NCBI GenBank assembly: GCA_963779755.1
Contig: CAVZZO010000001.1
Location: 2,080,001-2,144,000 of the forward strand
DNA: 64,000 nt
From: an uncultured Gemmatimonadales bacterium
GTDB taxonomy: Bacteria; Gemmatimonadota; Gemmatimonadetes; Gemmatimonadales; GWC2-71-9
Reading direction: 5' to 3'
The position numbers were made by a program, and so were the translations under genes. This document shows, in pieces, positions 1 through 64,000 of this stretch. Numbering within the stretch: the first letter of the stretch is position 1; every line of letters starts with the position of its first letter. The notes below the pieces were generated by a model that was not told the origin of the DNA, ran no database searches, and saw only the letters and a program-made list of their open reading frames with translations.

Positions 1-2
1 CG

Positions 3-584
3 CTCAACCCGCAGGGCGTGGAGGTCAGCGCCTTCCGCGCCCCTACCGCGGAAGAGCTGGCCCACGATTTTCTCTGGCGGGTGCACCGGCGCGTGCCGGC
101 GAAGGGGATGATCGGGATCTTCAACCGGTCGCACTACGAGGACGTGCTGGCGGTCCGGGTCCACAATCTCGCGCCCGAGGCCGTCTGGTCCCGCCGGTTC
201 GCCCAGATCAACGATTTCGAGCGGCTGCTCGTCGATAGCGGGGTCACTATCCTGAAGTTCTTCCTGCAGATTTCGCGGGAGGAGCAGCGGCAACGGCTGC
301 TGAAACGGCTGAACGATCCGCGCCGGAACTGGAAGTTCAACCCGCGCGACCTGGAAGAGCGCCGCCGGTGGGACGACTACACCGCGGCCTACGAGGACGT
401 GCTGAGCCGGTGCAGCCCGGAATGGGCGCCGTGGTTCGTCGTTCCGGCCGATCGCAAGCCCGCGCGCGATGTGCTGATTGCCGAGACTGTCGTGCGCACG
501 CTGGAACGGATGAAGCCCGAGCCGCCGGCGGCAGATGCCGAGGTGATTCGCCAGGGAAGGGAATTGCTGGGGAGCACCGGCTAG
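3..584 (+). CDS. ppk2: polyphosphate kinase 2 family protein (5'-partial)
   Basis: Motifs LNPQGV..F.APT.EE.AHDFLWR, IFNRSHYEDVL, NWKFNPRDLEER; the frame is open to the window edge. Confidence 0.9.
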   Translation, partial: LNPQGVEVSAFRAPTAEELAHDFLWRVHRRVPAKGMIGIFNRSHYEDVLAVRVHNLAPEAVWSRRFAQINDFERLLVDSGVTILKFFLQISREEQRQRLLKRLNDPRRNWKFNPRDLEERRRWDDYTAAYEDVLSRCSPEWAPWFVVPADRKPARDVLIAETVVRTLERMKPEPPAADAEVIRQGRELLGSTG

Positions 585-610
585 CCCCCTCCCGCCTCAC
601 TCCTCCGGTC

Positions 611-1096
611 TTATTGCCGTCCGTCCTTCCCATTCAGCACCTCCATCGCATTTCCCAGAAACGATTCCGGGCCGGACGCGCTGTGGTAGACGAGACGCGG
701 CGTTTCCAGGATGAGCTGGTATCCGCCCTCGCCGGTCATCCGGTACTGGATGTCGGGGAGCACGGGGCCCACCGCCGCCAGGGTGGCGGGGAGGTGGCCG
801 CTGTCGGCGGCAAACCGGTCGATCCGGCGGGCTTGCAGATAGAGTGCCAGGCGGGCACTGGCTTCCGCGCGCTCGGGCGAGACTTTCGGTCCCTGCAGCC
901 AGGCCGGCGGGGAGAGGATGAACCATCCCAGCAGCGCGGCGAGGATCAGCGCCAGCACCGCCCGCGGCATGAGGCTCCGGCCCGGCGGCGGCGCCGCCGG
1001 CTCCGAGGGCCCGGCCCCCGACTGGATCGCCTGCTGATACGCCTCCGCCAGAGCGCGGCGGTGCGGGGGGGTCTGGTGGCCTTGCGGGTCGGTCAT
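611..1096 (-). CDS. hypothetical single-TM membrane protein
   Basis: 161-aa ORF with hydrophobic segment AVLALILAALLGWFIL; follows the response regulator on the same strand. Confidence 0.65.
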   Translation of the reverse strand: MTDPQGHQTPPHRRALAEAYQQAIQSGAGPSEPAAPPPGRSLMPRAVLALILAALLGWFILSPPAWLQGPKVSPERAEASARLALYLQARRIDRFAADSGHLPATLAAVGPVLPDIQYRMTGEGGYQLILETPRLVYHSASGPESFLGNAMEVLNGKDGRQ

Positions 1097-1129
1097 CGGC
1101 GCGTTGGCTCCACGGGGTCGAGTATCGGC

Positions 1130-1507
1130 CTAGTCGGTGACGGTCTCGCCGGCCAGCGCCCGTTCCACCTGGGCCGGGAACCCGCGGACGTCCAGCGGCT
1201 TGGTGACGTAGCCGTCGAATCCGGCTTCCAGCGCGCGGTCCCGGTCGCCCGCCATGGCATGAGCCGTCAGCGCCACCACCCGCAGTGCCGGCCAGGAGGA
1301 CTCGCGAATCCGCTGCAGGAGGGTATATCCGTCGGCCTCCGGCAGCTGAATATCCATGAGGACCAGATCGGGGCGGCTCGCCTCGATGGTTTCCAGCAGC
1401 CCCTCGCCGCTGGTCAGCTCGGCCACTTCATGGCCTTTCAGCGTGAGCAGCGCGCGGCAGAGCTTCATGTTGTCCGGGTTGTCTTCCACCACCAGTATGC
1501 GCGCCAT
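1130..1507 (-). CDS. single-domain response regulator (CheY/DivK-like)
   Basis: ILVVEDNPDN, DLVLMDIQLP, ALTAHAM.GDR, GFDGYVTKP; ATG at 1507. Confidence 0.9.
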   Translation of the reverse strand: MARILVVEDNPDNMKLCRALLTLKGHEVAELTSGEGLLETIEASRPDLVLMDIQLPEADGYTLLQRIRESSWPALRVVALTAHAMAGDRDRALEAGFDGYVTKPLDVRGFPAQVERALAGETVTD

Positions 1508-1601
1508 GCAGATGTTCCGTTGTGGGGACCGTCGCCAATAACTACCATTCGCGCAGGTACGACGCAACTCCGGTTCCGCCATTCCCGTTCCCCTGCTTAG
1601 C

Positions 1602-2450
1602 ATGCGTCCACAATCACTCGCCGTTCTGGGACTCGGTACGCTCGGCGGGTCCGTTGCCGCCGGCGCGCGCGACGCCGGGGTGGAACGGATCGCCGGCTAT
1701 GCCACTGCCCGCTCCGACGGTGTCCGGGCGCTGCAGAGCGGCGTGATCACCGAGCTGGCCGGCACCGCCGCCGGGGCGGTCCGCGGTGCCGACGTGGTGG
1801 TGATCGCCTCGGCTGCGCGCACCGCCATGACTCTGCTCGAGCGCATCGCGGGGCGCGTGGGGGAGGGCTGTCTCGTCACCGACGTGGCGGCGGTCAAGGC
1901 GCCGGTAGTCCAGCGGGCCGAGCGGCTCGGACTGGCCGACCGCTTTGCCGGCAGCCACCCCCTGGCGGCCTCGATGCCCGATGACGGCACTGTCCCCCGG
2001 CCCGACCGCTTCCGGGATGCCCTGGTATACGTCTGTCCCACCACTACCGACGGCGGGTACGCCGCCGCACGGAACATCATGTCCTTCTGGCAGGATCTCT
2101 ACGGCGCCCAGGCAGTGCTGATCGAGCCGGCGCAGCATGACCAACGGCTCGCCTGGAGCCACCACCTTCCCCAGGCCGCCGTCTTTGCGCTCGCGCGCGC
2201 GCTGGCGGGAAGCGGTCTCCCCGGGGCCGCTTTCGGCCGCGATGCGCGCGAGATTACCCGCGCGGCCGGCACGGGCACCGACGCCTGGGCCGACGTGCTG
2301 CTGCTCAACCGGCAGGCGGTCGCCGGGGCGCTCGCGCAGGCCGGCAGCGAGCTGGCCGAGCTGCAGCGGCGGCTCGCCGCCGGCGACCGGGACGGGGTGC
2401 AGGCCTTCCTCGAGGAGGCGGCGGCGTTCCGCCGGACGCTGGGCGAATGA
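1602..2450 (+). CDS. tyrA: prephenate/arogenate dehydrogenase family
   Basis: GLGTLGGS Rossmann motif, VTDVAAVK, GSHP, HD...HHLP; overlaps aroA. Confidence 0.8.
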   Translation: MRPQSLAVLGLGTLGGSVAAGARDAGVERIAGYATARSDGVRALQSGVITELAGTAAGAVRGADVVVIASAARTAMTLLERIAGRVGEGCLVTDVAAVKAPVVQRAERLGLADRFAGSHPLAASMPDDGTVPRPDRFRDALVYVCPTTTDGGYAAARNIMSFWQDLYGAQAVLIEPAQHDQRLAWSHHLPQAAVFALARALAGSGLPGAAFGRDAREITRAAGTGTDAWADVLLLNRQAVAGALAQAGSELAELQRRLAAGDRDGVQAFLEEAAAFRRTLGE

Positions 2451-3724
2451 TCGTCCAGGGAGTGATCCGTCCCCCGGGAGACAAGAGCATCACCCACCGG
2501 GTGCTGCTGTTCGCCGGTCTGGCCCGCGGCATCAGCCACGTCGGCGGTGCGCTGACATCGCTCGACGCCCGTTCCACCGCTCATGTGCTTCGGGCCCTGG
2601 GCGCGGAGATCTCCCCCCTGCGGCCGGGACAGGTGCTCCGCATCCGGGGCCGGGGGCGGTTCTCGCGTCCCGCGGGCCGGCTCGACTGCGGCAACTCCGG
2701 CACCACCGCCCGCCTGCTGCTCGGCCTCCTGGCCGCGCACCGTTTCAGCAGCACCCTGACCGGCGACCGGTCGCTCCGCCGCCGGCCCATGCGGCGCATC
2801 ACCCACCCGCTGCACCTGATGGGCGCCCGCATCCGGGAATACGACGGCGACGGCCTCCCGCTTACCATCCGCGGCGGTCCGCTCTTGCCCCTGCGCTACG
2901 AGCTGCCCGTCTCCAGCGCCCAGCTCAAGAGCAGTCTGCTGCTGGCGGGGCTGGCCGGTAATGTGGCGGTGGCGGTGCGCGAGCCCACGGGCCGCTCGCG
3001 CGACCACACCGAGCGCTTGCTGCGCGCCTTCGGCTACAGCGTCCAGGACACGAATGGCTGGATCGCCTTCGAGCCGGACGGTGAGCTTTCGCCGTTCGAG
3101 CTCCAGGTGCCGGGCGATGTGTCCTCCGCCGCCTTTCTGGTCGGGGCCGCTCTGCTGGCCGAGGCCGGCGAGCTGCTGGTGGCCGGGGTGGGGCTCAATC
3201 CCACCCGCACCGGGTATCTCGGGGTGCTGCGGCGGATGGGAGGCCTGGTGCAGGAGACCGTCACCGGCGAGGAACACGGTGAGCCCATCGGGGATCTGCT
3301 GGTGCGTCCTTCCGCCCTGCGCGCCGTCGTGGTGGAGGCCGAGGAGATCCCCGGGCTGATCGACGAGATCCCGCTGCTGGCGGTGCTGGCCTCCCGGGCG
3401 GAGGGCACCAGTTGTTTTCGCCAGGTGGGCGAGCTGCGAGTCAAGGAAAGCGACCGGCTGGGCCTCCTGGCCGCCAACCTCCGGGCGCTGGGCGTGGAAG
3501 CCGAGGTGCAGGGCGAGGATCTCCACGTGACCGGCACCGACCATCCTCCCGCCGGCCGGGTAAAGACCGAATCTGATCACCGGCTGGCCATGGCCTTCAG
3601 TGTCCTGGCCCGGGTGCCGGGCGCCAGGGTCCGGGTGGACGACCCGGAGTGCGCCGAGGTGAGCTTCCCCGACTTCGGCGACGCGCTGGGCGCCATCCTC
3701 GCCGGGGGCAAAGGGCGTGGCTAG
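2447..3724 (+). CDS. aroA: 3-phosphoshikimate 1-carboxyvinyltransferase
   Basis: PGDKSITHR, DCGNSGTTAR, SSAQLKS, ELRVKESDR, DHRLAM. Confidence 0.97.
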   Translation: MIVQGVIRPPGDKSITHRVLLFAGLARGISHVGGALTSLDARSTAHVLRALGAEISPLRPGQVLRIRGRGRFSRPAGRLDCGNSGTTARLLLGLLAAHRFSSTLTGDRSLRRRPMRRITHPLHLMGARIREYDGDGLPLTIRGGPLLPLRYELPVSSAQLKSSLLLAGLAGNVAVAVREPTGRSRDHTERLLRAFGYSVQDTNGWIAFEPDGELSPFELQVPGDVSSAAFLVGAALLAEAGELLVAGVGLNPTRTGYLGVLRRMGGLVQETVTGEEHGEPIGDLLVRPSALRAVVVEAEEIPGLIDEIPLLAVLASRAEGTSCFRQVGELRVKESDRLGLLAANLRALGVEAEVQGEDLHVTGTDHPPAGRVKTESDHRLAMAFSVLARVPGARVRVDDPECAEVSFPDFGDALGAILAGGKGRG

Positions 3725-4421
3725 CCGGGTCATCGCCATCGACGGTCCTTCCGCCAGCGGCAAGTCCAGCACCGCCCGCGCGGTGGCGCGGGCCCTGGGC
3801 TTCGGCCACCTCGATTCCGGAGTGCTCTACCGGGGAGTAACGCTGGTGGCACTGACGGAGCGGGAGCGGCGGGGCGGGGCGGGCAGGACCCTGCCGCCGC
3901 ACGAGCTGCTGCAGGCGGCGGAAGCCCGCGGGCTCATGCTGCAGTCCGACGGCGAGGCATTTGTGATTTATCTGGACGGCGAGCCGGCGGAGGCCCTGGT
4001 CCGCACCGCCCCGGTCACCGCCGAGGTGTCTGCCGTGGCCGCCATTCCGGAGGTGCGGGAATGGGTGAACGAGCGGCTGCGCCAGGTGGTCCGGACCGGC
4101 CTCTCGGTGGTGGTGGACGGGCGCGACATCGGTAGCGTGGTCTTTCCGGATGCCGGCCTCAAGATCTTTCTCACGGCCTCATCCGAAACCCGGGCCCGGC
4201 GGCGCCTGGCCCAGCGGGGGGAGGGCGACGATCCCGAACAGGTGCGCAGCGAGTCCGCCCTGCTGGCGGCCCGTGACCAGGCGGACAGCACCCGGGAGGT
4301 GGCGCCGCTGCGCCAGTCGGAGGACGCCGTGCCGCTGGATACGACCGGCCTGAGCTTCGAGGGGCAGGTGGAGCGGATCGTGGCCCTGGCCCGGCAGCGG
4401 TTCCCGGAAGGTGAGAGGTGA
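3717..4421 (+). CDS. cmk: cytidylate kinase
   Basis: IAIDGPSASGKS, DGRDIGSVVFPDA; aroA-cmk-rpsA synteny. Confidence 0.96.
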   Translation: MASRVIAIDGPSASGKSSTARAVARALGFGHLDSGVLYRGVTLVALTERERRGGAGRTLPPHELLQAAEARGLMLQSDGEAFVIYLDGEPAEALVRTAPVTAEVSAVAAIPEVREWVNERLRQVVRTGLSVVVDGRDIGSVVFPDAGLKIFLTASSETRARRRLAQRGEGDDPEQVRSESALLAARDQADSTREVAPLRQSEDAVPLDTTGLSFEGQVERIVALARQRFPEGER

Positions 4422-4472
4422 GCCGTAAGGCGTGAGGAGTGTCCCCCCATGCCTCAGGTCTTACCTCTTACC
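4411..4472. repeat. inverted 7-nt tandem-repeat element (GTGAGnn / nCTTACC)
   Basis: GTGAGAG GTGAGCC GTAAGGC GTGAGGA ... CCTCAGG TCTTACC TCTTACC; overlaps the cmk stop. Confidence 0.65.
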
Positions 4473-4482
4473 CTGCCGTGAC

Positions 4483-4512
4483 TTGCCATTTCCAGTGCGT
4501 CTCTCGTATTAT
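4483..4512 (+). promoter_or_regulatory. sigma70-type promoter of rpsA
   Basis: TTGCCA-18 nt-TATTAT, followed by hairpin CCCTCCCA-GTC-TGGGAGGG. Confidence 0.55.
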
Positions 4513-4604
4513 TACCGGCTCCCTCCCAGTCTGGGAGGGCCGTTTACCTTTGTCCCGCAGCCCCTCCGGTGCGGCCGTACCTGGAAGAGGAAGACCACTT
4601 TCGC

Positions 4605-6362
4605 ATGCCTGAACTCAGCTCCTACGAACCGATTACCTCCCACACCGGGCTTCGTGTCCGGGAAGACCTTCTTGACGAGGAATACAGTCAGGAAGACTAC
4701 GAAAAAATGCTCCCTCTGTACGAGCAGACGATGGCGTCTATCGCCGAGGGGGAGATCGTCAAGTCGAAGGTCCTGCGGGTCACGGACAACGCCGTCATTC
4801 TGGATGTCGGCTTCAAGTCCGAGGGCTCGGTGCCGCTGGATGAGTTCAAGGAACCGGAAAATCTGAAGGAAGGCGACGAAGTCGAGGTCTTCCTGGAGCA
4901 CCTGGAGGATCAGGAGGGCGCGGTCGTGCTCTCCAAGAAGAAGGCCGACTTCATGCGGGTCTGGGAGAAGATCCGCCAGGCCTATGAAAGCGATCAGCCG
5001 GTCGAAGGTACCCTGGTCAAGAAGATCAAGGGCGGCGTCGTGGTGAACCTGATGGGGGTGGATGCCTTCCTCCCCGGCAGCCAGATCGCGCTGCGCCGGG
5101 TGCCCAACATCGACGAGCTGCTGGGCAGCACCTACGAGTTCAAGATCATCAAGCTGAACAAGCGCCGGCGGAACATCGTGGTGAGCCGCCGCGTCATTCT
5201 GGAGCACGAGCGGGCGCACAAGCGCGAGCACCTGATGAAGGAGCTCGAGGTCGGGCAGGTGCGGAAGGGTGTGGTCAAGAACATCACCGATTTCGGCGCC
5301 TTCATCGACCTGGGCGGCGTGGACGGCCTGCTGCATATCACCGATATGTCCTACGGGCGGGTCTCCCATCCGTCGGAAGTGGTCCAGATCGGCCAGGAGG
5401 TCGAGGTCAAGATTCTCGACATCGACTGGCAGCGCGAGCGCATCAGCCTGGGCATGAAACAGCTCCAGCCCTATCCCTGGAAGGACGTGGCCGAGAAGTA
5501 TCCGGTGGGCACCCGGGTCCAGGGCAAGGTCGTCTCCATCACCAACTACGGGGCCTTCGTGGAGCTGGAGCCGGGCATCGAAGGCCTGGTGCACATCAGC
5601 GAAATGAGCTGGACGCGCAACGTGCGCCACCCGTCCAAGATCGTGAGCATCGGCGAAACGATCGAAGCCGTGGTGCTCAAGGTGGACGAGAGCGAGGAGA
5701 AGATCTCCCTCGGCATGAAGCAGACGGAGCAGGATCCCTGGGTGGTGCTGCCGCTCAAGTATCCGGTGGGCACCCGCATCAACGGCAAGGTGCGCAACCT
5801 GACCAGCTTCGGTGCCTTCGTGGAAATCGAGCCCGGCATCGACGGCCTGATCCACATCTCCGACATGTCCTGGACCAAGCGGATCCAGCACCCCTCGGAG
5901 GTGGTCAAGAAGGGCGACGCGGTGGACGTCGTCATCCTCAACATCGACGGCGACAACAAGCGGATCAGCCTCGGCCTCAAGCAGGCGGAAGAAGATCCCT
6001 GGCTCAAGATCGGCGAAACCTATCCGGTCAACATGGAGTTGCGCGGCACCGTGACCCGCCTGATGGACAAGGGGGTGGTGGTGGACCTGGGCAACGACAT
6101 CGAGGGCTTCGTGCCCATGTCGCAGCTGGGCGTGGCCGAGATCCAGCAGCCGGGCGATGCGGTCCGCGAGGGCCAGCCCGTGGATCTCAAGGTCCTGGAG
6201 GTCGATCCCATCCATCACCGGATCGTCCTGGCGGTGGTGGGCTACCCCGAGTTCGACCCCTCCACCCTGCCGCCCCCGCGCCCGCCGGAAGAGACCCCGG
6301 CCGAGAGCGAGAGCGAGAACGACGCCGAGGCCTCCGCCGAGGAAGCGGCCCCGTCGGAATAA
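4605..6362 (+). CDS. rpsA: 30S ribosomal protein S1
   Basis: Repeated S1 domains (FGAFIDLGG, YGAFVELEPGIEGLVHISE); ATG 4605 after purine-rich SD. Confidence 0.97.
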   Translation: MPELSSYEPITSHTGLRVREDLLDEEYSQEDYEKMLPLYEQTMASIAEGEIVKSKVLRVTDNAVILDVGFKSEGSVPLDEFKEPENLKEGDEVEVFLEHLEDQEGAVVLSKKKADFMRVWEKIRQAYESDQPVEGTLVKKIKGGVVVNLMGVDAFLPGSQIALRRVPNIDELLGSTYEFKIIKLNKRRRNIVVSRRVILEHERAHKREHLMKELEVGQVRKGVVKNITDFGAFIDLGGVDGLLHITDMSYGRVSHPSEVVQIGQEVEVKILDIDWQRERISLGMKQLQPYPWKDVAEKYPVGTRVQGKVVSITNYGAFVELEPGIEGLVHISEMSWTRNVRHPSKIVSIGETIEAVVLKVDESEEKISLGMKQTEQDPWVVLPLKYPVGTRINGKVRNLTSFGAFVEIEPGIDGLIHISDMSWTKRIQHPSEVVKKGDAVDVVILNIDGDNKRISLGLKQAEEDPWLKIGETYPVNMELRGTVTRLMDKGVVVDLGNDIEGFVPMSQLGVAEIQQPGDAVREGQPVDLKVLEVDPIHHRIVLAVVGYPEFDPSTLPPPRPPEETPAESESENDAEASAEEAAPSE

Positions 6363-6382
6363 GACGGCCCATCAGCACCAGG

Positions 6383-6414
6383 AAAAGCCCCGTTCATTCG
6401 AGCGGGGCTTTTTT
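6383..6414. terminator. bidirectional rho-independent terminator
   Basis: AAAAGCCCCGTTC-ATTC-GAGCGGGGCTTTTTT. Confidence 0.85.
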
Positions 6415-6871
6415 ACCGCGAAGACGCGAAGGGCGCGAAGGGTCCGAATACCTTGTCTTTTGTAGGCCGGTGTTGATTTACAATTCGCCGGATCCCTCTC
6501 CCAAGGACCGGGACGTTGAAATTCATCAGCAGCGCCAGAGGCAGGCGGAGCAGTCGGAGGTAGGTTAGCACCTGGGCCAGGTGGATAGCAGTTACCTCTT
6601 CAACCGCTTTGACCTCCACCAGCAGCACCCCTTCAATCAGGAAGTCAGCCCGGTAACTGCAAGGAAGCCGGACGCCTTTGTAGAAGACCGGCAGTGCCAC
6701 CTCGCGCTGGTGTTCCAGGCGCCGCAGGGAAAGTTCGTGACCCAGGCATGTCGCATACGCGCTTTCGAGCAGGCCCGGGCCGAGGCTCCGGTGAACTTCG
6801 ATCGCCGCGCCGATCACCTGATGGGACAGACGGTCCGCAAGGTCGGACTTTTGTACTAGGTCGATTGCCAT
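6413..6871 (-). CDS. GxxExxY protein (PD-(D/E)XK nuclease-like)
   Basis: VIGAAIEVHRSLGPGLLESAY, YRADFLIEG.LLVEVKAV, AQVLTYLR, LLMNFN. Confidence 0.92.
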   Translation of the reverse strand: MAIDLVQKSDLADRLSHQVIGAAIEVHRSLGPGLLESAYATCLGHELSLRRLEHQREVALPVFYKGVRLPCSYRADFLIEGVLLVEVKAVEEVTAIHLAQVLTYLRLLRLPLALLMNFNVPVLGRGIRRIVNQHRPTKDKVFGPFAPFASSR

Positions 6872-6965
6872 GCCCCCACAGTACACATCCCAACGCCTTG
6901 AAACGTACCAAAAACTCACGATCCTCATCCTTTCGCGCTCTTCGCGAGCTTCGCGTCTTCGCGGT
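6415..6965. mobile_element. putative cassette: GxxExxY gene bracketed by 26-bp inverted CGCGAAG-array arms
   Basis: 6415-6440 ACCGCGAAGACGCGAAGGGCGCGAAG matches the reverse complement of 6940-6965 CTTCGCGAGCTTCGCGTCTTCGCGGT at 24/26; mobility is inferred. Confidence 0.55.
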
Positions 6966-6989
6966 TCCGCCCCGGCTATATTCCGGCCC

Positions 6990-8542
6990 ATGCCCGATCC
7001 CCGAAACCTCCTCGACGATCTCCACCGCCGGCAGGCCGAGGCCGAGCAGGGCGGGGGGAGCAGCGCATCGCGCAACAGCACAAACGCGGCAAGCTCACCG
7101 CCCGCGAGCGGCTCGATCTCCTCCTCGACGAGGGCAGCTTCGTCGAGTACGACCGCTTCGTAGTCCATCGGGCCACCTCGTTCGGCCTGGACCAGGAGAA
7201 ATACCCGGGCGACGGCGTCGTCACCGGCTACGGGCGCATCGACGGACGCCTGGTGTACGTCTTCTCCCAGGATTTTACCGTCTTCGGCGGCTCGCTCTCG
7301 GAAACCTTCGCCGAGAAGATCTGCAAGATCATGGACCTCGCGGTGCGCAACGGCGCGCCGGTGATCGGCCTCAACGATTCGGGCGGCGCCCGCATCCAGG
7401 AGGGCGTCGCCTCCCTCGGCGGGTACGCCGACATCTTCCTGCGCAACACCCTGGCGTCCGGCGTGGTCCCCCAGATCTCCGCCATCCTGGGCCCCTGCGC
7501 CGGCGGCGCCGTCTACAGCCCCGCCATCACCGACTTCGTGTTCATGGTCCGCAACCTGAGCTACATGTTCGTCACCGGGCCCAACGTGGTGAAGACGGTG
7601 ACGCACGAGGAGGTGAGCTTCGAGGAGCTGGGCGGCGCCGACACCCACGCCGGTACCTCGGGCATCGCCCACTTCGCCTGCGACAGCGAGCCGGAATGTC
7701 TCGCCGCCATCCGGGAACTGTTCAGCTACCTCCCCGGCAACAACGTGGACGATCCGCCCTTGCGCCCCAGCGATGATCCTCCCGGGCGGCGCGACGAGTC
7801 GCTGCTGGGGGTCATCCCCGAGGCGCCGTCCCGCCCCTACGACATGCACGAGGTCATCCGGGCCGTGGTGGACGAGGGCACCTTCTTCGAGGTGCATCGC
7901 GAGTTCGCCGGGAATCTCCTGACCGGATTCGCCCGGTTGGGCGGCCGCCCGGTGGGGCTCATCGCCAATCAGCCCGCCGTGCTGGCCGGAGTGCTGGACA
8001 TCAACGCGTCGGTCAAGGGGGCGCGGTTCATCCGTTTCTGTGATGCTTTCAATATCCCGCTCGTCACCTTTGTAGACGTCCCCGGGTTCCTGCCCGGGGT
8101 GGCCCAGGAGCACGGCGGCATCATCCGGCACGGGGCCAAGCTGCTCTACGCCTACTGCGAAGCCACCGTGCCCAAGCTGACGGTGATCACCCGCAAGGCC
8201 TATGGCGGAGCCTATGACGTGATGAGCTCCAAGCACATTCGGGGCGACCTCAACCTGGCCTGGCCCTCGGCGGAGGTGGCGGTCATGGGGCCCAAGGGCG
8301 CGGTCGAAATTCTGTTCCGCAAGGAGATCGCCGAGTCGGCCGACCCGGCCGAAGCCGCCGCCCGGTTTACCGACGACTACACCAGGCGGTTCGCGAATCC
8401 CTATAGCGCGGCGGAGCGGGGCTTCGTGGATGACGTCATCGACCCGCGCGACACCCGGCCCCGGCTGATCGACGCGCTGGCCACCCTGGCCACCAAGCGC
8501 GACCGGAATCCGCCGAAGAAGCATGGGTGTATACCGCTGTAG
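6990..8542 (+). CDS. pccB: acyl-CoA (propionyl-CoA) carboxylase beta subunit; frameshift at G-run 7053-7058
   Basis: [13 protein letters not shown] in one frame continues as [45 protein letters not shown] in the -1 frame. Confidence 0.9.
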
Positions 8543-8606
8543 GGACAGGGGATAAGGCACCAGGGACAGGGGATCCCGTCTGTCCCTGGTCCCTTGTGCC
8601 CTGTCA
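8541..8606. repeat. inverted 7-nt tandem-repeat element (AGGGACA / TGTCCCT)
   Basis: AGGGACA GGGGATA AGGCACC AGGGACA ... TGTCCCT GGTCCCT TGTGCCC TGTCAC, starting at the pccB stop. Confidence 0.8.
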
Positions 8607-8655
8607 CGGTATGAACCATGTTACAGGCCTGAAACAGATCTCCGATTCCAAGCCC

Positions 8656-9648
8656 ATGCACCGAATCCCACCTGTCTGGCATCGCGGCGTCTGCGCCGCC
8701 CTGGCCCTGTGCCTCGGCGGCTCCGGCCTGCTGTACGGCCAGGGGTCGGTGGACCCGACGGTGACGCCCCGGGCCGCCCTGATGGACCGGGCCGGGGAGC
8801 GGGGGATGGCCACCGAGATGCTGGGGCGCTACCTGGCCACCGCGCCGGACGACGGAACCGCCTGGTTCCATCTGGCGCGGTTCTACCTGCTCGATGCCCG
8901 CGACTGGCATCTTCAGGGCCACACCGGCGATCCGCCGGGGCCGCTCTATCTCGATCTGGCCGGAACCGCCATGGACGAAGCCGTGCGGCTGCTGGTCGAT
9001 TCCGGCGTGGTCTACCGCGCCCTGGTGGAGATGGAACGCGCCCGGCTGTTCGTGGAGGCCCACGGCTGGAATGCGGCCCGCGAGCGCCCGCGCGACGAAC
9101 CGGTCTATCTGCCGCCCTTCCTGCGTGAGCTGGGCACCAACCTGCTCTCCAGCTGTCCCCGGAACGGAGTCCTGGTGACGGGCGGCGATCTGGAAATGGT
9201 CGCGGTATGGTACGCCTCGCTGGAAGGCGGCCACCGGCCCGATGTAACCCCGCTCGATCCCCGCTTCTACGCCACCGATTCCCTCTACCGTGCGGCCATC
9301 GCAACGGCGCTGGGAGTCGATCCCGGCCTGCCGGTGCAGCAGGCGCTGCAGCAGGTGGCCAGCCGCCGGCCCGTCTGCCTGGCCCCGCTGGCCGACCCTG
9401 CGGCGGTTCCCTTCGACAACTTCGCCCCGCGGCGCCTGGTGCGGGTGAGCCCGGCCGATGCCGCCGGCGAGCCGGCCCCCGGCGCCCTCAGCGTCGCGCG
9501 GCTCATCGCCGTCGAGCGCGGCAGGGGCTCCGTCTGGACCACCACGGTCCGGCGGATCTACGGCCAGGCCGCTCAGTTCAACCCGCTCCTCTGTCAGGGC
9601 CTGTTCCAGCCGCTGGGAGACCGACCTCTCGGCGCATGCGGCCGCTAA
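8656..9648 (+). CDS. secreted hypothetical protein (TPR-like N-terminal part)
   Basis: Signal-peptide-like N-terminus, APDDGTAWFHLARFY TPR-like segment; overlaps the accC start; start codon uncertain. Confidence 0.7.
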   Translation: MHRIPPVWHRGVCAALALCLGGSGLLYGQGSVDPTVTPRAALMDRAGERGMATEMLGRYLATAPDDGTAWFHLARFYLLDARDWHLQGHTGDPPGPLYLDLAGTAMDEAVRLLVDSGVVYRALVEMERARLFVEAHGWNAARERPRDEPVYLPPFLRELGTNLLSSCPRNGVLVTGGDLEMVAVWYASLEGGHRPDVTPLDPRFYATDSLYRAAIATALGVDPGLPVQQALQQVASRRPVCLAPLADPAAVPFDNFAPRRLVRVSPADAAGEPAPGALSVARLIAVERGRGSVWTTTVRRIYGQAAQFNPLLCQGLFQPLGDRPLGACGR

Positions 9649-11138
9649 GCCGCATCCTCGTCGCCAACCGCGGCGAAATCGCTCTCCGGATCATCCGCGC
9701 ATGTCATGAAGAAGGCCTCGAGGCCGTTGCGGTCTATTCCGCCGTCGACCGGCTGAGTCCGCACGTCCAGGCCGCCGACCTCGCTATTCCCATCGGGCCG
9801 GCCTCCCCCGCCGAGAGCTACCTGCGGATCGACCGGCTGATCGACACGGCCCGCGAAAGCGGCTGCCAGGCGGTGCATCCCGGCTACGGGTTTCTGGCCG
9901 AGCGGGCCGCCTTTGCCGAGGCGGTAACTGCCGCGGGACTGGTGTTCGTCGGGCCGCCGGCCGACGCCATTCGTGCCATGGGCGACAAGACCGAAGCGCG
10001 CCGGCGCATGGCCGAGGCCGGTGTGCCGATCGTGCCGGGCACCACCGTGCCCGACGCCGACCCGGGCCGGAGCCGTAAGGCGGCCGATGAGATCGGCTAT
10101 CCCGTGGTGGTGAAGGCGGCGGCGGGCGGAGGGGGAAAGGGCATGCGCGTAGTGCGGGAGGGGGCGGCGCTGGCCGGCGCGCTCGCTACCGCCTCCTCCG
10201 AAGCGGAAAAGGCCTTCGGTGACGGCGGGGTCTACCTGGAGAAGTACATTGAGCGGCCCCGGCACGTGGAGATCCAGGTCCTGGCCGATCACCAGCGGAC
10301 CGTCCATCTGGGCGAGCGCGAATGCTCGGTGCAGCGGCGCCACCAGAAACTGGTGGAGGAAGCGCCCTCGCCCGCCGTTTCGCAGGAGCTGCGGCAGCGC
10401 ATGGGGGCCGCCGCGGTGCAGGCCGCGGAAGCCGTGGGCTACCTCGGCGCGGGTACCTGCGAATTTCTTCTCGGGGCCGACGGCAGCTTCTACTTCCTGG
10501 AGATGAACACCCGGATCCAGGTCGAGCACCCGGTGACGGAGCTGGTCTACGGTGTGGATCTGGTGCGCGAGCAGCTCCGGATTGCGGCCGAGAAGCCGAT
10601 GCGGGTGCCCACCCGGCCGCTGCATCCCCGGGGCTGGGCGCTGGAATGCCGGATCACCAGCGAGGATGCCGCCAACGGTTTCCTGCCTTCTACCGGCCGG
10701 ATCGAATATCTGGAGACTCCCGCCGGCCCCGGTGTGCGCTGGGACGGCGGCATCGCGGTGGGCAATGAGGTCACGCTCTACTACGACTCGCTGCTGGGCA
10801 AGCTCATCGCCTGGGGCGCCGACCGCAGCCAGGTGATCTCCCGGATGCTGCGCGCGCTCGACGAGCTGATCATCGTGGGCGTCTCCACCAATCTGCCCTT
10901 CCATGTCCGGCTGCTGCGCGATCCCGACTTCCAGGACGGCGAGCTCGACACCCAGATGCTGGAGCGCCGCCCCGACCTGCTGCAGCTGGATCTCCCCGAC
11001 GATCAGGCCGCGACCCTGGCGGTGGCGGCCGCCCTGGCGGAGGACGAGTCCCGGCGCCGGCGGCGCCCGCCGGTGAGCGCCGAGGCCCCGGCGGCCAGTC
11101 TCTGGTCGCGCACCGGCCGGCTCGACCAGCTGCGATGA
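9636..11138 (+). CDS. accC: biotin carboxylase subunit
   Basis: ILVANRGEIA, HPGYGFLAE, GGGGKGMR, ERECSVQRRHQK, EMNTRIQVEHPVTE. Confidence 0.95.
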   Translation: MRPLSRILVANRGEIALRIIRACHEEGLEAVAVYSAVDRLSPHVQAADLAIPIGPASPAESYLRIDRLIDTARESGCQAVHPGYGFLAERAAFAEAVTAAGLVFVGPPADAIRAMGDKTEARRRMAEAGVPIVPGTTVPDADPGRSRKAADEIGYPVVVKAAAGGGGKGMRVVREGAALAGALATASSEAEKAFGDGGVYLEKYIERPRHVEIQVLADHQRTVHLGERECSVQRRHQKLVEEAPSPAVSQELRQRMGAAAVQAAEAVGYLGAGTCEFLLGADGSFYFLEMNTRIQVEHPVTELVYGVDLVREQLRIAAEKPMRVPTRPLHPRGWALECRITSEDAANGFLPSTGRIEYLETPAGPGVRWDGGIAVGNEVTLYYDSLLGKLIAWGADRSQVISRMLRALDELIIVGVSTNLPFHVRLLRDPDFQDGELDTQMLERRPDLLQLDLPDDQAATLAVAAALAEDESRRRRRPPVSAEAPAASLWSRTGRLDQLR

Positions 11139-12406
11139 CCGGGGGCGAAACTGTGCGGATTGACCGGCTGGCCGCCGGGGGCGACGGCGTGGGCCGCCTG
11201 GCTGACGGCCGGGTGGTGTTCATCCCCCGCACCGCGCCGGGCGACCTGGTCCGAACCGGCCCCATCCGGCGGGCGCGCCGTCTGGCTCGTGCGCGCGTGG
11301 CCGCCCTGCTCGAGCCGGGGTCCGGGCGGGTGGAGCCGGCCTGCCCCCACTACACCCGCGACGAGTGCGGCGGCTGCCAGCTGCAGCACCTGACCGCGGA
11401 AGCGCAGGTACAGGCCAAGTCCGGCTTCGTGGCCGATGCTCTGCGGCGGATCGCCCATCGCGAGACCGGACCACCGCCGGTGGAGGCCGCGCCCGAGGGC
11501 TGGCGCTACCGTACCCGCATCGCGATGGCGGTCGGACGCGATGGGCGGATCGGGTTGCATCCCGTGGATCGCCCCGGCGCGGTATTCGATCTGGACGACT
11601 GCCCCATTACCGCGCTGCCCCTGATGCGGCTCTGGCGATCGCTGGCGCCACATCGCGGCCTGCTGCCGTCCGATACCCGTCGCCTGCTCCTCCGGCTGGA
11701 TGAACACGGCGGCCGGCACGTCATCGCCGAGGTGAGCGGGACGGTCCCCTGGAGCCGCGCCCCGGACCTGGCCGGTGCGCTGGAGCGGGCGGGCGAGCAA
11801 GCAGTGCTGTGGTGGCATCCGGAAGGCGGGGCCGCGCGGACGGTGGCGGCCAGCGGCGAGGCCTATCCCGCCACCGTCTTCCAGCAGGTATACCCGGTGA
11901 TGGCCGCCCGGGTGCGTGCCCACGCGCTGCGGCGGCTGGCCGCGGGCACGGGTTCGACGGTGTGGGACCTGTACGCCGGCACCGGCGATACCTCCCTGGC
12001 GCTGGTGGCGGCCGGGGCGAAGATCGCCAGCGTGGAGCAGGATCGCCGGGCCGTCGCCCTGGCCGAGGTGCGTCTCCGGGGGCATCTCGGCATCGCGCCG
12101 GAGCGGCCGCTGCCGCCGGCGGTGGATATCCGGAGCGGCCGGGCGGAGACCCTGGTGTCTCGGCTCCCCCGGCCCGACCTGATCATCACCAACCCGCCCC
12201 GGACCGGCATGGCGGAGGGGGTCACCCTGGCCGTGGGCAGGGGCGGCGCGCATCGGGTGGTGTACATCTCCTGCGACCCGGCCACGCTGGCGCGCGACGT
12301 GAGCCGGCTGGGTTCCGGTTGGCGGCTGGCCGATGTGCACGCGTTTGATCTCTTCCCCCAGACGGCCCACGTGGAGACGGTGGCGGTGCTGGAGCGCGCG
12401 TCATGA
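11135..12406 (+). CDS. TRAM-domain RNA (uracil-C5)-methyltransferase, RlmD/TrmA family
   Basis: CPHY..ECGGCQLQH Fe-S motif, DLYAGTG, NPPRTG, YISCDPATLARD, DLFPQTAHVE. Confidence 0.9.
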   Translation: MTGGETVRIDRLAAGGDGVGRLADGRVVFIPRTAPGDLVRTGPIRRARRLARARVAALLEPGSGRVEPACPHYTRDECGGCQLQHLTAEAQVQAKSGFVADALRRIAHRETGPPPVEAAPEGWRYRTRIAMAVGRDGRIGLHPVDRPGAVFDLDDCPITALPLMRLWRSLAPHRGLLPSDTRRLLLRLDEHGGRHVIAEVSGTVPWSRAPDLAGALERAGEQAVLWWHPEGGAARTVAASGEAYPATVFQQVYPVMAARVRAHALRRLAAGTGSTVWDLYAGTGDTSLALVAAGAKIASVEQDRRAVALAEVRLRGHLGIAPERPLPPAVDIRSGRAETLVSRLPRPDLIITNPPRTGMAEGVTLAVGRGGAHRVVYISCDPATLARDVSRLGSGWRLADVHAFDLFPQTAHVETVAVLERAS

Positions 12407-12930
12407 AATACTTCGTGCGGGTGGCAGGGAAAGAGTGGGTGGTGGAGGTCGATGGCGACCGGGTGGCGGTGAACGGCCGCGAAAGCCGCGCCCAGCTCGG
12501 CGCCATCGCCGGCACTCCGCTGCGGCACCTGGTGCTGGACGGGCGCTCCCACCGTTTCCCGTTCGCCCCGGGGGGGCGCGGCAGCTGGCGTATCGGCCAG
12601 GGCGGCGAGTTCTGGGACGTCGAGGTGGTCGATGAGCGCACCCGCCACATCCAGAGCCTCACCGGCCAGGCGGGCGGCGCCCGGGGGCCGGGAGTGCTGC
12701 GGGCGCCCATGCCGGGGCTGGTGGTCCGGCTCGAGGTCCGGCCGGGCCAGCAGGTGGCCGCGGGACAGGGGGCCGTGGTGCTGGAGGCGATGAAGATGCA
12801 GAACGAGCTCCGGGTGGCGAGCCCCGGGACGGTCAAGGCGGTCCGGGTCGCGGCGGGGCAGGCGGTTGAGAAGGGGCAAGTGCTTGTGGAATTTGATGAT
12901 GAGGAGCCAGGGGAGGAGAGCGGGGAGTAA
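12403..12930 (+). CDS. biotin carboxyl carrier protein
   Basis: APMPG and LEAMKMQN biotinylation motif. Confidence 0.92.
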   Translation: MKYFVRVAGKEWVVEVDGDRVAVNGRESRAQLGAIAGTPLRHLVLDGRSHRFPFAPGGRGSWRIGQGGEFWDVEVVDERTRHIQSLTGQAGGARGPGVLRAPMPGLVVRLEVRPGQQVAAGQGAVVLEAMKMQNELRVASPGTVKAVRVAAGQAVEKGQVLVEFDDEEPGEESGE

Positions 12931-12977
12931 AGGGCCTCTCCCGCGCCCCGGGGGAGGGTGGCGGCCCGATTTCGGCC

Positions 12978-13007
12978 TTGACCTAAATCGTTACTGCCAG
13001 CTAGTTT
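12978..13007 (+). promoter_or_regulatory. sigma70-type promoter of rplM operon
   Basis: TTGACC-18 nt-TAGTTT. Confidence 0.55.
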
Positions 13008-13050
13008 TAGCGTCTGGCTTCTTTCGGGAATTTTCTGGACTTCCGGGGTT

Positions 13051-13503
13051 ATGAACACCTATACGGCAACACCGAAGGACATCACGCACGACTGGCACGT
13101 GGTTGACGCTGCCGGCGTGCCGCTGGGCCGGCTGGCGAGCCAGGTGGCGCAGCTCATTCGCGGCAAGCACAAGCCGACGTTCACGCCGCATATGGACGGC
13201 GGCGACTTCGTCGTGGTCATCAACGCCTCGCAGGTGCGGCTTACCGGCCGCAAGCTGACGCAGAAGACCTACTTCGCGCACAGCGGCTACATGGGGCACG
13301 AGTCGCATACCGCCGCCCGCGACATGCTGGCGCGGCACCCCGACCGGGTGATCGAGAAAGCCGTCTTCGGCATGCTGCCCAAGAATTCGCTCGCCCGGCA
13401 GAAGCTGCGGGGCAAGCTCAAGGTCTATCCCGGGGCGGAGCATCCTCACGAGGCGCAGCAGCCGGCGCCGTTTGTCATCGCTTCTTCGACGGTGAAGTCA
13501 TGA
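13051..13503 (+). CDS. rplM: 50S ribosomal protein L13
   Basis: W.VVDA..LGRLAS, RGKHKPTFTPH.DGGDFVVVINA. Confidence 0.98.
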   Translation: MNTYTATPKDITHDWHVVDAAGVPLGRLASQVAQLIRGKHKPTFTPHMDGGDFVVVINASQVRLTGRKLTQKTYFAHSGYMGHESHTAARDMLARHPDRVIEKAVFGMLPKNSLARQKLRGKLKVYPGAEHPHEAQQPAPFVIASSTVKS

Positions 13504-13901
13504 GCGCGAGTCCGGAATTCCGCTGGCAGGCCGTGGGCCGCCGCAAGACCAGCGTGGCCCGGGTGTACCTGACGCCGGGAACCGGCAAGTGGGACATCAA
13601 CGGCCGCACCCTGGGCGATTTCTTCCCCCGGCCCTCGCTGGTGCAGCACATCCAGCAGTCGTTCACCGCCACCGATACGCTGGGTGCCTTTGATGTACGG
13701 GCCCACGTGCGGGGCGGCGGCGTGTCGGGGCAGGCGGGCGCCATGCGCCTGGCCATCGCCCGGGCGCTGGTGGAAGCCGACGGGACGCACCGCACCAAGT
13801 TGCGCGGCGCCGGCCTGCTGACGCGCGATCCCCGCGCGGTGGAGCGGAAGAAGCCCGGGCAGCCGGGCGCCCGGAAGCGCTTCCAGTTCTCGAAGCGGTA
13901 G
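13500..13901 (+). CDS. rpsI: 30S ribosomal protein S9
   Basis: GRRKTSVARV, LLTRDPR.VERKK, QFSKR. Confidence 0.98.
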   Translation: MSASPEFRWQAVGRRKTSVARVYLTPGTGKWDINGRTLGDFFPRPSLVQHIQQSFTATDTLGAFDVRAHVRGGGVSGQAGAMRLAIARALVEADGTHRTKLRGAGLLTRDPRAVERKKPGQPGARKRFQFSKR

Positions 13902-13943
13902 TCCGCGGCCCGGGCGGGCAATGCTGCCCGCCGGGTCGAATCT

Positions 13944-14006
13944 TCACATCACCGGATTTCCGTCCGGGTGCCCCGCGGGGTTCGACGGAGAGAGGAAGGT
14001 GATGGA
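13944..14006 (+). promoter_or_regulatory. rpsB leader structure (t44/S2-leader-like)
   Basis: Nested stems CATCACC/GGTGATG and TTTCCGTC/GACGGAGA around GGGTGCCCCGCGGGGTTCG, directly upstream of rpsB. Confidence 0.65.
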
Positions 14007-14042
14007 CGATCAACCCTGAGCAGGAGAGGAACAACCGTCTGC

Positions 14043-14936
14043 ATGTCTCAGCCGCAACTGCAGGACCTGCTTGAAGCCGGAGTTCACTTCGGCCATCAGA
14101 CCCGCCGCTGGAATCCGAAGATGCGCCGGTTCATCTTCGCGGAGCGTTCCGGGATATACATCATCGATCTGCAGAAGACCCTCCGCCAGATCCTGAAAGC
14201 GGAGGAACTGCTGCGCTCCATCCTGCTGCGGGGCGAGAACGTGCTCTTCGTCTGCACCAAGCGGCAGCTCAAGGGCATCGTCCGGCAGGAGGCGGTGGAC
14301 TGCGGCGCCTTCTACGTCACCGAGCGGTGGCTGGGCGGTACGCTCACCAATTTCCAGACCATCAAGCGCCAGCTGCGGCGCTACAAGGAGCTGGAGCAGG
14401 GCAGCGCGGAAGGCGAGTTCGCCCACTATACCAAGAAGGAAAAGCTGCTCTTCGAGCGCGAGCGGGAGAAGCTGGGCCGCAATCTCGAGGGCATCAAGAA
14501 CATGAGCCGGCTGCCCGGGGTGCTCTTCGTGGTGGATGCCAAGAAGGAGCGCATCGCGGTGGCCGAGGCCAACAAGCTGGGGATCCCGGTGGTCGGCATC
14601 GTGGATACCAACGCCGATCCGGACCTCATCACCGTGCCGATTCCGGGCAACGACGACGCCATCCGCTCCGTCTCGCTCATTACCGGCGCGCTGTGCGATG
14701 CCATCCGCGAGGCCCGCGCCCAGATGCCGGTGCGCGAGGCGAACGAAGATCTCGAAGCCGAGACCTACAGCACCGATGCCGGCTCGGAGGCCGACATGGA
14801 CGCCGAGCGCCGCAAGCGGCGGACCCGGCGCAAGCGCCGGCCCAAGCCCGAAGCGATCGCCGCCCGGCTGAAGACGGAGAGCGAAGGGAGCGAGGGCGAG
14901 GGCGCCCCCGCGGCCGCGAGCGGCCCCGAAGCCTGA
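14043..14936 (+). CDS. rpsB: 30S ribosomal protein S2
   Basis: LLEAGVHFGHQTRRWNPKM, RWLGGTLTNF, IPGNDDAIRS. Confidence 0.98.
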   Translation: MSQPQLQDLLEAGVHFGHQTRRWNPKMRRFIFAERSGIYIIDLQKTLRQILKAEELLRSILLRGENVLFVCTKRQLKGIVRQEAVDCGAFYVTERWLGGTLTNFQTIKRQLRRYKELEQGSAEGEFAHYTKKEKLLFEREREKLGRNLEGIKNMSRLPGVLFVVDAKKERIAVAEANKLGIPVVGIVDTNADPDLITVPIPGNDDAIRSVSLITGALCDAIREARAQMPVREANEDLEAETYSTDAGSEADMDAERRKRRTRRKRRPKPEAIAARLKTESEGSEGEGAPAAASGPEA

Positions 14937-15024
14937 CCGCGGAGGCCGGCCGATCAGACGCGCCGCCGCTCGGGGCCCGGGAGGGCTCGGGCGGCGGTCT
15001 TGTAATTCACCAGAGGAACGACCG

Positions 15025-15636
15025 ATGGCTCAGACCATAGCAACGACCAAGGATATCGCCGAGCTGCGCCAGCGCACCAGCGCCGGCATGATGGACTGCA
15101 AGAAGGCGCTCGAGGAGTCGGGCGGCGACATGGAGAAAGCCGTGGAGGTCCTGCGCAAGAAGGGGATCGCCCGGGCGGAGAAGCGGGCCGGCCGCAGCGC
15201 CGCCCAGGGGCTGGTGCTGAGCTATATCCATCACAACGCCCAGGTGGGCGTGCTGCTGGAGCTCAACAGCGAAACCGATTTCGTCGCCCGCACCGACGAC
15301 TTCCGCGAGCTGGGCCGCGAGATCGCCCTGCACATCGCCTCGCACGACCCGTCGCCCATCGGGGTGTCGGCGGCCGATCTGCCGGCCGATCTGATCGACC
15401 GGGAACGGCGCATCGCGAAGGAACAGGTCGAGGCCGAGGGCAAGCCCGAGAAAATCCGCGACAAGATCGTCGAGGGCAAGGTGCAGAAGTTCATCAGCGA
15501 ACGAGCCCTGCTGGAGCAGAAGTTCGTCAAGGACGACAGCAAGACCATCGCCCAGCTGGTGCAGGAAGTGAGCGGCAAGGTCGGCGAGGCCGTCCAGGTC
15601 CGCCGCTTCGCCCGGTTCAAGGTCGGGGAGGCCTGA
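15025..15636 (+). CDS. tsf: translation elongation factor Ts (short form)
   Basis: [27 protein letters not shown]. Confidence 0.97.
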
Positions 15637-16349
15637 TGCCGCCGGCCTACGCGCGCGCACTGCTGAAGCTGTCAGGCGAGGCGTTGGCCGGAGACAAGGG
15701 CTATGGGCTGGACTATCGCGTGGTGGACGCGCTGGCCGACGAACTCAAGGCCGTCTATGCCAGCGGCGTCCGCCTCGGCCTGGTGGTGGGTGGAGGCAAC
15801 ATCATGCGCGGCGCCGCGGCGAGCCGGGACGGACTCCTCGATCGCGTCGCCGCCGACAACATGGGCATGCTCGCCACCGTGATCAACGCGCTGGCGGTGC
15901 AGGACATTCTGGAAAAGAAGGGCGTGGACACGCGGGTGATGACCGCCATCCGGATGGAGTCGCTGGCGGAACCCTACATCCGCCGGCGCGCCATCCGCCA
16001 CCTGGAAAAAGGCCGCCTGGTTATCTTTGCGGCAGGGACGGGGAATCCCTATTTCTCGACCGATACGGCGGCGGTGCTGCGGGCCCTGGAAATCGAAGCG
16101 GAAGTGATCCTCAAGGGCACCAACGTGGACGGCGTCTACACCGCCGATCCGCGGAAGGACCCGGCAGCGAAATTCATTCCGGAGTTGTCGTTCCAGGAGG
16201 CGCTGGTCAAGCAGTACGCCGTGATGGATGCCAACGCCTTCGGGCTCTGCATGGGGCACCACCTCCCCATCAACGTGTTCAACATCAACCAGCCCGGCGC
16301 CATTCACCGGGTCCTCCAGGGCGACCGGGTGGGGACCATCGTCCGATGA
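15636..16349 (+). CDS. pyrH: UMP kinase
   Basis: [28 protein letters not shown]. Confidence 0.97.
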
Positions 16350-16900
16350 CGACCATTGCCGACACACTGAAGCAGGCTCGCGAGTCCATGGACAAGGCCG
16401 TGGAGAGCACCAAACGCGAGCTCCAGACCATCCGCAGCGGCAAGGCCAGCCCGCAGCTGCTCGATCTCGTCCGGGTGCCGGCCTATGGGGCCGAGGTGCC
16501 GCTGAACCAGGTGGCCATGGTGGCCGCCCCGGAGCCGCGGATGCTCACGGTGCAGCCCTTCGACAAGTCGCTGGCCCACGCCATTGAAAAGGCCATTCGC
16601 GACTCGGACCTCGGGCTCAACCCCGCCGCCCAGAGCGGCATCATCCGGGTGCCGATTCCGTCGCTCAACGAGGAGCGGCGCAAGGAGCTGGTGAAGCTCA
16701 CCCACAAGCTGGCCGAAGAGGGCCGGGTGGGCGTCCGCCATGCCCGGACCGACGCGCTGCATCGGATCAAGAAGACCGAGCACGTCTCCGACGACGACAA
16801 GTCGCGCGCCGAGAAAGACGTGCAGAAAATCACCGACGAGCACATCAAGCAGATCGACCAGCTGCTGACGGCCAAGGAAGCCGAAATCATGGCAGTGTGA
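16346..16900 (+). CDS. frr: ribosome recycling factor
   Basis: [28 protein letters not shown]. Confidence 0.97.
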
Positions 16901-16925
16901 CCGGTGCGGCCGGTGCGAGACTGAG

Positions 16926-17666
16926 ATGACCCAGGACCTCCTGCAGCAGATCCGCGTGAACGGCGCCATTCCCGCCCATGTGGCCATCATCATGGACGGG
17001 AACGGCCGCTGGGCCCGCACCCGTGACCTCCCCCGCCCGGCGGGCCATCAGGCCGGCATGGCCGCGGTGCGCGAAGTGGTCGAGGGCAGCCTCGCCGCCG
17101 GCATCGAAGTGCTCACCCTCTTCGCCTTCAGCCAGGAAAACTGGCAGCGGCCGCCGGACGAGATCGACGCCCTCATGGCCCTGCTGGAGGAGTATATCGC
17201 ACGGGAAATGGCCGAGCTGCGCGACCAGGGTGTCACCGTACGCGTCCTGGGCGACATCGAGCGCCTTTCTCCCGGCGCCCGGGGCGCGGTGGACCGCATC
17301 ATGGCCGAGACCGCCCGGGGGGAAAAACTGGCGCTCAATCTCTGCATCTCCTACGGCTCCCGGGCGGAGCTCACCCGCGCCGCTCGGCGACTGGCCGAGC
17401 AGGTGGCACGGGGCGAGCTGGCGCCGGGCGACATCGACGAAGCGGCCGTGAGCCGGGAGCTCTATACCGCGCCCTGGCCCGATCCGGATCTGCTCATCCG
17501 CACCTCGGGCGAGATGCGCATTTCCAATTTTCTCCTCTGGCAATTGGCCTACGCCGAAATCTGGGTGACCCAGGTGCTCTGGCCCGACTTCAACCGGCAG
17601 CATCTCTTCCAGGCCATTCTCGACTTCCAGCGCCGCGACCGGCGGTTCGGACGCGTGCTCACCTGA
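16926..17666 (+). CDS. uppS: undecaprenyl diphosphate synthase
   Basis: HVAIIMDGNGRWA, FS.ENW.RP, DPDLLIRTSGE.RISNFLLWQ. Confidence 0.97.
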   Translation: MTQDLLQQIRVNGAIPAHVAIIMDGNGRWARTRDLPRPAGHQAGMAAVREVVEGSLAAGIEVLTLFAFSQENWQRPPDEIDALMALLEEYIAREMAELRDQGVTVRVLGDIERLSPGARGAVDRIMAETARGEKLALNLCISYGSRAELTRAARRLAEQVARGELAPGDIDEAAVSRELYTAPWPDPDLLIRTSGEMRISNFLLWQLAYAEIWVTQVLWPDFNRQHLFQAILDFQRRDRRFGRVLT

Positions 17667-18532
17667 TGGACGCCAATCTGCTGCGGCGGGTGGGGTTCGC
17701 TGTCCTGGCCATCCCGGCGGCGCTCCTGCTCATCTGGTACGGCGGGTGGCCGCTGGTGCTGCTGGTGGCCCTGGCCGGCATGCTGGGCACCCGCGAGCTG
17801 TTCGACCTCGCCCGGCGGCAGCGGATCGAGCCCGCCATGGAGCTGGGCCTTCTCACCGTGCTGGTGTTCGCTCCGGTGGCCTACGTGGCGCTCACCGCCA
17901 TGTACGAGAGCTGGTGGGTGCTGGCGGCCGGTGTCTACGCCGGCGCCGCCTGGCTCATGCTGGTCATGTTCTGGGCGCTCTGGCGCCGCCCCCCGGGCCA
18001 GCACCCCCTCGCCTCCATCGCGGTCACCGTCTTCGGGGTGCTCTACGCCGGGTTGCTGCCCGCCTTCCTCATCATCATTCGCCACAGCGGCTACCGGTTG
18101 CAGTCGCTGCCCGGCGCCTCGCTGGTGGTCTTTCCCCTGGCGGTAACCTGGATCTGCGACACCGCCGCCATGTTCGGCGGACGTGCGCTGGGCGGGGCGA
18201 AGCTGGCCCCGGTGGTGAGCCCGGGCAAGACCTGGTCCGGGACGCTGGTGGGCGTGGCCGCCGGCCTGATCGTCGCCCCGCTCTACCAGGCGCTGGTCTT
18301 CGAACCTCTCGGTCTGCATTTCGCGCTCTGGAAGCTGCTGCTCTGCGCCGGCCTCTGGGCCACGCTGGGCCAGGCGGGAGACCTTGCCGAATCGCTCTTC
18401 AAGCGGGAAGCCGGCGTGAAGGACTCCAGCGCCCTCATCCCCGGCCACGGCGGCGTGCTCGACCGGCTGGATTCCCTCTACGTGGTCATCCCGTTCGCCG
18501 CGCTGCTCTATCGCGTCCTGGGCATTCGCTGA
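17666..18532 (+). CDS. cdsA: phosphatidate cytidylyltransferase
   Basis: SPGKTW, GDLAESLFKR..GVKDS..IPGHGGVLDRLDS. Confidence 0.96.
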   Translation: MDANLLRRVGFAVLAIPAALLLIWYGGWPLVLLVALAGMLGTRELFDLARRQRIEPAMELGLLTVLVFAPVAYVALTAMYESWWVLAAGVYAGAAWLMLVMFWALWRRPPGQHPLASIAVTVFGVLYAGLLPAFLIIIRHSGYRLQSLPGASLVVFPLAVTWICDTAAMFGGRALGGAKLAPVVSPGKTWSGTLVGVAAGLIVAPLYQALVFEPLGLHFALWKLLLCAGLWATLGQAGDLAESLFKREAGVKDSSALIPGHGGVLDRLDSLYVVIPFAALLYRVLGIR

Positions 18533-18533
18533 C

Positions 18534-19652
18534 ATGAAGGGCGTGGCCATTCTGGGATCCACCGGATCCATCGGGCGGAGCACCCTGGCCGTGCTGGGGC
18601 GGCAGCGCGACCATTTCCGGCTGGTCGCGCTGACGGCCCACCGCAACGCCGAGCTGCTGCGCAGCCAGGCGGCAGAGTGGCGGCCGGCCTTCGTCGGCCT
18701 GGCCGACCCGGCCGCGCAGGGCAACGGCGATGCGCGCCGGGGGCCGGATGTGCTGGTCGAGGCGGTCCGGCATCCCGACGTGGACATCGTCGTCAACGCG
18801 GTGGTGGGCAGCGCCGGCCTGGAGGCGACGCTGGCCGCGCTCCGGGCCGGCAAGCGGGTGGCGCTCGCCAATAAGGAAACGCTGGTGATGGCCGGGGAAC
18901 TGGTGCGGCAGGCCGCCCGGGAGGGCGGGGGCGAGCTCATCCCCGTCGATTCCGAGCACAGCGCGGTGCTGCAATGCCTGGCGGGGAGCGCGACACCCTG
19001 CAGCCGTCTGATTCTCACCGCCTCCGGCGGCCCCTTCCGCGGATGGGACCCGGAGCGGATGGCGCGCGCCACCGTACGGGAAGCGCTCAACCACCCCACC
19101 TGGCAGATGGGCCCCAAGGTGACGGTCGACAGCGCCACCCTGGCCAACAAGGCGCTGGAAGTGATCGAGGCGCATCATCTCTTTGGCCTGGGATACGACG
19201 ATATCGAGGTCGTGGTCCATCCCCAGAGCGTAGTCCACGCGTTCGTGGAGTTCTGCGACGGCAGCGTCATTGCCCAGGTCGGCTTTCCTTCGATGGAGAT
19301 GCCGATTCTCTACGCCCTGACCTATCCCGGCCGGCTGGCCGACCGGGGGCCCCGGCGCTTCGATCCGGTGGCCGCCGGCCCGCTCGAGTTCGAAGCGGTG
19401 CCCGGGACCTTCCGCGCCTTCGCCGCCGGTGTTGCGGCCGGGCGGGCGGGCGGTACCGCGCCGGCGGTGTTCAATGCCGCCAACGAGACGGCGGTCGCTG
19501 AGTTCCTGGCCGGCCGGATCGCCTTCGGCCGTATTGCGGAGGCGGTGGAACGCGTGGTGCAGGAACACGTGCCCCGGCCCTCCCCCGACCTGGCCACGAT
19601 TCGCGAGGCCGATACCTGGGCCCGGCGCCGGGCGCTGGAGGTGTTGCAGTGA
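18534..19652 (+). CDS. dxr: 1-deoxy-D-xylulose-5-phosphate reductoisomerase
   Basis: ILGSTGSIG, ALANKETLV, PVDSEHSA, HPTWQMGPKVTVDSAT. Confidence 0.97.
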   Translation: MKGVAILGSTGSIGRSTLAVLGRQRDHFRLVALTAHRNAELLRSQAAEWRPAFVGLADPAAQGNGDARRGPDVLVEAVRHPDVDIVVNAVVGSAGLEATLAALRAGKRVALANKETLVMAGELVRQAAREGGGELIPVDSEHSAVLQCLAGSATPCSRLILTASGGPFRGWDPERMARATVREALNHPTWQMGPKVTVDSATLANKALEVIEAHHLFGLGYDDIEVVVHPQSVVHAFVEFCDGSVIAQVGFPSMEMPILYALTYPGRLADRGPRRFDPVAAGPLEFEAVPGTFRAFAAGVAAGRAGGTAPAVFNAANETAVAEFLAGRIAFGRIAEAVERVVQEHVPRPSPDLATIREADTWARRRALEVLQ

Positions 19653-21016
19653 ATATCGAGGCGGTGCTGATTGCGCTCGGCGCGCTGGCCATCGTGCTGG
19701 GGGTGCTGGTGTTCGTCCACGAGCTGGGGCATTTCGTTGCCGCCAAGATCGCCGGCATCTACGTCCACCGGTTTTCGCTGGGCATGGGCAGCCCGGTCCG
19801 CTGGCTCACCACCCGGCGGGGAGAGACGGAGTACTCCATCTCCTGGCTGCCGCTGGGCGGCTACGTCAAGATGGCGAGCAGCGCCGAGGATTCGGCCAGC
19901 AGCATGCTGGAGGGCGGCCAGGCGGCCACCCCGGTGCCGCCCGGCCGGGTCTTCGAGGCAAAACCGGTCTGGGTGCGGATGATCGTGATCCTGGCCGGCG
20001 TCACCATGAATGTCCTCTTCGCCTGGGGCGCCTATACCTACCTGGCGGCCCGGCACGGCGAGGAGATCCTGCTGACCACGCGGGTGGGGCAGATCGTCCC
20101 CGGGGTCCTGCCTCCGGAGGCGCAGGCGGTAGAGCACCTGCAGCCCGGGCAGCGGATCACCGCCGTGAACGGAACGCCGGTCGCCAACTGGAACGAGGTG
20201 GTGGACGGGCTGCTCAACGCGCCCGGCGATTCGCTGGCCATTTCTCTGGAAGGCCGCGCTCCGCTGATTCTGCCCATTCCCGCCGTCGCGGTGGACAGCC
20301 GCATGCGCATCCGCCTCGCGGTGCAGCCCTTCATTCCCGCGGTAGTGGGGCAGGTGCTGCCCAACTCGGCGGCGGCAGCGGCGGGCATCGAGGTGGGCGA
20401 CAGCATCGTGAAGATCGGGGGGCAGCCCATCACCGAGTGGTACGATCTGGTCGATCAGATCGAGCCCGGCGCCGGCCAGGCAATCCCGGTCGAACTGGTG
20501 CGCCAGGGCCGGCCGCTCAGCCTGGTGGTCACCCCTCGCGCGGAGCCGGGGCCGGACGGGAAGGACGTGGGCAAGATCGGCGTGGGCGTCCGGCGCGAGG
20601 TGCGCCACCGGTCGTATTCGCTGGGCGAGGCGTTCGGGGTCGGCTTCGACTCTACCGTGGCGGCGTCCACCCAGCTGCTGCGCGGTATCCGCGGAATGAT
20701 CGGCGGCCAGGTCTCGCGCCGCTCGCTGGGCGGCCCGATCCTCATCGGCCAGCTGGCGGGGCAGAGCATTCAGCTGGGACTGGATGTGTTCCTCTCGTTC
20801 ATGGCGCTCATCTCGGTGAACCTGGCGGTGCTCAACCTGCTGCCGATCCCCGTGCTGGATGGCGGCCAGTTCCTGTTCCTGCTGGCCGAGGCGGCCATCC
20901 GCCGCCCGCTGTCGCTGCGGTTGCGCGAACGGCTGACGGCGGTGGGGCTGGTGGTCATCGTGCTGCTCATGGTCTTCGTATTTTCCAATGACATTCTGAG
21001 GCTGTTCGGGATCTGA
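19649..21016 (+). CDS. rseP: RIP metalloprotease RseP (two PDZ domains)
   Basis: HELGH, LPLGGYVKM, NLLPIPVLDGG. Confidence 0.96.
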   Translation: MNIEAVLIALGALAIVLGVLVFVHELGHFVAAKIAGIYVHRFSLGMGSPVRWLTTRRGETEYSISWLPLGGYVKMASSAEDSASSMLEGGQAATPVPPGRVFEAKPVWVRMIVILAGVTMNVLFAWGAYTYLAARHGEEILLTTRVGQIVPGVLPPEAQAVEHLQPGQRITAVNGTPVANWNEVVDGLLNAPGDSLAISLEGRAPLILPIPAVAVDSRMRIRLAVQPFIPAVVGQVLPNSAAAAAGIEVGDSIVKIGGQPITEWYDLVDQIEPGAGQAIPVELVRQGRPLSLVVTPRAEPGPDGKDVGKIGVGVRREVRHRSYSLGEAFGVGFDSTVAASTQLLRGIRGMIGGQVSRRSLGGPILIGQLAGQSIQLGLDVFLSFMALISVNLAVLNLLPIPVLDGGQFLFLLAEAAIRRPLSLRLRERLTAVGLVVIVLLMVFVFSNDILRLFGI

Positions 21017-21088
21017 GCAGGACGGCAGGACGGCAGGACGGCAGGACGGCAAGATTTCCCGTTTCCGCTTCCCATTTCCCTTTTCCCG
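21017..21088 (+). repeat. tandem 8-mer (GCAGGACG)x4 fused to a TTCCC-type ~7-mer array
   Basis: Directly after the rseP stop; two repeat families abut without a local complementary arm. Confidence 0.85.
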
Positions 21089-21097
21089 GCGAGTACG

Positions 21098-22735
21098 ATG
21101 CGGCGTGCGCTCATACTCCTGTTGGTCACTGCGGCTCCGTTGGCCGCTCAGACACCCGCCACGGTTCCTGAGCGCACCAACTACCAGCGCACCTCCACCA
21201 CGGCCGAGGTCGGGGCATTCCTCGACAGTCTGCAGACTATGGGGGCTCCGATCACTCTCGGTACCATGGGGCATTCGGCGGGCGGCAAGCCCCTGTATCT
21301 GGTGATCGCCTCCGAGCCGCGGATCACCAGCCCGGCCGAGGCCGCCGCGTCCGGGAAGCTGGTGGTCTACCTGCAGGCGAACATCCACGGCGGCGAGGTG
21401 GAAGGGAAGGAGGCGGTGCAGCAGATCCTGCGCGAGCTCATGGGCCCGCGCCGCTCGCTGCTGGAGAAGCTGATTATTCTGGTGGCTCCGGTCTACAACG
21501 CCGACGGGAACGATGCGCTGGGGCCGCAGGAACGGAATCGTTCGGAGCAGAACGGTCCGCCGCTGGTGGGCCAGCGGCCCGATGGGCTCAACCTCGATCT
21601 CAACCGGGACTATCTGAAGGCGGAGGCGCCCGAGACGCAGGCCTCGCTGGCGGCGATCTACGACACCTGGGATCCCGCACTGATGATGGACCTGCACACC
21701 ACCGACGGCACGCTGCACGGGTATCTGCTGACCTACTCGCCGCCGCTCGATCCCAACGGGCCCGGGGGCCCCACCGCGTTCGTTCGCGACAGTCTGTTGC
21801 CGTCGGTGCGGAAGACCCTGCAGGACCGGCATCATGAGCCGGTCTTCGACTACGGTAACGTCGAGAACCCGATGGAGCCCAAGGCGTGGACCACCTACGC
21901 GCCGCTGGGCTGGTACGGGACCAACTACGTAGGGCTGCGCGGGCGCATGGCGGTGCTGAGCGAGGCCTATTCCCACGCCGATTTCGCCACGCGCGTCCGG
22001 GTGACGCACGATTTCACGGTGGCCATTCTGGAGTATGCCGCGGCCCATGCCGGCGAGATCCGGGACATCGAGCGCGCCGCCGACCGGCAGACCACGCTGG
22101 AGGGTACGGCCACCGTTCGGCCGGCCCTGGCGGTAGAGTACCAGCCGGCCTCGCGCGGCAGCAACGAGCCCATTCCCCTGGAGATCGTCCGCCCGACGGG
22201 CGATACCGGCGTGGAAGGGCCGCGTTACCAGGGAACGGGCAAGCTGCACACCGTCTCGCTTCCGGTGTACGATCGCTTCCGCGCGAAAGAAACGCGGCCG
22301 CTGCCGGCGGGATACTTTCTCCCGGCCTCGCTCCGGGGCATCGTGGACAAGCTGCGCCTGCACGGCATCCAGGTACAACAGCTGCGGCAGGCGTTGACCG
22401 ACACGGTGGAGGCAGTGCATCCCGATAGCCTGCGCTGGAGCCCGCGGGAGTTTCAGGGGCACCACCTGCTCTCCATCCGTGCCAGCTACGCGCGCGAGGC
22501 GCGAACCTTCCCGGCCGGCACCTGGTATGTCCCCACCGGGCAGCCGCTGGGCCGGCTGGTGTTTACGCTGCTCGAGCCCGAGGGCTACGGCCTCTGGGCC
22601 TGGGGCGACTTCGACCGGATGCTGGGCTCGGAGGTCGGCGCGCTGTCGGGGCTGGTGTACGGGTCGTCCCGTGTGGGGGAGCTGCCGATCTGGCGGGCGC
22701 TCAGGGAGCCGAAGAGTGTGATGCGGACTGAGTAG
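21098..22735 (+). CDS. secreted M14-family zinc carboxypeptidase
   Basis: Signal peptide, NIHGGEVEG (HxxE), DLNRD, DLHTT. Confidence 0.88.
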   Translation: MRRALILLLVTAAPLAAQTPATVPERTNYQRTSTTAEVGAFLDSLQTMGAPITLGTMGHSAGGKPLYLVIASEPRITSPAEAAASGKLVVYLQANIHGGEVEGKEAVQQILRELMGPRRSLLEKLIILVAPVYNADGNDALGPQERNRSEQNGPPLVGQRPDGLNLDLNRDYLKAEAPETQASLAAIYDTWDPALMMDLHTTDGTLHGYLLTYSPPLDPNGPGGPTAFVRDSLLPSVRKTLQDRHHEPVFDYGNVENPMEPKAWTTYAPLGWYGTNYVGLRGRMAVLSEAYSHADFATRVRVTHDFTVAILEYAAAHAGEIRDIERAADRQTTLEGTATVRPALAVEYQPASRGSNEPIPLEIVRPTGDTGVEGPRYQGTGKLHTVSLPVYDRFRAKETRPLPAGYFLPASLRGIVDKLRLHGIQVQQLRQALTDTVEAVHPDSLRWSPREFQGHHLLSIRASYAREARTFPAGTWYVPTGQPLGRLVFTLLEPEGYGLWAWGDFDRMLGSEVGALSGLVYGSSRVGELPIWRALREPKSVMRTE

Positions 22736-22820
22736 GGTCGAAGGTCAAACTCCGGGAGTTTCCACCACGCCGATGGGGAACCCTCCCGGACTTCGACCTT
22801 CGACCTTTGACCTTCGACCT
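22735..22820. repeat. inverted 7-nt tandem-repeat hairpin (GGTCGAA / TTCGACC) between convergent genes
   Basis: GGTCGAAGGTCAAA-TCCGGGAG...CTCCCGGA-CTTCGACCTTCGACCTTTGACCTTCGACC. Confidence 0.85.
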
Positions 22821-23747
22821 CTATTTCCGGAATCTTCGCCACCAAGGGCGCTTCTCCTCCGGGGCCGGCGGGGTGCGAGACTCGGCCGTCACCCAGCCCG
22901 CCGGGAGGCTGATGTCACTGGTACGCCGGTGGGAGGGATGCTCCAGGTCTTCCAGCAGCGCCTGGGCGTCGGGGTAGCGGTCGTCCGGGTGCTTGGCCAG
23001 CAGCTTGAGGATGATCCGCTCCAGCCGCCGGGTCAGTTCCGGCCGGCGGCTGCGCGGCGGCTCGGGCCGGGTCTCCACGTGCATCCGGGCCAGCTCGAAC
23101 CAGTCCTGGGAGCGGAACGGCAACTCGCCGGTGGCGGCCTGGTAGAGGGTGATCCCCAGGGAATAGAGATCCGACCGGCCGTCGAGCGTGCGTCCCTGGG
23201 CCTGTTCAGGGCTGATGTAGCTGGGCGTGCCGATGGTCGTGCTGTAACCGGTAGCGGCGGCATAGCCGTTGATGGCCCGCGCCAGCCCGAAGTCGGTCAG
23301 GACGGCAGTTCCGTCCGCCGCCAGCAGCACATTGTCGAGCTTGATATCGCGATGCACAATGCCGCTGTCGTGTGCGAAGGCCAGCGCCCGGGCCACGTCG
23401 GCTCCCATCCGGAGCACGTCGGCCTCGGGCAGCGCCCCCCCGCGGCCCAGCCGGGCGGCCAGGGTATCGGGGTAGAGGTCCATGGCGAAGAAGACCCGGT
23501 CGCCGCTGCGGCCGACCTCCTCGATATGGACGATGTGGGGATGGCGGAGCTGGGCGGCCAGCTCGGATTCCTGGAGGAAGCGCTGCCGGAAGGCGTTGTC
23601 GATCCCGAACCGCGGCTTCAAGAGCTTGACGGCAAAGGAGTTACCGTCATCGCGCGAGGCGGCGAAGACCCAGGCAAAGCCCCCCTGGCCGAGCAGGCGG
23701 TCGAGGGTGTAGCGGCCCAGTACCATGCCGGCGTCGGGCAAGTTCAC
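22821..23747 (-). CDS. Hanks-type Ser/Thr protein kinase (soluble)
   Basis: LGQGGFA.V, AVK, HRDIKLDN, DFG, GTPSYISPEQ, DLYSLG. Confidence 0.93.
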   Translation of the reverse strand: MNLPDAGMVLGRYTLDRLLGQGGFAWVFAASRDDGNSFAVKLLKPRFGIDNAFRQRFLQESELAAQLRHPHIVHIEEVGRSGDRVFFAMDLYPDTLAARLGRGGALPEADVLRMGADVARALAFAHDSGIVHRDIKLDNVLLAADGTAVLTDFGLARAINGYAAATGYSTTIGTPSYISPEQAQGRTLDGRSDLYSLGITLYQAATGELPFRSQDWFELARMHVETRPEPPRSRRPELTRRLERIILKLLAKHPDDRYPDAQALLEDLEHPSHRRTSDISLPAGWVTAESRTPPAPEEKRPWWRRFRK

Positions 23748-23761
23748 AGACGGCCCCCGGG

Positions 23762-23790
23762 TTGCTTGGGGTAAAGATCCCCGTTAATTT
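23762..23790 (+). promoter_or_regulatory. sigma70-type promoter of rpsO-pnp
   Basis: TTGCTT-17 nt-TAATTT. Confidence 0.6.
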
Positions 23791-23852
23791 TAAATGCTGT
23801 GAAAGAGTGGTGATAAGTGATGCTCGCGCAACTAGATGAGGATACAGCAAGA

Positions 23853-24113
23853 ATGAGTATTGACAAGCAGGCCGTGATGGAGCGTCACGGCGCACATGAA
23901 GGCGACACCGGCTCGGCCAAGGTACAGGTCGCCCTGCTCACCGAGCGGATCAACTACCTCACCGACCATTTTCGCACGCATCCCAAGGATCACCACAGCC
24001 GGCGCGGGCTCCTCAAGATGGTCGGCCGCCGCCGGCGGCTCCTGACCTACCTGCGGCGGAGCGATCTGGGAACCTACCGCGCGCTCATCGAGCAGCTGGG
24101 TCTCCGCCATTAA
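23853..24113 (+). CDS. rpsO: 30S ribosomal protein S15
   Basis: [36 protein letters not shown]. Confidence 0.98.
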
Positions 24114-24203
24114 TCTGATGCAGCCTCCGACGGGCGCCCCTCATGTTCCCCTGGGGCGCCCGTGTCGTATTGGTGTCTCCTGAAACTCGCAAAGGCCGAA
24201 ATC

Positions 24204-26285
24204 GTGCAACGGATCGAAACGCAGTTCGCCGGACGCAATCTGGTCATTGAATCGGGCCGCCTGGCCAAACAGGCCGCCGGCTCCGCCCTGGTTCGCTTCG
24301 GCGATACGGTCGTGCTGGCGGCGGTGACCGTCTCCCAGAACACCTCGGTGCTCCCCTTCTTTCCCCTCACCGTCGAATATCGCGAGAAGACCTACGCCGC
24401 GGGCAAGATCCCGGGCGGGTTCCTCAAGCGCGAAGGGCGCCCGTCGGACGAGGAAATCCTCTCCGCCCGGGTGATCGACCGGTCCATCCGGCCGCTCTTC
24501 CCCGAGGGGTTCAAGAACGAGGTGCAGGTGTTCTGCACCGTGATGTCGGCCGACCAGGAAAACGATGCGGACGTCGTGGCGGCGCTGGCGGCCTCCACCG
24601 CGCTGAGCCTCTCGACGGTGCCGTGGAACGGCCCCATTGCGGCGGTGCGGGTGGGCCGGGTGGAGGGCAACTGGATCCTGAACCCCACCTTCCAGCAGCT
24701 CGAGTTCAGCACGCTCGATCTCATCGTGACCGGCACCGCCGACAGCATCATCATGGTCGAGGGCGGCTCGCTGGAGATCAGCGAAGCGGAAATGATCGAA
24801 GCCCTCAAGGTAGCGCAGAAGGGCCTCAAGGAGCTGATCGGCCACCAGCAGACCCTGCTCAAGAAGATGCCCCCCGCCAAGCTGGAGTGGACCCGTCCCG
24901 CGCCCTCGGCCGAGGTGGTGGAGAAGGTGCGCCAGATGGGCGAGAAGGCCATGGCCCAGGCCATCAACGCCAAGGACAAGGCGGGGCGGGCGGACGCGGT
25001 GCGCGCCCTGCGCAAGGACATCGTCACGCAGTTGAGCGAGCAGTACCCCGAAAATCTCCGGGACATCACCGGCGAGCTGGAAGAGATCGAATACCGCACC
25101 ATGCGGGCCCAGGTGCTGGACAAGGCCGAGCGGGTGGACGGGCGCGATCTCGATACCATCCGGCCCATCAGCATCGAAGCCGGCCTGCTGCCGCGAGCCC
25201 ATGGCTCCGCCCTGTTCACCCGGGGCCAGACCCAGGCGATGGTGGCCGTCACGCTGGGCACCATGGACGACGAGCAGCGGATCGACAGCATCGATGTGGC
25301 GGGCGAGACCACCAAGTCGTTCATGCTGCACTACAACTTTCCGCCCTACTCCACCGGCGAGGTCCGGCCCATCCGCGGCACCAGCCGGCGGGAGATCGGC
25401 CACGGGGCACTGGCGGAGCGCGCGCTGCAGCCGCTCTTGCCCGACTATGACAAGTTTCCCTACACCCTGCGCGTGGTTTCCGAGATCCTGGAGTCCAACG
25501 GCTCCAGCTCGATGGCCACCGTCTGCGGCGGCTCGCTGGCCCTGATGGACGCGGGCGTGCCGATGAAGTCTCCCTGCGCCGGCGTGGCCATGGGGCTCAT
25601 CAAGGAAGGGAAGAAGGTCGCGATCCTGACCGACATCCTGGGCTCGGAAGACCACCTGGGCGACATGGACTTCAAGGTGGCCGGGACGCGCAACGGCATT
25701 ACCTCCATCCAGATGGACATCAAGATCGAAGGCATGGATCTGTCCATCATGGAGGAGGCCATGGAGAAGGCGCGCAAGGGCCGCCTCTTCATTCTGGACC
25801 AGATGGAAAAGGCCGTGCCCGGCCCCAGGGCCGATCTCTCCCCCTATGCGCCGCGCATCATCACGGTGCAGATCAAGCCCGACCGGATCGGCGACATCAT
25901 CGGCCCCAAGGGCAAGACCATCCGCGGCATCCAGGACCAGACCGGCGCCCGCATCAACGTCGACGACAGCGGGGTGGTGACCATCTCCGCGGTGGGCGGC
26001 GAAGCCGGCGCCCGGGCCAAGGAGATGATCCTGGCCCTGGTGGAAGAGCCCGAGGTGGGCAAGACCTACGAAGGCCCGGTCAAGAGCACCACCGCGTTCG
26101 GCGCCTTCGTGGAGATCATGCCGGGCGTCGAGGGGTTGCTGCATATCAGCGAGCTGCAGCACGGCCGCACCGAGAAGACCGAAGACGTCGTCAAGAAGGG
26201 CGATGTCGTGAAGGTCAAGCTCATCGAGGTGGATGAGCGCGGGCGCATGCGGCTGTCCCGGAAAGCGCTGCTGTCCAAGGAGTAA
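24204..26285 (+). CDS. pnp: polyribonucleotide nucleotidyltransferase
   Basis: FFPLTVEYRE, RREIGHG.LAERA, ESNGSSSMA, KH and S1 domains; GTG start chosen. Confidence 0.97.
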   Translation: MQRIETQFAGRNLVIESGRLAKQAAGSALVRFGDTVVLAAVTVSQNTSVLPFFPLTVEYREKTYAAGKIPGGFLKREGRPSDEEILSARVIDRSIRPLFPEGFKNEVQVFCTVMSADQENDADVVAALAASTALSLSTVPWNGPIAAVRVGRVEGNWILNPTFQQLEFSTLDLIVTGTADSIIMVEGGSLEISEAEMIEALKVAQKGLKELIGHQQTLLKKMPPAKLEWTRPAPSAEVVEKVRQMGEKAMAQAINAKDKAGRADAVRALRKDIVTQLSEQYPENLRDITGELEEIEYRTMRAQVLDKAERVDGRDLDTIRPISIEAGLLPRAHGSALFTRGQTQAMVAVTLGTMDDEQRIDSIDVAGETTKSFMLHYNFPPYSTGEVRPIRGTSRREIGHGALAERALQPLLPDYDKFPYTLRVVSEILESNGSSSMATVCGGSLALMDAGVPMKSPCAGVAMGLIKEGKKVAILTDILGSEDHLGDMDFKVAGTRNGITSIQMDIKIEGMDLSIMEEAMEKARKGRLFILDQMEKAVPGPRADLSPYAPRIITVQIKPDRIGDIIGPKGKTIRGIQDQTGARINVDDSGVVTISAVGGEAGARAKEMILALVEEPEVGKTYEGPVKSTTAFGAFVEIMPGVEGLLHISELQHGRTEKTEDVVKKGDVVKVKLIEVDERGRMRLSRKALLSKE

Positions 26286-26291
26286 CTCGCC

Positions 26292-27584
26292 GTGGAGAGC
26301 GTGGGGCTCGACCGCGGTGTAACGCGCACGACGGCGGCCAACGGCCTCACGGTGCTCACGGAGTCGTTGCCCGGAGTCCGCTCGGTCGCCATCGGTATCT
26401 CGGTCCGCAGTGCCAGCGCGCGGGAGGCCCCCCGCGTGCTGGGCGTGTCCCACCTGCTGGAACACATGGTCTTCAAGGGCACCGAGCGCTATAACGCCCG
26501 CGAGCTCGCCATGGCACTGGAGCTCCGGGGCGGCAGCCTCGATGCCTATACCGGCCGCGACCACACCACCTTCCAGGCCCACCTGCTGGACGAGGACCTC
26601 CCCCGCGCCGTGGAAGTCCTGACCGAGCTGGTCCGCCGGCCGCTGCTGCGGCAGAGCGATCTCGACCTCGAGCGCAACGTGGTGCTGGAGGAGATCAACA
26701 TGGTGGAGGATACGCCGGACGACCTGGTCTTCGATCTGGCCAGCGCCCGGCTCTGGCCCGGGCACGGCTACGGCTATCCCATCCTCGGCACCCGCGAGAC
26801 GGTCGGCACCCTCATGGCCGACGACCTGCAGGCCACCCACCGGCGGGCCTACTACCGCGGCAACTGCGTGGTGGCCGCCGCCGGCAACCTGGAGCACGAT
26901 GCGCTGCTCGAACTGCTGGCGGCGGCGGGCTGGCTCGACGGCGGGGAGCGCGAAGCGCCGCTGCCGCCGGTCGCTCCCGGGGCCGCGCGGCGGGGAGACG
27001 TCACGCAGGTGGCCCGCGAGGGCGCGCAGGTGCACATGGTCTTCTCCACCGACACCTTCCCCTACCGCGACCCGCGCCGCTTCGGCCTGGCCATGCTGGT
27101 GAACGCCTTCGGCGGCGGGATGTCGAGCCGGCTCTTTCAGCGGATCCGCGAAGAGCTGGGGCTGGCCTACGCCGTGTACGCCTACCAGACGCTGTATCAG
27201 AGCACCGGAGTGGCCGGCGTGTATATCGGCACCCAGGCGGCCACCGCCGGCCGGGCCGAGGCGGCGATTCGCGAGGAGTACCGCCGGTTGGCGGCCGAGG
27301 CCCTCTCGCCCGCCGAGCTGGATGAATCCAAGCGGCAGCTCAAGGGGCAGGTGGTGCTTTCGCTGGAAAGCCCACAGAGCCGCATGAACCGGCTGGCGGC
27401 GGTGGCCCTCCACGGCGACCGCTACCGCACGCTCGACCAGATGCTGGCGGAGATCGAAGCGGTCACCGCCGGGGAGATCGCCGAGCTGGCCGCGGAGTAC
27501 TTTGCGCCGGAACGGCAGACGGTCCTGCGCCTGGGGCCGGACCGCGGCGAAACGGGAAACGGGGAAACGGGAATAGGCAAATGA
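26292..27584 (+). CDS. M16 (pitrilysin-family) zinc protease
   Basis: HLLEH inverted zinc motif, GGGMSSRLFQ.IRE..GLAY. Confidence 0.93.
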   Translation: MESVGLDRGVTRTTAANGLTVLTESLPGVRSVAIGISVRSASAREAPRVLGVSHLLEHMVFKGTERYNARELAMALELRGGSLDAYTGRDHTTFQAHLLDEDLPRAVEVLTELVRRPLLRQSDLDLERNVVLEEINMVEDTPDDLVFDLASARLWPGHGYGYPILGTRETVGTLMADDLQATHRRAYYRGNCVVAAAGNLEHDALLELLAAAGWLDGGEREAPLPPVAPGAARRGDVTQVAREGAQVHMVFSTDTFPYRDPRRFGLAMLVNAFGGGMSSRLFQRIREELGLAYAVYAYQTLYQSTGVAGVYIGTQAATAGRAEAAIREEYRRLAAEALSPAELDESKRQLKGQVVLSLESPQSRMNRLAAVALHGDRYRTLDQMLAEIEAVTAGEIAELAAEYFAPERQTVLRLGPDRGETGNGETGIGK

Positions 27585-27640
27585 CTGGCGGAGCCCTTTC
27601 CCTTTTCCCGTTTCGCCCTTTCACCATTCCCTTTTCCCGT
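27548..27640. repeat. inverted GGGAAAC / TTTCCC tandem-repeat element
   Basis: GAAACGGGAAACGGGGAAACGGGAATAGGCAAA ... TTTCCCTTTTCCCGTTTCGCCCTTTCACCATTCCCTTTTCCCGT; left arm lies inside the protease 3' end. Confidence 0.8.
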
Positions 27641-27681
27641 GGCCGAATTCGGCCGTCCTTCACCCATAAATCGAGTCTCCC

Positions 27682-28794
27682 ATGATCATCGGCGTCCCGA
27701 AGGAAATCAAAACCAACGAAAATCGCGTTGCGCTGGTTCCCGCCGGCTGTGAGGCGCTGAGCGCCGCGGGGCATACCGTCTATCTCGAGAAGGATGCCGG
27801 GGTCGGGAGCGGTTTCGCGGACGAGGCCTATACCGCCGTGGGCGGCAGGATCCTCCCGACCGCCGACGAGGTCTGGGCCAAGGCCGACATGATCATGAAG
27901 GTGAAGGAGCCGATCGAGGTCGAGTGGCCCCGCATGCGCCGGGGCCAGCTGATCTATACCTACTTCCATTTCGCCGCCGCCGAGGGGCTTACCCGGGCGG
28001 TGATCCAGTCGGGCGCGGTGGCGGTGGCCTACGAGACGGTCCAGCTGCCCAACCGCGAACTGCCGCTGCTGACCCCCATGTCGGAGGTGGCCGGCCGGAT
28101 GGCGGTGCAGGAAGGGGCCAAGTACCTGGAGAAGGTGTTTGGCGGCAGCGGGATCCTGTTGGGCGGCGTGCCCGGCGTGGCGCCGGGCGAGGTGGTCATC
28201 ATCGGCGGCGGCGTGGTCGGCACCAACGCAGCCAAGATGGCCGCCGGGCTGGGGGCACATGTGGTGATCCTCGACGTCTCGCTCGACCGGCTGCGCTATC
28301 TGGACGATGTGCTGCCGGCCAACGTGGATACCACCTACTCCAACCGCCACAATATTCTGGACGCAATCCGGCGGGCCGACCTGGTCGTGGGCGCGGTCCT
28401 GTTGCCGGGCGCCAAAGCCCCGCATCTGGTGAAGCGGGCCGACCTGTCGCAGATGAAGCCTGGGTCGGTCATCGTGGACGTGGCCGTGGACCAGGGCGGG
28501 TGCGTGGAAACCATCAAGGCCACTACGCACGAGAACCCCACCTACGTGGTGGACGGTATCCTGCATTACGGCGTCGCCAACATGCCGGGCGCGGTCCCGC
28601 GGACCTCCACCCTGGCGCTGACCAACGCGACGCTGCCCTACGGGGTCAAGCTGGCCAAGCTCGGCTGGCAGGAGGCCTGCCGCCGCGACGACAGCCTGCG
28701 GCTGGGATTGAACGTGGTGGAAGGGAAGGTGGTCTACCCCGGCGTCGCCGAGGCCTTCGATCTGAAGCTGGTGCCGGTGGAGCAGGTCCTCTGA
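27682..28794 (+). CDS. ald: alanine dehydrogenase
   Basis: [47 protein letters not shown]. Confidence 0.97.
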
Positions 28795-29240
28795 GCAACG
28801 ACGGAACGGGGGTGCTGATCACGCGGCTGGACCACGGGGAGGGGATGCCCCTCCCCGCGCGGGCCACGGCGGGGTCGGCAGGCTATGACCTGGCCAGCGC
28901 GGAGGAGGGAGAACTGGCGCCCCTGGAACGGCGGCTCTTCCGTACCGGGTTCGCCATCGCCATGCCCGGCGGCTGGGAATGCCAGATCCGGCCCCGGTCG
29001 GGCCTGGCCCTGAGGCAGGGCGTCACGCTGCCCAACGCGCCGGCGACGATCGACAGCGATTACCGGGGCGAGATCATGGTCGCTCTGGTCAACCTGGGGT
29101 CGGAGCCGGTGCGGATTACCCGGGGCATGCGGATCGCACAGATGGTATTTGCCCGGGTGGAACTGCCGGTGTTCACGGAAGTGGCGGAGCTGCCGCCCAG
29201 CGGCCGCGGCGCCGGAGGGTTTGGCAGCACGGGGCATTGA
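28791..29240 (+). CDS. dut: dUTP diphosphatase (start CTG 28791 or GTG 28812)
   Basis: [36 protein letters not shown]. Confidence 0.93.
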
Positions 29241-29547
29241 CGGGGCATGAGGCTTGCCCCTGTTCCTCCTGTCCCGCTGCGGTGATGTTGGGCCGGAGAT
29301 CTACGTCCGTACCGGGTTCCGCGGCACAAGTGCATGCCAATCCGCATGCTAGCCCAGCGTGCGGGAGCGCGGCTCCGGGCCGGTCGTGGCGCCGGGAGCG
29401 GGGGCGCCGCCGGGCCGCCGGCTGGTGCAGGGGCATGCAGTAAGCCAGTCGGAGTGCGGTTTCCGGCAGTGGGCCTAGGCGCCTGTCTTGTATGCAGTTA
29501 GCTCGCACGTTACTTTGTGACCTACCCCAGCCCTTGCCAGCCAGCCG

Positions 29548-30585
29548 ATGAAGTTTCCCAGCTTGAAATTGAGTTCGCTCATCCCCGCGAACGAGATCGC
29601 GGTAGATCTGGGCACGGCCAACACCCTGGTGTATGTGAAGGGTGAGGGGATCGTGCTCAACGAGCCCTCGGTGGTGGCCATCGAGAAGGCCACGGGGAAG
29701 CCGAAGGGGTACGGGCTGGACGCGAAGCGCATGCTGGGGCGCACACCGGACGGCATTCTGGCGGTGCGGCCGCTGAAGGACGGCGTGATCGCCGACTTCG
29801 ACGTCACCGAAAAGATGCTGCGCTACTTCCTGAAGACGATCATCGACAAGCACGTCTTCAAGGTGAAGCCGCGGGTCATCGTCTGCGTGCCCTCCGGCAT
29901 CACGGAAGTCGAGCGGCGGGCGGTACGCGATTCGGCCGAGACGGCGGGCGCCAAGCAGGTCCTGATGGTAGCGGAGCCGATGGCGGCCGCCATCGGCGTG
30001 GGGCTGCCGGTGGAGACGCCGACCGGCAACATGGTCATCGACATCGGCGGCGGCACCACGGAGATTGCGGTGATCGCGCTCTCCGGCATCGTGAGCGACA
30101 CCAGCATCCGGACCGGGGGCGACGAGCTGGACCAGGCTATCGTCCAGTTCATGCGGAAGAACTACAACCTGCTGGTGGGCGAGCCGACGGCCGAGTTGAT
30201 CAAGATCAAGATCGGCTCCGCCAGCCCGGTGGGCGAGGAGCGGGAGATGGAAGTGAAGGGCCGCGACCTGGTCTCCGGGATCCCCAAGACGGTGCGGGTC
30301 CACTCCAGCGAAATCCGCGAGGCGCTGCAGGAGCCGATTCAGCAGATCGTGGACGCGGTGCGGCGGGCCCTGGAAATCACGCCGCCCGAACTGGCCAGCG
30401 ACATCGTCGACCGGGGCATCATCATGACCGGCGGCGGGGCCTTGATCCGCGGGCTGGACGTGCTGCTCTCCCAGGAGACGGGCCTGCCCATTCACGTGGA
30501 CGAAGATCCGCTCACCTGCGTCGTCCGCGGCGCCGGCCGCATCCTGGACGACTTCGAGAAGTACCGCAGCGTCCTTACCACCTGA
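29548..30585 (+). CDS. mreB: rod shape-determining protein MreB
   Basis: [33 protein letters not shown]. Confidence 0.98.
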
Positions 30586-30588
30586 TCC

Positions 30589-31431
30589 ATGGTGCTGGTT
30601 CCGGATCGCTCTACCTATCGCCGGGACACCCTCAGTTTCGTGCTGTGCATCGTACTGTCGGTGGTGGCGCTCTTTGTCCCGCAGTCGTGGGGCGACGCCG
30701 TCTCCACCGGCATCCGCCGCACCGCGCTGCAACCCTTCCTCTGGATGCAGCGGGCGGGCGAGGAAGGCCGGACCAGCCGGTCGCGCTTCCGCGCGGTCGA
30801 GTCGGAGCGCGACAGCGCGGCGCTGATGGCGCGCAGTGTGCCCGGCCTGGCGGCGGAGAACCGCGAACTACGCCGCCTGCTGGGGTTGAGCGACCGGCTG
30901 GGCCCCGCTCATATCGCCGCCGAAGTGCTGCACCAGCCGCTGCCCACCGACGGCCGGACCCTGCTGCTGGGGGTCGGCCGCAATGGGGGGGTGAAGCCCT
31001 TCTCGCCGGTGCTGGCGCCCCAGGGGCTGGTGGGGGTGGTGCGGCAGGTGGGACCCAATTACTCGGTCGCGATGACCTGGGCCGATCCCGATTTCCGGGT
31101 GAGCGCCCTGACGCTGGACGGCAGCATCTCCGGCATCGTCGCCGCGGCCCCCGCCTCCACCCCGGCCGAATCCATGCTGGAGCTGCAGGGCGTGCCCTAT
31201 CGCGATTCGCTTGCCGCGGGCACGCTGGTGGTCTCCTCCGGGCTGGGCGGGGTGTACCCGCACGGGATTCCCATCGGGACGGTCATCGGCGTGCTGCGGG
31301 AGGAGCGGGGCTGGGAGCGCACCTACCTGCTGCGCCCGGCCGCCAACCCGTCGGCGGTCAGCCACGTCATCATCCTGGTCTCGTCGCCCACCGCGGTGGA
31401 CCAGGCCTACCCGGCGGATTCGTTACCGTGA
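30589..31431 (+). CDS. mreC: rod shape-determining protein MreC
   Basis: N-terminal TM, AENRELRRLL, SGLGGVYP.GIPIG; synteny. Confidence 0.93.
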   Translation: MVLVPDRSTYRRDTLSFVLCIVLSVVALFVPQSWGDAVSTGIRRTALQPFLWMQRAGEEGRTSRSRFRAVESERDSAALMARSVPGLAAENRELRRLLGLSDRLGPAHIAAEVLHQPLPTDGRTLLLGVGRNGGVKPFSPVLAPQGLVGVVRQVGPNYSVAMTWADPDFRVSALTLDGSISGIVAAAPASTPAESMLELQGVPYRDSLAAGTLVVSSGLGGVYPHGIPIGTVIGVLREERGWERTYLLRPAANPSAVSHVIILVSSPTAVDQAYPADSLP

Positions 31432-31925
31432 GCGGCATGCGCTCGGGCCGGGTCCGGCTGGCGGTGGTCATCGCCATCCTGCTGGCGCTGCACTTCTATG
31501 TGCGGCCCCGGATGCTGGAGGGCCGGCTGGCGCCCGATTTCCTGCTCATTGCGCTCCTGGTGTATGCCATCCGCAGCCGTCCCGGCGATGCGGCCATCGC
31601 GGGCTTCATCGTGGGGCTGCTGGGTGACGCCCTGGTGCCGGCCCGGTTCGGGGCGGGAGCCCTGGCGAACACGGTGGTGGGCTATCTCACCGCCTGGGGG
31701 CGCGAGGTGTTCTTTGCCGATAATCTGATCGTGAGCGCCGGCGTGTTCGCGGGCGGGCTGTGGCTGCGCGATCTCATCGTGCTGCTGGCCAGCGGCACCA
31801 GCGGGGCCGCGCTGCTCAACCAGCTGAGCGTCTGGTCGCCCCTCCGCGCGCTCACCACGGCCGCCGCGGGCACCCTGGTCCTGTTCCTGTTCCGGGAGTG
31901 GCTCGAGATCCGGTTCGAAGAATGA
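31428..31925 (+). CDS. mreD: rod shape-determining protein MreD
   Basis: Hydrophobic, PDFLLI, GFIVGLLGD; GTGA overlap with mreC. Confidence 0.9.
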   Translation: MSGMRSGRVRLAVVIAILLALHFYVRPRMLEGRLAPDFLLIALLVYAIRSRPGDAAIAGFIVGLLGDALVPARFGAGALANTVVGYLTAWGREVFFADNLIVSAGVFAGGLWLRDLIVLLASGTSGAALLNQLSVWSPLRALTTAAAGTLVLFLFREWLEIRFEE

Positions 31926-33799
31926 GCGGCTTTCATCCTGTCCGCCTGCGGCAGCGGGCGGCCGGCGCCCGCTGGATCCTCGCCGCGCTGTTTACCATCC
32001 TGGCCCTGGCGTTCTTCCGGGCCCAGATCGTTCAGCACGAGCGCTATCAGTTGCGGGCGGAAGGCAACCGCCTGCGCCCGGTGCCGCTCACCCCGCCGCG
32101 GGGCGCCATCCTCGACCGGCACGGGAACGTCATCGCCGAGAACGTGCCGGGATATTCGGTCAAGCTGCTGGCCTCCTCGGAGGACTCGCTCCGCGCCGTG
32201 CTGGCGCGGATGCAGGCCTACGTGCCGCTCGATTCCAGCGCCGTCCAGGACGTCGTGACCCGGTACCGCGCCTCCCGCTACCAGCCCGCCGTGGTGCTGG
32301 GCGATGCCGATTTTCCGACCGTGGCGCGGCTGGAGGAGCACCGGATCCGGCTGCCCGGCCTGGTGATCCAGGCCGAGCCCAAACGGCTCTACCCGGCGGG
32401 CAAGGCCGTGGCCCACCTGGTGGGCTACGTGGGCGAAGTCACCGATCCGGATCTTCAGACCGGACGCTATCCCGGGGCCCGGCTGGGCACGCTGGTCGGG
32501 AAGGCGGGCCTCGAGCTGGAATACGACTCGCTGCTGCGCGGGACGCCGGGCGTGCGCTACGTCGAGGTGGATGTCCGGGGACGCATGGTGCGGGAGGAAG
32601 GCGCGGCGCCCACCCTGCTGCCGGTCGCCGGCGCGCCGATCAAGACCACGGTGGATCTCCCGCTGCAGGAATTCATCGACAGCCTCTGGCCACCAGGGGT
32701 GCGGGGCGCGGCGGTTGCCATGACGCCCGACGGGCAGATCCTCGCGCTCTATTCCGCGCCCACCTACGACCCGAACGAGTTTATCGGAGGCATCTCCAGC
32801 GCGCTCTGGCGGCGGCTGAACTCCGATTCCGCCAACCCGCTGCTGAACCGCGCCATCCAGGCGCGCTATGCGCCCGCCTCGCCCTTCAAGCTCGCGATGG
32901 CGATCATCGGTATGCGGCGCGGGCTCGTCAACATCCACTCGCACATGGATATCCCGTGTAGGGGCGGCCTGCAGTATGGCAACCGGTACTTCCGCTGCTG
33001 GAAACCGGAAGGGCATGGCTCGCTTGACCTGCTGGGCGCCATCGCGCAGAGCTGTGATGTGTACTTCTATCAACTGGGGCTCAAGCTCGGTCTCAATGCC
33101 ATTCTGGAGGAAGGGGTCCGGCTGGGGTTCCGCGAACGCACCGGCGTGGACCTGCAGTACGAACAGACGCCCATCTTCCCCGCCTCCCGCGCGTACTACG
33201 ACCGGCGCTACGGTCCCCGCGGCTGGGTCGAGGGCAGCACCGCGCTCAATCTGTCCATCGGCCAGGGCGAAAACGATCAGACCCCGATCGGGATGACCAC
33301 CTTCTATGAGGGGCTGGCGAACGGCGGGATCGAACATGTGCCCTATCTGGTGCGGCCCACCAGCCCCGAAGTGCGCGATTTCCACCTGACGCCGAAGGAA
33401 GCCGAGGACCTCCGGATGGCGCTGGCGACGGTGGTCACCCGGGGCACCGCGGCCGCCAGCCAGTCGGCCCGGTTCACCTTTGCGGGGAAGACCGGCACGG
33501 CCCAGAATCCGTTCGGCAAGGATCACGGCTGGTTTATCGGGTTTGCGCCGGCGGAAAACCCCAGGATCGTGATCGGCATGGTCATGGAGTTCGCCGAGCA
33601 CGGCACGGTCGTCGCCCCCTATGTGGCGCGGGTGGCGGGGCGGTACCTGCTGGGCCCGGATGAGCCTGTCCTGAAGCAGCTGAAGGTGGCGGCGCCCCAG
33701 GATTCGGCGCCCCGGGCCGTGGAGATCAGGCCGCAGCCCGCGGCGCCGGCCCGGCCGGATAGCGGCGGTGTCCGCCGCCCCGGACCGGTCCTGCCATGA
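31922..33799 (+). CDS. mrdA: penicillin-binding protein 2
   Basis: PRGAILDR, SPFK (SxxK), SCD, KTGTAQ. Confidence 0.95.
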   Translation: MSGFHPVRLRQRAAGARWILAALFTILALAFFRAQIVQHERYQLRAEGNRLRPVPLTPPRGAILDRHGNVIAENVPGYSVKLLASSEDSLRAVLARMQAYVPLDSSAVQDVVTRYRASRYQPAVVLGDADFPTVARLEEHRIRLPGLVIQAEPKRLYPAGKAVAHLVGYVGEVTDPDLQTGRYPGARLGTLVGKAGLELEYDSLLRGTPGVRYVEVDVRGRMVREEGAAPTLLPVAGAPIKTTVDLPLQEFIDSLWPPGVRGAAVAMTPDGQILALYSAPTYDPNEFIGGISSALWRRLNSDSANPLLNRAIQARYAPASPFKLAMAIIGMRRGLVNIHSHMDIPCRGGLQYGNRYFRCWKPEGHGSLDLLGAIAQSCDVYFYQLGLKLGLNAILEEGVRLGFRERTGVDLQYEQTPIFPASRAYYDRRYGPRGWVEGSTALNLSIGQGENDQTPIGMTTFYEGLANGGIEHVPYLVRPTSPEVRDFHLTPKEAEDLRMALATVVTRGTAAASQSARFTFAGKTGTAQNPFGKDHGWFIGFAPAENPRIVIGMVMEFAEHGTVVAPYVARVAGRYLLGPDEPVLKQLKVAAPQDSAPRAVEIRPQPAAPARPDSGGVRRPGPVLP

Positions 33800-35037
33800 G
33801 GCGCCTGGGGCTGGACCGGCAGTTGCTGGCGGCGGTGATCATCCTGGTCGTCTTCGGCCTGCTGAACCTGTATTCCGCGGGGCAGACCGACATTCCCACT
33901 GCCGCCCACAACGTGTGGCAGCGCCAGCTGGTCTGGCTCGGGCTGGGCGTCATCTTCGGCTGGCTCGCCTTCCGGGTGAGCCCCAGGCTGCTGGAGTGGG
34001 CGGCCCCCTGGCTCTACGGCATCGCTCTGATTCTGCTGCTCATCACCCTGGCGGTGGGCACCGGCGCGGGCACCGCCGCCGGCACCAGGAGCTGGCTGGC
34101 GATCGGCGGGCATCAGATCGGCCAGCCGGCCGAAGTCGCCAAACTGGCTGTGGTCCTGATGCTGGCCCGCTATCTCTCGGGCCGCCGTGAGGCGCCGCGG
34201 AATCTGCGCGATCTGGTCATGCCCTGTCTCATTGCCGGCGTGCCCTTCCTGCTGGTGCTGAAACAGCCGGACCTGGGCAGCGCCCTGGTCTTCATCGGGA
34301 TTCTCTTCGCCATGCTGTTCTGGGCCGGGGTGCGGCCCGCACTCCTGGTCCTGCTGGCCTCCCCCGCCGTGAGTCTCCTGCTGGCGTTCAATACCTGGAC
34401 CTGGATCGGGTGGATGCTGCTGCTGGTGGTGCTGCTGCTGGTCTGGCGGCCTTTCGCGTACGAGGCGGTGGTGGTGGGGGTTGTCAATGCCATGATGGGG
34501 TTCATCGCAATGCCCCTCTGGCGCGGCCTCGCGCCCTACCAGCAGAACCGGCTGCTCACCTTTCTCAATCCCGAGATCGACCCCCGGGATGCCGGCTACC
34601 ACGCCATCCAGTCCAAGGTGGCCATCGGCTCGGGCGGCCTGTTCGGCAATGGCTGGCTCGAGGGGCCGCAGAAGCGGCTGGCCTTTCTGCCCGCCCAGCA
34701 CACCGACTTCGTGTTCTCCGTCTGGGGGGAGGAACTGGGGTTCCTGGGGGTGATGGCGGCCCTCATCGCCTTCTTTCTGCTGTTCTGGGCCATGGTGCGG
34801 ATCGCCCGCCGGGCCACCGATCCCTTCAGCAGCCTGGTCGTCTTTGGTATCCTGGGCCTCCTCTTCACCCACGTCTGGGAAAACGTGGGAATGACGGTCA
34901 ATATCATGCCGATTACCGGTATTCCCCTCCCGTTCTTCTCCTACGGCGGGTCCTTCCTCCTGGCCACCTCCCTGGGGCTGGGCATGGTTCTGCGGGTGGC
35001 CTGGGACGCGAGGCTATCCGGCTATGCCGATATCTGA
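33796..35037 (+). CDS. rodA: rod shape-determining protein RodA
   Basis: QPDLG, QSKVAIGSGG, HTDF, GIPLPFFSYGGS. Confidence 0.96.
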   Translation: MRRLGLDRQLLAAVIILVVFGLLNLYSAGQTDIPTAAHNVWQRQLVWLGLGVIFGWLAFRVSPRLLEWAAPWLYGIALILLLITLAVGTGAGTAAGTRSWLAIGGHQIGQPAEVAKLAVVLMLARYLSGRREAPRNLRDLVMPCLIAGVPFLLVLKQPDLGSALVFIGILFAMLFWAGVRPALLVLLASPAVSLLLAFNTWTWIGWMLLLVVLLLVWRPFAYEAVVVGVVNAMMGFIAMPLWRGLAPYQQNRLLTFLNPEIDPRDAGYHAIQSKVAIGSGGLFGNGWLEGPQKRLAFLPAQHTDFVFSVWGEELGFLGVMAALIAFFLLFWAMVRIARRATDPFSSLVVFGILGLLFTHVWENVGMTVNIMPITGIPLPFFSYGGSFLLATSLGLGMVLRVAWDARLSGYADI

Positions 35038-35118
35038 CAACGAGTTAGCTGTCAAGGTCTAGCGTTGCCCCCCGGTCCTCCCCAGATTAGGAGGCCCATT
35101 GATCTCGATCGATAGCCT

Positions 35119-35985
35119 ATGGCCGTTATGGCATGGTTCAAGAAGGAGCGCAAACCTCGGACGTCGCGGCGCGAGCGGCTGGAGATCCCGGCCGACGCCT
35201 GGGAGAAGTGCGACCAGTGCGGCCACGTGGACATCCGGGAGCGCTTCGAGAAGGCGCTCAATGTCTGCCCGGAATGCGGGCATCACCGGCGCTTCAGCGC
35301 CGAGGAATACATCGAGCTGCTGACCGATGCCGGAACCTGGCGCGAGCTCTACGGCAATCTCCGCTCCGAAGACCCGCTGCAGTTCGAGGGGTATGCCGAG
35401 CGTAGCGCCGCCGCCTACCAGAAGGCTGGCCACGCCGATGCCATCTTTACCGGCTCCGCCCGCATCGAAGGATTGAGCTACCATCTGGGCGTCATGAACT
35501 TTGCCTTCATGGGCGGGTCGATGGGGTCGGTCGTGGGCGAGAAGATCGCCCGGCTGGCGCGCCGCAGCGCGGAAAAGCGGCTGCCCCTGGCCCTGGTCTG
35601 TACCTCCGGCGGGGCCCGCATGCAGGAGGGCGTGCTCTCCCTGATGCAGATGGCCAAGACCAGCGCCATGATCGCCCAGCTGCACCGCCTCTCCGTCCCC
35701 TACGTGTCCATCCTGACCAATCCCACCACCGGCGGCGTCTCCGCCAGCTTCGCCATGCAGGGCGACGCCATCGTGGCCGAGCCGGGGGCGGTGATCGGGT
35801 TCGCCGGCCAGCGGGTCATCAAGCAGACCATCGGGCAGGACCTGCCCGAAGGGTTCCAGACCGCCGAATTCCTGCTGGACCACGGTCAGATCGACGACGT
35901 GGTACCCCGGGCCTCGCTGCGCGAGACGCTGGCCCGGCTGTTCCGGCATATGCAGGGCGAGCGGCCGTTGGAACTGGAAGCCTGA
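35119..35985 (+). CDS. accD: acetyl-CoA carboxylase carboxyltransferase beta subunit
   Basis: CxxC..CxxC zinc finger, FMGGSMG.VVGEK, SGGARMQEG. Confidence 0.96.
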   Translation: MAVMAWFKKERKPRTSRRERLEIPADAWEKCDQCGHVDIRERFEKALNVCPECGHHRRFSAEEYIELLTDAGTWRELYGNLRSEDPLQFEGYAERSAAAYQKAGHADAIFTGSARIEGLSYHLGVMNFAFMGGSMGSVVGEKIARLARRSAEKRLPLALVCTSGGARMQEGVLSLMQMAKTSAMIAQLHRLSVPYVSILTNPTTGGVSASFAMQGDAIVAEPGAVIGFAGQRVIKQTIGQDLPEGFQTAEFLLDHGQIDDVVPRASLRETLARLFRHMQGERPLELEA

Positions 35986-35990
35986 ACAGC

Positions 35991-36130
35991 AGGGACCAGG
36001 GACAGGGCGGGGAGCGGGAGAAGGGAATCGGGAATGGGAAGGCGTGAGGCGTGAGAGGCGACGTCTCACGCCTTACGTCTTACGGGGCGATTCCCCTTTC
36101 CCTTTTCCCGGTTCCCGTTTCCCTTTCCCG
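35991..36130. repeat. nested inverted tandem-repeat element (three repeat families)
   Basis: AGGGACC/A units, then GGGAA arm, inner GTGAGGC...CTCACGC/CTTACG hairpin, then TTCCC arm. Confidence 0.85.
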
Positions 36131-36132
36131 CC

Positions 36133-37356
36133 ATGCCACTCTCCTACGGCGAGGCGCTCGGCTTCCTGTTCCCCCGCACCACCACCATCAAGTTCGGCCT
36201 GGAGACGACCCGCGCCCTGCTGGAGTCGCTGGGCAACCCGCAGGCGATCTATCCTACGGTGCATATCGGCGGGACCAACGGGAAGGGAAGTGTCGCGGCG
36301 CTGGTGGCGTCCGCGCTGGAGGAGGCGGGCTGGCGCGTGGGCCTCTATACCTCGCCGCACCTGGTGAGCTTCCGCGAGCGTATCACCGTCAACGGCGTGC
36401 CCGTCAGCGAGGACGCCGTGGCCTGCTGGACCGACCGGCTGCTGCCCCTCCTGCACCGGCATCAGGCGACGTTCTTCGAGGCCAGCACGGCCCTCGCCTT
36501 CGCCGATTTCGCCGCCCGCGGGGCGGAGATCGCCGTCATCGAGGTGGGGCTGGGGGGGCGGCTCGACAGCACTAATGTGATCACCCCGCTGGCGTCGGGG
36601 GTGACCCACATTGCCTGGGATCACATGAAATACCTGGGCAACACGCTGGAGGCGATCGCCCGGGAGAAGGCGGGGATCGCGAAGCCGGGCGTCCCGTTCA
36701 TCATCGGCGAGCGCGATCCGGCGCTGGCCGCCGTGATCCGCCACGAGGCCGGTCGGCTGGAGGCGCACGCGCACATCCATCAGGTCCCGCCGGAGCGCCG
36801 CTGGGAGGGGCCGCTGGGGCTGGTAGGGCCGCACCAGCGCCGCAACGCCGCGGTGGCCGAGGCGTTGCTGCAGGCCCTGCCGCCGCCGTGGCGACCGGCG
36901 GCCGACGAGATCCGACGCGGGTTCGGCCGGACCCGGGTAGCCGGCCGGTTCGATCGCCGGGGCAAGTGGCTCTTCGATGTGGCGCACAACGCCGACGGCA
37001 TGGGGGCCTTGTTGCGGGCGCTGGAGACGGAGCCCCCCCGGCGTCCGCTGCATGCGCTGGTTTCCATTCTGGGAGACAAGCCCTGGGCCGAAATGCTGGT
37101 GCTGCTGGACACGGTGATCGATCGCGGGATTCTGACGTTCGCGCCGACCGCGGCGGATCGCGGCTGGGACGCGGACTGGCTGCAGGACTGGTTGCACCGG
37201 GCCGACCGGCCGCCGGCCCGTGCCCAGTGGTCGCTGGTGGCCGGCTTCGAGCAGGCAATCGCCCAGGTGCAGGAGGGCGCGGGAACCGTGCTGGTGACCG
37301 GGAGCTTTCACACCGTGGGGGACGTGATGGATGTGCTTGGGCTGGGGGCGTTGTGA
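36133..37356 (+). CDS. folC: folylpolyglutamate/dihydrofolate synthase
   Basis: HIGGTNGKGS, YTSPHL..FRERI, EVGLGGRLDSTN, DVAHN. Confidence 0.96.
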   Translation: MPLSYGEALGFLFPRTTTIKFGLETTRALLESLGNPQAIYPTVHIGGTNGKGSVAALVASALEEAGWRVGLYTSPHLVSFRERITVNGVPVSEDAVACWTDRLLPLLHRHQATFFEASTALAFADFAARGAEIAVIEVGLGGRLDSTNVITPLASGVTHIAWDHMKYLGNTLEAIAREKAGIAKPGVPFIIGERDPALAAVIRHEAGRLEAHAHIHQVPPERRWEGPLGLVGPHQRRNAAVAEALLQALPPPWRPAADEIRRGFGRTRVAGRFDRRGKWLFDVAHNADGMGALLRALETEPPRRPLHALVSILGDKPWAEMLVLLDTVIDRGILTFAPTAADRGWDADWLQDWLHRADRPPARAQWSLVAGFEQAIAQVQEGAGTVLVTGSFHTVGDVMDVLGLGAL

Positions 37357-38768
37357 TGACGGCGAGACGGCAGGACGGCAGGACGGCAAGGCGGCAAGGC
37401 GGCACGTCGGCAAGACGGCAGGGCGGCCGGGTGTGCCTGGTGGGGGCCGCGCTCCTGGCGGTTGCCTGGGGTTGCGCGAAGCCCGCAGCTGCGCCGGGGC
37501 CGGCGGTGCCAATCGTCACCGAGCTTCCGGTCACGGAGTTCGGGTACCACAACGAGACCTCGGTCGCGGTGGATCCCGGGGCGCCGGGGCGCGTGGCCGT
37601 CGCCTACCAGGTACCGGCCAGCGTGTCCTGGTCGGCCGACAGCGGCCGGACCTGGGCCGGCGGGTCGCTTCCCGGCGTGGGGGCATTCCAGCTCTCGGGC
37701 GATCCCTCGGTCTTCTATGACGACCGGGGGCATCTGTATGCCCTCTATATCGCCTTCGACCGGCCGGACGACTACGACACCCTGGGACGCTCGGCGCACC
37801 GGAACGGAATCTTCCTGAACCGCTCCGACGACGGAGGGCAGACCTGGAACGCCCAGGCGTCGCCGGTGATCTTCCAGCCGGAGAAGCCGGGTATTCCGTT
37901 CGAAGACAAACCGATGGGCACCGCGGATGACGCGGTCCGCTCGCCCTGGCGGGGCAACGTCTATGTCGCGTGGACCGAGTTCCGCCGGCACGAGACCGTC
38001 ATCCTCTTCAGCCGCTCTACCGACGGCGGCCGGAGCTTCCAGCCGCCGATGGTCATCAGCGATCACCCGGGCAGCCCGAAGGACAGCGTGGGCGCCGCGG
38101 AGGGAACGGATGTGGCGGTGGCCGCCGACGGCACGGTGTTCGTGGTCTGGAGCGATTCCACCGGCATCCTGCTCGACCGCTCCACCGACGGAGGCGTCAC
38201 CTTCGGGGCCGACCAGCTGGTGGCGCCGACCGGCGACATCGTCTTCAACGTGGCGGGGGTGGCGCGGGTGAACGGCTATCCCAGCCTGGAGATCGACCGC
38301 TCCAGCGGGCGGATGTACATCATCTGGGTGGAGCCGCGGGGCGAGCGGACCGGTATTCTGCTGGCGCGTTCGGCCGACGGGGGCGACCGCTGGTCCCCGC
38401 CGCACGAGATCCCGGCCGCGGTGCCGCCGGCCCCCGGCAGCCGGTTCTTCGCCTGGCTGGGGCTCGACCAGAAGACCGGCGCCCTGGTGCTGGGCTATTA
38501 CGAAGCCACTGCTGGCGGGCGGCTGAGCTACAACCTGGGCTGGTCGCGGGATAGCGGTGCCAGCTTCGGCGCGTGGCCCTGGAGCCGGGAGGCGTTCCGG
38601 CCCGGCGGCGAGTTCCTGGGCGACTACACCGGGGTCGCGGCCGCGGGTGGCGTGGCCTACGCGGCCTGGACTGTGACGGCCCCGGGGGACAGTCTGAGCG
38701 CCGGGCTGCACTCGCGGGCACACCACACCCGGGTGACGGTCGGCCGGGCGATGCTGGGGGCGCCCTAG
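37356..38768 (+). CDS. BNR/Asp-box (sialidase-fold) lipoprotein
   Basis: Lipobox-like AWGC and repeated SxDGG.T/SW/F Asp-boxes; start uncertain. Confidence 0.8.
   Translation: MTARRQDGRTARRQGGTSARRQGGRVCLVGAALLAVAWGCAKPAAAPGPAVPIVTELPVTEFGYHNETSVAVDPGAPGRVAVAYQVPASVSWSADSGRTWAGGSLPGVGAFQLSGDPSVFYDDRGHLYALYIAFDRPDDYDTLGRSAHRNGIFLNRSDDGGQTWNAQASPVIFQPEKPGIPFEDKPMGTADDAVRSPWRGNVYVAWTEFRRHETVILFSRSTDGGRSFQPPMVISDHPGSPKDSVGAAEGTDVAVAADGTVFVVWSDSTGILLDRSTDGGVTFGADQLVAPTGDIVFNVAGVARVNGYPSLEIDRSSGRMYIIWVEPRGERTGILLARSADGGDRWSPPHEIPAAVPPAPGSRFFAWLGLDQKTGALVLGYYEATAGGRLSYNLGWSRDSGASFGAWPWSREAFRPGGEFLGDYTGVAAAGGVAYAAWTVTAPGDSLSAGLHSRAHHTRVTVGRAMLGAP
37359..37425 (+). repeat. tandem 8-mer array (ACGGCAGG consensus, ~8 copies)
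   Basis: ACGGCGAG ACGGCAGG ACGGCAGG ACGGCAAG GCGGCAAG GCGGCACG TCGGCAAG ACGGCAGG. Confidence 0.85.
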
Positions 38769-38825
38769 CTGCCGGTGGGCTGCGGCGTCCTCCCGTCTGC
38801 CCTCCGCACCGTCTATCTTCCGCCC

Positions 38826-40163
38826 ATGCAAATCCAGGCCCTGCCGGGCTTTCGCGATTTCTACCCCGAGGACCTCGCTCTCCGCGCCTACATCTTCGAT
38901 ACCTGGCGGTCGGTCGCCACGCGGTACGGGTTCGAGGAGTACGACGGGCCGCCCCTGGAGCCGCTCGAGTTGTACACGGCCAAGAGCGGGGCGGAAATCG
39001 TCGCCCAGCTCTACGCCTTCACCGACAAGGGCGAGCGCGAAGTGGCGCTGCGGCCGGAAATGACCCCCACGCTGGCCCGGATGGTGGCGGCGCGGGCGGC
39101 CGGGATGAAGAAGCCCATCCGCTGGTTCTCGCTGCCCCAGCTCTTCCGCTACGAGCGGCAGCAGCGGGGCCGCCTGCGGGAGCACTTCCAGCTCAACTGC
39201 GACATCATCGGCGAGGCCAGCCCGCTGGCCGATGCGGAGATCATCGCGCTGGCGGTGGACATCATCCGGGGCTTCGGCCTGACGGCGAAGGACGTCCGGG
39301 TCCGGCTGTCGGACCGGCGGGTGTTGACGAACCTGCTGCATGCCAGCGGGGTGCCGGAGGGCAACCTGCCCGATGTCTTCGCCGGCATCGACCGGATGGA
39401 ACGGCTCAAGGAAGCCGACGTCCGAGCCATCATGGCAGGGCCTGCGCCCGGCAGCGAAGAGGCAGCCGACCGTCCGGGCGTGTTCCGGCTGGAGGATGGG
39501 CTGATCAGCGACGTGCTGTCGGTCATTCGCCTGCGAACCCTGGAAGAGATTGAAGCGCAGCTGGGGACGGCGGCGGCGGACCTCGCGCCCCTGAGGCAGG
39601 TCATGGCGGCCCTGCACGACATGGGGCTGGGCGAGTTCGTGGATCTCGACCTGACCATCGTCCGGGGCCTGGCCTACTACACCGGTACGGTCTTCGAGCT
39701 GTTCGATGCGGGCCGCACCCTGCGGGCCATCTGCGGCGGCGGCCGCTACGACCGGCTGGCCGGCGCCATCGGCGGCGTGGACCTGCCCGCCGTCGGCTTC
39801 GGGTTCGGCGACGTGGTGCTGGGCGAGCTCCTCAAGGACCGCGAGCTCCTTCCCGGGCGCGGCGCGGGGCTCGATGTGTTCATCGCCGGCGTCACCCCGG
39901 AGGACACCGGGCACGTCCTGGCCCTGGCGCATCAGCTCCGGGATGCAGGCTTCCGCGTCGAGTTTGCCCTGGGCGGCCAGGCGCTGGGCAAGCAGCTCAA
40001 GCTGGCCGACAGCCGGAACGCGTGGGCCGCCATCGTGATCGGCCCCGACGACCGGGCGAAGGGCGAGGTGGTGCTGCGGGACCTGCGGGCGAAGTCGCAA
40101 GGCGCCGTCCGCCGCGAGGAGATCACGACGGTACTGGGGCAACTGATAAGGAGTCAGGAGTGA
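38826..40163 (+). CDS. hisS: histidine--tRNA ligase
   Basis: GFRDFYP, LRPEMTPT, FRYERQQRGR.REHFQ, RGLAYYTG, GGGRYD. Confidence 0.97.
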   Translation: MQIQALPGFRDFYPEDLALRAYIFDTWRSVATRYGFEEYDGPPLEPLELYTAKSGAEIVAQLYAFTDKGEREVALRPEMTPTLARMVAARAAGMKKPIRWFSLPQLFRYERQQRGRLREHFQLNCDIIGEASPLADAEIIALAVDIIRGFGLTAKDVRVRLSDRRVLTNLLHASGVPEGNLPDVFAGIDRMERLKEADVRAIMAGPAPGSEEAADRPGVFRLEDGLISDVLSVIRLRTLEEIEAQLGTAAADLAPLRQVMAALHDMGLGEFVDLDLTIVRGLAYYTGTVFELFDAGRTLRAICGGGRYDRLAGAIGGVDLPAVGFGFGDVVLGELLKDRELLPGRGAGLDVFIAGVTPEDTGHVLALAHQLRDAGFRVEFALGGQALGKQLKLADSRNAWAAIVIGPDDRAKGEVVLRDLRAKSQGAVRREEITTVLGQLIRSQE

Positions 40164-40228
40164 GGAATGGGGGTTGAAGGGGCACCGCTTGACCTCCTCG
40201 ACCCTCTCGACCCCCTCGACCTGTTGAC
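40149..40228. repeat. 7-mer (AGGAGTG) array followed by 9-mer (TCGACCCnC) array
   Basis: AGGAGTC AGGAGTG AGGAATG ... TTGACCTCC TCGACCCTC TCGACCCCC TCGACCTGT. Confidence 0.7.
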
Positions 40229-40271
40229 GAGCGCAGCGATCTCCACGAGCACTCACGACCAGACGAACGGT

Positions 40272-41717
40272 ATGGCCGATACAAAGATCACCCCCCGCGC
40301 CCAGGACTTCAGCGCCTGGTATAACGACGTCATCATGCGGGCCGAGCTGGCGGACTACAGTCCGGTGCGCGGCTGTATGGTGATCCGTCCCAACGGCTAC
40401 GCCATCTGGGAGCAGATGCAGCGCGCCCTGGACGACATGTTCAAGGCCACCGGGCATCAGAACGCCTATTTCCCGCTGTTCATTCCGCAGAGCTTCCTGG
40501 CGCGGGAAGCGGAGCACGTGGAGGGGTTCGCTCCCGAGACGGCGGTGGTCACCCACGGCGGCGGCAAGGAGCTGGAGGAGCCGCTGGTGGTGCGGCCGAC
40601 CTCGGAGACCATCATCTATGCCATGTTCAGCAAGTGGATCCAGAGCTATCGCGATCTCCCGCTGCTGATCAACCAGTGGGCCAACGTGGTGCGCTGGGAG
40701 CTACGCACGCGGCTCTTTCTGCGCACCACCGAATTCCTCTGGCAGGAGGGCCATACCGCCCACGCCTCGGAGGCGGAGGCGGAGACGGAGACGGTCCGGA
40801 TGCTGGGCGTGTACCGCACCTTCATGGAAGAATGGATGGCTATGCCGGTGCTCACCGGCCTCAAGACCCCCGCCGAGAAGTTCGCCGGCGCCCTCCGGAC
40901 CTACGCCTGCGAAGCGCTGATGCAGGACAACCGCGCGCTGCAGGCCGGCACCAGCCACAACCTGGGACAGAACTTCGCCCGCGCGTTCGACGTGACCTTC
41001 CAGACCGCCGAGGGCGGCCTGGACCATGTCTGGAGCACCTCGTGGGGCGTCTCCACCCGCCTGGTGGGTGCGCTCATCATGACGCACGGCGACGACAAGG
41101 GGATGGTGTGTCCTCCCCGGCTGGCGCAGCATCAGGTGGTCATCGTCCCCATCTACAAACAGGACGAAGAACGCGCCGGGGTCCTGGAGGCGGCGGAACG
41201 GATGCGGCAGGAGCTGGCCGCCGCGGGTCTGCGCTGCCATCTCGATGCCCGGGAAGGGATGACCCCGGGAGCCAAGTACTACGAATGGGAGGCCCGGGGA
41301 ACCCCGCTGCGCCTGGAGCTGGGGCCGCGCGATCTGGCGGGCGGGACCGTCATGCTGGCACGCCGCACCGGCGGCCGGAAGGAGCCGTTGCCGCGGGCCG
41401 GCCTCGCGGCCCGGCTGCTGGAGGAGAGCGACACCATGCAGCAGACGCTGCTGGCCGCCGCCCGGGAGCGGCGGGAGGCCAACTCGGCTCGTGACCTGAA
41501 CCGGGAGCAGTTCCTCGAGTTCATCAACGGGCCCGGCGGGTTCGCCTACGGCGGGTACTGCGGCAATGAACGCTGCGAAGCCGAAATCAAGGAAGCCACC
41601 AAGGCCACCATCCGGGTGCTGCCCGATGCCGAGTTCCGTTCGGCCGTCCCGCCGGAGCACTGCATGTGGTGCGGCGGCGCCAGCGTGGCCGAGGCGGTGT
41701 GGGCGAAGGCGTACTGA
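40272..41717 (+). CDS. proS: proline--tRNA ligase (archaeal/eukaryote-like type)
   Basis: [37 protein letters not shown]-terminal AKAY. Confidence 0.96.
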
Positions 41718-43033
41718 TGGCGGGCAAGACGGCAGGACGGCAGGACGGCAGGGTGGATACGCAGGCGCTGTTGCGCGACGCCGGCATCGAGTGGCAGGGC
41801 GGATGCCTGGCCATGGCCGGGGTGTCGCTGGAGCGGATCGCGGACGAGGTGGGCACGCCGGTGTTCGTCTACAACGCCGAGGTGGTCCGGGTCCGCTACC
41901 TGGCGCTGACGCGGGCGCTCGAGGGGCTGCCGCACCGGCTGCACTATGCGGTGAAGGCCAACAGCAATCTCGCCATCCTCCACCTGCTCTACGGTCTGGG
42001 CGCCGGCGCCGATATCGTCTCGGCGGGCGAGATGCACCGGGCACTGGCGGCGGGCGTGGCGCCGGATCACATCGTCTTCAGCGGGGTGGGGAAGTCACGC
42101 GACGAGCTGCGGCAGGCGGTAGCGGCGCAGCTGGCGCACATCAACGTCGAGTCGCTGGAAGAGTTGGAGCTGCTGGAGGAAGTCGCCCGTGAGGCGGGGC
42201 GGCGGGTGCCGGTCGGCATCCGGGTGAATCCGGATGTGACGGCCGAAACCCATCCCTACATCAGCACCGGGAAGAGCGGCATCAAGTTCGGGGTGCCCAG
42301 CGATCAGGTGGAGGCCGCGGCCGACCTGATCCGCGCCTCCCGCCGGCTGGAGCTGGTCTGCCTCGCCATGCATCTGGGAAGCCAGCTGAGCTCACCCGAG
42401 CCCTACGCCAACGGCATCGAGCGTCTGCTGGAGATGCTGGCGGCCGTGCGGGCGCGAGGCCTTGGGTCGGTGCATTCCCTGGATATCGGCGGCGGCCTGG
42501 GCATCCGCTACGCCGGCGAGGATGAGATGGACCTCGCGGCCTTCGCCCGGGCGGTGATACCCCCGCTCCAGGCCACCGGCCTGACCGTGTGCCTGGAACC
42601 GGGCCGGTTTCTGGTGGGGAGCGCCGGAGTGCTGCTGGGCAGCGTGCTGTATCGCAAGCACTCGGGGGGCAAGGAATTCGTGGTCGGTGATGCCGCCATG
42701 AACGACCTGCTGCGGCCCAGCCTGTATCATGCCCATCACGAGATCGTCCCGCTGGCTGCGCACACCGGCGAGCTGGCCACCCGCGACGTGGTCGGGCCCA
42801 TCTGTGAGACCGGCGATTTTCTCGCCCTGGAACGCCCGCTGCCGGCGCTGGAGCGGGGGGAACGGTTCGCGGTCCTGGGAGCGGGCGCCTACGGGTTCGT
42901 CATGAGCTCCAACTACAATACCAGGCCCCGGGCCCCGGAGGTGCTGGTGGATCGGGGGCGCCACGCGGTGATCCGGCCACGGGAGCCGCTGGAGCAACTC
43001 TGGGCCGGCGAAGTCGTCTCTCCTTTCAATTGA
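41717..43033 (+). CDS. lysA: diaminopimelate decarboxylase
   Basis: [38 protein letters not shown]. Confidence 0.96.
41722..41752 (+). repeat. tandem 8-mer (GGCAGGAC) array in the lysA 5' end
   Basis: GGCAAGAC GGCAGGAC GGCAGGAC GGCAGG. Confidence 0.8.
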
Positions 43034-43040
43034 GGCCCGC

Positions 43041-44597
43041 ATGACCTCGCACCACCCCGGGATCCTGATCATCGACTTCGGGTCGCAGTTCACGCAGCTC
43101 ATCGCGCGCCGGGTGCGCGAGGCGCATGTCTATTGCGAAATTCATCCGCCCAACCGTACCGTCGAATGGATCCGGGAATGGGCGCCGCAGGGTATCATCC
43201 TCTCCGGCGGCCCGGCATCGGTCTACGGGGAGAACGTGCCAACCGCCGATCCGGAGCTCCTGCGGCTGGGGGTGCCGGTGCTGGGCATCTGCTACGGCAT
43301 GCAGGTGATGGCGCACCTTGCCGGCGGCCAGGTGGTGCAGGCGGCGCGGCGCGAATACGGCCGGGCGGTGGTGCGGGTGGAGGGCGGGGCGTTGTTCCAG
43401 AGCTTCCAGCCGGGCGAAGAGACGCCGGTGTGGATGAGCCACGGCGATCACGTCAGCAGTCCGCCGCCCGGCTATCGTACCGTGGCCTCGAGCGAGAACT
43501 CGCCTATCGCGGCCATCGAGGACCCGAGCCGCAGGCTCTACGGCATCCAGTTCCATCCTGAGGTGGCCCATACACCCCGGGGCGGGGAACTGCTCAACGC
43601 GTTTCTGTTCGATATCTGCGGCTGTACTCCCGACTGGACCGCGGGCCACTTCATCGAGGGTGAAATCGACCGCATCCGCGAGCAGGTGGGGCGGGAGCGC
43701 CGGGTCATCTGCGGGCTGTCCGGCGGCGTGGATTCGTCGGTGGCTGCGGCCCTGGTGCACCGGGCGGTGGGCGACCGGCTCACCTGCATCTTTGTGGATC
43801 ATGGGCTGCTGCGGCTGCACGAACGGGAACAGGTCGAGCACACCTTCCGGCAGCATCTGGGCATCGATCTGCGGGTGGTGGACGCCGGCGCGCAGTTCCT
43901 GGGGCGGCTCGAAGGCATCACCGACCCGGAAGAGAAGCGGCGCCGGATCGGGCATACCTTCATCGATGTCTTCGAGGCGGCCGCGCGCGAGGTGGGCGAC
44001 AACGTCGGTTTCCTGGTGCAGGGCACGCTCTATCCCGACGTGATCGAATCCCTCTCGCCCCGCGGCGGCCCCTCGGTGACCATCAAGACCCACCACAACG
44101 TCGGCGGCCTGCCCGAGCGCCTGCCGTTCGCGCTGATCGAGCCGCTGCGCGAACTGTTCAAGGACGAAGTGCGCCAGGTCGGCCGGGAGCTGGGACTGCC
44201 CGAGGAGATGGTCGGGCGGCACCCGTTTCCGGGGCCCGGCCTGGCGATCCGCATTCTGGGCGAAATTACTCCTGCGCATCTGGAGATCCTGCGCCACGCC
44301 GACGCGATTTATATCGAGGAGATCCGGGCCGCCGGTCTCTACGATGACATCTGGCAGGCCTTCGCGGTGCTGCTTCCGGTCCGATCGGTCGGGGTCCAGG
44401 GCGATTATCGCAGCTACGACCAGGCGATCGCGCTCCGGGCGGTTACCAGCCGCGACGGGATGACGGCCGACTGGTTCCCCTTTCCGCCCGATGTGCTGGG
44501 GCTCATTTCCAACCGGATTGCCAACGAGGTCGCCGGGGTCAACCGGGTGGTCTACGACGTCAGCTCGAAACCGCCGGCGACGATCGAATGGGAGTGA
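43041..44597 (+). CDS. guaA: GMP synthase (glutamine-hydrolysing)
   Basis: [33 protein letters not shown]. Confidence 0.98.
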
Positions 44598-44620
44598 AGG
44601 GGGGAACAGGCGAGAGAGGC

Positions 44621-44696
44621 GGGGACAAGGGACAGGAGACCAGCGATCAGGGACAGGGCCCGGGGGCGGGCGCCCTGTCCCCTGTTTCTTGTCCCT
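44621..44696. repeat. inverted 7-nt tandem-repeat element (GGGACAG / CTGTCCC) between convergent genes
   Basis: GGGACAA GGGACAG GAGACCA GCGATCA GGGACAG ... CTGTCCC CTGTTTC TTGTCCC. Confidence 0.8.
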
Positions 44697-45151
44697 CAGG
44701 CCCCCTTCTCTTCCAGCAGGGCAAAGAATTCCTCGACGGTTTCGAGCTTCGCCATCCGCTCCGGCACGTCCGGCTCCTTGGCGAACTGGGCAATGCGCGC
44801 CAGCACCGGCAGGTACTGGTTGGAGACCTCCACCGGGGGCGCCGCGATCAGGAAAATGAAGTGCACCGGCTGGTCGTCGATGGCGTGATATTCCACTCCC
44901 GGCACGCTGCGGCCAAAGGCCAGCCGCAGGCGGTCCATCACGGGCGAGCGGCAGTGCGGAATGGCCACGCCGTTGCCCACGCCGGTCGAGCCCAGATTCT
45001 CCCGCCGCCTGGCAATCTTGAACAGCGCCTGCGTCGCCTCGTCGTCCAGCCGGAGCAGGCGGATGACTTCGAGCAGGACGTCTTCCTTGGCGCTACTGGT
45101 AAGGTGCAGGTCGGTCGCGTCGGGGGCCAGCAGATCCCGCAGCTTTATCAT
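44696..45151 (-). CDS. PTS IIA domain protein (PtsN/fructose-mannitol family)
   Basis: RRENLGSTGVGNGVAIPH phospho-His motif. Confidence 0.92.
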   Translation of the reverse strand: MIKLRDLLAPDATDLHLTSSAKEDVLLEVIRLLRLDDEATQALFKIARRRENLGSTGVGNGVAIPHCRSPVMDRLRLAFGRSVPGVEYHAIDDQPVHFIFLIAAPPVEVSNQYLPVLARIAQFAKEPDVPERMAKLETVEEFFALLEEKGA

Positions 45152-45234
45152 GCCTGATCCGGTGAGCGGAGAGTCGAAAGAGTGTCCGGATGAAGGGTGG
45201 CGGAAGCTAACCCCTGCGGGGAATGGGTGTCAAT
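45125..45234. repeat. 110-bp direct repeat, copy 1 (PTS IIA promoter, 5'UTR and first 9 codons)
   Basis: Ungapped match to 48101-48210 with 12 mismatches by hand count; holds minus-strand TTGACA-18 nt-TAGCTT. Confidence 0.9.
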
Positions 45235-45273
45235 TTGCCGCGCCGCCGCAGGGGCCTCGGCGCAGCAGACGGC

Positions 45274-45747
45274 TCACGACCGGGCGCGCCGCGCCTGGGC
45301 CGGCGCCGCCTTCGGCAGATTCGCATGCAGCTTGCGCACGGCGGCGTCCAGCGCGCCGAGCTCTTCATCCGTGAGGGTATCGAACGCCGCCGGCGGGCGG
45401 CTGTACTCGGAGAGCAGCGCAGCGGTCGCGACCGCGCCTTTTCGGGTCAGCGCGACGATCTTGACCCGGCGATCCCTTTTCGACACCCGCCGCTCTGCGT
45501 AGCCCAGCCGCACCAGCCGATCGACCAGCCATGTCGCCGTTGACGGATGACACTCGAGATCCTGCGCAAGTTTCGCGACGGGTTTGCCGCCCCGGTCGAG
45601 GGCGAAGAGCACCCGGGAGTCGTTCGGGGTCAGGCCGCGCTGCTGCAGGGCTTTCACGCGCTCGGGGCTGGTCCGCATCAGGACGTCCAGCATCAGACGC
45701 CATACATCGGCGGCCTGCGGAGGGGGCGCGTCGGAATGGTCTGCCAT
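45274..45747 (-). CDS. MarR-family transcriptional regulator
   Basis: LA..L.CHPST.T.LVDRLV..GYAERR...DRRVK.V.LT.KG. Confidence 0.92.
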   Translation of the reverse strand: MADHSDAPPPQAADVWRLMLDVLMRTSPERVKALQQRGLTPNDSRVLFALDRGGKPVAKLAQDLECHPSTATWLVDRLVRLGYAERRVSKRDRRVKIVALTRKGAVATAALLSEYSRPPAAFDTLTDEELGALDAAVRKLHANLPKAAPAQARRARS

Positions 45748-45788
45748 GGTGAAACAATGGCTCACAAAGGGGAATGCCACAACGGGGC

Positions 45789-45833
45789 TTGAAAGCCTCC
45801 CGGCGCATAATTACTTTGATAGCTCAAAGTAAT
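45789..45833 (+). promoter_or_regulatory. promoter with overlapping palindromic operator (putative MarR box)
   Basis: TTGAAA-17 nt-TACTTT; perfect ATTACTTTGA-TAGC-TCAAAGTAAT at 45810-45833. Confidence 0.75.
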
Positions 45834-45906
45834 GTGTGGAACGGCCGAGCGCCCGCGGTGACTGACGGCGCGGCACGCGAGGCCGGAGCAGCCACAGGAG
45901 AACATC

Positions 45907-47451
45907 ATGCCTCTCGATACTTCGGTCCTTATCGTCGGCGGCGGCCTGAACGGCCTGGCCATGGCCGCGCTGCTGGCCCGGCTGGGCGTCGATTGCGTGG
46001 TAGCCGAACGCCATACGTCGACCTCGATCCAGTACAAGTTTGCCGGTATCTCGCCCCGCAGCATGGAAATCTTCCGCCAGCTCGGCCTTGAGGAGGAGAT
46101 CCGCGCCAACCGGACCGGCGATCAGCAGGGCGGCGGTATCGCCCGCGGCCGGACGCTCTCGGACCCGGCTCTGGTGTGGGGGGGACCGGCATGGCCCGAT
46201 ACCTCCGACGTCAGCCCGACGCCCCCGGCGACCTGCGACCAGCACGTGCTCGAGCCGATCCTGAAGCGCTCCGCCGAGCGGCGGGGGGCGGAAATGCGAT
46301 TCGGGTGGGACTGCGTCCATGTCGAGGAAACGGCGGACGGCATCCAGGCCCGCCTGCAGAACCGCGCCGCCGGCGGGGAAGAGGAGGTGACAGCTCGCTA
46401 TCTGGTCGCGGCCGACGGTGCTAGCGGCACGTTGCGCGCAACGCTGGGGATCCCCCTGCATGGGCCGGGCCCGCTGCAGCACTGGATCAACATCATCTTC
46501 GACACCGACATGCCGGACGAGATCGGTGGCAGGCGCTTCACCTCATGCTTCGTCACGGAACTCAATGCGACCGTCACGCCCCGTCCCGGCGGGCGCTGGC
46601 TGCTTGCGCTGCAGTACTTTCCCGAAAATGGGGAGACGCCGGAGAACTTCGACCCCGGACGAACGCGCCTGCTGGTACGGCAAGCGGCCGGCCGCGATGT
46701 GCGGGCCGATCTCGTTGACGCGCGCGCCTGGACGGTTGCCGCGCAGGTGGCCGACCGCTTCCGGAGGAGCCGCGCCTTCCTGATCGGCGACTGTGCCCAT
46801 GTAATGCCCCCGACCGGGGCGTTCGGCGGCAACACCGGCATCCACGACGCGCAGAACCTCGCCTGGAAGCTGGCGCTGGTGCTTCGCGGCGCTGCCCCTC
46901 CCGAGTTGCTGGACGGCTACGACGCCGAGCGGCGCCCCGTGGTGGAGCGGACGCTGGACCAGGCGCTGGCACGCCTGCGAAAGTGGTTCAAGGACCCGGC
47001 CGGCCGGCTGCCGCCTGCGGTGGAGCTGGTCGAGGACTATGACGTGGTGTTCGGTCAACGCTACGACGCAGGCGCCGTCATCCCGGAGGGCCCGCCGCCG
47101 GCCCGGCCGTTCGAGCCGTTCCGGGAGCTTTCGGGGCGGCCCGGCACCCGCATGCCGCATGTGGTGGTCGACGACAGCGGGTCGTCGACCCTGGACCTGT
47201 CTGCGGGCGACCAGTACCTGCTGCTCACCGGCGGCCCGGGGTGGGCCTCGGCGGCGCGCGGCCTCGCCGATACCGGTGCGCCGCTCCAGGTCGTGTCGCC
47301 AAACGGGGCCTGGGAGGGGCGGTTCGACGTAACGCGAGATGGCGCGGTGCTGGTCCGGCCGGACGGCTTTGTCGCCTGGCGGGCGACCGAGGGCTCGTCC
47401 GCCCCTGCGGCGGACTTGAGCCGCGTCCTGCGCGAGCTCGCGAGTACCTAG
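45907..47451 (+). CDS. FAD-dependent aromatic monooxygenase (PheA/TfdB/RdmE-like)
   Basis: VLIVGGGLNG, LVAADG, GDCAHVMPPTGAFGGNTGIHDA.NL.WKL, LVRPDGFVAWR. Confidence 0.92.
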   Translation: MPLDTSVLIVGGGLNGLAMAALLARLGVDCVVAERHTSTSIQYKFAGISPRSMEIFRQLGLEEEIRANRTGDQQGGGIARGRTLSDPALVWGGPAWPDTSDVSPTPPATCDQHVLEPILKRSAERRGAEMRFGWDCVHVEETADGIQARLQNRAAGGEEEVTARYLVAADGASGTLRATLGIPLHGPGPLQHWINIIFDTDMPDEIGGRRFTSCFVTELNATVTPRPGGRWLLALQYFPENGETPENFDPGRTRLLVRQAAGRDVRADLVDARAWTVAAQVADRFRRSRAFLIGDCAHVMPPTGAFGGNTGIHDAQNLAWKLALVLRGAAPPELLDGYDAERRPVVERTLDQALARLRKWFKDPAGRLPPAVELVEDYDVVFGQRYDAGAVIPEGPPPARPFEPFRELSGRPGTRMPHVVVDDSGSSTLDLSAGDQYLLLTGGPGWASAARGLADTGAPLQVVSPNGAWEGRFDVTRDGAVLVRPDGFVAWRATEGSSAPAADLSRVLRELAST

Positions 47452-47603
47452 GTCGCGAGACTGTCACCCGTCGACGTGCCGGTTCGCCCGCCCCTCCCTT
47501 CTGGATAGCGAGCTGGAGACCGGAACCGTCATGAAGATCGACGGCCGACACGCGCTCATCTGAAGGGCCGGCCGCAAGCCGTCGAACAGACAGGAGACAC
47601 CCC

Positions 47604-48089
47604 ATGCCCAGCATCAGGCAGAAGATCAAGACGTTCCTCTGGTTTGAGGACCAGGCCGAGGACGCGGCGCGCTTCTACACGTCTCTGTTCGATAAGAGCC
47701 GGATAGTGAAGGTTGCGCGCTACACCGCCGCGAATCCCGACAAAGAAGGATCGGTCATGCTGGTGGAGTTCGAACTCGCCGGCCAGACGTTCTTCGCGCT
47801 GAATGGCGGGCCCAATGACCCTTTCAACGAATCCGTCTCGCTTCTGGTCGAATGTGACACCCAGGCCGAGGTCGACGCACTCTGGAGCCGTCTTACGGAA
47901 GGGGGCTCTGAAAGCCCCTGCGGGTGGCTCAGAGATCGCTATGGGTTGGCCTGGCAAATTGCCCCGAGGCGGCTGCTCGAACTGGTGACCAGCGACAATC
48001 CTGAGACGGCCGCCGCGGCGATGCGCGCCATGTTCGAGATGAAGAAGATCGTGATCGCCGATATCGAACGCGCCGTGCGGGGGCGGTAG
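47604..48089 (+). CDS. VOC/PhnB (3-demethylubiquinone-9 methyltransferase-like) protein
   Basis: FLWF.DQAE.AA.FY, ALNGGP, CGWL.DRYG..WQI, M..MKKI. Confidence 0.9.
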   Translation: MPSIRQKIKTFLWFEDQAEDAARFYTSLFDKSRIVKVARYTAANPDKEGSVMLVEFELAGQTFFALNGGPNDPFNESVSLLVECDTQAEVDALWSRLTEGGSESPCGWLRDRYGLAWQIAPRRLLELVTSDNPETAAAAMRAMFEMKKIVIADIERAVRGR

Positions 48090-48100
48090 CAGCCCGGGGC

Positions 48101-48210
48101 GGCCGGCAGATCCCGCCGCTGCGTCATGCCTGATCCGGTGTGCGGAGAGTCGAAAGAGCGTCCGGAGGAAGGGTGGCGGAAGCCAGCCGCTGCGGGGAAC
48201 GGGTGTCAAT
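48101..48210. repeat. 110-bp direct repeat, copy 2 (decayed)
   Basis: Offset 2976 bp from copy 1; -10 changed to TGGCTT; encodes MTQRRDLPA versus MIKLRDLLA. Confidence 0.9.
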
Positions 48211-49266
48211 GGGCGATGCGGCCGCATGCCGGGCTCGCCGGCTCTGCCTCACCAGCAGCAATCCCGCCAGCAGGGCCATCGTGCCACCCAGCAGGAGGTG
48301 GTAACTGGCCAGGCGCAGGGTCACCTGGAGCAGGTAGGCGACGACTGTAAGCCACTGGCCGGTGCTCTCGGAAATGGGCGGGCCGTGAATCTGCCGCAGC
48401 AGAGCATTGGGGTCGAGCCCCCTTCCGGTGAGCCAGACCGATCCGGCCACGACCGCCAGGACGCCGCCGGCCAGCACCAGAGGGCCGCCGACCCAGCCCA
48501 GGCCGGCCGCCCCCTCCTCCCGGTGCAGCGCGAAAAGCCCGGCCAGCGCGGCCAGCACCAGGGCGCAGCACAGGGGGAATTCCCGTCCCAGGAAGAGCGC
48601 CTCCTGAATACCCCGGTGCGCATCGGCGCTGAAGCGCGGGCGAACCGGGATGCTGTCCTTGCCGGTGGCAACCATGTGGTCGAGCTTGCGGTCCACGCTC
48701 TCGAGGATCGACTTCTGCACGAAGCCGGGAGGGCGACACTTCGGAAGGTCGTGCAGCTTCTTCCGCTCCGGAATGTCGGTGAACAGCTCCTTGATGCCCA
48801 TCCAGGCGATACCGGCAAACTGGCCCAGGTCGCATTCCGGCCGGCTCCTGAGCTTGGCCGCAATCAGCGTCTTGGCGTGCCCAACCACGACCGGCCGCTC
48901 CTGCTTCAGAGACACGAAGAACTGGAAGCTGTCCACCGGCGAACGGGGCACGTGGGCGACGATATCCTGGTGCACCTGGTGCGCCTTGGCGGCGACATCT
49001 TCCGGCGTGAAGCTGGTCTGGAGCAGGCGGGTGAGATCGCGCTCGGTAAGCTCCAGGACCGTGCCCCTGAGCTCCCGGATCACCGGATCCTTCTGCAACT
49101 CCAGAACGACGGCGGGGATGCCGGCCGCGTAGAGGTACTCGGGATCGAGATGCCCATCCACCAGCCCCGGCTGTTGCAGGAGCTGGAGGAACCAGGCCAT
49201 CGGGATCAGCAGGACACAGGCCAGGACCACGAACGTAGCCAGCGCCAGCGAGAGGGGGCGTTTCAC
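48124..49266 (-). CDS. hypothetical membrane protein
   Basis: 380-aa ORF with an N-terminal TM and three C-terminal hydrophobic segments. Confidence 0.7.
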   Translation of the reverse strand: MKRPLSLALATFVVLACVLLIPMAWFLQLLQQPGLVDGHLDPEYLYAAGIPAVVLELQKDPVIRELRGTVLELTERDLTRLLQTSFTPEDVAAKAHQVHQDIVAHVPRSPVDSFQFFVSLKQERPVVVGHAKTLIAAKLRSRPECDLGQFAGIAWMGIKELFTDIPERKKLHDLPKCRPPGFVQKSILESVDRKLDHMVATGKDSIPVRPRFSADAHRGIQEALFLGREFPLCCALVLAALAGLFALHREEGAAGLGWVGGPLVLAGGVLAVVAGSVWLTGRGLDPNALLRQIHGPPISESTGQWLTVVAYLLQVTLRLASYHLLLGGTMALLAGLLLVRQSRRARHAAASPIDTRSPQRLASATLPPDALSTLRTPDQA

Positions 49267-49397
49267 GTCTTGCCTATTCCATTCCGTTGTGCGAACCCTT
49301 CAACCTATGCCGGCAGGCCGGAGCGGCCCGTGAGCCCCGTTACCCCGACCGGGTGATGTCCATTGCCGGGGAGGGAGGCGGCAAGTATTTTCACCGC

Positions 49398-50381
49398 ATG
49401 CAGTTGCCCTACGCTCCTGGGGTATCCATCCCCCTGATTCTGGCCCCGATGGCGGGGGTCTCCGAAGCGCCGTTCCGGCAGGTCTGCCGGAGCCTGGGCG
49501 CCGATGTGCTCATGACCGAGTTTCTCTCGGCCGAGGCCATCCGGCGGGGAATCCGCAAGACCCTGGAGGGAGCGGAGTTCGAGCCGGTCGAGCGCCCCAT
49601 CGGAGTGCAGATCTACGGCGCCGACCCGGAGGCCATGGCCCGCGCCGCCGCCGTGGTGAGCGAGGCCTACGAGCCCGAATTCATCGACATCAATTTCGGC
49701 TGCCCGGTAAAGAAGGTCGTGAAGCGCAACGGCGGCTCGGGCTGCCTGCGCGACCTGGGCCTGGTGGACCGGATCATCCGTGCGGTGTCTGCCGCTACGC
49801 ATTTGCCCGTCACGGTGAAGACCCGCAGTGGCTGGAACGATGAAGGGCGCGACCCGGTCGGCATCGCTTTGCGGATGCAGGATGCCGGGGCGCGGGCCTT
49901 TACACTGCACGCCCGGACGCGCACCCAGATGTTCACCGGCAGGGCCGACTGGGATGAAATCGCCCGCGTGGTTGAAGCGCTGGAGATCCCGGTTATCGGC
50001 AACGGAGACATCCGGAACGGCGGGGACATCCTCGCCCTGCAGCGGCACACCGGGTGCGCCGGCCTGATGGTGGGCCGCGGCTCCTTCGGCAACCCCTGGA
50101 TCTTCCGCGCTGGCCGGGCGCTGCTTCAGGGCCACGCGATCCCGCCGGCCCCCACCGCCGCGGAGCGCTTCGCGGTGGTGCGGCAGCACGCCCGCCTGGC
50201 CCTGCGACTTCAGGGGGACAGCCGGCGCACGGTGGTGGAGTTCCGCAAGCACCTGGGCTGGTATACCAGGGGGCTGCCCGGTGCGGCGGCGCTGCGGGCG
50301 CGGCTCTTTCAGGTGGAGTCCATGGCCGAGGCGGAGGCGGTGTTCGGGAACTACCTCGAGCCCGTCGCCCAGGTGGCGTGA
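49398..50381 (+). CDS. dusB: tRNA dihydrouridine synthase
   Basis: LAPMAGV, IDINFGCP, LHART, VIGNGDI, GNPWIF. Confidence 0.95.
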   Translation: MQLPYAPGVSIPLILAPMAGVSEAPFRQVCRSLGADVLMTEFLSAEAIRRGIRKTLEGAEFEPVERPIGVQIYGADPEAMARAAAVVSEAYEPEFIDINFGCPVKKVVKRNGGSGCLRDLGLVDRIIRAVSAATHLPVTVKTRSGWNDEGRDPVGIALRMQDAGARAFTLHARTRTQMFTGRADWDEIARVVEALEIPVIGNGDIRNGGDILALQRHTGCAGLMVGRGSFGNPWIFRAGRALLQGHAIPPAPTAAERFAVVRQHARLALRLQGDSRRTVVEFRKHLGWYTRGLPGAAALRARLFQVESMAEAEAVFGNYLEPVAQVA

Positions 50382-51133
50382 ACCGCTCCGCGCTGGAGCG
50401 CCTGCTCGCCGAGGTTGCGGCCGGAAGTCTGGCCCCCGATGCCGCGCTGGAACGGCTGCGGCACTTTCCTTCTGAACAACTGAGCTACGCGCGGCTGGAC
50501 CACCACCGCTCACTTCGCCAGGGGTGGCCGGAGGTAGTCTTCTGTGCCGGCAAGACGGTCGACCAGGTGGTGGGGATCTGCGGCCGCCTGGCCGAGATGA
50601 ACCGGACCTTCCTGGGGACCCGCGCGAGCGACGAGCAGGCGGAAGCCTTGCGCGGTTATCATGCCGAGCTGGAGTGGAATCCGCTGGGCCGGACGGTGTA
50701 CCTCCCTGCGCCGGAAGCGGCTCCGGAGCTGGGAACCGTGCTGGTGGTATCGGCGGGCACCAGTGATCTGCCCGCCGCGGAAGAGGCGGCGGTCACCGCC
50801 ACGGCCTTTGGCGCCGGGGTGGAGCGCCTGGTGGATGTGGGGGTCGCGGGATTACACCGCCTGCTGAGCGCCGAGGAGAAATTGCACGCGGCGGACGTGG
50901 TCATCGTGGCCGCGGGCATGGAGGGAGCCCTGCCCAGCGTGGTGGGAGGGCTGGTGGCCCAGCCGGTCATTGCCCTGCCTACCAGCGTGGGATATGGCGC
51001 CTCGTTCGGCGGCCTGGCGGCGCTGCTGGCGATGCTGAATTCCTGCGCCAGCGGCGTCACCGTGGTGAACATCGACAACGGCTTCGGCGCGGCGGTCGCG
51101 GCGGCCAGGATCCTGGCGGGGAGACGACCGTGA
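50378..51133 (+). CDS. larB: nickel-pincer cofactor biosynthesis protein LarB (AIR carboxylase-like)
   Basis: LDHHR..RQG.PEVV, AGTSDLP.AEEA, DVGVAGLHR, AGMEGAL, VVNIDNGFGA. Confidence 0.92.
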   Translation: MNRSALERLLAEVAAGSLAPDAALERLRHFPSEQLSYARLDHHRSLRQGWPEVVFCAGKTVDQVVGICGRLAEMNRTFLGTRASDEQAEALRGYHAELEWNPLGRTVYLPAPEAAPELGTVLVVSAGTSDLPAAEEAAVTATAFGAGVERLVDVGVAGLHRLLSAEEKLHAADVVIVAAGMEGALPSVVGGLVAQPVIALPTSVGYGASFGGLAALLAMLNSCASGVTVVNIDNGFGAAVAAARILAGRRP

Positions 51134-52533
51134 CCATCGGCGCTATGATCTCGGGTCTGCTGCTGGTCGCGCTGGCCTTCGCCGCTGGAGTCGCCTTCGG
51201 GCGCCGGCGGCAGGCGCCCGCGCCCGATGCGCCGCCGGACGACCATCCGCTCCGCATTAACGATGCGATGCTGCACTGGTTCGGGGCCGCCCACGAGGCC
51301 GTGGGCACCTGGCTCATGGAAAAGGGCGGAGTGGCGGTCCGATGCCATCTGGAGGCGGCACTGCCGGCCGGTGAGATCCTGACGGTCGAGCGGCGCCTGC
51401 TCACCTTCGCCTCCGTGGAGGGAGACGGCGTCGAACATCTCGATTCCGGTACCCTCCTGCTGCACGCACGGCGCGGGTCGGTGGCGGGCATGCTCCTGCC
51501 GGAGACCCCGAAGCCCCAGCTCCTCGACCGGATGCGCGAGGACATGCGGGAACTTCTGGTCGGCCTGTGGCAGGGCGCCTCCGCCCCGGAGCCGGGCGCT
51601 GAGCTGCCGCTCCAGACGCTGGCCAGCATCTGCCAGGACCTCGCCAACCGGTTGGAACATCTGGCCGGCAGCGGGTGCTTCGTGGCGGTGCTGCTTCGCT
51701 CCGGAGTGCGCGTGCTCGGGACGTCGCGCTCGACCGACTCGCGCCTGGTAGATGTCCAGGTAGCGAAAGCCAGCCCCGTCGATCGGGTCGCCCAGGGCGC
51801 GGTGCCGAGTCTCATCACCCGGGATAATCCGGTAGGGGAGGTGGTCGCCGACCGGCGCGAGCGGCGCGAGTTCACCCATCTCTTCCCCATCCAGCATGAG
51901 GGCGTCATCGTGGGAGTGGCCGCGCTGGCGCAGCTCCACGACCGCGAGCTGTCGGGGCCGGTCTATGCTCAGCTGAGCGCCGCCCTGCGCGAGGCGGGCC
52001 CCCGCCTCGCCAACGGACGCCATGTCTGGGAACTCAAACGTTCCGCCGTCACCGATCCGCTTACCGGGCTGGCCAACCGGCGGGGGCTGGAGGATGCCAT
52101 GGGGCGTTTCGGGCTGACCGGCGGTGCGCTGGTGTACGCCGACCTGGACCGGTTCAAGTCGCTCAACGATACGCTGGGACATCCGGCGGGCGATGAGGCC
52201 CTGAAGCACTTTGCCCGCATCCTGAAGAACCAGATCCGGCCCACCGACCTGGCCGCCCGTATCGGCGGCGAGGAGTTCGCCCTGTGGCTTCCGGGCGCCG
52301 CCCTGAACCTGGCGGTGGGTATCGCCGAGCGCATCCGGGAGCAGTTTGCCTCCCGGGAATGGGCCTGGCGCGGCACCCCCTGGGAGCTCTCGGCCTCATT
52401 CGGCGTGGCCTGCTGGCCGGAGCTGACCCGGAGCCGGGAGAACCTGGCCGCCCTGGCAGACGCGGCGCTCTACCGGGCCAAGGAGGAGGGGAGGAACCGG
52501 GTGGTGACGGCGACGGTGGGGGGTGAGGCGTAA
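51130..52533 (+). CDS. membrane-anchored diguanylate cyclase
   Basis: DPLTGLANRR, DLDRFK.LND.LGH, RPTD I-site followed by GGEEF. Confidence 0.93.
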   Translation: MTIGAMISGLLLVALAFAAGVAFGRRRQAPAPDAPPDDHPLRINDAMLHWFGAAHEAVGTWLMEKGGVAVRCHLEAALPAGEILTVERRLLTFASVEGDGVEHLDSGTLLLHARRGSVAGMLLPETPKPQLLDRMREDMRELLVGLWQGASAPEPGAELPLQTLASICQDLANRLEHLAGSGCFVAVLLRSGVRVLGTSRSTDSRLVDVQVAKASPVDRVAQGAVPSLITRDNPVGEVVADRRERREFTHLFPIQHEGVIVGVAALAQLHDRELSGPVYAQLSAALREAGPRLANGRHVWELKRSAVTDPLTGLANRRGLEDAMGRFGLTGGALVYADLDRFKSLNDTLGHPAGDEALKHFARILKNQIRPTDLAARIGGEEFALWLPGAALNLAVGIAERIREQFASREWAWRGTPWELSASFGVACWPELTRSRENLAALADAALYRAKEEGRNRVVTATVGGEA

Positions 52534-52634
52534 GGCGTGCGGGGGTAAGGTGTAGCGCATGAGGCGTGAGAGAAGGGGCAGAGCCGGCAAGATGATTAAG
52601 GTAACTTCTCAGATCTTTTTTCTTACTCCTTACA
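52524..52634. repeat. inverted 7-nt tandem-repeat element (GTAAGGC / CTTAC) with AT-rich spacer
   Basis: GTGAGGC GTAAGGC GTGCGGG GGTAAGG ... TCTTACTCCTTACAC. Confidence 0.6.
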
Positions 52635-52673
52635 CAGTAATGATTTGCACCGACACACGACATTCCACGTCCC

Positions 52674-52702
52674 TTGAGAATCCACCGGCTATCCCTTATA
52701 AT
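52674..52702 (+). promoter_or_regulatory. sigma70 promoter of ssrA
   Basis: TTGAGA-17 nt-TATAAT. Confidence 0.85.
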
Positions 52703-52713
52703 TATGGCGTCTC

Positions 52714-53075
52714 GGGGGCGATCGGTTTCGACGGGTTCGTTGAAGAGATTGCTGCGTGCCCAGGTCCAGGTTCCTGGATAAACCACTTGGAACGCTTTAA
52801 CTGCCAACTCTGAACTGGCACTGGCTGCGTAAGCTGAGCTAAGCTCGCTTCACGCTCCTCCGATGCATGAAGCCCGTCCGGGGCGCTGTGCATTGGATCG
52901 CAAATCCGGACTAGCCCGCGGTGCCGCCCCGGCACCAAGGGTGAGACTTCAGGGGCTGGTTTCCCGATGGGTCGGTTTGGCACCCGCCGGGCGACGACGC
53001 AGAAAGCCGAGCCTACGCACGTAGATGCGGTTTTGGACACTTACTCGGACCAGGGTTCGATTCCCTGCGCCTCCA
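52714..53075 (+). ncRNA. ssrA: tmRNA; tag (A)ANSELALAA* at 52803-52832
   Basis: 5' GGGGGCG pairs with 3' CGCCTCC-A including G3:U; GGTTTCGAC D-loop motif; T-arm CAGGGTTCGATTCCCTG; TAACT before the resume codon; CCA not encoded. Confidence 0.96.
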
Positions 53076-53110
53076 TGAAAAAAACCGGCCAAGGCCGGTT
53101 TTTTTTCATG
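53074..53110. terminator. bidirectional rho-independent terminator
   Basis: CATG-A7-CCGGCC-AA-GGCCGG-T8-CATG. Confidence 0.9.
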
Positions 53111-53680
53111 GGCGGTAGAGGCGGTAGAGGCGGTAAGGGCGGTAAGGCGGGGTGGCGGGACAGGCTTCAGGGAGCCGCCGGTGGATTCCCCAGTGAGCGA
53201 TACAGCGCCCACGTCACCACCCCTGCGTGATTCCGTAGCTTGTCAATGGTCTCCCAATTCTCCTGAGGCAGATAGCCCAGATCGCGGGCCAGTCGGAGAC
53301 AATAGGACAGTTCTGACAAGGACCCCAGGGAGATGTCCAGAAACCTGCGGAACTCTCTTCTCCCGCGCTTCGCTGAGCCCTCAGCGATATTGACAGCCGC
53401 CGAGAAGGCCGAACGCCGCGCCTGCGCCATGAGGCCGTAGGTCTCCTCCCGGGGCCAGCGCCCGGTTGCTCGATAGACCTCCAGGACCAGCCGGTGGCAC
53501 AGCCTCCAGGCCTCGAAACGCTCATATGGCGGCATTCTGAATACCTGGCCCTGAGCGTCAACCCAGTATCAACTCCGCCATCAGCACTCCAATCCCACAG
53601 CACCCTCCTCAGCCGCCCTTATCGCCTCTGCCGCCCCTGCCGCCCTTACCGCCCCTACCGCCTTTCCCGCCTTGCCCGCC
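53111..53680. mobile_element. putative cassette: four-helix-bundle gene bracketed by inverted 9-mer arrays
   Basis: Left (GGCGGTAGA)-type units at 53111-53150; seven right (CCGCCCCTA)-type units at 53613-53680; mobility is inferred. Confidence 0.55.
53167..53535 (-). CDS. four helix bundle protein (23S rRNA IVP / Avd-like family)
   Basis: Y.RFEAW..C..LV.EVY..T..WPREETYGL.AQ.RRSA.S...NIAEG, F.RFL.IS.GSL.EL. Confidence 0.93.
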   Translation of the reverse strand: MPPYERFEAWRLCHRLVLEVYRATGRWPREETYGLMAQARRSAFSAAVNIAEGSAKRGRREFRRFLDISLGSLSELSYCLRLARDLGYLPQENWETIDKLRNHAGVVTWALYRSLGNPPAAP

Positions 53681-53721
53681 CCCCAACCTTTCCGTCCCCC
53701 CGCCCGACTAATCTTCCAGCA

Positions 53722-54276
53722 ATGACTTCACCGGCCGATGCGACGGAGCGCTCCGATCGGGAGCTGGCGGACCGGGTGTGGCGGGATGGGGATGAGCAGG
53801 CCTTCCGACTGCTCTACCGCCGCCATACCCCGCGACTCTACCAGCTGGTGCTCCGGCTCCTGGGGCATGCCGAGCAGGACGCCGAAGACGTCGTGCAGGA
53901 CACCTGGGTCCAGGTGGTGGAGCGGCTGGGGGAGTTTCGCTGGGAATCGGCCTTCGGCACCTGGCTCACCGCCATCGGGCTCAATCGGGCCCGGGATCAC
54001 CTGCGGCGGGCAGGGCGGCGGACCATGGTCCCGCTCCCGGATGGTTTGCCCGGGAAGCGCGGCGGGATGGCCGAATGGGTGGACCTGGAGCGTGCCATCG
54101 CGCAGCTGCCGGAGGGGTACCGCACGGTGCTGGTGCTGCACGATCTCGAGGGCCTGACGCATGAGGAAATCGGTGTCACGCTCGGTGTCACCGCGGGAAC
54201 CTCGAAGAGCCAGTTGTTTGCCGCCCGCAGGGCAATGCGGGGCCTGCTGGCCCCGGCTGGAGGAAAGCATGTCTGA
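53722..54276 (+). CDS. ECF RNA polymerase sigma factor
   Basis: DAEDVVQD.W, F.TWL..I..N, LPEGYR.VLVL.DLEGLTHEEI...LGV..GTSKSQL. Confidence 0.93.
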   Translation: MTSPADATERSDRELADRVWRDGDEQAFRLLYRRHTPRLYQLVLRLLGHAEQDAEDVVQDTWVQVVERLGEFRWESAFGTWLTAIGLNRARDHLRRAGRRTMVPLPDGLPGKRGGMAEWVDLERAIAQLPEGYRTVLVLHDLEGLTHEEIGVTLGVTAGTSKSQLFAARRAMRGLLAPAGGKHV

Positions 54277-54817
54277 CGAATACGATCTGAGCCTGGAAGA
54301 CCGGGCGCGCCTGGCCCGGCTGCCGCAGGAGATGTCACCTCCGCCGGACCTGGAGGACCGTACCGTGCGAGCCCTGCGCGGGCGGGGGCTCCTGGGCCGG
54401 CGGCGTCGCCTCCCGTGGGCGGCCGTCTGGATCCCCGCGATCGCGGCGGCCAGCCTGGTGCTGTTCCTTGGGGGCGTGGCCGTCGGGCAGTGGCTCGGCG
54501 CCCGGAGCACCTCCCAGGCGATGGCTGACATGAACCGGACCAACGCCCGGCAGGTGGCCGCCCTGGTGCAGCGCACCGGTTCGGCCTACAACGAAGCGCT
54601 TCAGGTGCTGGGCCAGGTGGCCGACAGTGGCGGGGCCGATCGGGCGCTGCGCACCCAGAGCAGGGAAGTGGCCCTCAATTCGCTCTACACCGCCGCCGCG
54701 CGGATCGCGCACCTGTATCCCGACGATCCACTGGCGGTGCGAATTCTCCAGACCTTCAACGACCAGCGGGCGCGGGAGCAGGGGAACGCTCCCACCCGGC
54801 GGGTGGTCTGGTTCTGA
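54269..54817 (+). CDS. putative membrane anti-sigma factor
   Basis: Overlaps the sigma stop; one TM (AAASLVLFLGGVAVG); no ZAS motif. Confidence 0.75.
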   Translation: MSDEYDLSLEDRARLARLPQEMSPPPDLEDRTVRALRGRGLLGRRRRLPWAAVWIPAIAAASLVLFLGGVAVGQWLGARSTSQAMADMNRTNARQVAALVQRTGSAYNEALQVLGQVADSGGADRALRTQSREVALNSLYTAAARIAHLYPDDPLAVRILQTFNDQRAREQGNAPTRRVVWF

Positions 54818-54833
54818 AGAAAGGATGCATCAC

Positions 54834-56069
54834 ATGCGTATCGCGCCGATCATGCTGGCGGCCGGCCTGCTGGCGATGGGGGCTCCGCTCCAGGGGCAGG
54901 GAGCCCCGGTCAGGTCATGTCCCGGACACCGGTTGCCGGTGGCCGATCTGGGCATCGAGCACTGGAGTTGCGACTGCACATTCGAGGTTTCCAGCGAAGG
55001 GGCGACCCAGCGCTGGTACTTCCGGGGCGAGCCCACCCTGCTCGACATCCGGCCGGGCGGCCCGTCCGACGGCAAGCTGCGCGACGGCGATGTGCTCGTC
55101 GCGGTGAACGGTCTGCTCATCACTACCCGTGAGGCGGGGCTGCGGCTCGCCACCCTGAAGCCGGGGGAAGCGGTGCGGCTCACCATCCGCCGCAACGGCC
55201 AGGAACGGCAGGTCACGATTGTTCCGGGGTCCCGGTGTCCGCCGGAGGCGCCGGTCGCGCCCGAGGCTCCCGCGGTCACGATCGTCCGCCCGGCGCCCGC
55301 CGCCGCGGTGGCGACTCCCGCGCCGCCGGCGAGGGTGTCGGTCGCCGCCGCCCCCCAACCGGCGCCTCCGGCACCGGCGGCAGTCGCGGCCCCGGCGCCG
55401 CCGGAGGCCCCCCGCCCCTGGTTCGGCTTCGGGATCACCTGTTCGCATTGCGAGATCCTGGGCGGCAACCACTGGCGCTTCAGCAGCTATCCGGAGATCT
55501 ATTCAGTGGATCCGGGGAGCCCGGCCGACCGGGCAGGCCTGCACAAAGGCGACGAGCTGATCGCTATCGACGGGCTGTCGTTGCTCAAGAGTGAGGGCGC
55601 GGCCCGGTTCGATGCGCTGGAGCCGGGTGAGACCGTCCGCTGGACCTACCGGCGGAATGGGCGGACAGACACGGTACGCATTACCGCCGAATCGGCACCG
55701 GGGTTCCATGTGTTCACCGTGCAGCCGGATCGGATCGCCCAGCATGAAGTCGCGCTGGCCCTCACCGACTCGATCGTGCAGCGGCTGCGGGGGACCTCCA
55801 TCCACCTGGCCGAGGTGACGCGCGAACAGCGCGAGGCCATGGCGCGGGCGGTGCAGGCCGAGCTGGCGGCGGCGCAGGCCCGGACGGTGGTGGGACAGGC
55901 CGCTCCGGTCCCCTCCGCCCCCTCCCGTCTCCGCTACACCGGTTCGCTGGGAAACGTGGATGTGGACGTGCGCGGTCCCGGATCGGTGGAGGTCACCCGG
56001 GACGACGGAACGGGCGAGTTGGTGATCCGCACGGCGGACGCGGTGATCCGGCTCAAAACAAAGGACTGA
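54834..56069 (+). CDS. secreted double-PDZ protein with Pro/Ala linker
   Basis: Signal peptide; PGGPS.GKLRDGDVLVAVNG and PGSPADRAGLHKGDELIAIDG. Confidence 0.85.
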   Translation: MRIAPIMLAAGLLAMGAPLQGQGAPVRSCPGHRLPVADLGIEHWSCDCTFEVSSEGATQRWYFRGEPTLLDIRPGGPSDGKLRDGDVLVAVNGLLITTREAGLRLATLKPGEAVRLTIRRNGQERQVTIVPGSRCPPEAPVAPEAPAVTIVRPAPAAAVATPAPPARVSVAAAPQPAPPAPAAVAAPAPPEAPRPWFGFGITCSHCEILGGNHWRFSSYPEIYSVDPGSPADRAGLHKGDELIAIDGLSLLKSEGAARFDALEPGETVRWTYRRNGRTDTVRITAESAPGFHVFTVQPDRIAQHEVALALTDSIVQRLRGTSIHLAEVTREQREAMARAVQAELAAAQARTVVGQAAPVPSAPSRLRYTGSLGNVDVDVRGPGSVEVTRDDGTGELVIRTADAVIRLKTKD

Positions 56070-56130
56070 GAGCAAAGGACTGAGAGAAAAGGGAGCGGCA
56101 CGGTTCTTTTCTCTCAGTCCTTTCGTCTTT
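56059..56130. repeat. 14-mer duplication forming a 17-bp inverted stem
   Basis: CAAAGGACTGAGAG x2; AAAGGACTGAGAGAAAA / TTTTCTCTCAGTCCTTT. Confidence 0.8.
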
Positions 56131-56177
56131 CCTCCCCGCATCTGGACCTTGGCCCCGCCGGGGGCTTATTTAGGGCC

Positions 56178-57401
56178 ATGCCCCTCGACATTCCGAAGCT
56201 CCGCGCGCAGTTCCCGGCTCTCGAACGCGAGTACGCCGGCGTCCCCGTGGCCTACTTCGACGGGCCCGGCGGCACCCAGGTGCCCCGCGCGGTAGGCGAG
56301 GCGGTGTGCGACTATCTCTACCACCGCAACGCCAATACCCACTGGGCCTATCCTACCAGCGCGGAAACCGACGAGATCATCGCCCGGAGCCGCCAGGCAA
56401 TGGCCGATCTGCTGCGCGCGCGGCCGGACGAGATCGCCTTCGGCGCCAACATGACCACGCTCACCTTCCATCTGGCCCGAGCCCTGGGCCGGCAATGGAC
56501 GGCGGGCGACGAGGTCGTGGTGACGGAGCTGGATCACCACGCCAATGTGGCGCCCTGGACGGCCCTGGCGAAGGAACGCGGGATCACGATCCGGGTCGCA
56601 CGGATGATTCCCGAGCGCGGGATCCTCGACTGGGAGGACCTGGAGCGGCAGGTCGGCCCCAGAACGCGGCTGCTCGCCATCGGCGCCGCCTCCAACGCGC
56701 TCGGCACAGTGAACGACGTACGGCGGGCGGCGAGCCTGGCCAAGGCGGCCGGGGCGCTCACCTTCGTGGATGCGGTGCATTTCACTCCCCACGCCGTGGT
56801 GGACGTCCAGGCGATGGGCTGCGATTTTCTTGCCTGCTCGGCCTACAAGTTCTACGGTCCGCACATCGGGGTGCTCTTTGCGCGCCGCTCGGTGCAGGAG
56901 ACGCTGGATGTGCCCAGGCTGGCTCCGGCGCCCGACACGCCACCGGAGCTGCTGGAGACCGGCACGCTTAACCACGAGGGGATTGCGGGGGCGGCAGCCG
57001 CGGTGGACTTTCTGGCCAGCTGGGTCGAAGGCTCCCAGCGGCGGGAGCGCCTGGAGGCCTCCCTGACGGCGCTGCACCGGCGGGGCCGGGAGCTCTTCGC
57101 GCGCCTCTACAGCGGCCTCTCGGCGCTGCCCGGCGTGGAGCTTTTCGGCCCGCCGCCCGAGGCGGAGCGGACGCCCACCATCAGCTTCGTGGTGCAGGGC
57201 ATTGCCTCGGAAGAGGTGGCGCGGTTTCTGGCGGGCCGGGGGGTGTTCGTCAGCCACGGCGACTTCTATGCCGCCACCGTGGCGGAGCGGCTGGGGCATG
57301 CACAGGACGGGCTGGTGCGTGCCGGCTGCGCAGCGTATACGACGGTCGAGGAGATCGACCGGTTGGTGGAGGGGGTGGATGCGGTCAGGCGAGAGAAGTG
57401 A
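56178..57401 (+). CDS. cysteine desulfurase-like protein (class V aminotransferase)
   Basis: YFDGPGGTQVP, FGANMT, LDHHANV.PW, DAVH, CSAYKFYGPH. Confidence 0.9.
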   Translation: MPLDIPKLRAQFPALEREYAGVPVAYFDGPGGTQVPRAVGEAVCDYLYHRNANTHWAYPTSAETDEIIARSRQAMADLLRARPDEIAFGANMTTLTFHLARALGRQWTAGDEVVVTELDHHANVAPWTALAKERGITIRVARMIPERGILDWEDLERQVGPRTRLLAIGAASNALGTVNDVRRAASLAKAAGALTFVDAVHFTPHAVVDVQAMGCDFLACSAYKFYGPHIGVLFARRSVQETLDVPRLAPAPDTPPELLETGTLNHEGIAGAAAAVDFLASWVEGSQRRERLEASLTALHRRGRELFARLYSGLSALPGVELFGPPPEAERTPTISFVVQGIASEEVARFLAGRGVFVSHGDFYAATVAERLGHAQDGLVRAGCAAYTTVEEIDRLVEGVDAVRREK

Positions 57402-57466
57402 GACGCCCGGCGGTACGCCTCACCGCTCACTCCCGGTCTCTCGCTGCTCCCTTCTCACGTCTTACG
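57384..57466. repeat. inverted 7-nt tandem-repeat element (GTGAGAC / TCTCACG) between convergent genes
   Basis: GTCAGGC GAGAGAA GTGAGAC ... CCTCACC GCTCACT ... TCTCACG TCTTACG. Confidence 0.6.
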
Positions 57467-58037
57467 TTCCTGCCGGCACCACCACTCGGGTAGTCCCCCA
57501 CTCCAGAATCAGATTCGCCGCATCGGCCCGCTGCGGCTGGGCCCGGATGGTGAAGGTCTCGACCGGCTGGCTCGTGGCAGTGGCGGGGACGGTGGCGCGT
57601 CCGACCTCCTGCGCCTTCACCTCGGGGGTGTAGGAGTGCTCCTCCCCCCATTGGGTGATGGACCGGTTGACGATAATGGTCCACTGCTCCCTGCCTGGAA
57701 CCGTGTACAGCGAGTAGGTGCCGGGTTGGACTTTGATCCCGGCGATGTCCAGCGCGACCGGCGTGTGGATCATGGTGGGCTCGTTGGCGCCGGTGCGCCA
57801 GAGCTTGCCGTAGGGAACGGCCTCCCCGCCGATCATGGTGCGCCCTCGCAGGGAGGGCCGGCCGTAGCACACCTTGATGGTCTTTCCCGACAGCGAGAAC
57901 TTGGTTGAATCGAGCGGGCTCTGCCGCGAGGATAGCGGCAGCTCGTGGTTCATCACGATGCAGGAATCGGTGGCCGTCGGGGGCCCGGCGGGCGCCGCCG
58001 CCAGCAGTACGGTGAGCGCTATCAACATGGGGGTCAC
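57462..58037 (-). CDS. DUF2911-type secreted protein
   Basis: SP..., YGRPS.RGR, VPYGKLWRTGANE, GTYSLYTVP. Confidence 0.85.
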   Translation of the reverse strand: MTPMLIALTVLLAAAPAGPPTATDSCIVMNHELPLSSRQSPLDSTKFSLSGKTIKVCYGRPSLRGRTMIGGEAVPYGKLWRTGANEPTMIHTPVALDIAGIKVQPGTYSLYTVPGREQWTIIVNRSITQWGEEHSYTPEVKAQEVGRATVPATATSQPVETFTIRAQPQRADAANLILEWGTTRVVVPAGT

Positions 58038-58531
58038 CCCTCTTTCGGAGGCAGGGTCTTCGCCAGGACTTTCGCTTCCTGCTTGCGGCGGAACTCCGTC
58101 AGCTTTGCCGCCAGGCTCTTGTCGGAGAGTGCCAGCAGCGACACGGCGAAGAGCGCCGCGTTGGTGGCGCCGGCATCGCCGATGGCGAAGGTCGCCACCG
58201 GAATGCCGCCCGGCATCTGCACGGTGGAGAGCAGGGAATCGAGGCCCTGCAGGTGCTTCGACGGCATGGGAATGCCGAGAATCGGCAGGGTCGTGTTGGC
58301 GGCCAGGACGCCCGCCAGATGCGCCGCTCCTCCCGCGCCCGCAATCAGGCAGCGGATCCCCCGGTCGGCGGCCTCGCGCGCGTAGGCGGTGGCCTGGTCG
58401 GGCGTGCGGTGGGCGGAGAGGACACGCGCTTCATGGGCAACGCCGAAGGCGTCGAGTTGCTCCGCCACTTTGCGCATGACGGGCCAGTCGGAATCGCTGC
58501 CCATGAGAATGCCAACCAGGGGTGAGGCCAT
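58034..58531 (-). CDS. purE: N5-CAIR mutase
   Basis: MGSDSD, SAHRTP, IAGAGGAAHL, GLDSLLS.VQMP.G.PVAT. Confidence 0.97.
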   Translation of the reverse strand: MASPLVGILMGSDSDWPVMRKVAEQLDAFGVAHEARVLSAHRTPDQATAYAREAADRGIRCLIAGAGGAAHLAGVLAANTTLPILGIPMPSKHLQGLDSLLSTVQMPGGIPVATFAIGDAGATNAALFAVSLLALSDKSLAAKLTEFRRKQEAKVLAKTLPPKEG

Positions 58532-58663
58532 GTACGGGGACTCCTGTCAAGGACTGGGATGCCGTGGACCTGATACTTTCGCGACATGCCGGCAGGTCGA
58601 AGAAGCGGAGCCGGCCTTCACGGACTCCCAAACAAATCGGACGGGTCGAGAATGTCGAGGGGT

Positions 58664-59314
58664 TCAGTCTTCCGCGTTCTGCCCCGCTTCGCCAGTGGCG
58701 AGGCTGAGACGGGCGCGCCTTTCCTGCCGGTGTTTGCGGGCGCGCTCCAGCAGCCAGTAACCGCCGCCGCCGATGAGCGTCAGGGCAAGCAGCACGATGC
58801 TGAGCCAGAGCAGCAGCTGGTCCATCGTGCCCACCTGCCGGCCGGCGAAATGCGCCAGCAGGCCGATGGACATGGCCCACACAATGCCGCCGGAGATGTT
58901 ATAAAAGAGAAACGTGCGGTAGTGCATCCGTGAGGCGCCGGCCACGAACGCCGCCACTACCCGGAGGAACATGATGAAGCGTGCGAGGAAGATGGTCTTG
59001 GCCCCGTGCTGCTCGAAGAAGTGTTCCGCGCGGTCCAGCTTCTTTTTCCTGATGCGGATAGGACCCACGCCTTTGAGGAGCAGCGGCCGGCCACCCTTGC
59101 GCCCGATCCAGTAGCCCAGGGTATCGCCCAGGGCGGCCCCCCCGGCGGCGCAGAGGATCACCCACCAGACGCTGAGCCCGGTCCCGACGCCGGAGGCGCC
59201 GGCGGCCACCACCAGTGCGGTTTCCCCCGGGAGAGGCAGCCCCAGGCTCTCTCCCATGACCAGGAGAAAGACGGCGGGGTAGCCCAGCGTATCGATGATG
59301 TCGGCGACACTCAT
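58664..59314 (-). CDS. DedA family membrane protein
   Basis: ESLGLPLPGET, GD.LGYWIGR, F.ARF. Confidence 0.92.
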   Translation of the reverse strand: MSVADIIDTLGYPAVFLLVMGESLGLPLPGETALVVAAGASGVGTGLSVWWVILCAAGGAALGDTLGYWIGRKGGRPLLLKGVGPIRIRKKKLDRAEHFFEQHGAKTIFLARFIMFLRVVAAFVAGASRMHYRTFLFYNISGGIVWAMSIGLLAHFAGRQVGTMDQLLLWLSIVLLALTLIGGGGYWLLERARKHRQERRARLSLATGEAGQNAED

Positions 59315-59500
59315 TCCCGGAGGGTAGGGGACGGAACTTCCCTCCCGCCGTGCGACAGGTCACGATCGGTTCAGTGATGTTGGGACGCTGTGATGCCGCT
59401 CAGCGCCTGGCCGGGCGAAGAAAGCGGCCGCCTGTCTGTTCGGACGAGGAGGAGCGCGGCACCCGAAGCCACCGGCGTCTTCCGGAGCGGGATTGAGCCC

Positions 59501-59557
59501 GGAAAAATGGAAAGGGGAAGGGACTCACGTCCCTCCCCCTTTCACCCGCTCCCGTTC
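59501..59557. repeat. inverted purine/pyrimidine tandem-repeat hairpin
   Basis: GAAAGGGGAAGGGAC-TCAC-GTCCCTCCCCCTTTC downstream of the DUF411 stop. Confidence 0.65.
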
Positions 59558-59560
59558 GGC

Positions 59561-60019
59561 TCAGTACTTCGTGTAGACCGTCGTCTTGCCCGACTTGTCG
59601 AAGGCCAGCACGTTGTACGCGTCCTTCTGCGGCCCCTCCATTCCGGGGGAGCCCGCAGGCATGCCCGGCACCGCCAGCCCCGCTACCTTGGGGTGGTCCT
59701 TGAGGAGGCGCTTGATGTCGGCCGCGGGGACATGGCCCTCGATGACATAGCCCTTCACCACGGCGGTATGACAGGCGACCAGCGGGCCGGGCACGCCCAG
59801 CATGGCGTTGGTCTCGGAGAGGTCGTCCATGTCGTGGACGGTAACTTTGAAGCCGTTGGCCCGTAGGTGGTCCACCCAGGCGCTGCAACAGCCGCAGCTG
59901 GCATTCTTGTAGACGGTCACTTCCGGAGCCGGCGGGGCGTGCCGGGGCGCGGCGGCCAGGAGGCCCGCGCCCAGGAGGAACACCCCGGCGGCGACGGCCA
60001 GAGAACGAGAGCGTAGCAT
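59561..60019 (-). CDS. DUF411 (CopG-like metal-binding) periplasmic protein
   Basis: CGCC.AW..HL, CHTA, IEGHVPA, GLAVPGMPAGSPGME. Confidence 0.92.
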   Translation of the reverse strand: MLRSRSLAVAAGVFLLGAGLLAAAPRHAPPAPEVTVYKNASCGCCSAWVDHLRANGFKVTVHDMDDLSETNAMLGVPGPLVACHTAVVKGYVIEGHVPAADIKRLLKDHPKVAGLAVPGMPAGSPGMEGPQKDAYNVLAFDKSGKTTVYTKY

Positions 60020-60053
60020 GCGATCTGTGGCTCCAGAAAGAGAAGGTGCGGCA

Positions 60054-61325
60054 GTGCCGCTACCGCAAGTTAGCCCCGGGTCCGCAAGGATCAAGGTAAG
60101 CCTGGCCTCCCTGCGGGTCGGCCTCGGCACCCTCCGCTCCAATCCCCTGCGGACCTCCCTCTCCGTCCTCGGCGTGGTCATCGGGGTGGCCGCCCTGGTG
60201 GCGGTCCTGGCGGTGGGCGATGGGCTGGAACAGTTCGCCCGCGCGCAGATTTCCCGCACCACATCGGTCCAGTCGATTCAGATCGCGCCGCAGACCACCC
60301 GCACGGTCGACCACCGGGTCTTTGCCCGCACCGATTTTCCGGTCTTCGGCCCGGGCGATGCGGAGGCGCTGAGCCGGCTCACCGGTTCCCTGGCCGACGT
60401 CACCATCCTGCTCGGCGGCTCTGCGTTGGTGAGCCCGGCCGACGGCCGGACCGAACGCGGCGTCACGGTGACCGCCACGCTGCCCGCCTCGGGCGCCATG
60501 TTGGGACTGGTTCCCGCGGAAGGTCGTTTCCTGAGCGCGGACGATATCCGGGACAGCGCCGCCGTGGCGGTCGTCTCCCGCGGGCTGGCGCGGACCCTGG
60601 GCGATTCGGGCGCCGTCGCGGGGCGCGTGCTCCGGTTTCAGGCCAGGCCGGCCCGGGTGATCGGCGTGCTGCCCGACCCGCGAGGCAGCGGCGACCTGGA
60701 GGCGTGGATACCGTTGACCGCCGCTCCCTTCCTGCTGGCTCCGGCCAGTGGCGCCCGGGCGCCAGCACTCCTGCTCAAGGCACGCCGGGTGGAAGACGTC
60801 GGCCGGGCGCGCCAGGTGGCGGAGGTGTGGCTGGGGCGCCGGCTGGGGCCGCAGTGGGCCGGCGATGTCACGGTCAGCACCGCCCAGGGGCGGCTGCAGC
60901 AGGCGCAGCAGGGCATGCTCATCTTCAAGCTGTTCATGGGCGCCATCACCGGCATCTCCCTTCTGGTGGGCGGGATCGGCATCATGAATGTGCTGCTGGC
61001 CTCGGTGGTGGAACGGACGCGGGAGATCGGCGTCCGCCGCGCCGTGGGCGCGCGGAAGCGCGACCTGCTCCTGCAGTTCCTGGGGGAATCGGTGGCGGTA
61101 GCCTGCGCCGGTGGGGCGGTGGGGGCCGGCCTGGGACTGGCCGGCGCGTTCGGGATTACCGCCCTGCTGCGCGCCCGCGCCGGTGCGCGGATCTACGCCG
61201 CGTTCGCCTGGGAAACGCTGGCCTTTGCCATGCTGGCCGCGGGGGCCGTCGGGCTGGTCTTCGGTGTATACCCCGCGCTGCGCGCCGCCCGGCTGTCACC
61301 GATCGACGCCATCCGCCACGAGTAG
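60054..61325 (+). CDS. ABC transporter permease (MacB/FtsX family); start uncertain
   Basis: NPLRT.LS.LGVVIGVAA, VGGIGIMN..L.SV.ERTREIG.RRA.GA, PA.RAARL.PIDAIRHE. Confidence 0.88.
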   Translation: MPLPQVSPGSARIKVSLASLRVGLGTLRSNPLRTSLSVLGVVIGVAALVAVLAVGDGLEQFARAQISRTTSVQSIQIAPQTTRTVDHRVFARTDFPVFGPGDAEALSRLTGSLADVTILLGGSALVSPADGRTERGVTVTATLPASGAMLGLVPAEGRFLSADDIRDSAAVAVVSRGLARTLGDSGAVAGRVLRFQARPARVIGVLPDPRGSGDLEAWIPLTAAPFLLAPASGARAPALLLKARRVEDVGRARQVAEVWLGRRLGPQWAGDVTVSTAQGRLQQAQQGMLIFKLFMGAITGISLLVGGIGIMNVLLASVVERTREIGVRRAVGARKRDLLLQFLGESVAVACAGGAVGAGLGLAGAFGITALLRARAGARIYAAFAWETLAFAMLAAGAVGLVFGVYPALRAARLSPIDAIRHE

Positions 61326-61334
61326 CTCCGCGGC

Positions 61335-64000
<2,666 letters not shown>

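Follow-up and report, generated by a model that had tools for sequence, protein, structure and literature searches.

Between rpsA, the gene for ribosomal protein S1, and a pccB-like gene, an uncultured Gemmatimonadales bacterium (GTDB GWC2-71-9) carries a small gene of the GxxExxY family enclosed by two inverted arms, each of which is a tandem array of a seven-letter word. The question raised by this locus is what such an arrangement is: a mobile element, a resident gene lying among repeats, or a structure that acts in RNA. The locus is part of a stretch of 64,000 nucleotides, referred to here as the window (contig CAVZZO010000001.1 of assembly GCA_963779755.1, positions 2,080,001 to 2,144,000), and an initial annotation of it had proposed a minimal mobile or excisable cassette. 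GxxExxY is a widespread family of unknown function whose name appears in just 3 of about 8.4 million papers searched, and in these arms it gains a concrete candidate substrate.

Results

Anatomy of the rpsA-pccB locus

The cassette spans 551 bp (6415-6965) and occupies the short gap between the rpsA terminator and a TATATT hexamer (Table 1). In agreement with the initial annotation, the gene lies antisense to both of its neighbors and between arms that match at 24 of 26 positions and contain CGCGAAG arrays; the left arm begins at the base that follows the T-tract of the terminator (6409-6414), and the reading frame crosses this arm and ends at a TAA (6415-6413) made of one arm base and two tract bases. 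The match between the arms can be extended to 34 nt at 85%, and they are the longest among the 57 inverted pairs found between positions 5500 and 8000. The plus strand folds with both arms paired (z -5.6); folded singly, the left arm equals its shuffles (z -0.06) and the right arm is weakly structured (z -2.05), with stems of only 4-5 bp.

Table 1. Features of the rpsA-pccB locus (positions in the window).
Feature	Position	Strand	Basis
rpsA, ribosomal protein S1	4605..6362	+	PF00575 x6, E 6.8e-101; ORF list
Intrinsic-terminator-like stem-loop with A-tract and T-tract	6383..6414	.	DNA fold -13.3 kcal/mol, z -5.4
GxxExxY gene for a putative minimal PD-(D/E)XK nuclease of 152 aa	6413..6871	-	TIGR04256, PF13366, conserved columns, model, fold matches
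Left arm, ACC + CGCGAAG words, 8-9 nt period	6415..6440 (to ~6448)	+	Inverted-repeat comparison
Right arm, inverted copy of left arm (24/26)	6940..6965 (inward to ~6932)	-	Inverted-repeat comparison
TATATT, -10-like hexamer, 7 nt before pccB ATG	6977..6982	+	Sequence
pccB-like carboxyl transferase	6990..8542	+	PF01039, E 3e-173

The stem-loop proper of the terminator covers 6383-6412 and did not appear among the listings of a simple terminator scan. It is likely bidirectional, and would therefore also stop the antisense GxxExxY transcript. The TATATT hexamer is likely a leaderless pccB promoter, which the cassette would have left intact; a TAnnnT hexamer just before the ATG was seen by eye in many relatives' junctions, and a scan of 6300-7100 gave no sigma-70 consensus promoter. 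The rpsA frame has a possible alternative start at GTG 4569, and the pccB reading frames show an apparent one-base frameshift in the G-run at 7053-7058. The gene had also been described as more AT-rich than its neighbors, which holds clearly with respect to pccB and the chromosome (GC 0.60 vs 0.68 and 0.685; GC3 0.69 vs 0.91 in pccB) and only slightly with respect to rpsA (0.63).

A minimal PD-(D/E)XK protein

The protein is a clear member of the GxxExxY/PDDEXK_3 group, with 135 bits against a cut-off of 35 for TIGR04256 (E 1.2e-39) and 133 bits against a cut-off of 22 for PF13366 (E 1e-38), the sole Pfam family on it. The row given to PF13366 in PMC3424549 lists its function as unknown and leaves repeats unmentioned. 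A structure model made from a 146-sequence alignment (pLDDT 88, vs 34 for a single-sequence fold) is a minimal restriction-endonuclease-like core in which a glutamate of helix 1, an aspartate and an E-x-K motif follow each other in the expected helix/strand order. These residues are E36, D76 and E86-x-K88, followed by Q100xxxY104, with a conservation of 98-100% for E36, D76, E86, K88 and Q100 and of 87% for Y104. The C-terminal tail encoded by the arm is predicted to be disordered (pLDDT <50 for most of residues 137-152).

Nearly all of the top structural matches are PD-(D/E)XK folds, the best one with Z 7.9 and rmsd 2.9 over 94 residues; as no match reaches Z 8, these comparisons make the class of fold clear but not the substrate. 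Cas4 structures top the Foldseek list at a non-significant E of 0.005, neither sequence nor profile search found a solved relative, and an Atlas search returned GxxExxY clusters only. The protein is under purifying selection, judging by one syntenic pair (dN 0.19 vs dS 1.47), and its intact Cas4/RecB-like active-site residues suggest that it is likely an active nuclease.

The arms belong to genome-wide families of gene-less hairpins

The arm is not private to the gene of the window. With up to two substitutions it has 62 matches in the genome, compared to 3 in one order-5 Markov simulation, and these repeats are not due to chance. The copies are mostly arranged in inward-facing pairs around unique spacers that contain no gene: a slightly wider pattern of the same words (termed RAG) detected 79 arms and 23 inward pairs of 57-551 bp (median 146 bp), and the pair of the window is the sole one that encloses a gene. 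A second word family, of the CGCAGAT type (termed GAT), comprises 172 arms and 50 pairs with a median of 168 bp, and the other GxxExxY genes of this genome bear GAT arms and not RAG words. According to crude ORF calls, 70 of the 73 RAG and GAT pairs lie outside ORFs. Among the gene-less spacers 50 of 69 are singletons and the remainder are local tandem copies, so nothing indicates that spacers were recently copied to remote positions; the spacers of two other genomes (G054 and G120) are likewise unalike. No arm words were found within 600 bp of the three Y1 transposase (PF01797) genes of this genome. Target-site duplications, which had not been visible at the window's cassette, were not found around the 73 pairs either, where only short matches of 2-4 bp appeared (at most 4 bp over 8 offsets, and none in 32 pairs, in a count made without a computed control).

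An arrangement of this kind could be explained if the arms did all the work and the gene were a cargo with an unrelated job. Short-word arrays would then arise and persist by host slippage and hairpin-templated repair, host recombination between inverted arms would flip, delete or swap cassettes sharing arm words, and the word would follow the protein clade purely through joint inheritance. In favor of this explanation, the gene-in-hairpin layout is shared in this genome by 7 of the 8 genes for four-helix-bundle proteins, with heptamer arrays of other words, and by one presumably DUF559-like gene, a family name that we take from its motif; the lack of target-site duplications points in the same direction. 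On the contrary, the gene-less hairpins are not visible remnants of cassettes, as a blastx analysis of 69 spacers gave matches only in the 4 gene-containing pairs and detected no GxxExxY remnants in the gene-less ones.

Arm words and protein clades across genomes

The enrichment of inverted arrays at GxxExxY flanks, which followed from the initial proposal, is strong. An inverted-repeat score of at least 15 was reached by 54 of 78 loci in a cross-phylum sample (80 loci from many phyla, 78 of them with both flanks scored) and by 66 of the 107 family GxxExxY loci with both flanks present, vs 2 of 270 shifted windows, 2 of 53 in a second control and 11 of 593 small genes called in this genome, these 11 including two GxxExxY and four four-helix-bundle genes. 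Moreover, the word class of the arms matches the protein clade. On a FastTree phylogeny of 189 proteins (5 short matches were dropped, and 32 proteins without an assignable word were ignored) the word class requires 9 changes, compared to a mean of 36 and a minimum of 31 in 1000 shuffles, and it is kept with the clade across phyla at 40-60% protein identity. This persistence argues against arms that act alone, although the match between word and clade can stem from physical linkage.

The gene is present in 60 of the 151 family genomes, with 1-15 matches per genome at many junctions. Triple RAG arrays (at least 6) occur in 34 of the 60 positive vs 4 of the 91 negative genomes, the strict RAG pattern (at least 3 copies) in 26 vs 1, and GAT arms (at least 10) in 16 vs 0. 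We also considered a near-total dependence of the RAG repeats on the gene, as 26 of the 27 genomes bearing the strict pattern are positive, and discarded it when the looser pattern exposed exceptions. When the 57 positive genomes whose clade could be assigned are compared, triple RAG arrays are found in 30 of the 42 that carry a RAG-clade gene and in 3 of the 15 that do not, and are unlinked to the GAT clades (19 of 30 vs 14 of 27). GAT arrays (at least 10) are found in 15 of the 30 that carry a GAT-clade gene and in 1 of the other 27, and are unlinked to the RAG clade (14 of 42 vs 2 of 15). These counts include the arms beside the genes, and the genomes are kin, which inflates genome-level tests so that p-values overstate the effect. 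That gene-less hairpins follow their own clade and are indifferent to the other speaks against arms that carry the gene as cargo.

The exceptions fit arms acting alone better: 10-19 RAG arrays are present in each of four genomes that gave no GxxExxY match, of which G050 and G107 are 97-98% complete, and two others (G015 and G104) have about 30 RAG arrays and only GAT-clade genes among those found. Internal stops are present in 8 of the 150 listed GxxExxY matches, as expected of turnover. Considering all these data together, we regard the explanation by the arms alone as a serious one, albeit rather unlikely.

Occupancy of the rpsA-pccB junction in relatives

The cassette had been pictured as docked behind the rpsA terminator, and such docking is not unique to the window, since the junction is a recurrent site that is occupied in 15 of the 151 genomes and in both orientations. 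Out of 132 family loci, 84 have a neighbor that could be mapped to the genome of the window, and 14 of them, in 14 of the 150 other family genomes, are at rpsA/pccB, 10 being antisense as in the window and 4 sense. Both rpsA and pccB directly flank 10 of these 14 cassettes; two have no rpsA side in their contig, in another pccB lies elsewhere, and the last has an additional gene next to it. In a non-random set of 45 pccB loci (the 30 most similar to that of the window, 12 from a first search and 3 known carriers) the gene is present in 14, including the window, 25 have rpsA adjacent and no gene, and 6 have another neighbor. An early result from a 41-genome search, in which the junction looked empty in all relatives (top 30 loci), was overturned by the wider family sampling. 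The expected empty junctions therefore exist, and the cassette is a discrete unit bounded by the arm ends; given the 25 empty loci out of 45 and the strong enrichment of the arms, the gene is neither syntenic in all relatives nor flanked like other genes.

On the pccB tree the carriers are scattered over about seven positions among empty junctions, and the grouping of the 15 occupants of the site as one clade is rejected by the AU test (p 0.007 with 55 taxa and 119 columns; p 0.018 in the first fast run), where each test took the best of 4-5 fast searches plus 15-25 refinement rounds and the protein trees, of about 119 columns, have weak support. This rejection is the main obstacle to a second explanation, according to which the gene is domesticated and vertical, derived from one ancient insertion between rpsA and pccB, kept for a host benefit such as DNA repair or defense, and later subjected to many losses and an occasional inversion. 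Such a history is consistent with the situation close to the window: its nearest hosts in the pccB and rpsA trees all carry the antisense cassette here, a single old insertion is not rejected for this five-genome subclade (G000, which is the genome of the window, with G070, G056, G081 and G142; AU p 0.14), and sister cassettes have been retained in place, in synteny, in three congener pairs. Purifying selection and the rarity of the family on plasmids (6 of 72,556 records, five of them >400 kb) and its absence from the phages searched (0 of 50,697) are also in line with domestication. It does not account for genomes in which as many as 15 matches are spread over many other junctions, nor for a second shared junction, between genes that we take to be a mutase and an FmdB-like gene from reading their sequences, where 8 of 10 cassettes point one way and 2 point the opposite way; in addition, 'multiple transfers, mixed clades' is the description of PF13366 in its row of PMC3424549. 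Vertical domestication fits the host subclade of the window and not the whole site, for which we find it improbable.

Related cassettes can be found in opposite orientations. In G076 and G137, which are congeners, sister proteins (72%) are encoded on opposite strands: the flanks of the two are 90.6% identical on the same strand, their cassettes 68% identical on the opposite strand, and the breakpoints coincide with the outer ends of the arms. Their cassettes are built of different words, each of which is matched from left to right. A second congener pair with sister proteins in opposite orientation is G079/G140. For G142 and G081, a sister relation is not rejected (p 0.41). At the second junction, the monophyly of the occupants is borderline rejected (p 0.051), and four cassettes belong to one genus with saturated dS; this junction is empty in G024 and G162. 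The congeners are near dS saturation in general, so dS cannot date the cassettes, and the g25 empty sites (69-77%) are too diverged for fixing breakpoints. Fixed junctions are in this way occupied patchily, in either direction and by unrelated cassettes.

The rpsA-pccB site itself is permissive, as other genes and other repeat arrays are located there in other genomes. The empty junctions often contain other heptamer or octamer arrays, and the congeners G015 and G156 differ in their word at one site, two observations that would be expected if the arms acted alone.

Public sequencing runs contained at most 23% of the window's words in any run. In four of them, with contigs of mixed organisms, candidate excision joints skipping 6441-6938 were seen with only 26-27 letters on each side; such joints are best explained by short hairpins of other organisms and say nothing on excision.

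Finally, a role of the arms in RNA, whose transcripts would pair as in intervening sequences so that the loop is processed out or termination or mRNA stability is aided, the protein being perhaps an RNase, is very improbable, because the paired fold of the plus strand, the adjoining terminator and the frequent location of GAT hairpins in gaps where two genes converge (23 of 50 hairpins, vs 300 of 1571 gaps in the background, by crude gene calls) are opposed by G:U-compatible arm mismatches without strand preference (92 sense vs 105 antisense in 112 cassettes), by both orientations at one site and by the lack of any Rfam match, and any inverted repeat folds.

Discussion

A candidate nuclease-hairpin partnership

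Relatives carry the cassette at this junction in differing versions and in either orientation, so that it is likely a slowly mobile element. The initial idea of a mobile cassette is thereby retained as regards a discrete and recurrent unit, and has to be modified in two respects, since genera retain their cassettes and the arms are part of an extensive family of hairpins without genes. Movement looks slow because, within a genus, orthologous sites keep both their cassettes and their gene-less hairpins.

The best reading, to which we would give roughly even odds (about 0.5), is that of a REPIN/RAYT-like system with a different enzyme, in which 6415-6965 would be the gene-carrying member of the genome-wide hairpin-repeat family. 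What the data show is the anatomy, the gene-less sister hairpins, the agreement of word and clade, the patchy occupancy in both directions and the breakpoints at the ends of the arms; we infer each enzymatic step, including the action of the nuclease on the arms. The GxxExxY protein would likely recognize its own arm word and cut at the arm ends, its substrate being the arms, probably as an extruded hairpin or cruciform. After cutting, host repair would slowly flip, delete or replace elements or seed them at tolerant gene junctions, that is, in gaps between a terminator and a promoter; as no domain for strand transfer or ligation is evident in the protein, joining would need host enzymes. The nuclease may also act in trans on the hairpins without genes, in the manner supposed for RAYTs and REPINs.

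A broader version of this reading can be put forward tentatively, and we would sooner expect it to need revision than to stand as it is. According to it, GxxExxY proteins could serve as the enzymes of mobile DNA of a so far undescribed class, with a Cas4/RecB-like PD-(D/E)XK nuclease as its sole driver and with each clade reading its own 7-nt word in the arrays of the arms and cutting at the arm ends, while host repair would insert, flip and replace cassettes at existing stem-loops such as terminators and older hairpins; in many phyla, each genome would in this way maintain hairpins without genes in numbers from tens to hundreds. The literature searched, largely papers available without subscription, contained no description of a link between GxxExxY and repeats. 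A nuclease that moves or maintains the hairpins would account for a large class of intergenic repeats that have no annotation, and would add a word-specific DNA-cutting protein of 130 aa. Clades with different arm words, two of them in the genome of the window, provide a built-in control of specificity, and the rpsA-pccB junction, with its filled, empty and inverted alleles, offers natural substrates for a direct test.

Comparison with known systems

Recurrent sites would also be expected of homing endonucleases, which are copied to a single conserved site by cutting its empty allele; here, both orientations occur and the empty junctions share no evident target sequence beyond the terminator and the promoter. 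The four-helix-bundle proteins (PF05635) have the gene-in-hairpin layout in this genome, although with heptamer arrays of other words and an unrelated protein. Proteins of this family occur in 23S rRNA intervening sequences, as the Pfam name also implies, and to our knowledge no nuclease motif is known in them. With Cas4 and other RecB-like nucleases the window protein has in common the QxxxY motif (as described for them in the available part of PMC4625639), while neither the Fe-S cysteines nor a CRISPR context were found here; a GxxExxY gene that another tool called cas4 appears in the accessible portion of 10.1101/2021.01.26.428298.

Insertion sequences with MITE derivatives, and TIRtrons as outlined in the consulted part of PMC3733652, also have a gene between terminal inverted repeats and shorter gene-less relatives sharing the same ends. 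In contrast to them, we found here no DDE or Y1 transposase and no target duplication, the short forms have unique internal sequences, and there are no identical dispersed copies.

The closest parallel is found in REPIN-RAYT systems and REPtrons, here taken from the accessible parts of three sources (10.1101/2021.07.10.451892, PMC8266576 and PMC3733652). As far as these describe them, both systems consist of extragenic units of ~100-200 bp in which a variable spacer separates two conserved inverted ends, and of a small nuclease-type gene flanked by cognate repeats; in both, more repeats are present when the gene is, the enzyme group co-varies with the repeat type, nearly none are on plasmids or phages, and the dynamics are slow. 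They differ in the enzyme, which here is PD-(D/E)XK and not a Y1 HUH transposase, in the location of the gene inside one hairpin, and in the arms, which here are tandem arrays of 7-nt words, whereas REPs, in the same sources, are 14-bp palindromes with a GTAG/CGTC tag. Furthermore, the GxxExxY gene is often multi-copy, polyphyletic at one site and found inverted, and is not congruent with the host. The cassette is not a member of the REPIN-RAYT group, though this is the system that it functions most like, and if the nuclease moves or maintains the hairpins, a partnership of the REPIN/RAYT kind would have arisen a second time with an unrelated enzyme fold.

Gene-less hairpins and their clusters

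When the hairpins lacking a gene between their GAT-class arms (loci L335-L354, from the family genomes G054 and G120) were compared, we found that the sequence is not kept, whereas the length and an inner motif are: the spacers are unrelated, while the length is nearly constant (mostly 226-237 bp) and a GTGAAC...GTTCAC pair is conserved at a fixed distance. Several of these hairpins are nested within one another. Congeners share some hairpin sites (L347 and L351; L339 and L350; L358 and L375); in one of these pairs the arms are retained and the spacer has drifted, and in another the elements cannot be aligned. At a shared congener site, an additional inner hairpin is present in G015 and absent from G156.

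In the source genome of the window (G000), gene-less hairpins form local clusters and tandem amplifications in two C1 regions (16 arms within 4 kb; six tandem units of ~270 bp each). On C3, whole and partial GAT-clade GxxExxY copies are repeated together with GAT hairpins, and between them lie segments which, judged by motif, resemble RHS-core tails; this interleaving suggests that the GAT elements mark swappable cassettes.

Junctions in the family and the pccB locus

Three additional junctions carry GxxExxY cassettes in family genomes, namely 11 of the AAW protein clade, 8 of the GAT2 clade and 10 of the RAG clade. The RAG-clade cassettes occur both ways; as those of the AAW and GAT2 clades are each uniform in orientation, they are possibly inherited vertically. 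In G000 itself these junctions are occupied by other sequence, such as an unrelated gene or a heptamer hairpin.

Directly after the pccB stop we have found a second, unrelated hairpin, gene-less and built of AGGGACA-like heptamers (fold z -6.0). The pccB frame (ATG at 6990) shifts within a six-G run that is in-frame in relatives, probably a homopolymer sequencing error.

Other genes enclosed by inverted repeats

Positions of the features described
Feature	Window	G000
Four-helix-bundle gene (PF05635)	53167-53535	C1:2133167-2133535
Small gene, strong inverted repeat on its flanks		C3:1463603-1464010
Additional cassette junctions		C1:1924816-1925084; C1:297720-298000; C3:203432-204287
Hairpin behind pccB	8540-8610	
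Six-G run in pccB	7053-7058	
GAT-clade copies with GAT hairpins		C3:1489108-1506481
Gene-less hairpin clusters and amplifications		C1:15905-19959; C1:709210-710861

The four-helix-bundle gene of the window is one of eight such loci in G000. Seven of them lie between heptamer arrays that are inverted and point inward, the word being particular to each locus. These genes represent a parallel family of the gene-in-hairpin type in which no nuclease is known. The small gene on C3 presumably resembles DUF559/Vsr-type nucleases, judged by motif.

Follow-up and report, generated by a model that had tools for sequence, protein, structure and literature searches.

The four-helix-bundle gene that lies behind the tmRNA gene (ssrA) of an uncultured Gemmatimonadales bacterium is bracketed by inverted tandem arrays of a 9-base repeat. 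Eight such cassettes, together with hundreds of gene-less arrays in the same genome, are likely to represent a self-spreading family that occupies gene junctions without a recognisable transposase. On balance we lean towards a reading in which gene-bearing palindromic elements and their gene-less derivatives sit at gene junctions in the manner of REPINs and their RAYT, the encoded protein reading its own repeat in trans. The features of the ssrA cassette, in coordinates of the window (the whole 64,000-nucleotide stretch of DNA that was analysed), are as follows.

52714 to 53075, plus strand: tmRNA gene (ssrA) with tag ANSELALAA; host neighbour, outside the element
53072 to 53110, no strand: palindromic A7-stem-T8 hairpin, a bidirectional terminator predicted from sequence and fold; host feature
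53111 to 53150, plus strand: left arm, purine-rich 9-mer array GGCGGTAnn, 4.6 copies (tandem-repeat and arm-pairing analysis)
53167 to 53535, minus strand: four-helix-bundle gene, 122 aa, TIGR02436/PF05635 (profile matches)
53534 to 53561, minus strand: weak promoter-like site TTGACG-16-CAGAAT for the cargo gene (9/12 matches)
53613 to 53682, plus strand: right arm, inverted pyrimidine-rich 9-mer array, about 7 copies (repeat and pairing analysis)
53709 to 53714, plus strand: TAATCT, a -10-like box 7 nt upstream of the next gene's ATG; candidate leaderless promoter, from sequence
53722 to 54276, plus strand: ECF sigma factor gene, host neighbour (profile match)

The inverted 9-mer arrays that an earlier note had described around the antisense gene are real, and the units start, as it had stated, at the base after the ssrA hairpin. 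The right arm has a core of period 9 at 53613–53671 (6.6 copies), from which the array continues to 53682. The two arms are 76–88% complementary over 32–54 nt, and the RNA fold of 53111–53682 has a z-score of −3.95, with none of 100 shuffles equally good; by arm pairing and fold, the cassette is an S23p-family ORF inside terminal inverted repeats able to form a stem. The flanks of the gene share 28 inverted 7-mers versus 2 direct ones, and a score of 26 inverted 7-mers was reached by 1 of 516 control genes (300–480 nt). The ssrA hairpin has a predicted fold of −25.4 kcal/mol; a terminator scan returned no hits and did not list it. The promoter-like site ahead of the cargo gene is uncertain because it overlaps the cargo start codon. 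Just upstream of ssrA, at 52674–52702, there is a strong sigma-70-type promoter (TTGAGA-17-TATAAT). Contigs from three soil sequencing runs were short pieces only, with no joint spanning the cassette.

The long predicted stem also fits an mRNA-level intervening sequence (IVS), in which the arms would pair in the transcript, RNase III would cut the stem in the way it does in 23S rRNA, the hairpins would be kept at the ends of genes by selection for RNA processing, stability or termination, and the protein would be an RNA-binding regulator whose spread is secondary. A Coxiella IVS with the same cargo family, heptamers in its 5′ region and cleavage by RNase III in vitro, as described in PMC4990558, speaks in its favour. 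We nevertheless consider this reading unlikely. A terminator is predicted before the left arm and a cargo promoter is predicted inside the right arm, so neither transcript obviously contains both arms, and G-U pairs between arms are not in excess over A-C pairs either on the cargo strand (28 versus 23 of 61, p = 0.58) or in the host transcript (30 versus 19 of 53, p = 0.15).

The 122-aa protein scores 94.9 bits against TIGR02436 (cut-off 24), above the curated cut-off, and 100 bits against PF05635 (cut-off 33.8), and it matches Xcc0516 (2GSC) with an E value of 1.4e-20. Its net charge (K+R−D−E) is +6, and its single-sequence structure model has a pLDDT of 51. Nearly all of its closest relatives are from Gemmatimonadota, and no relative was found in phages. 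Xcc0516 is a pentamer (PMC4990558), and by homology the protein would form a homopentamer. The earlier note had tied the family both to proteins of 23S rRNA IVSs and to Avd of diversity-generating retroelements; the PF05635 match upholds the family link, and the likeness to Avd, a pentameric, positively charged barrel (PMC6182149, PMC10053308), reduces to distant homology (21.2 bits against the Avd equivalog model) beside a net positive charge. Unlike Avd systems as described there, the score falls below the Avd cut-off of 80 and the genome has no reverse transcriptase. Intact four-helix genes are under purifying selection, since site-orthologues have dN/dS values of 0.04–0.12, with many pairs saturated. 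Low values at long-held sites also fit a host-useful gene and count towards the mRNA-level IVS.

The genome contains eight PF05635 genes above the cut-off, one broken copy and one more distant four-helix homologue without evident arms. Both arms are present at seven of the eight intact paralogues, in units of 7, 8 or 9 bases; the eighth has a downstream 11-mer arm only and, upstream, the end of what we take to be an IS. All nine PF05635 matches have protein genes, ssrA or this IS-like end as neighbours, and none lies inside 23S rRNA. The eight own paralogues are only 23–66% identical pairwise, and therefore no recent cassette burst is indicated. At one site (G000:C3:1584081-1585573) two four-helix cassettes of different clades, with 8-mer and 7-mer arms, flank a single gene that presumably is crcB-like.

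We extended the census to 114 loci (8 own, the 80 closest relatives and 26 other loci of the family, after removal of two duplicates of own loci, a duplicate record and a locus that gave no match), 101 of which have full flanks. Arms were scored as inverted 7-mers common to both flanks, with 516 of the genome's own genes of similar size (300–480 nt) as controls. A score of at least 8 is reached by 97 of the 101 loci, but also by 149/516 control genes and 24/77 far flanks, and for this reason a cut-off of at least 15 was adopted, which 76/101 four-helix loci and 21/516 controls pass; at least 26 is reached by 51/101 loci versus 1/516 controls. The earlier note had looked to a paralogue census for its repeat-bracketed format, and the format recurs in it. 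The median number of units per arm is 4.7–4.9, ranging from 2 to over 20. Among four cyanobacterial plasmid copies inspected, inverted arms are clear in two, one of which lies in a cmr2-cmr3 junction; the arrays of the remaining two fail to pair. On cyanobacterial plasmids, four-helix genes with repeat flanks lie in cas6-cas4 and cmr2-cmr3 junctions (L338, L339), and such genes may explain the IVP genes of cas loci (described in PMC3936711). Seven divergent PF05635 genes in the genus of G087 (L263, L268, L271, L272, L275, L278, L282) are without clear arms, and possibly represent domesticated lineages.

A second protein family uses the same format. The sister cassette, and two gene-less hairpins found in the window by repeat scan, are:

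6415 to 6965, no strand: sister cassette with GxxExxY gene, behind rpsA; arms 6415–6448 and 6932–6965
6413 to 6871, minus strand: antisense GxxExxY gene, TIGR04256, 135 bits
27545 to 27638, no strand: gene-less hairpin with 7-mer arms GGGAAAC / CCCTTTC
56059 to 56135, no strand: gene-less hairpin, AAAGGACTGAGAG arm and its complement

The locus at 6383–6990 has the layout claimed for it, in which an S1-domain gene (rpsA) is followed by an A/T-tailed hairpin (fold −24.2 kcal/mol), arms that are 85% complementary, the antisense TIGR04256 gene, and TATATT 7 nt ahead of the ATG of the following gene. The proposal that two unrelated protein families, four-helix and GxxExxY, share one repeat-bracketed format is thus supported. 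Judged by eye, GxxExxY genes in the order have arm families of their own, mostly 9-mer-like, and no third cargo family is evident among 20 bracketed spans of this genome inspected in the same way. A GxxExxY match is missing from several genomes with 3–10 four-helix genes (G010, G017, G019); because the one is missing where the other abounds, we regard them as parallel systems. Some GxxExxY loci have long direct repeats at their borders. In an RHS locus (G000:C3:1488900-1507500), cassettes and fragments are each bounded by a 32-bp direct repeat that is the RHS core (WYDPRTGRFLT codons) and looks like a long target duplication amplified later. Beside tRNA-Gln (G000:C3:1553490-1554230), the repeat at the borders of a cassette corresponds to some 33 bp of the tRNA 3′ end, and an insert of about 80 bp interrupts its far copy. 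The tRNA-Gln and RHS repeats have GATCCCAGGA in common.

Most arms enclose no gene at all. With junctions defined by a home-made gene call, a 7–11-mer array is present at 589 of 3578 junctions of this genome, and in mixed arm pairs the purine-rich arm comes first in 128/153. No more than 10 nt separates the start of the purine-rich arm from a stop codon in 236/346 (median 3 nt), and convergent junctions are the most occupied (114/427), a placement that the mRNA-level IVS would also account for. Complementary arm pairs without a gene number 103; the median length of their loops is 30 nt, and most of these loops are site-unique. Elsewhere in the window there are more arms and hairpins without a gene, belonging to several families (21017–21087, 22735–22820, 37358–37431, 40150–40221 and 41723–41752) and a nested gene-less repeat element (36000–36130). 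Hairpins of the CGCAGATT family (G000:C1:695761-727953 and C3:552144) have related loops of at least 100 nt, some in tandem, and, unlike the other families, look as if they were copied as units.

These surveys trim the format proposed earlier, which had begun with a highly expressed gene and a bidirectional terminator: on the outer side of an arm, at a distance of up to 60 nt, an A5/T5 run occurs at 2/81 cassette loci, so this prefix is not part of it. The position behind ssrA is not part of it either, with a four-helix gene there in 0/19 relatives (two of these loci extend only ~700 nt beyond ssrA), and ssrA is not a specific target. The antisense orientation of the gene holds as a bias, the downstream neighbour being on the opposite strand at 56/75 cassettes, and not as a rule. 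For the candidate leaderless promoter of the next gene, what stands is an enrichment of -10-like boxes ahead of the next start (90/536 beside arms versus 166/1626) and nothing beyond it.

Arms may also enclose a host gene. A small gene before what we take, from motifs, to be dnaE2 is bracketed by matched arms in 20 of 27 congeners; 2 others have a single arm and 5 have neither. A gene is thus not identified as cargo by the mere presence of arms around it. Since most arms enclose no gene and some bracket a host gene, the system amounts to a family of repeat elements that occasionally carry cargo, and is more than a gene cassette. The arm unit around the gene varies by species and the left arm often provides the ATG (L284-L310); in L286 and L287 an extra, solo arm of four units lies in frame within it. 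At the end of the neighbouring gene, presumably imuB by its motifs, an old duplication (18/21 bp) flanks one arm.

The bracketed host gene, the solo in-frame arm and the old imuB-end duplication would suit a telomerase-like enzyme that extends, on each strand, the 3′ ends left by nicks or breaks with new repeats, giving purine-first polarity with host DNA as the loop. The arm polarity is like that of a head-to-head telomere fusion. We regard such an enzyme as highly improbable, however, on account of the missing reverse transcriptase and of the arm-free alleles and loop sequences described below. The arms around the host gene and the solo arm, which lies at a unit-like site, are likewise what would be seen if the repeats were passive, slippage-prone recombination handles (slippage, template switching, ectopic gene conversion) on which four-helix and GxxExxY genes hitch-hike by homologous exchange with no reading of the repeat. 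Site-unique loops, copy numbers from 2 to over 20 and the lack of target duplication are also consistent with passive repeats, as is the occurrence of either orientation at one junction.

One point that makes passive repeats a distinctly doubtful explanation is that the repeat period tracks the protein clade, as read from sequence, and not the host. On a quick tree of 114 proteins (124 columns, with the query clade oversampled), the 7-mer label changes 2 times versus a shuffled mean of 17.8 (0/500 shuffles), and period 7 is found at 0/67 labelled loci among the 80 closest relatives versus 15/25 other labelled loci of the family. Host ancestry does not account for this pattern, because one genome, ours, carries four paralogues of each class (7-mer and other period). 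The expectation that protein clade and repeat unit co-vary is therefore confirmed for period. The association runs deep in the tree and across hosts, although linkage alone could give part of it. Array abundance accompanies gene presence as well: the clade's 8-mer arrays have a median of 0 in 8 family genomes without a PF05635 match and 25.5 in 22 genomes with one, these kin not being independent; exceptions are one genome with 20 array matches and no detected gene, and two genomes with the gene and no arrays. Resident units are over-represented among exact arrays in this genome (p = 0.006), with 4/8 resident consensus units found 0–1 times as exact arrays. GGACTGA, the most frequent 7-mer not shared with resident cassettes, occupies 40 sites and has no resident cassette of its own. 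A TCGA motif in the arms of one family is not a general feature; it is absent from eight of nine families here, and in the ninth TCGA belongs to the unit itself.

Comparison of orthologous junctions revealed turnover. Behind ssrA, 5/19 relatives (L003, L018, L019, L020, L025) have hairpins of other families directly after the gene, and L020 and L023 have the same downstream gene with the hairpin present in the one versus absent in the other (both judged by eye). Arm remnants and empty sites, on which the earlier note had staked its proposal, were thus found in relatives, both at ssrA and at two junctions in a related genus. From 81 foreign cassettes tried, 24 orthologous junctions were located in this genome, of which 18 are distinct, and 13 of the 18 hold an arm, hairpin or cassette by eye, often of another family. 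At the rpsA junction, the GxxExxY cassette of the window is replaced in L038 by a four-helix cassette with 8-mer arms. Several junctions carry cassettes in both orientations. Opposite-orientation proteins at one junction are only 49–60% identical, which suggests separate arrivals; the closest same-orientation pairs are 69–94% identical, though some same-orientation pairs are as distant as opposite ones, and inversion in place is disfavoured.

Decay of the gene-bearing form was followed in a genus of 28 genomes (the genus of G022 is represented by one genome only). One junction gave 30 loci, reduced to 23 two-sided ones when 6 one-sided loci and 1 duplicate were set aside. Cargo is intact in 7, frameshifted or truncated in 4 and internally deleted in 5; the others comprise 1 gene-less hairpin, 1 single arm, 2 armless alleles and 3 loci with another gene, which we take to be methyltransferase-like. 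In L195, one of the internally deleted loci, both arms survive, as do the inner start and the 3′ end of the gene, and L185 is a clean armless allele. At a second junction of the genus, 19/28 loci are two-sided and fall into 11 hairpins and 8 alleles without arms or loop; the latter reject, for the junction tested, the idea that the loop is host DNA, which a repeat-adding enzyme would require. The loops resemble the inner ends of cassettes instead: the ends of 13 gene-less hairpin loops score a mean of 20.4 (minimum 19.8) against cognate cassettes and a mean of 17.7 (maximum 19.3, all below cognate) against 70 foreign ones, a match that is modest because shuffled cognate ends (mean 18.3) reach 21.2. 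Internal-deletion derivatives of the gene-bearing form are accordingly present, by the decay series and, with modest margin, the loop-end match, and the retention of gene pieces in deletion intermediates is a further point against repeat addition.

The loop at the second junction is homologous between species, but the arms on either side of it consist of GGAACGC in one set of species and of GGA(A/G)TGC in another. Genome-wide counts of the two variants in four congeners are 23:3, 43:1, 0:99 and 1:58, so that the variant at the junction is the dominant one throughout each genome; a fifth congener genome favours GGATTGC. Neither this genome-wide switch nor the replacement of one family by another at a single junction is explained by an mRNA-level IVS. 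Loops of 55–57 nt and four full units per arm recur in 7 of 13 independent hairpins from two congeners (spacing was one of the grounds for their choice), a near-constancy unexpected of passive repeats.

Among candidate mobilisers, a reverse transcriptase was sought and no PF00078 match was found in this 97% complete genome. Of its three Y1 genes, all taken to be IS200-type, two were placed there by scan and fall short of the RAYT cut-off; the one looked at in detail carries repeats of a different kind. Reverse transcriptase and RAYT are therefore rejected as mobilisers, and an arm-bracketed transposase was not found in this genome. One IS200-type Y1 gene (L336:1370-1980, G000:C1:953128) is flanked by a direct repeat, about 40 bp long and palindromic at its head, which is REP-like and unrelated to the tandem arms. 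Target duplications were seen at 0/58 cassettes and 1/103 hairpins, which is the control level, and exact repeats of at least 11 nt in 0/126; target duplication is rejected as a general rule, though old insertions may have lost it.

The reading we favour, elements that spread with a repeat-reading protein acting in trans, suggests the following course. Elements whose arms are inverted arrays of a 7–11-base word would insert at junctions, mostly just behind a stop codon. The four-helix-bundle protein would act in trans on the repeat of its own family, and a pentamer, predicted by homology to Xcc0516, could bind the 4–5 copies of an arm. It may then present the ends of the element to host enzymes of repair or recombination, which would carry out the chemistry. 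Once at a junction, a cassette would shed its gene, and the remaining hairpin would be multiplied or rewritten in trans, as REPINs are with RAYT, and GxxExxY nuclease cassettes would be a parallel system using the same sites. Tentatively, and with less confidence, we extend this to a widespread class of replicators free of transposase, integrase and reverse transcriptase, in which an Avd-like pentamer reads about five words per arm (one word family per clade) and drives junction insertion and arm renewal. Such a class might be the source of the 7–11-mers of Xanthomonas, cyanobacteria and Gemmatimonadota, of protein-coding rRNA IVSs and of stray "IVP" genes in cas operons.

The cassette is no member, as defined, of any known family tested, and protein-coding rRNA IVSs look like one case of it. 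Like the ORF-bearing 23S rRNA IVSs of Coxiella and Leptospira (S23p) described in PMC4990558, it combines a long stem whose loop encodes a PF05635 protein with tandem heptamers by the ORF, patchy spread and gene decay; unlike them, it lies at protein-gene junctions or behind ssrA (0/9 matches in rRNA), with 7–11-mer arms on both sides, many families per genome and hundreds of gene-less arrays. With REPIN/RAYT systems as presented in PMC3116915 and 10.1101/2021.07.10.451892 it shares extragenic inverted doublets of about 100 bp in hundreds of copies, with conserved arms and a variable spacer, and several families per genome, each tied to a repeat-flanked protein gene. It differs from them in that the arms are tandem arrays of non-palindromic 7–11-mers and not REP palindromes, the partner is a PF05635 four-helix or PF13366 PD-(D/E)XK-family protein and not an HUH/Y1 tyrosine transposase, and the gene-bearing form occurs at many different junctions and decays into hairpins. 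The heptamers GGGAATC and GGGGA(C/T)T of Xanthomonas and Nostoc, as reported in PMC4692102, have the same preference for four units, inverted pairs, and a G-rich strand behind stops with a C-rich strand before starts. For these, G-quadruplexes are proposed in that paper, whereas many units here are without G-tracts (GTCGCTA, CGCAGATTA).

The accessible text of PMC4692102 names no cargo gene or protein partner and has no occurrence of "helix bundle", and that of MacGregor 2015 (PMC4679880) does not name four-helix proteins. No link of four-helix or GxxExxY genes to inverted tandem arms outside rRNA was found in literature that consisted mostly of open-access main texts (e.g. PMC3936711, PMC5524665). 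The parts, rRNA IVSs and the Xanthomonas and Nostoc heptamers, are in print, and their link to armed cassettes was not found within that literature. To this the present comparisons add the coupling of clade and period, the interchange at rpsA, the genome-wide variant switch, the match of loops to cassettes and the bracketed host gene.

The finding joins three loose ends, namely a common family of small proteins that has a solved structure but no function, the abundant repeats of heptamer type, to which Rehm et al. assigned no settled role, and the origin of protein-coding rRNA IVSs. Four-helix or GxxExxY genes inside operons, as at cas6-cas4 and cmr2-cmr3, may be junction insertions and not members of the pathway. 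If the pentamer does read tandem words, it would be a new sequence-reading scaffold and would offer a hint at the role of Avd before retroelements.
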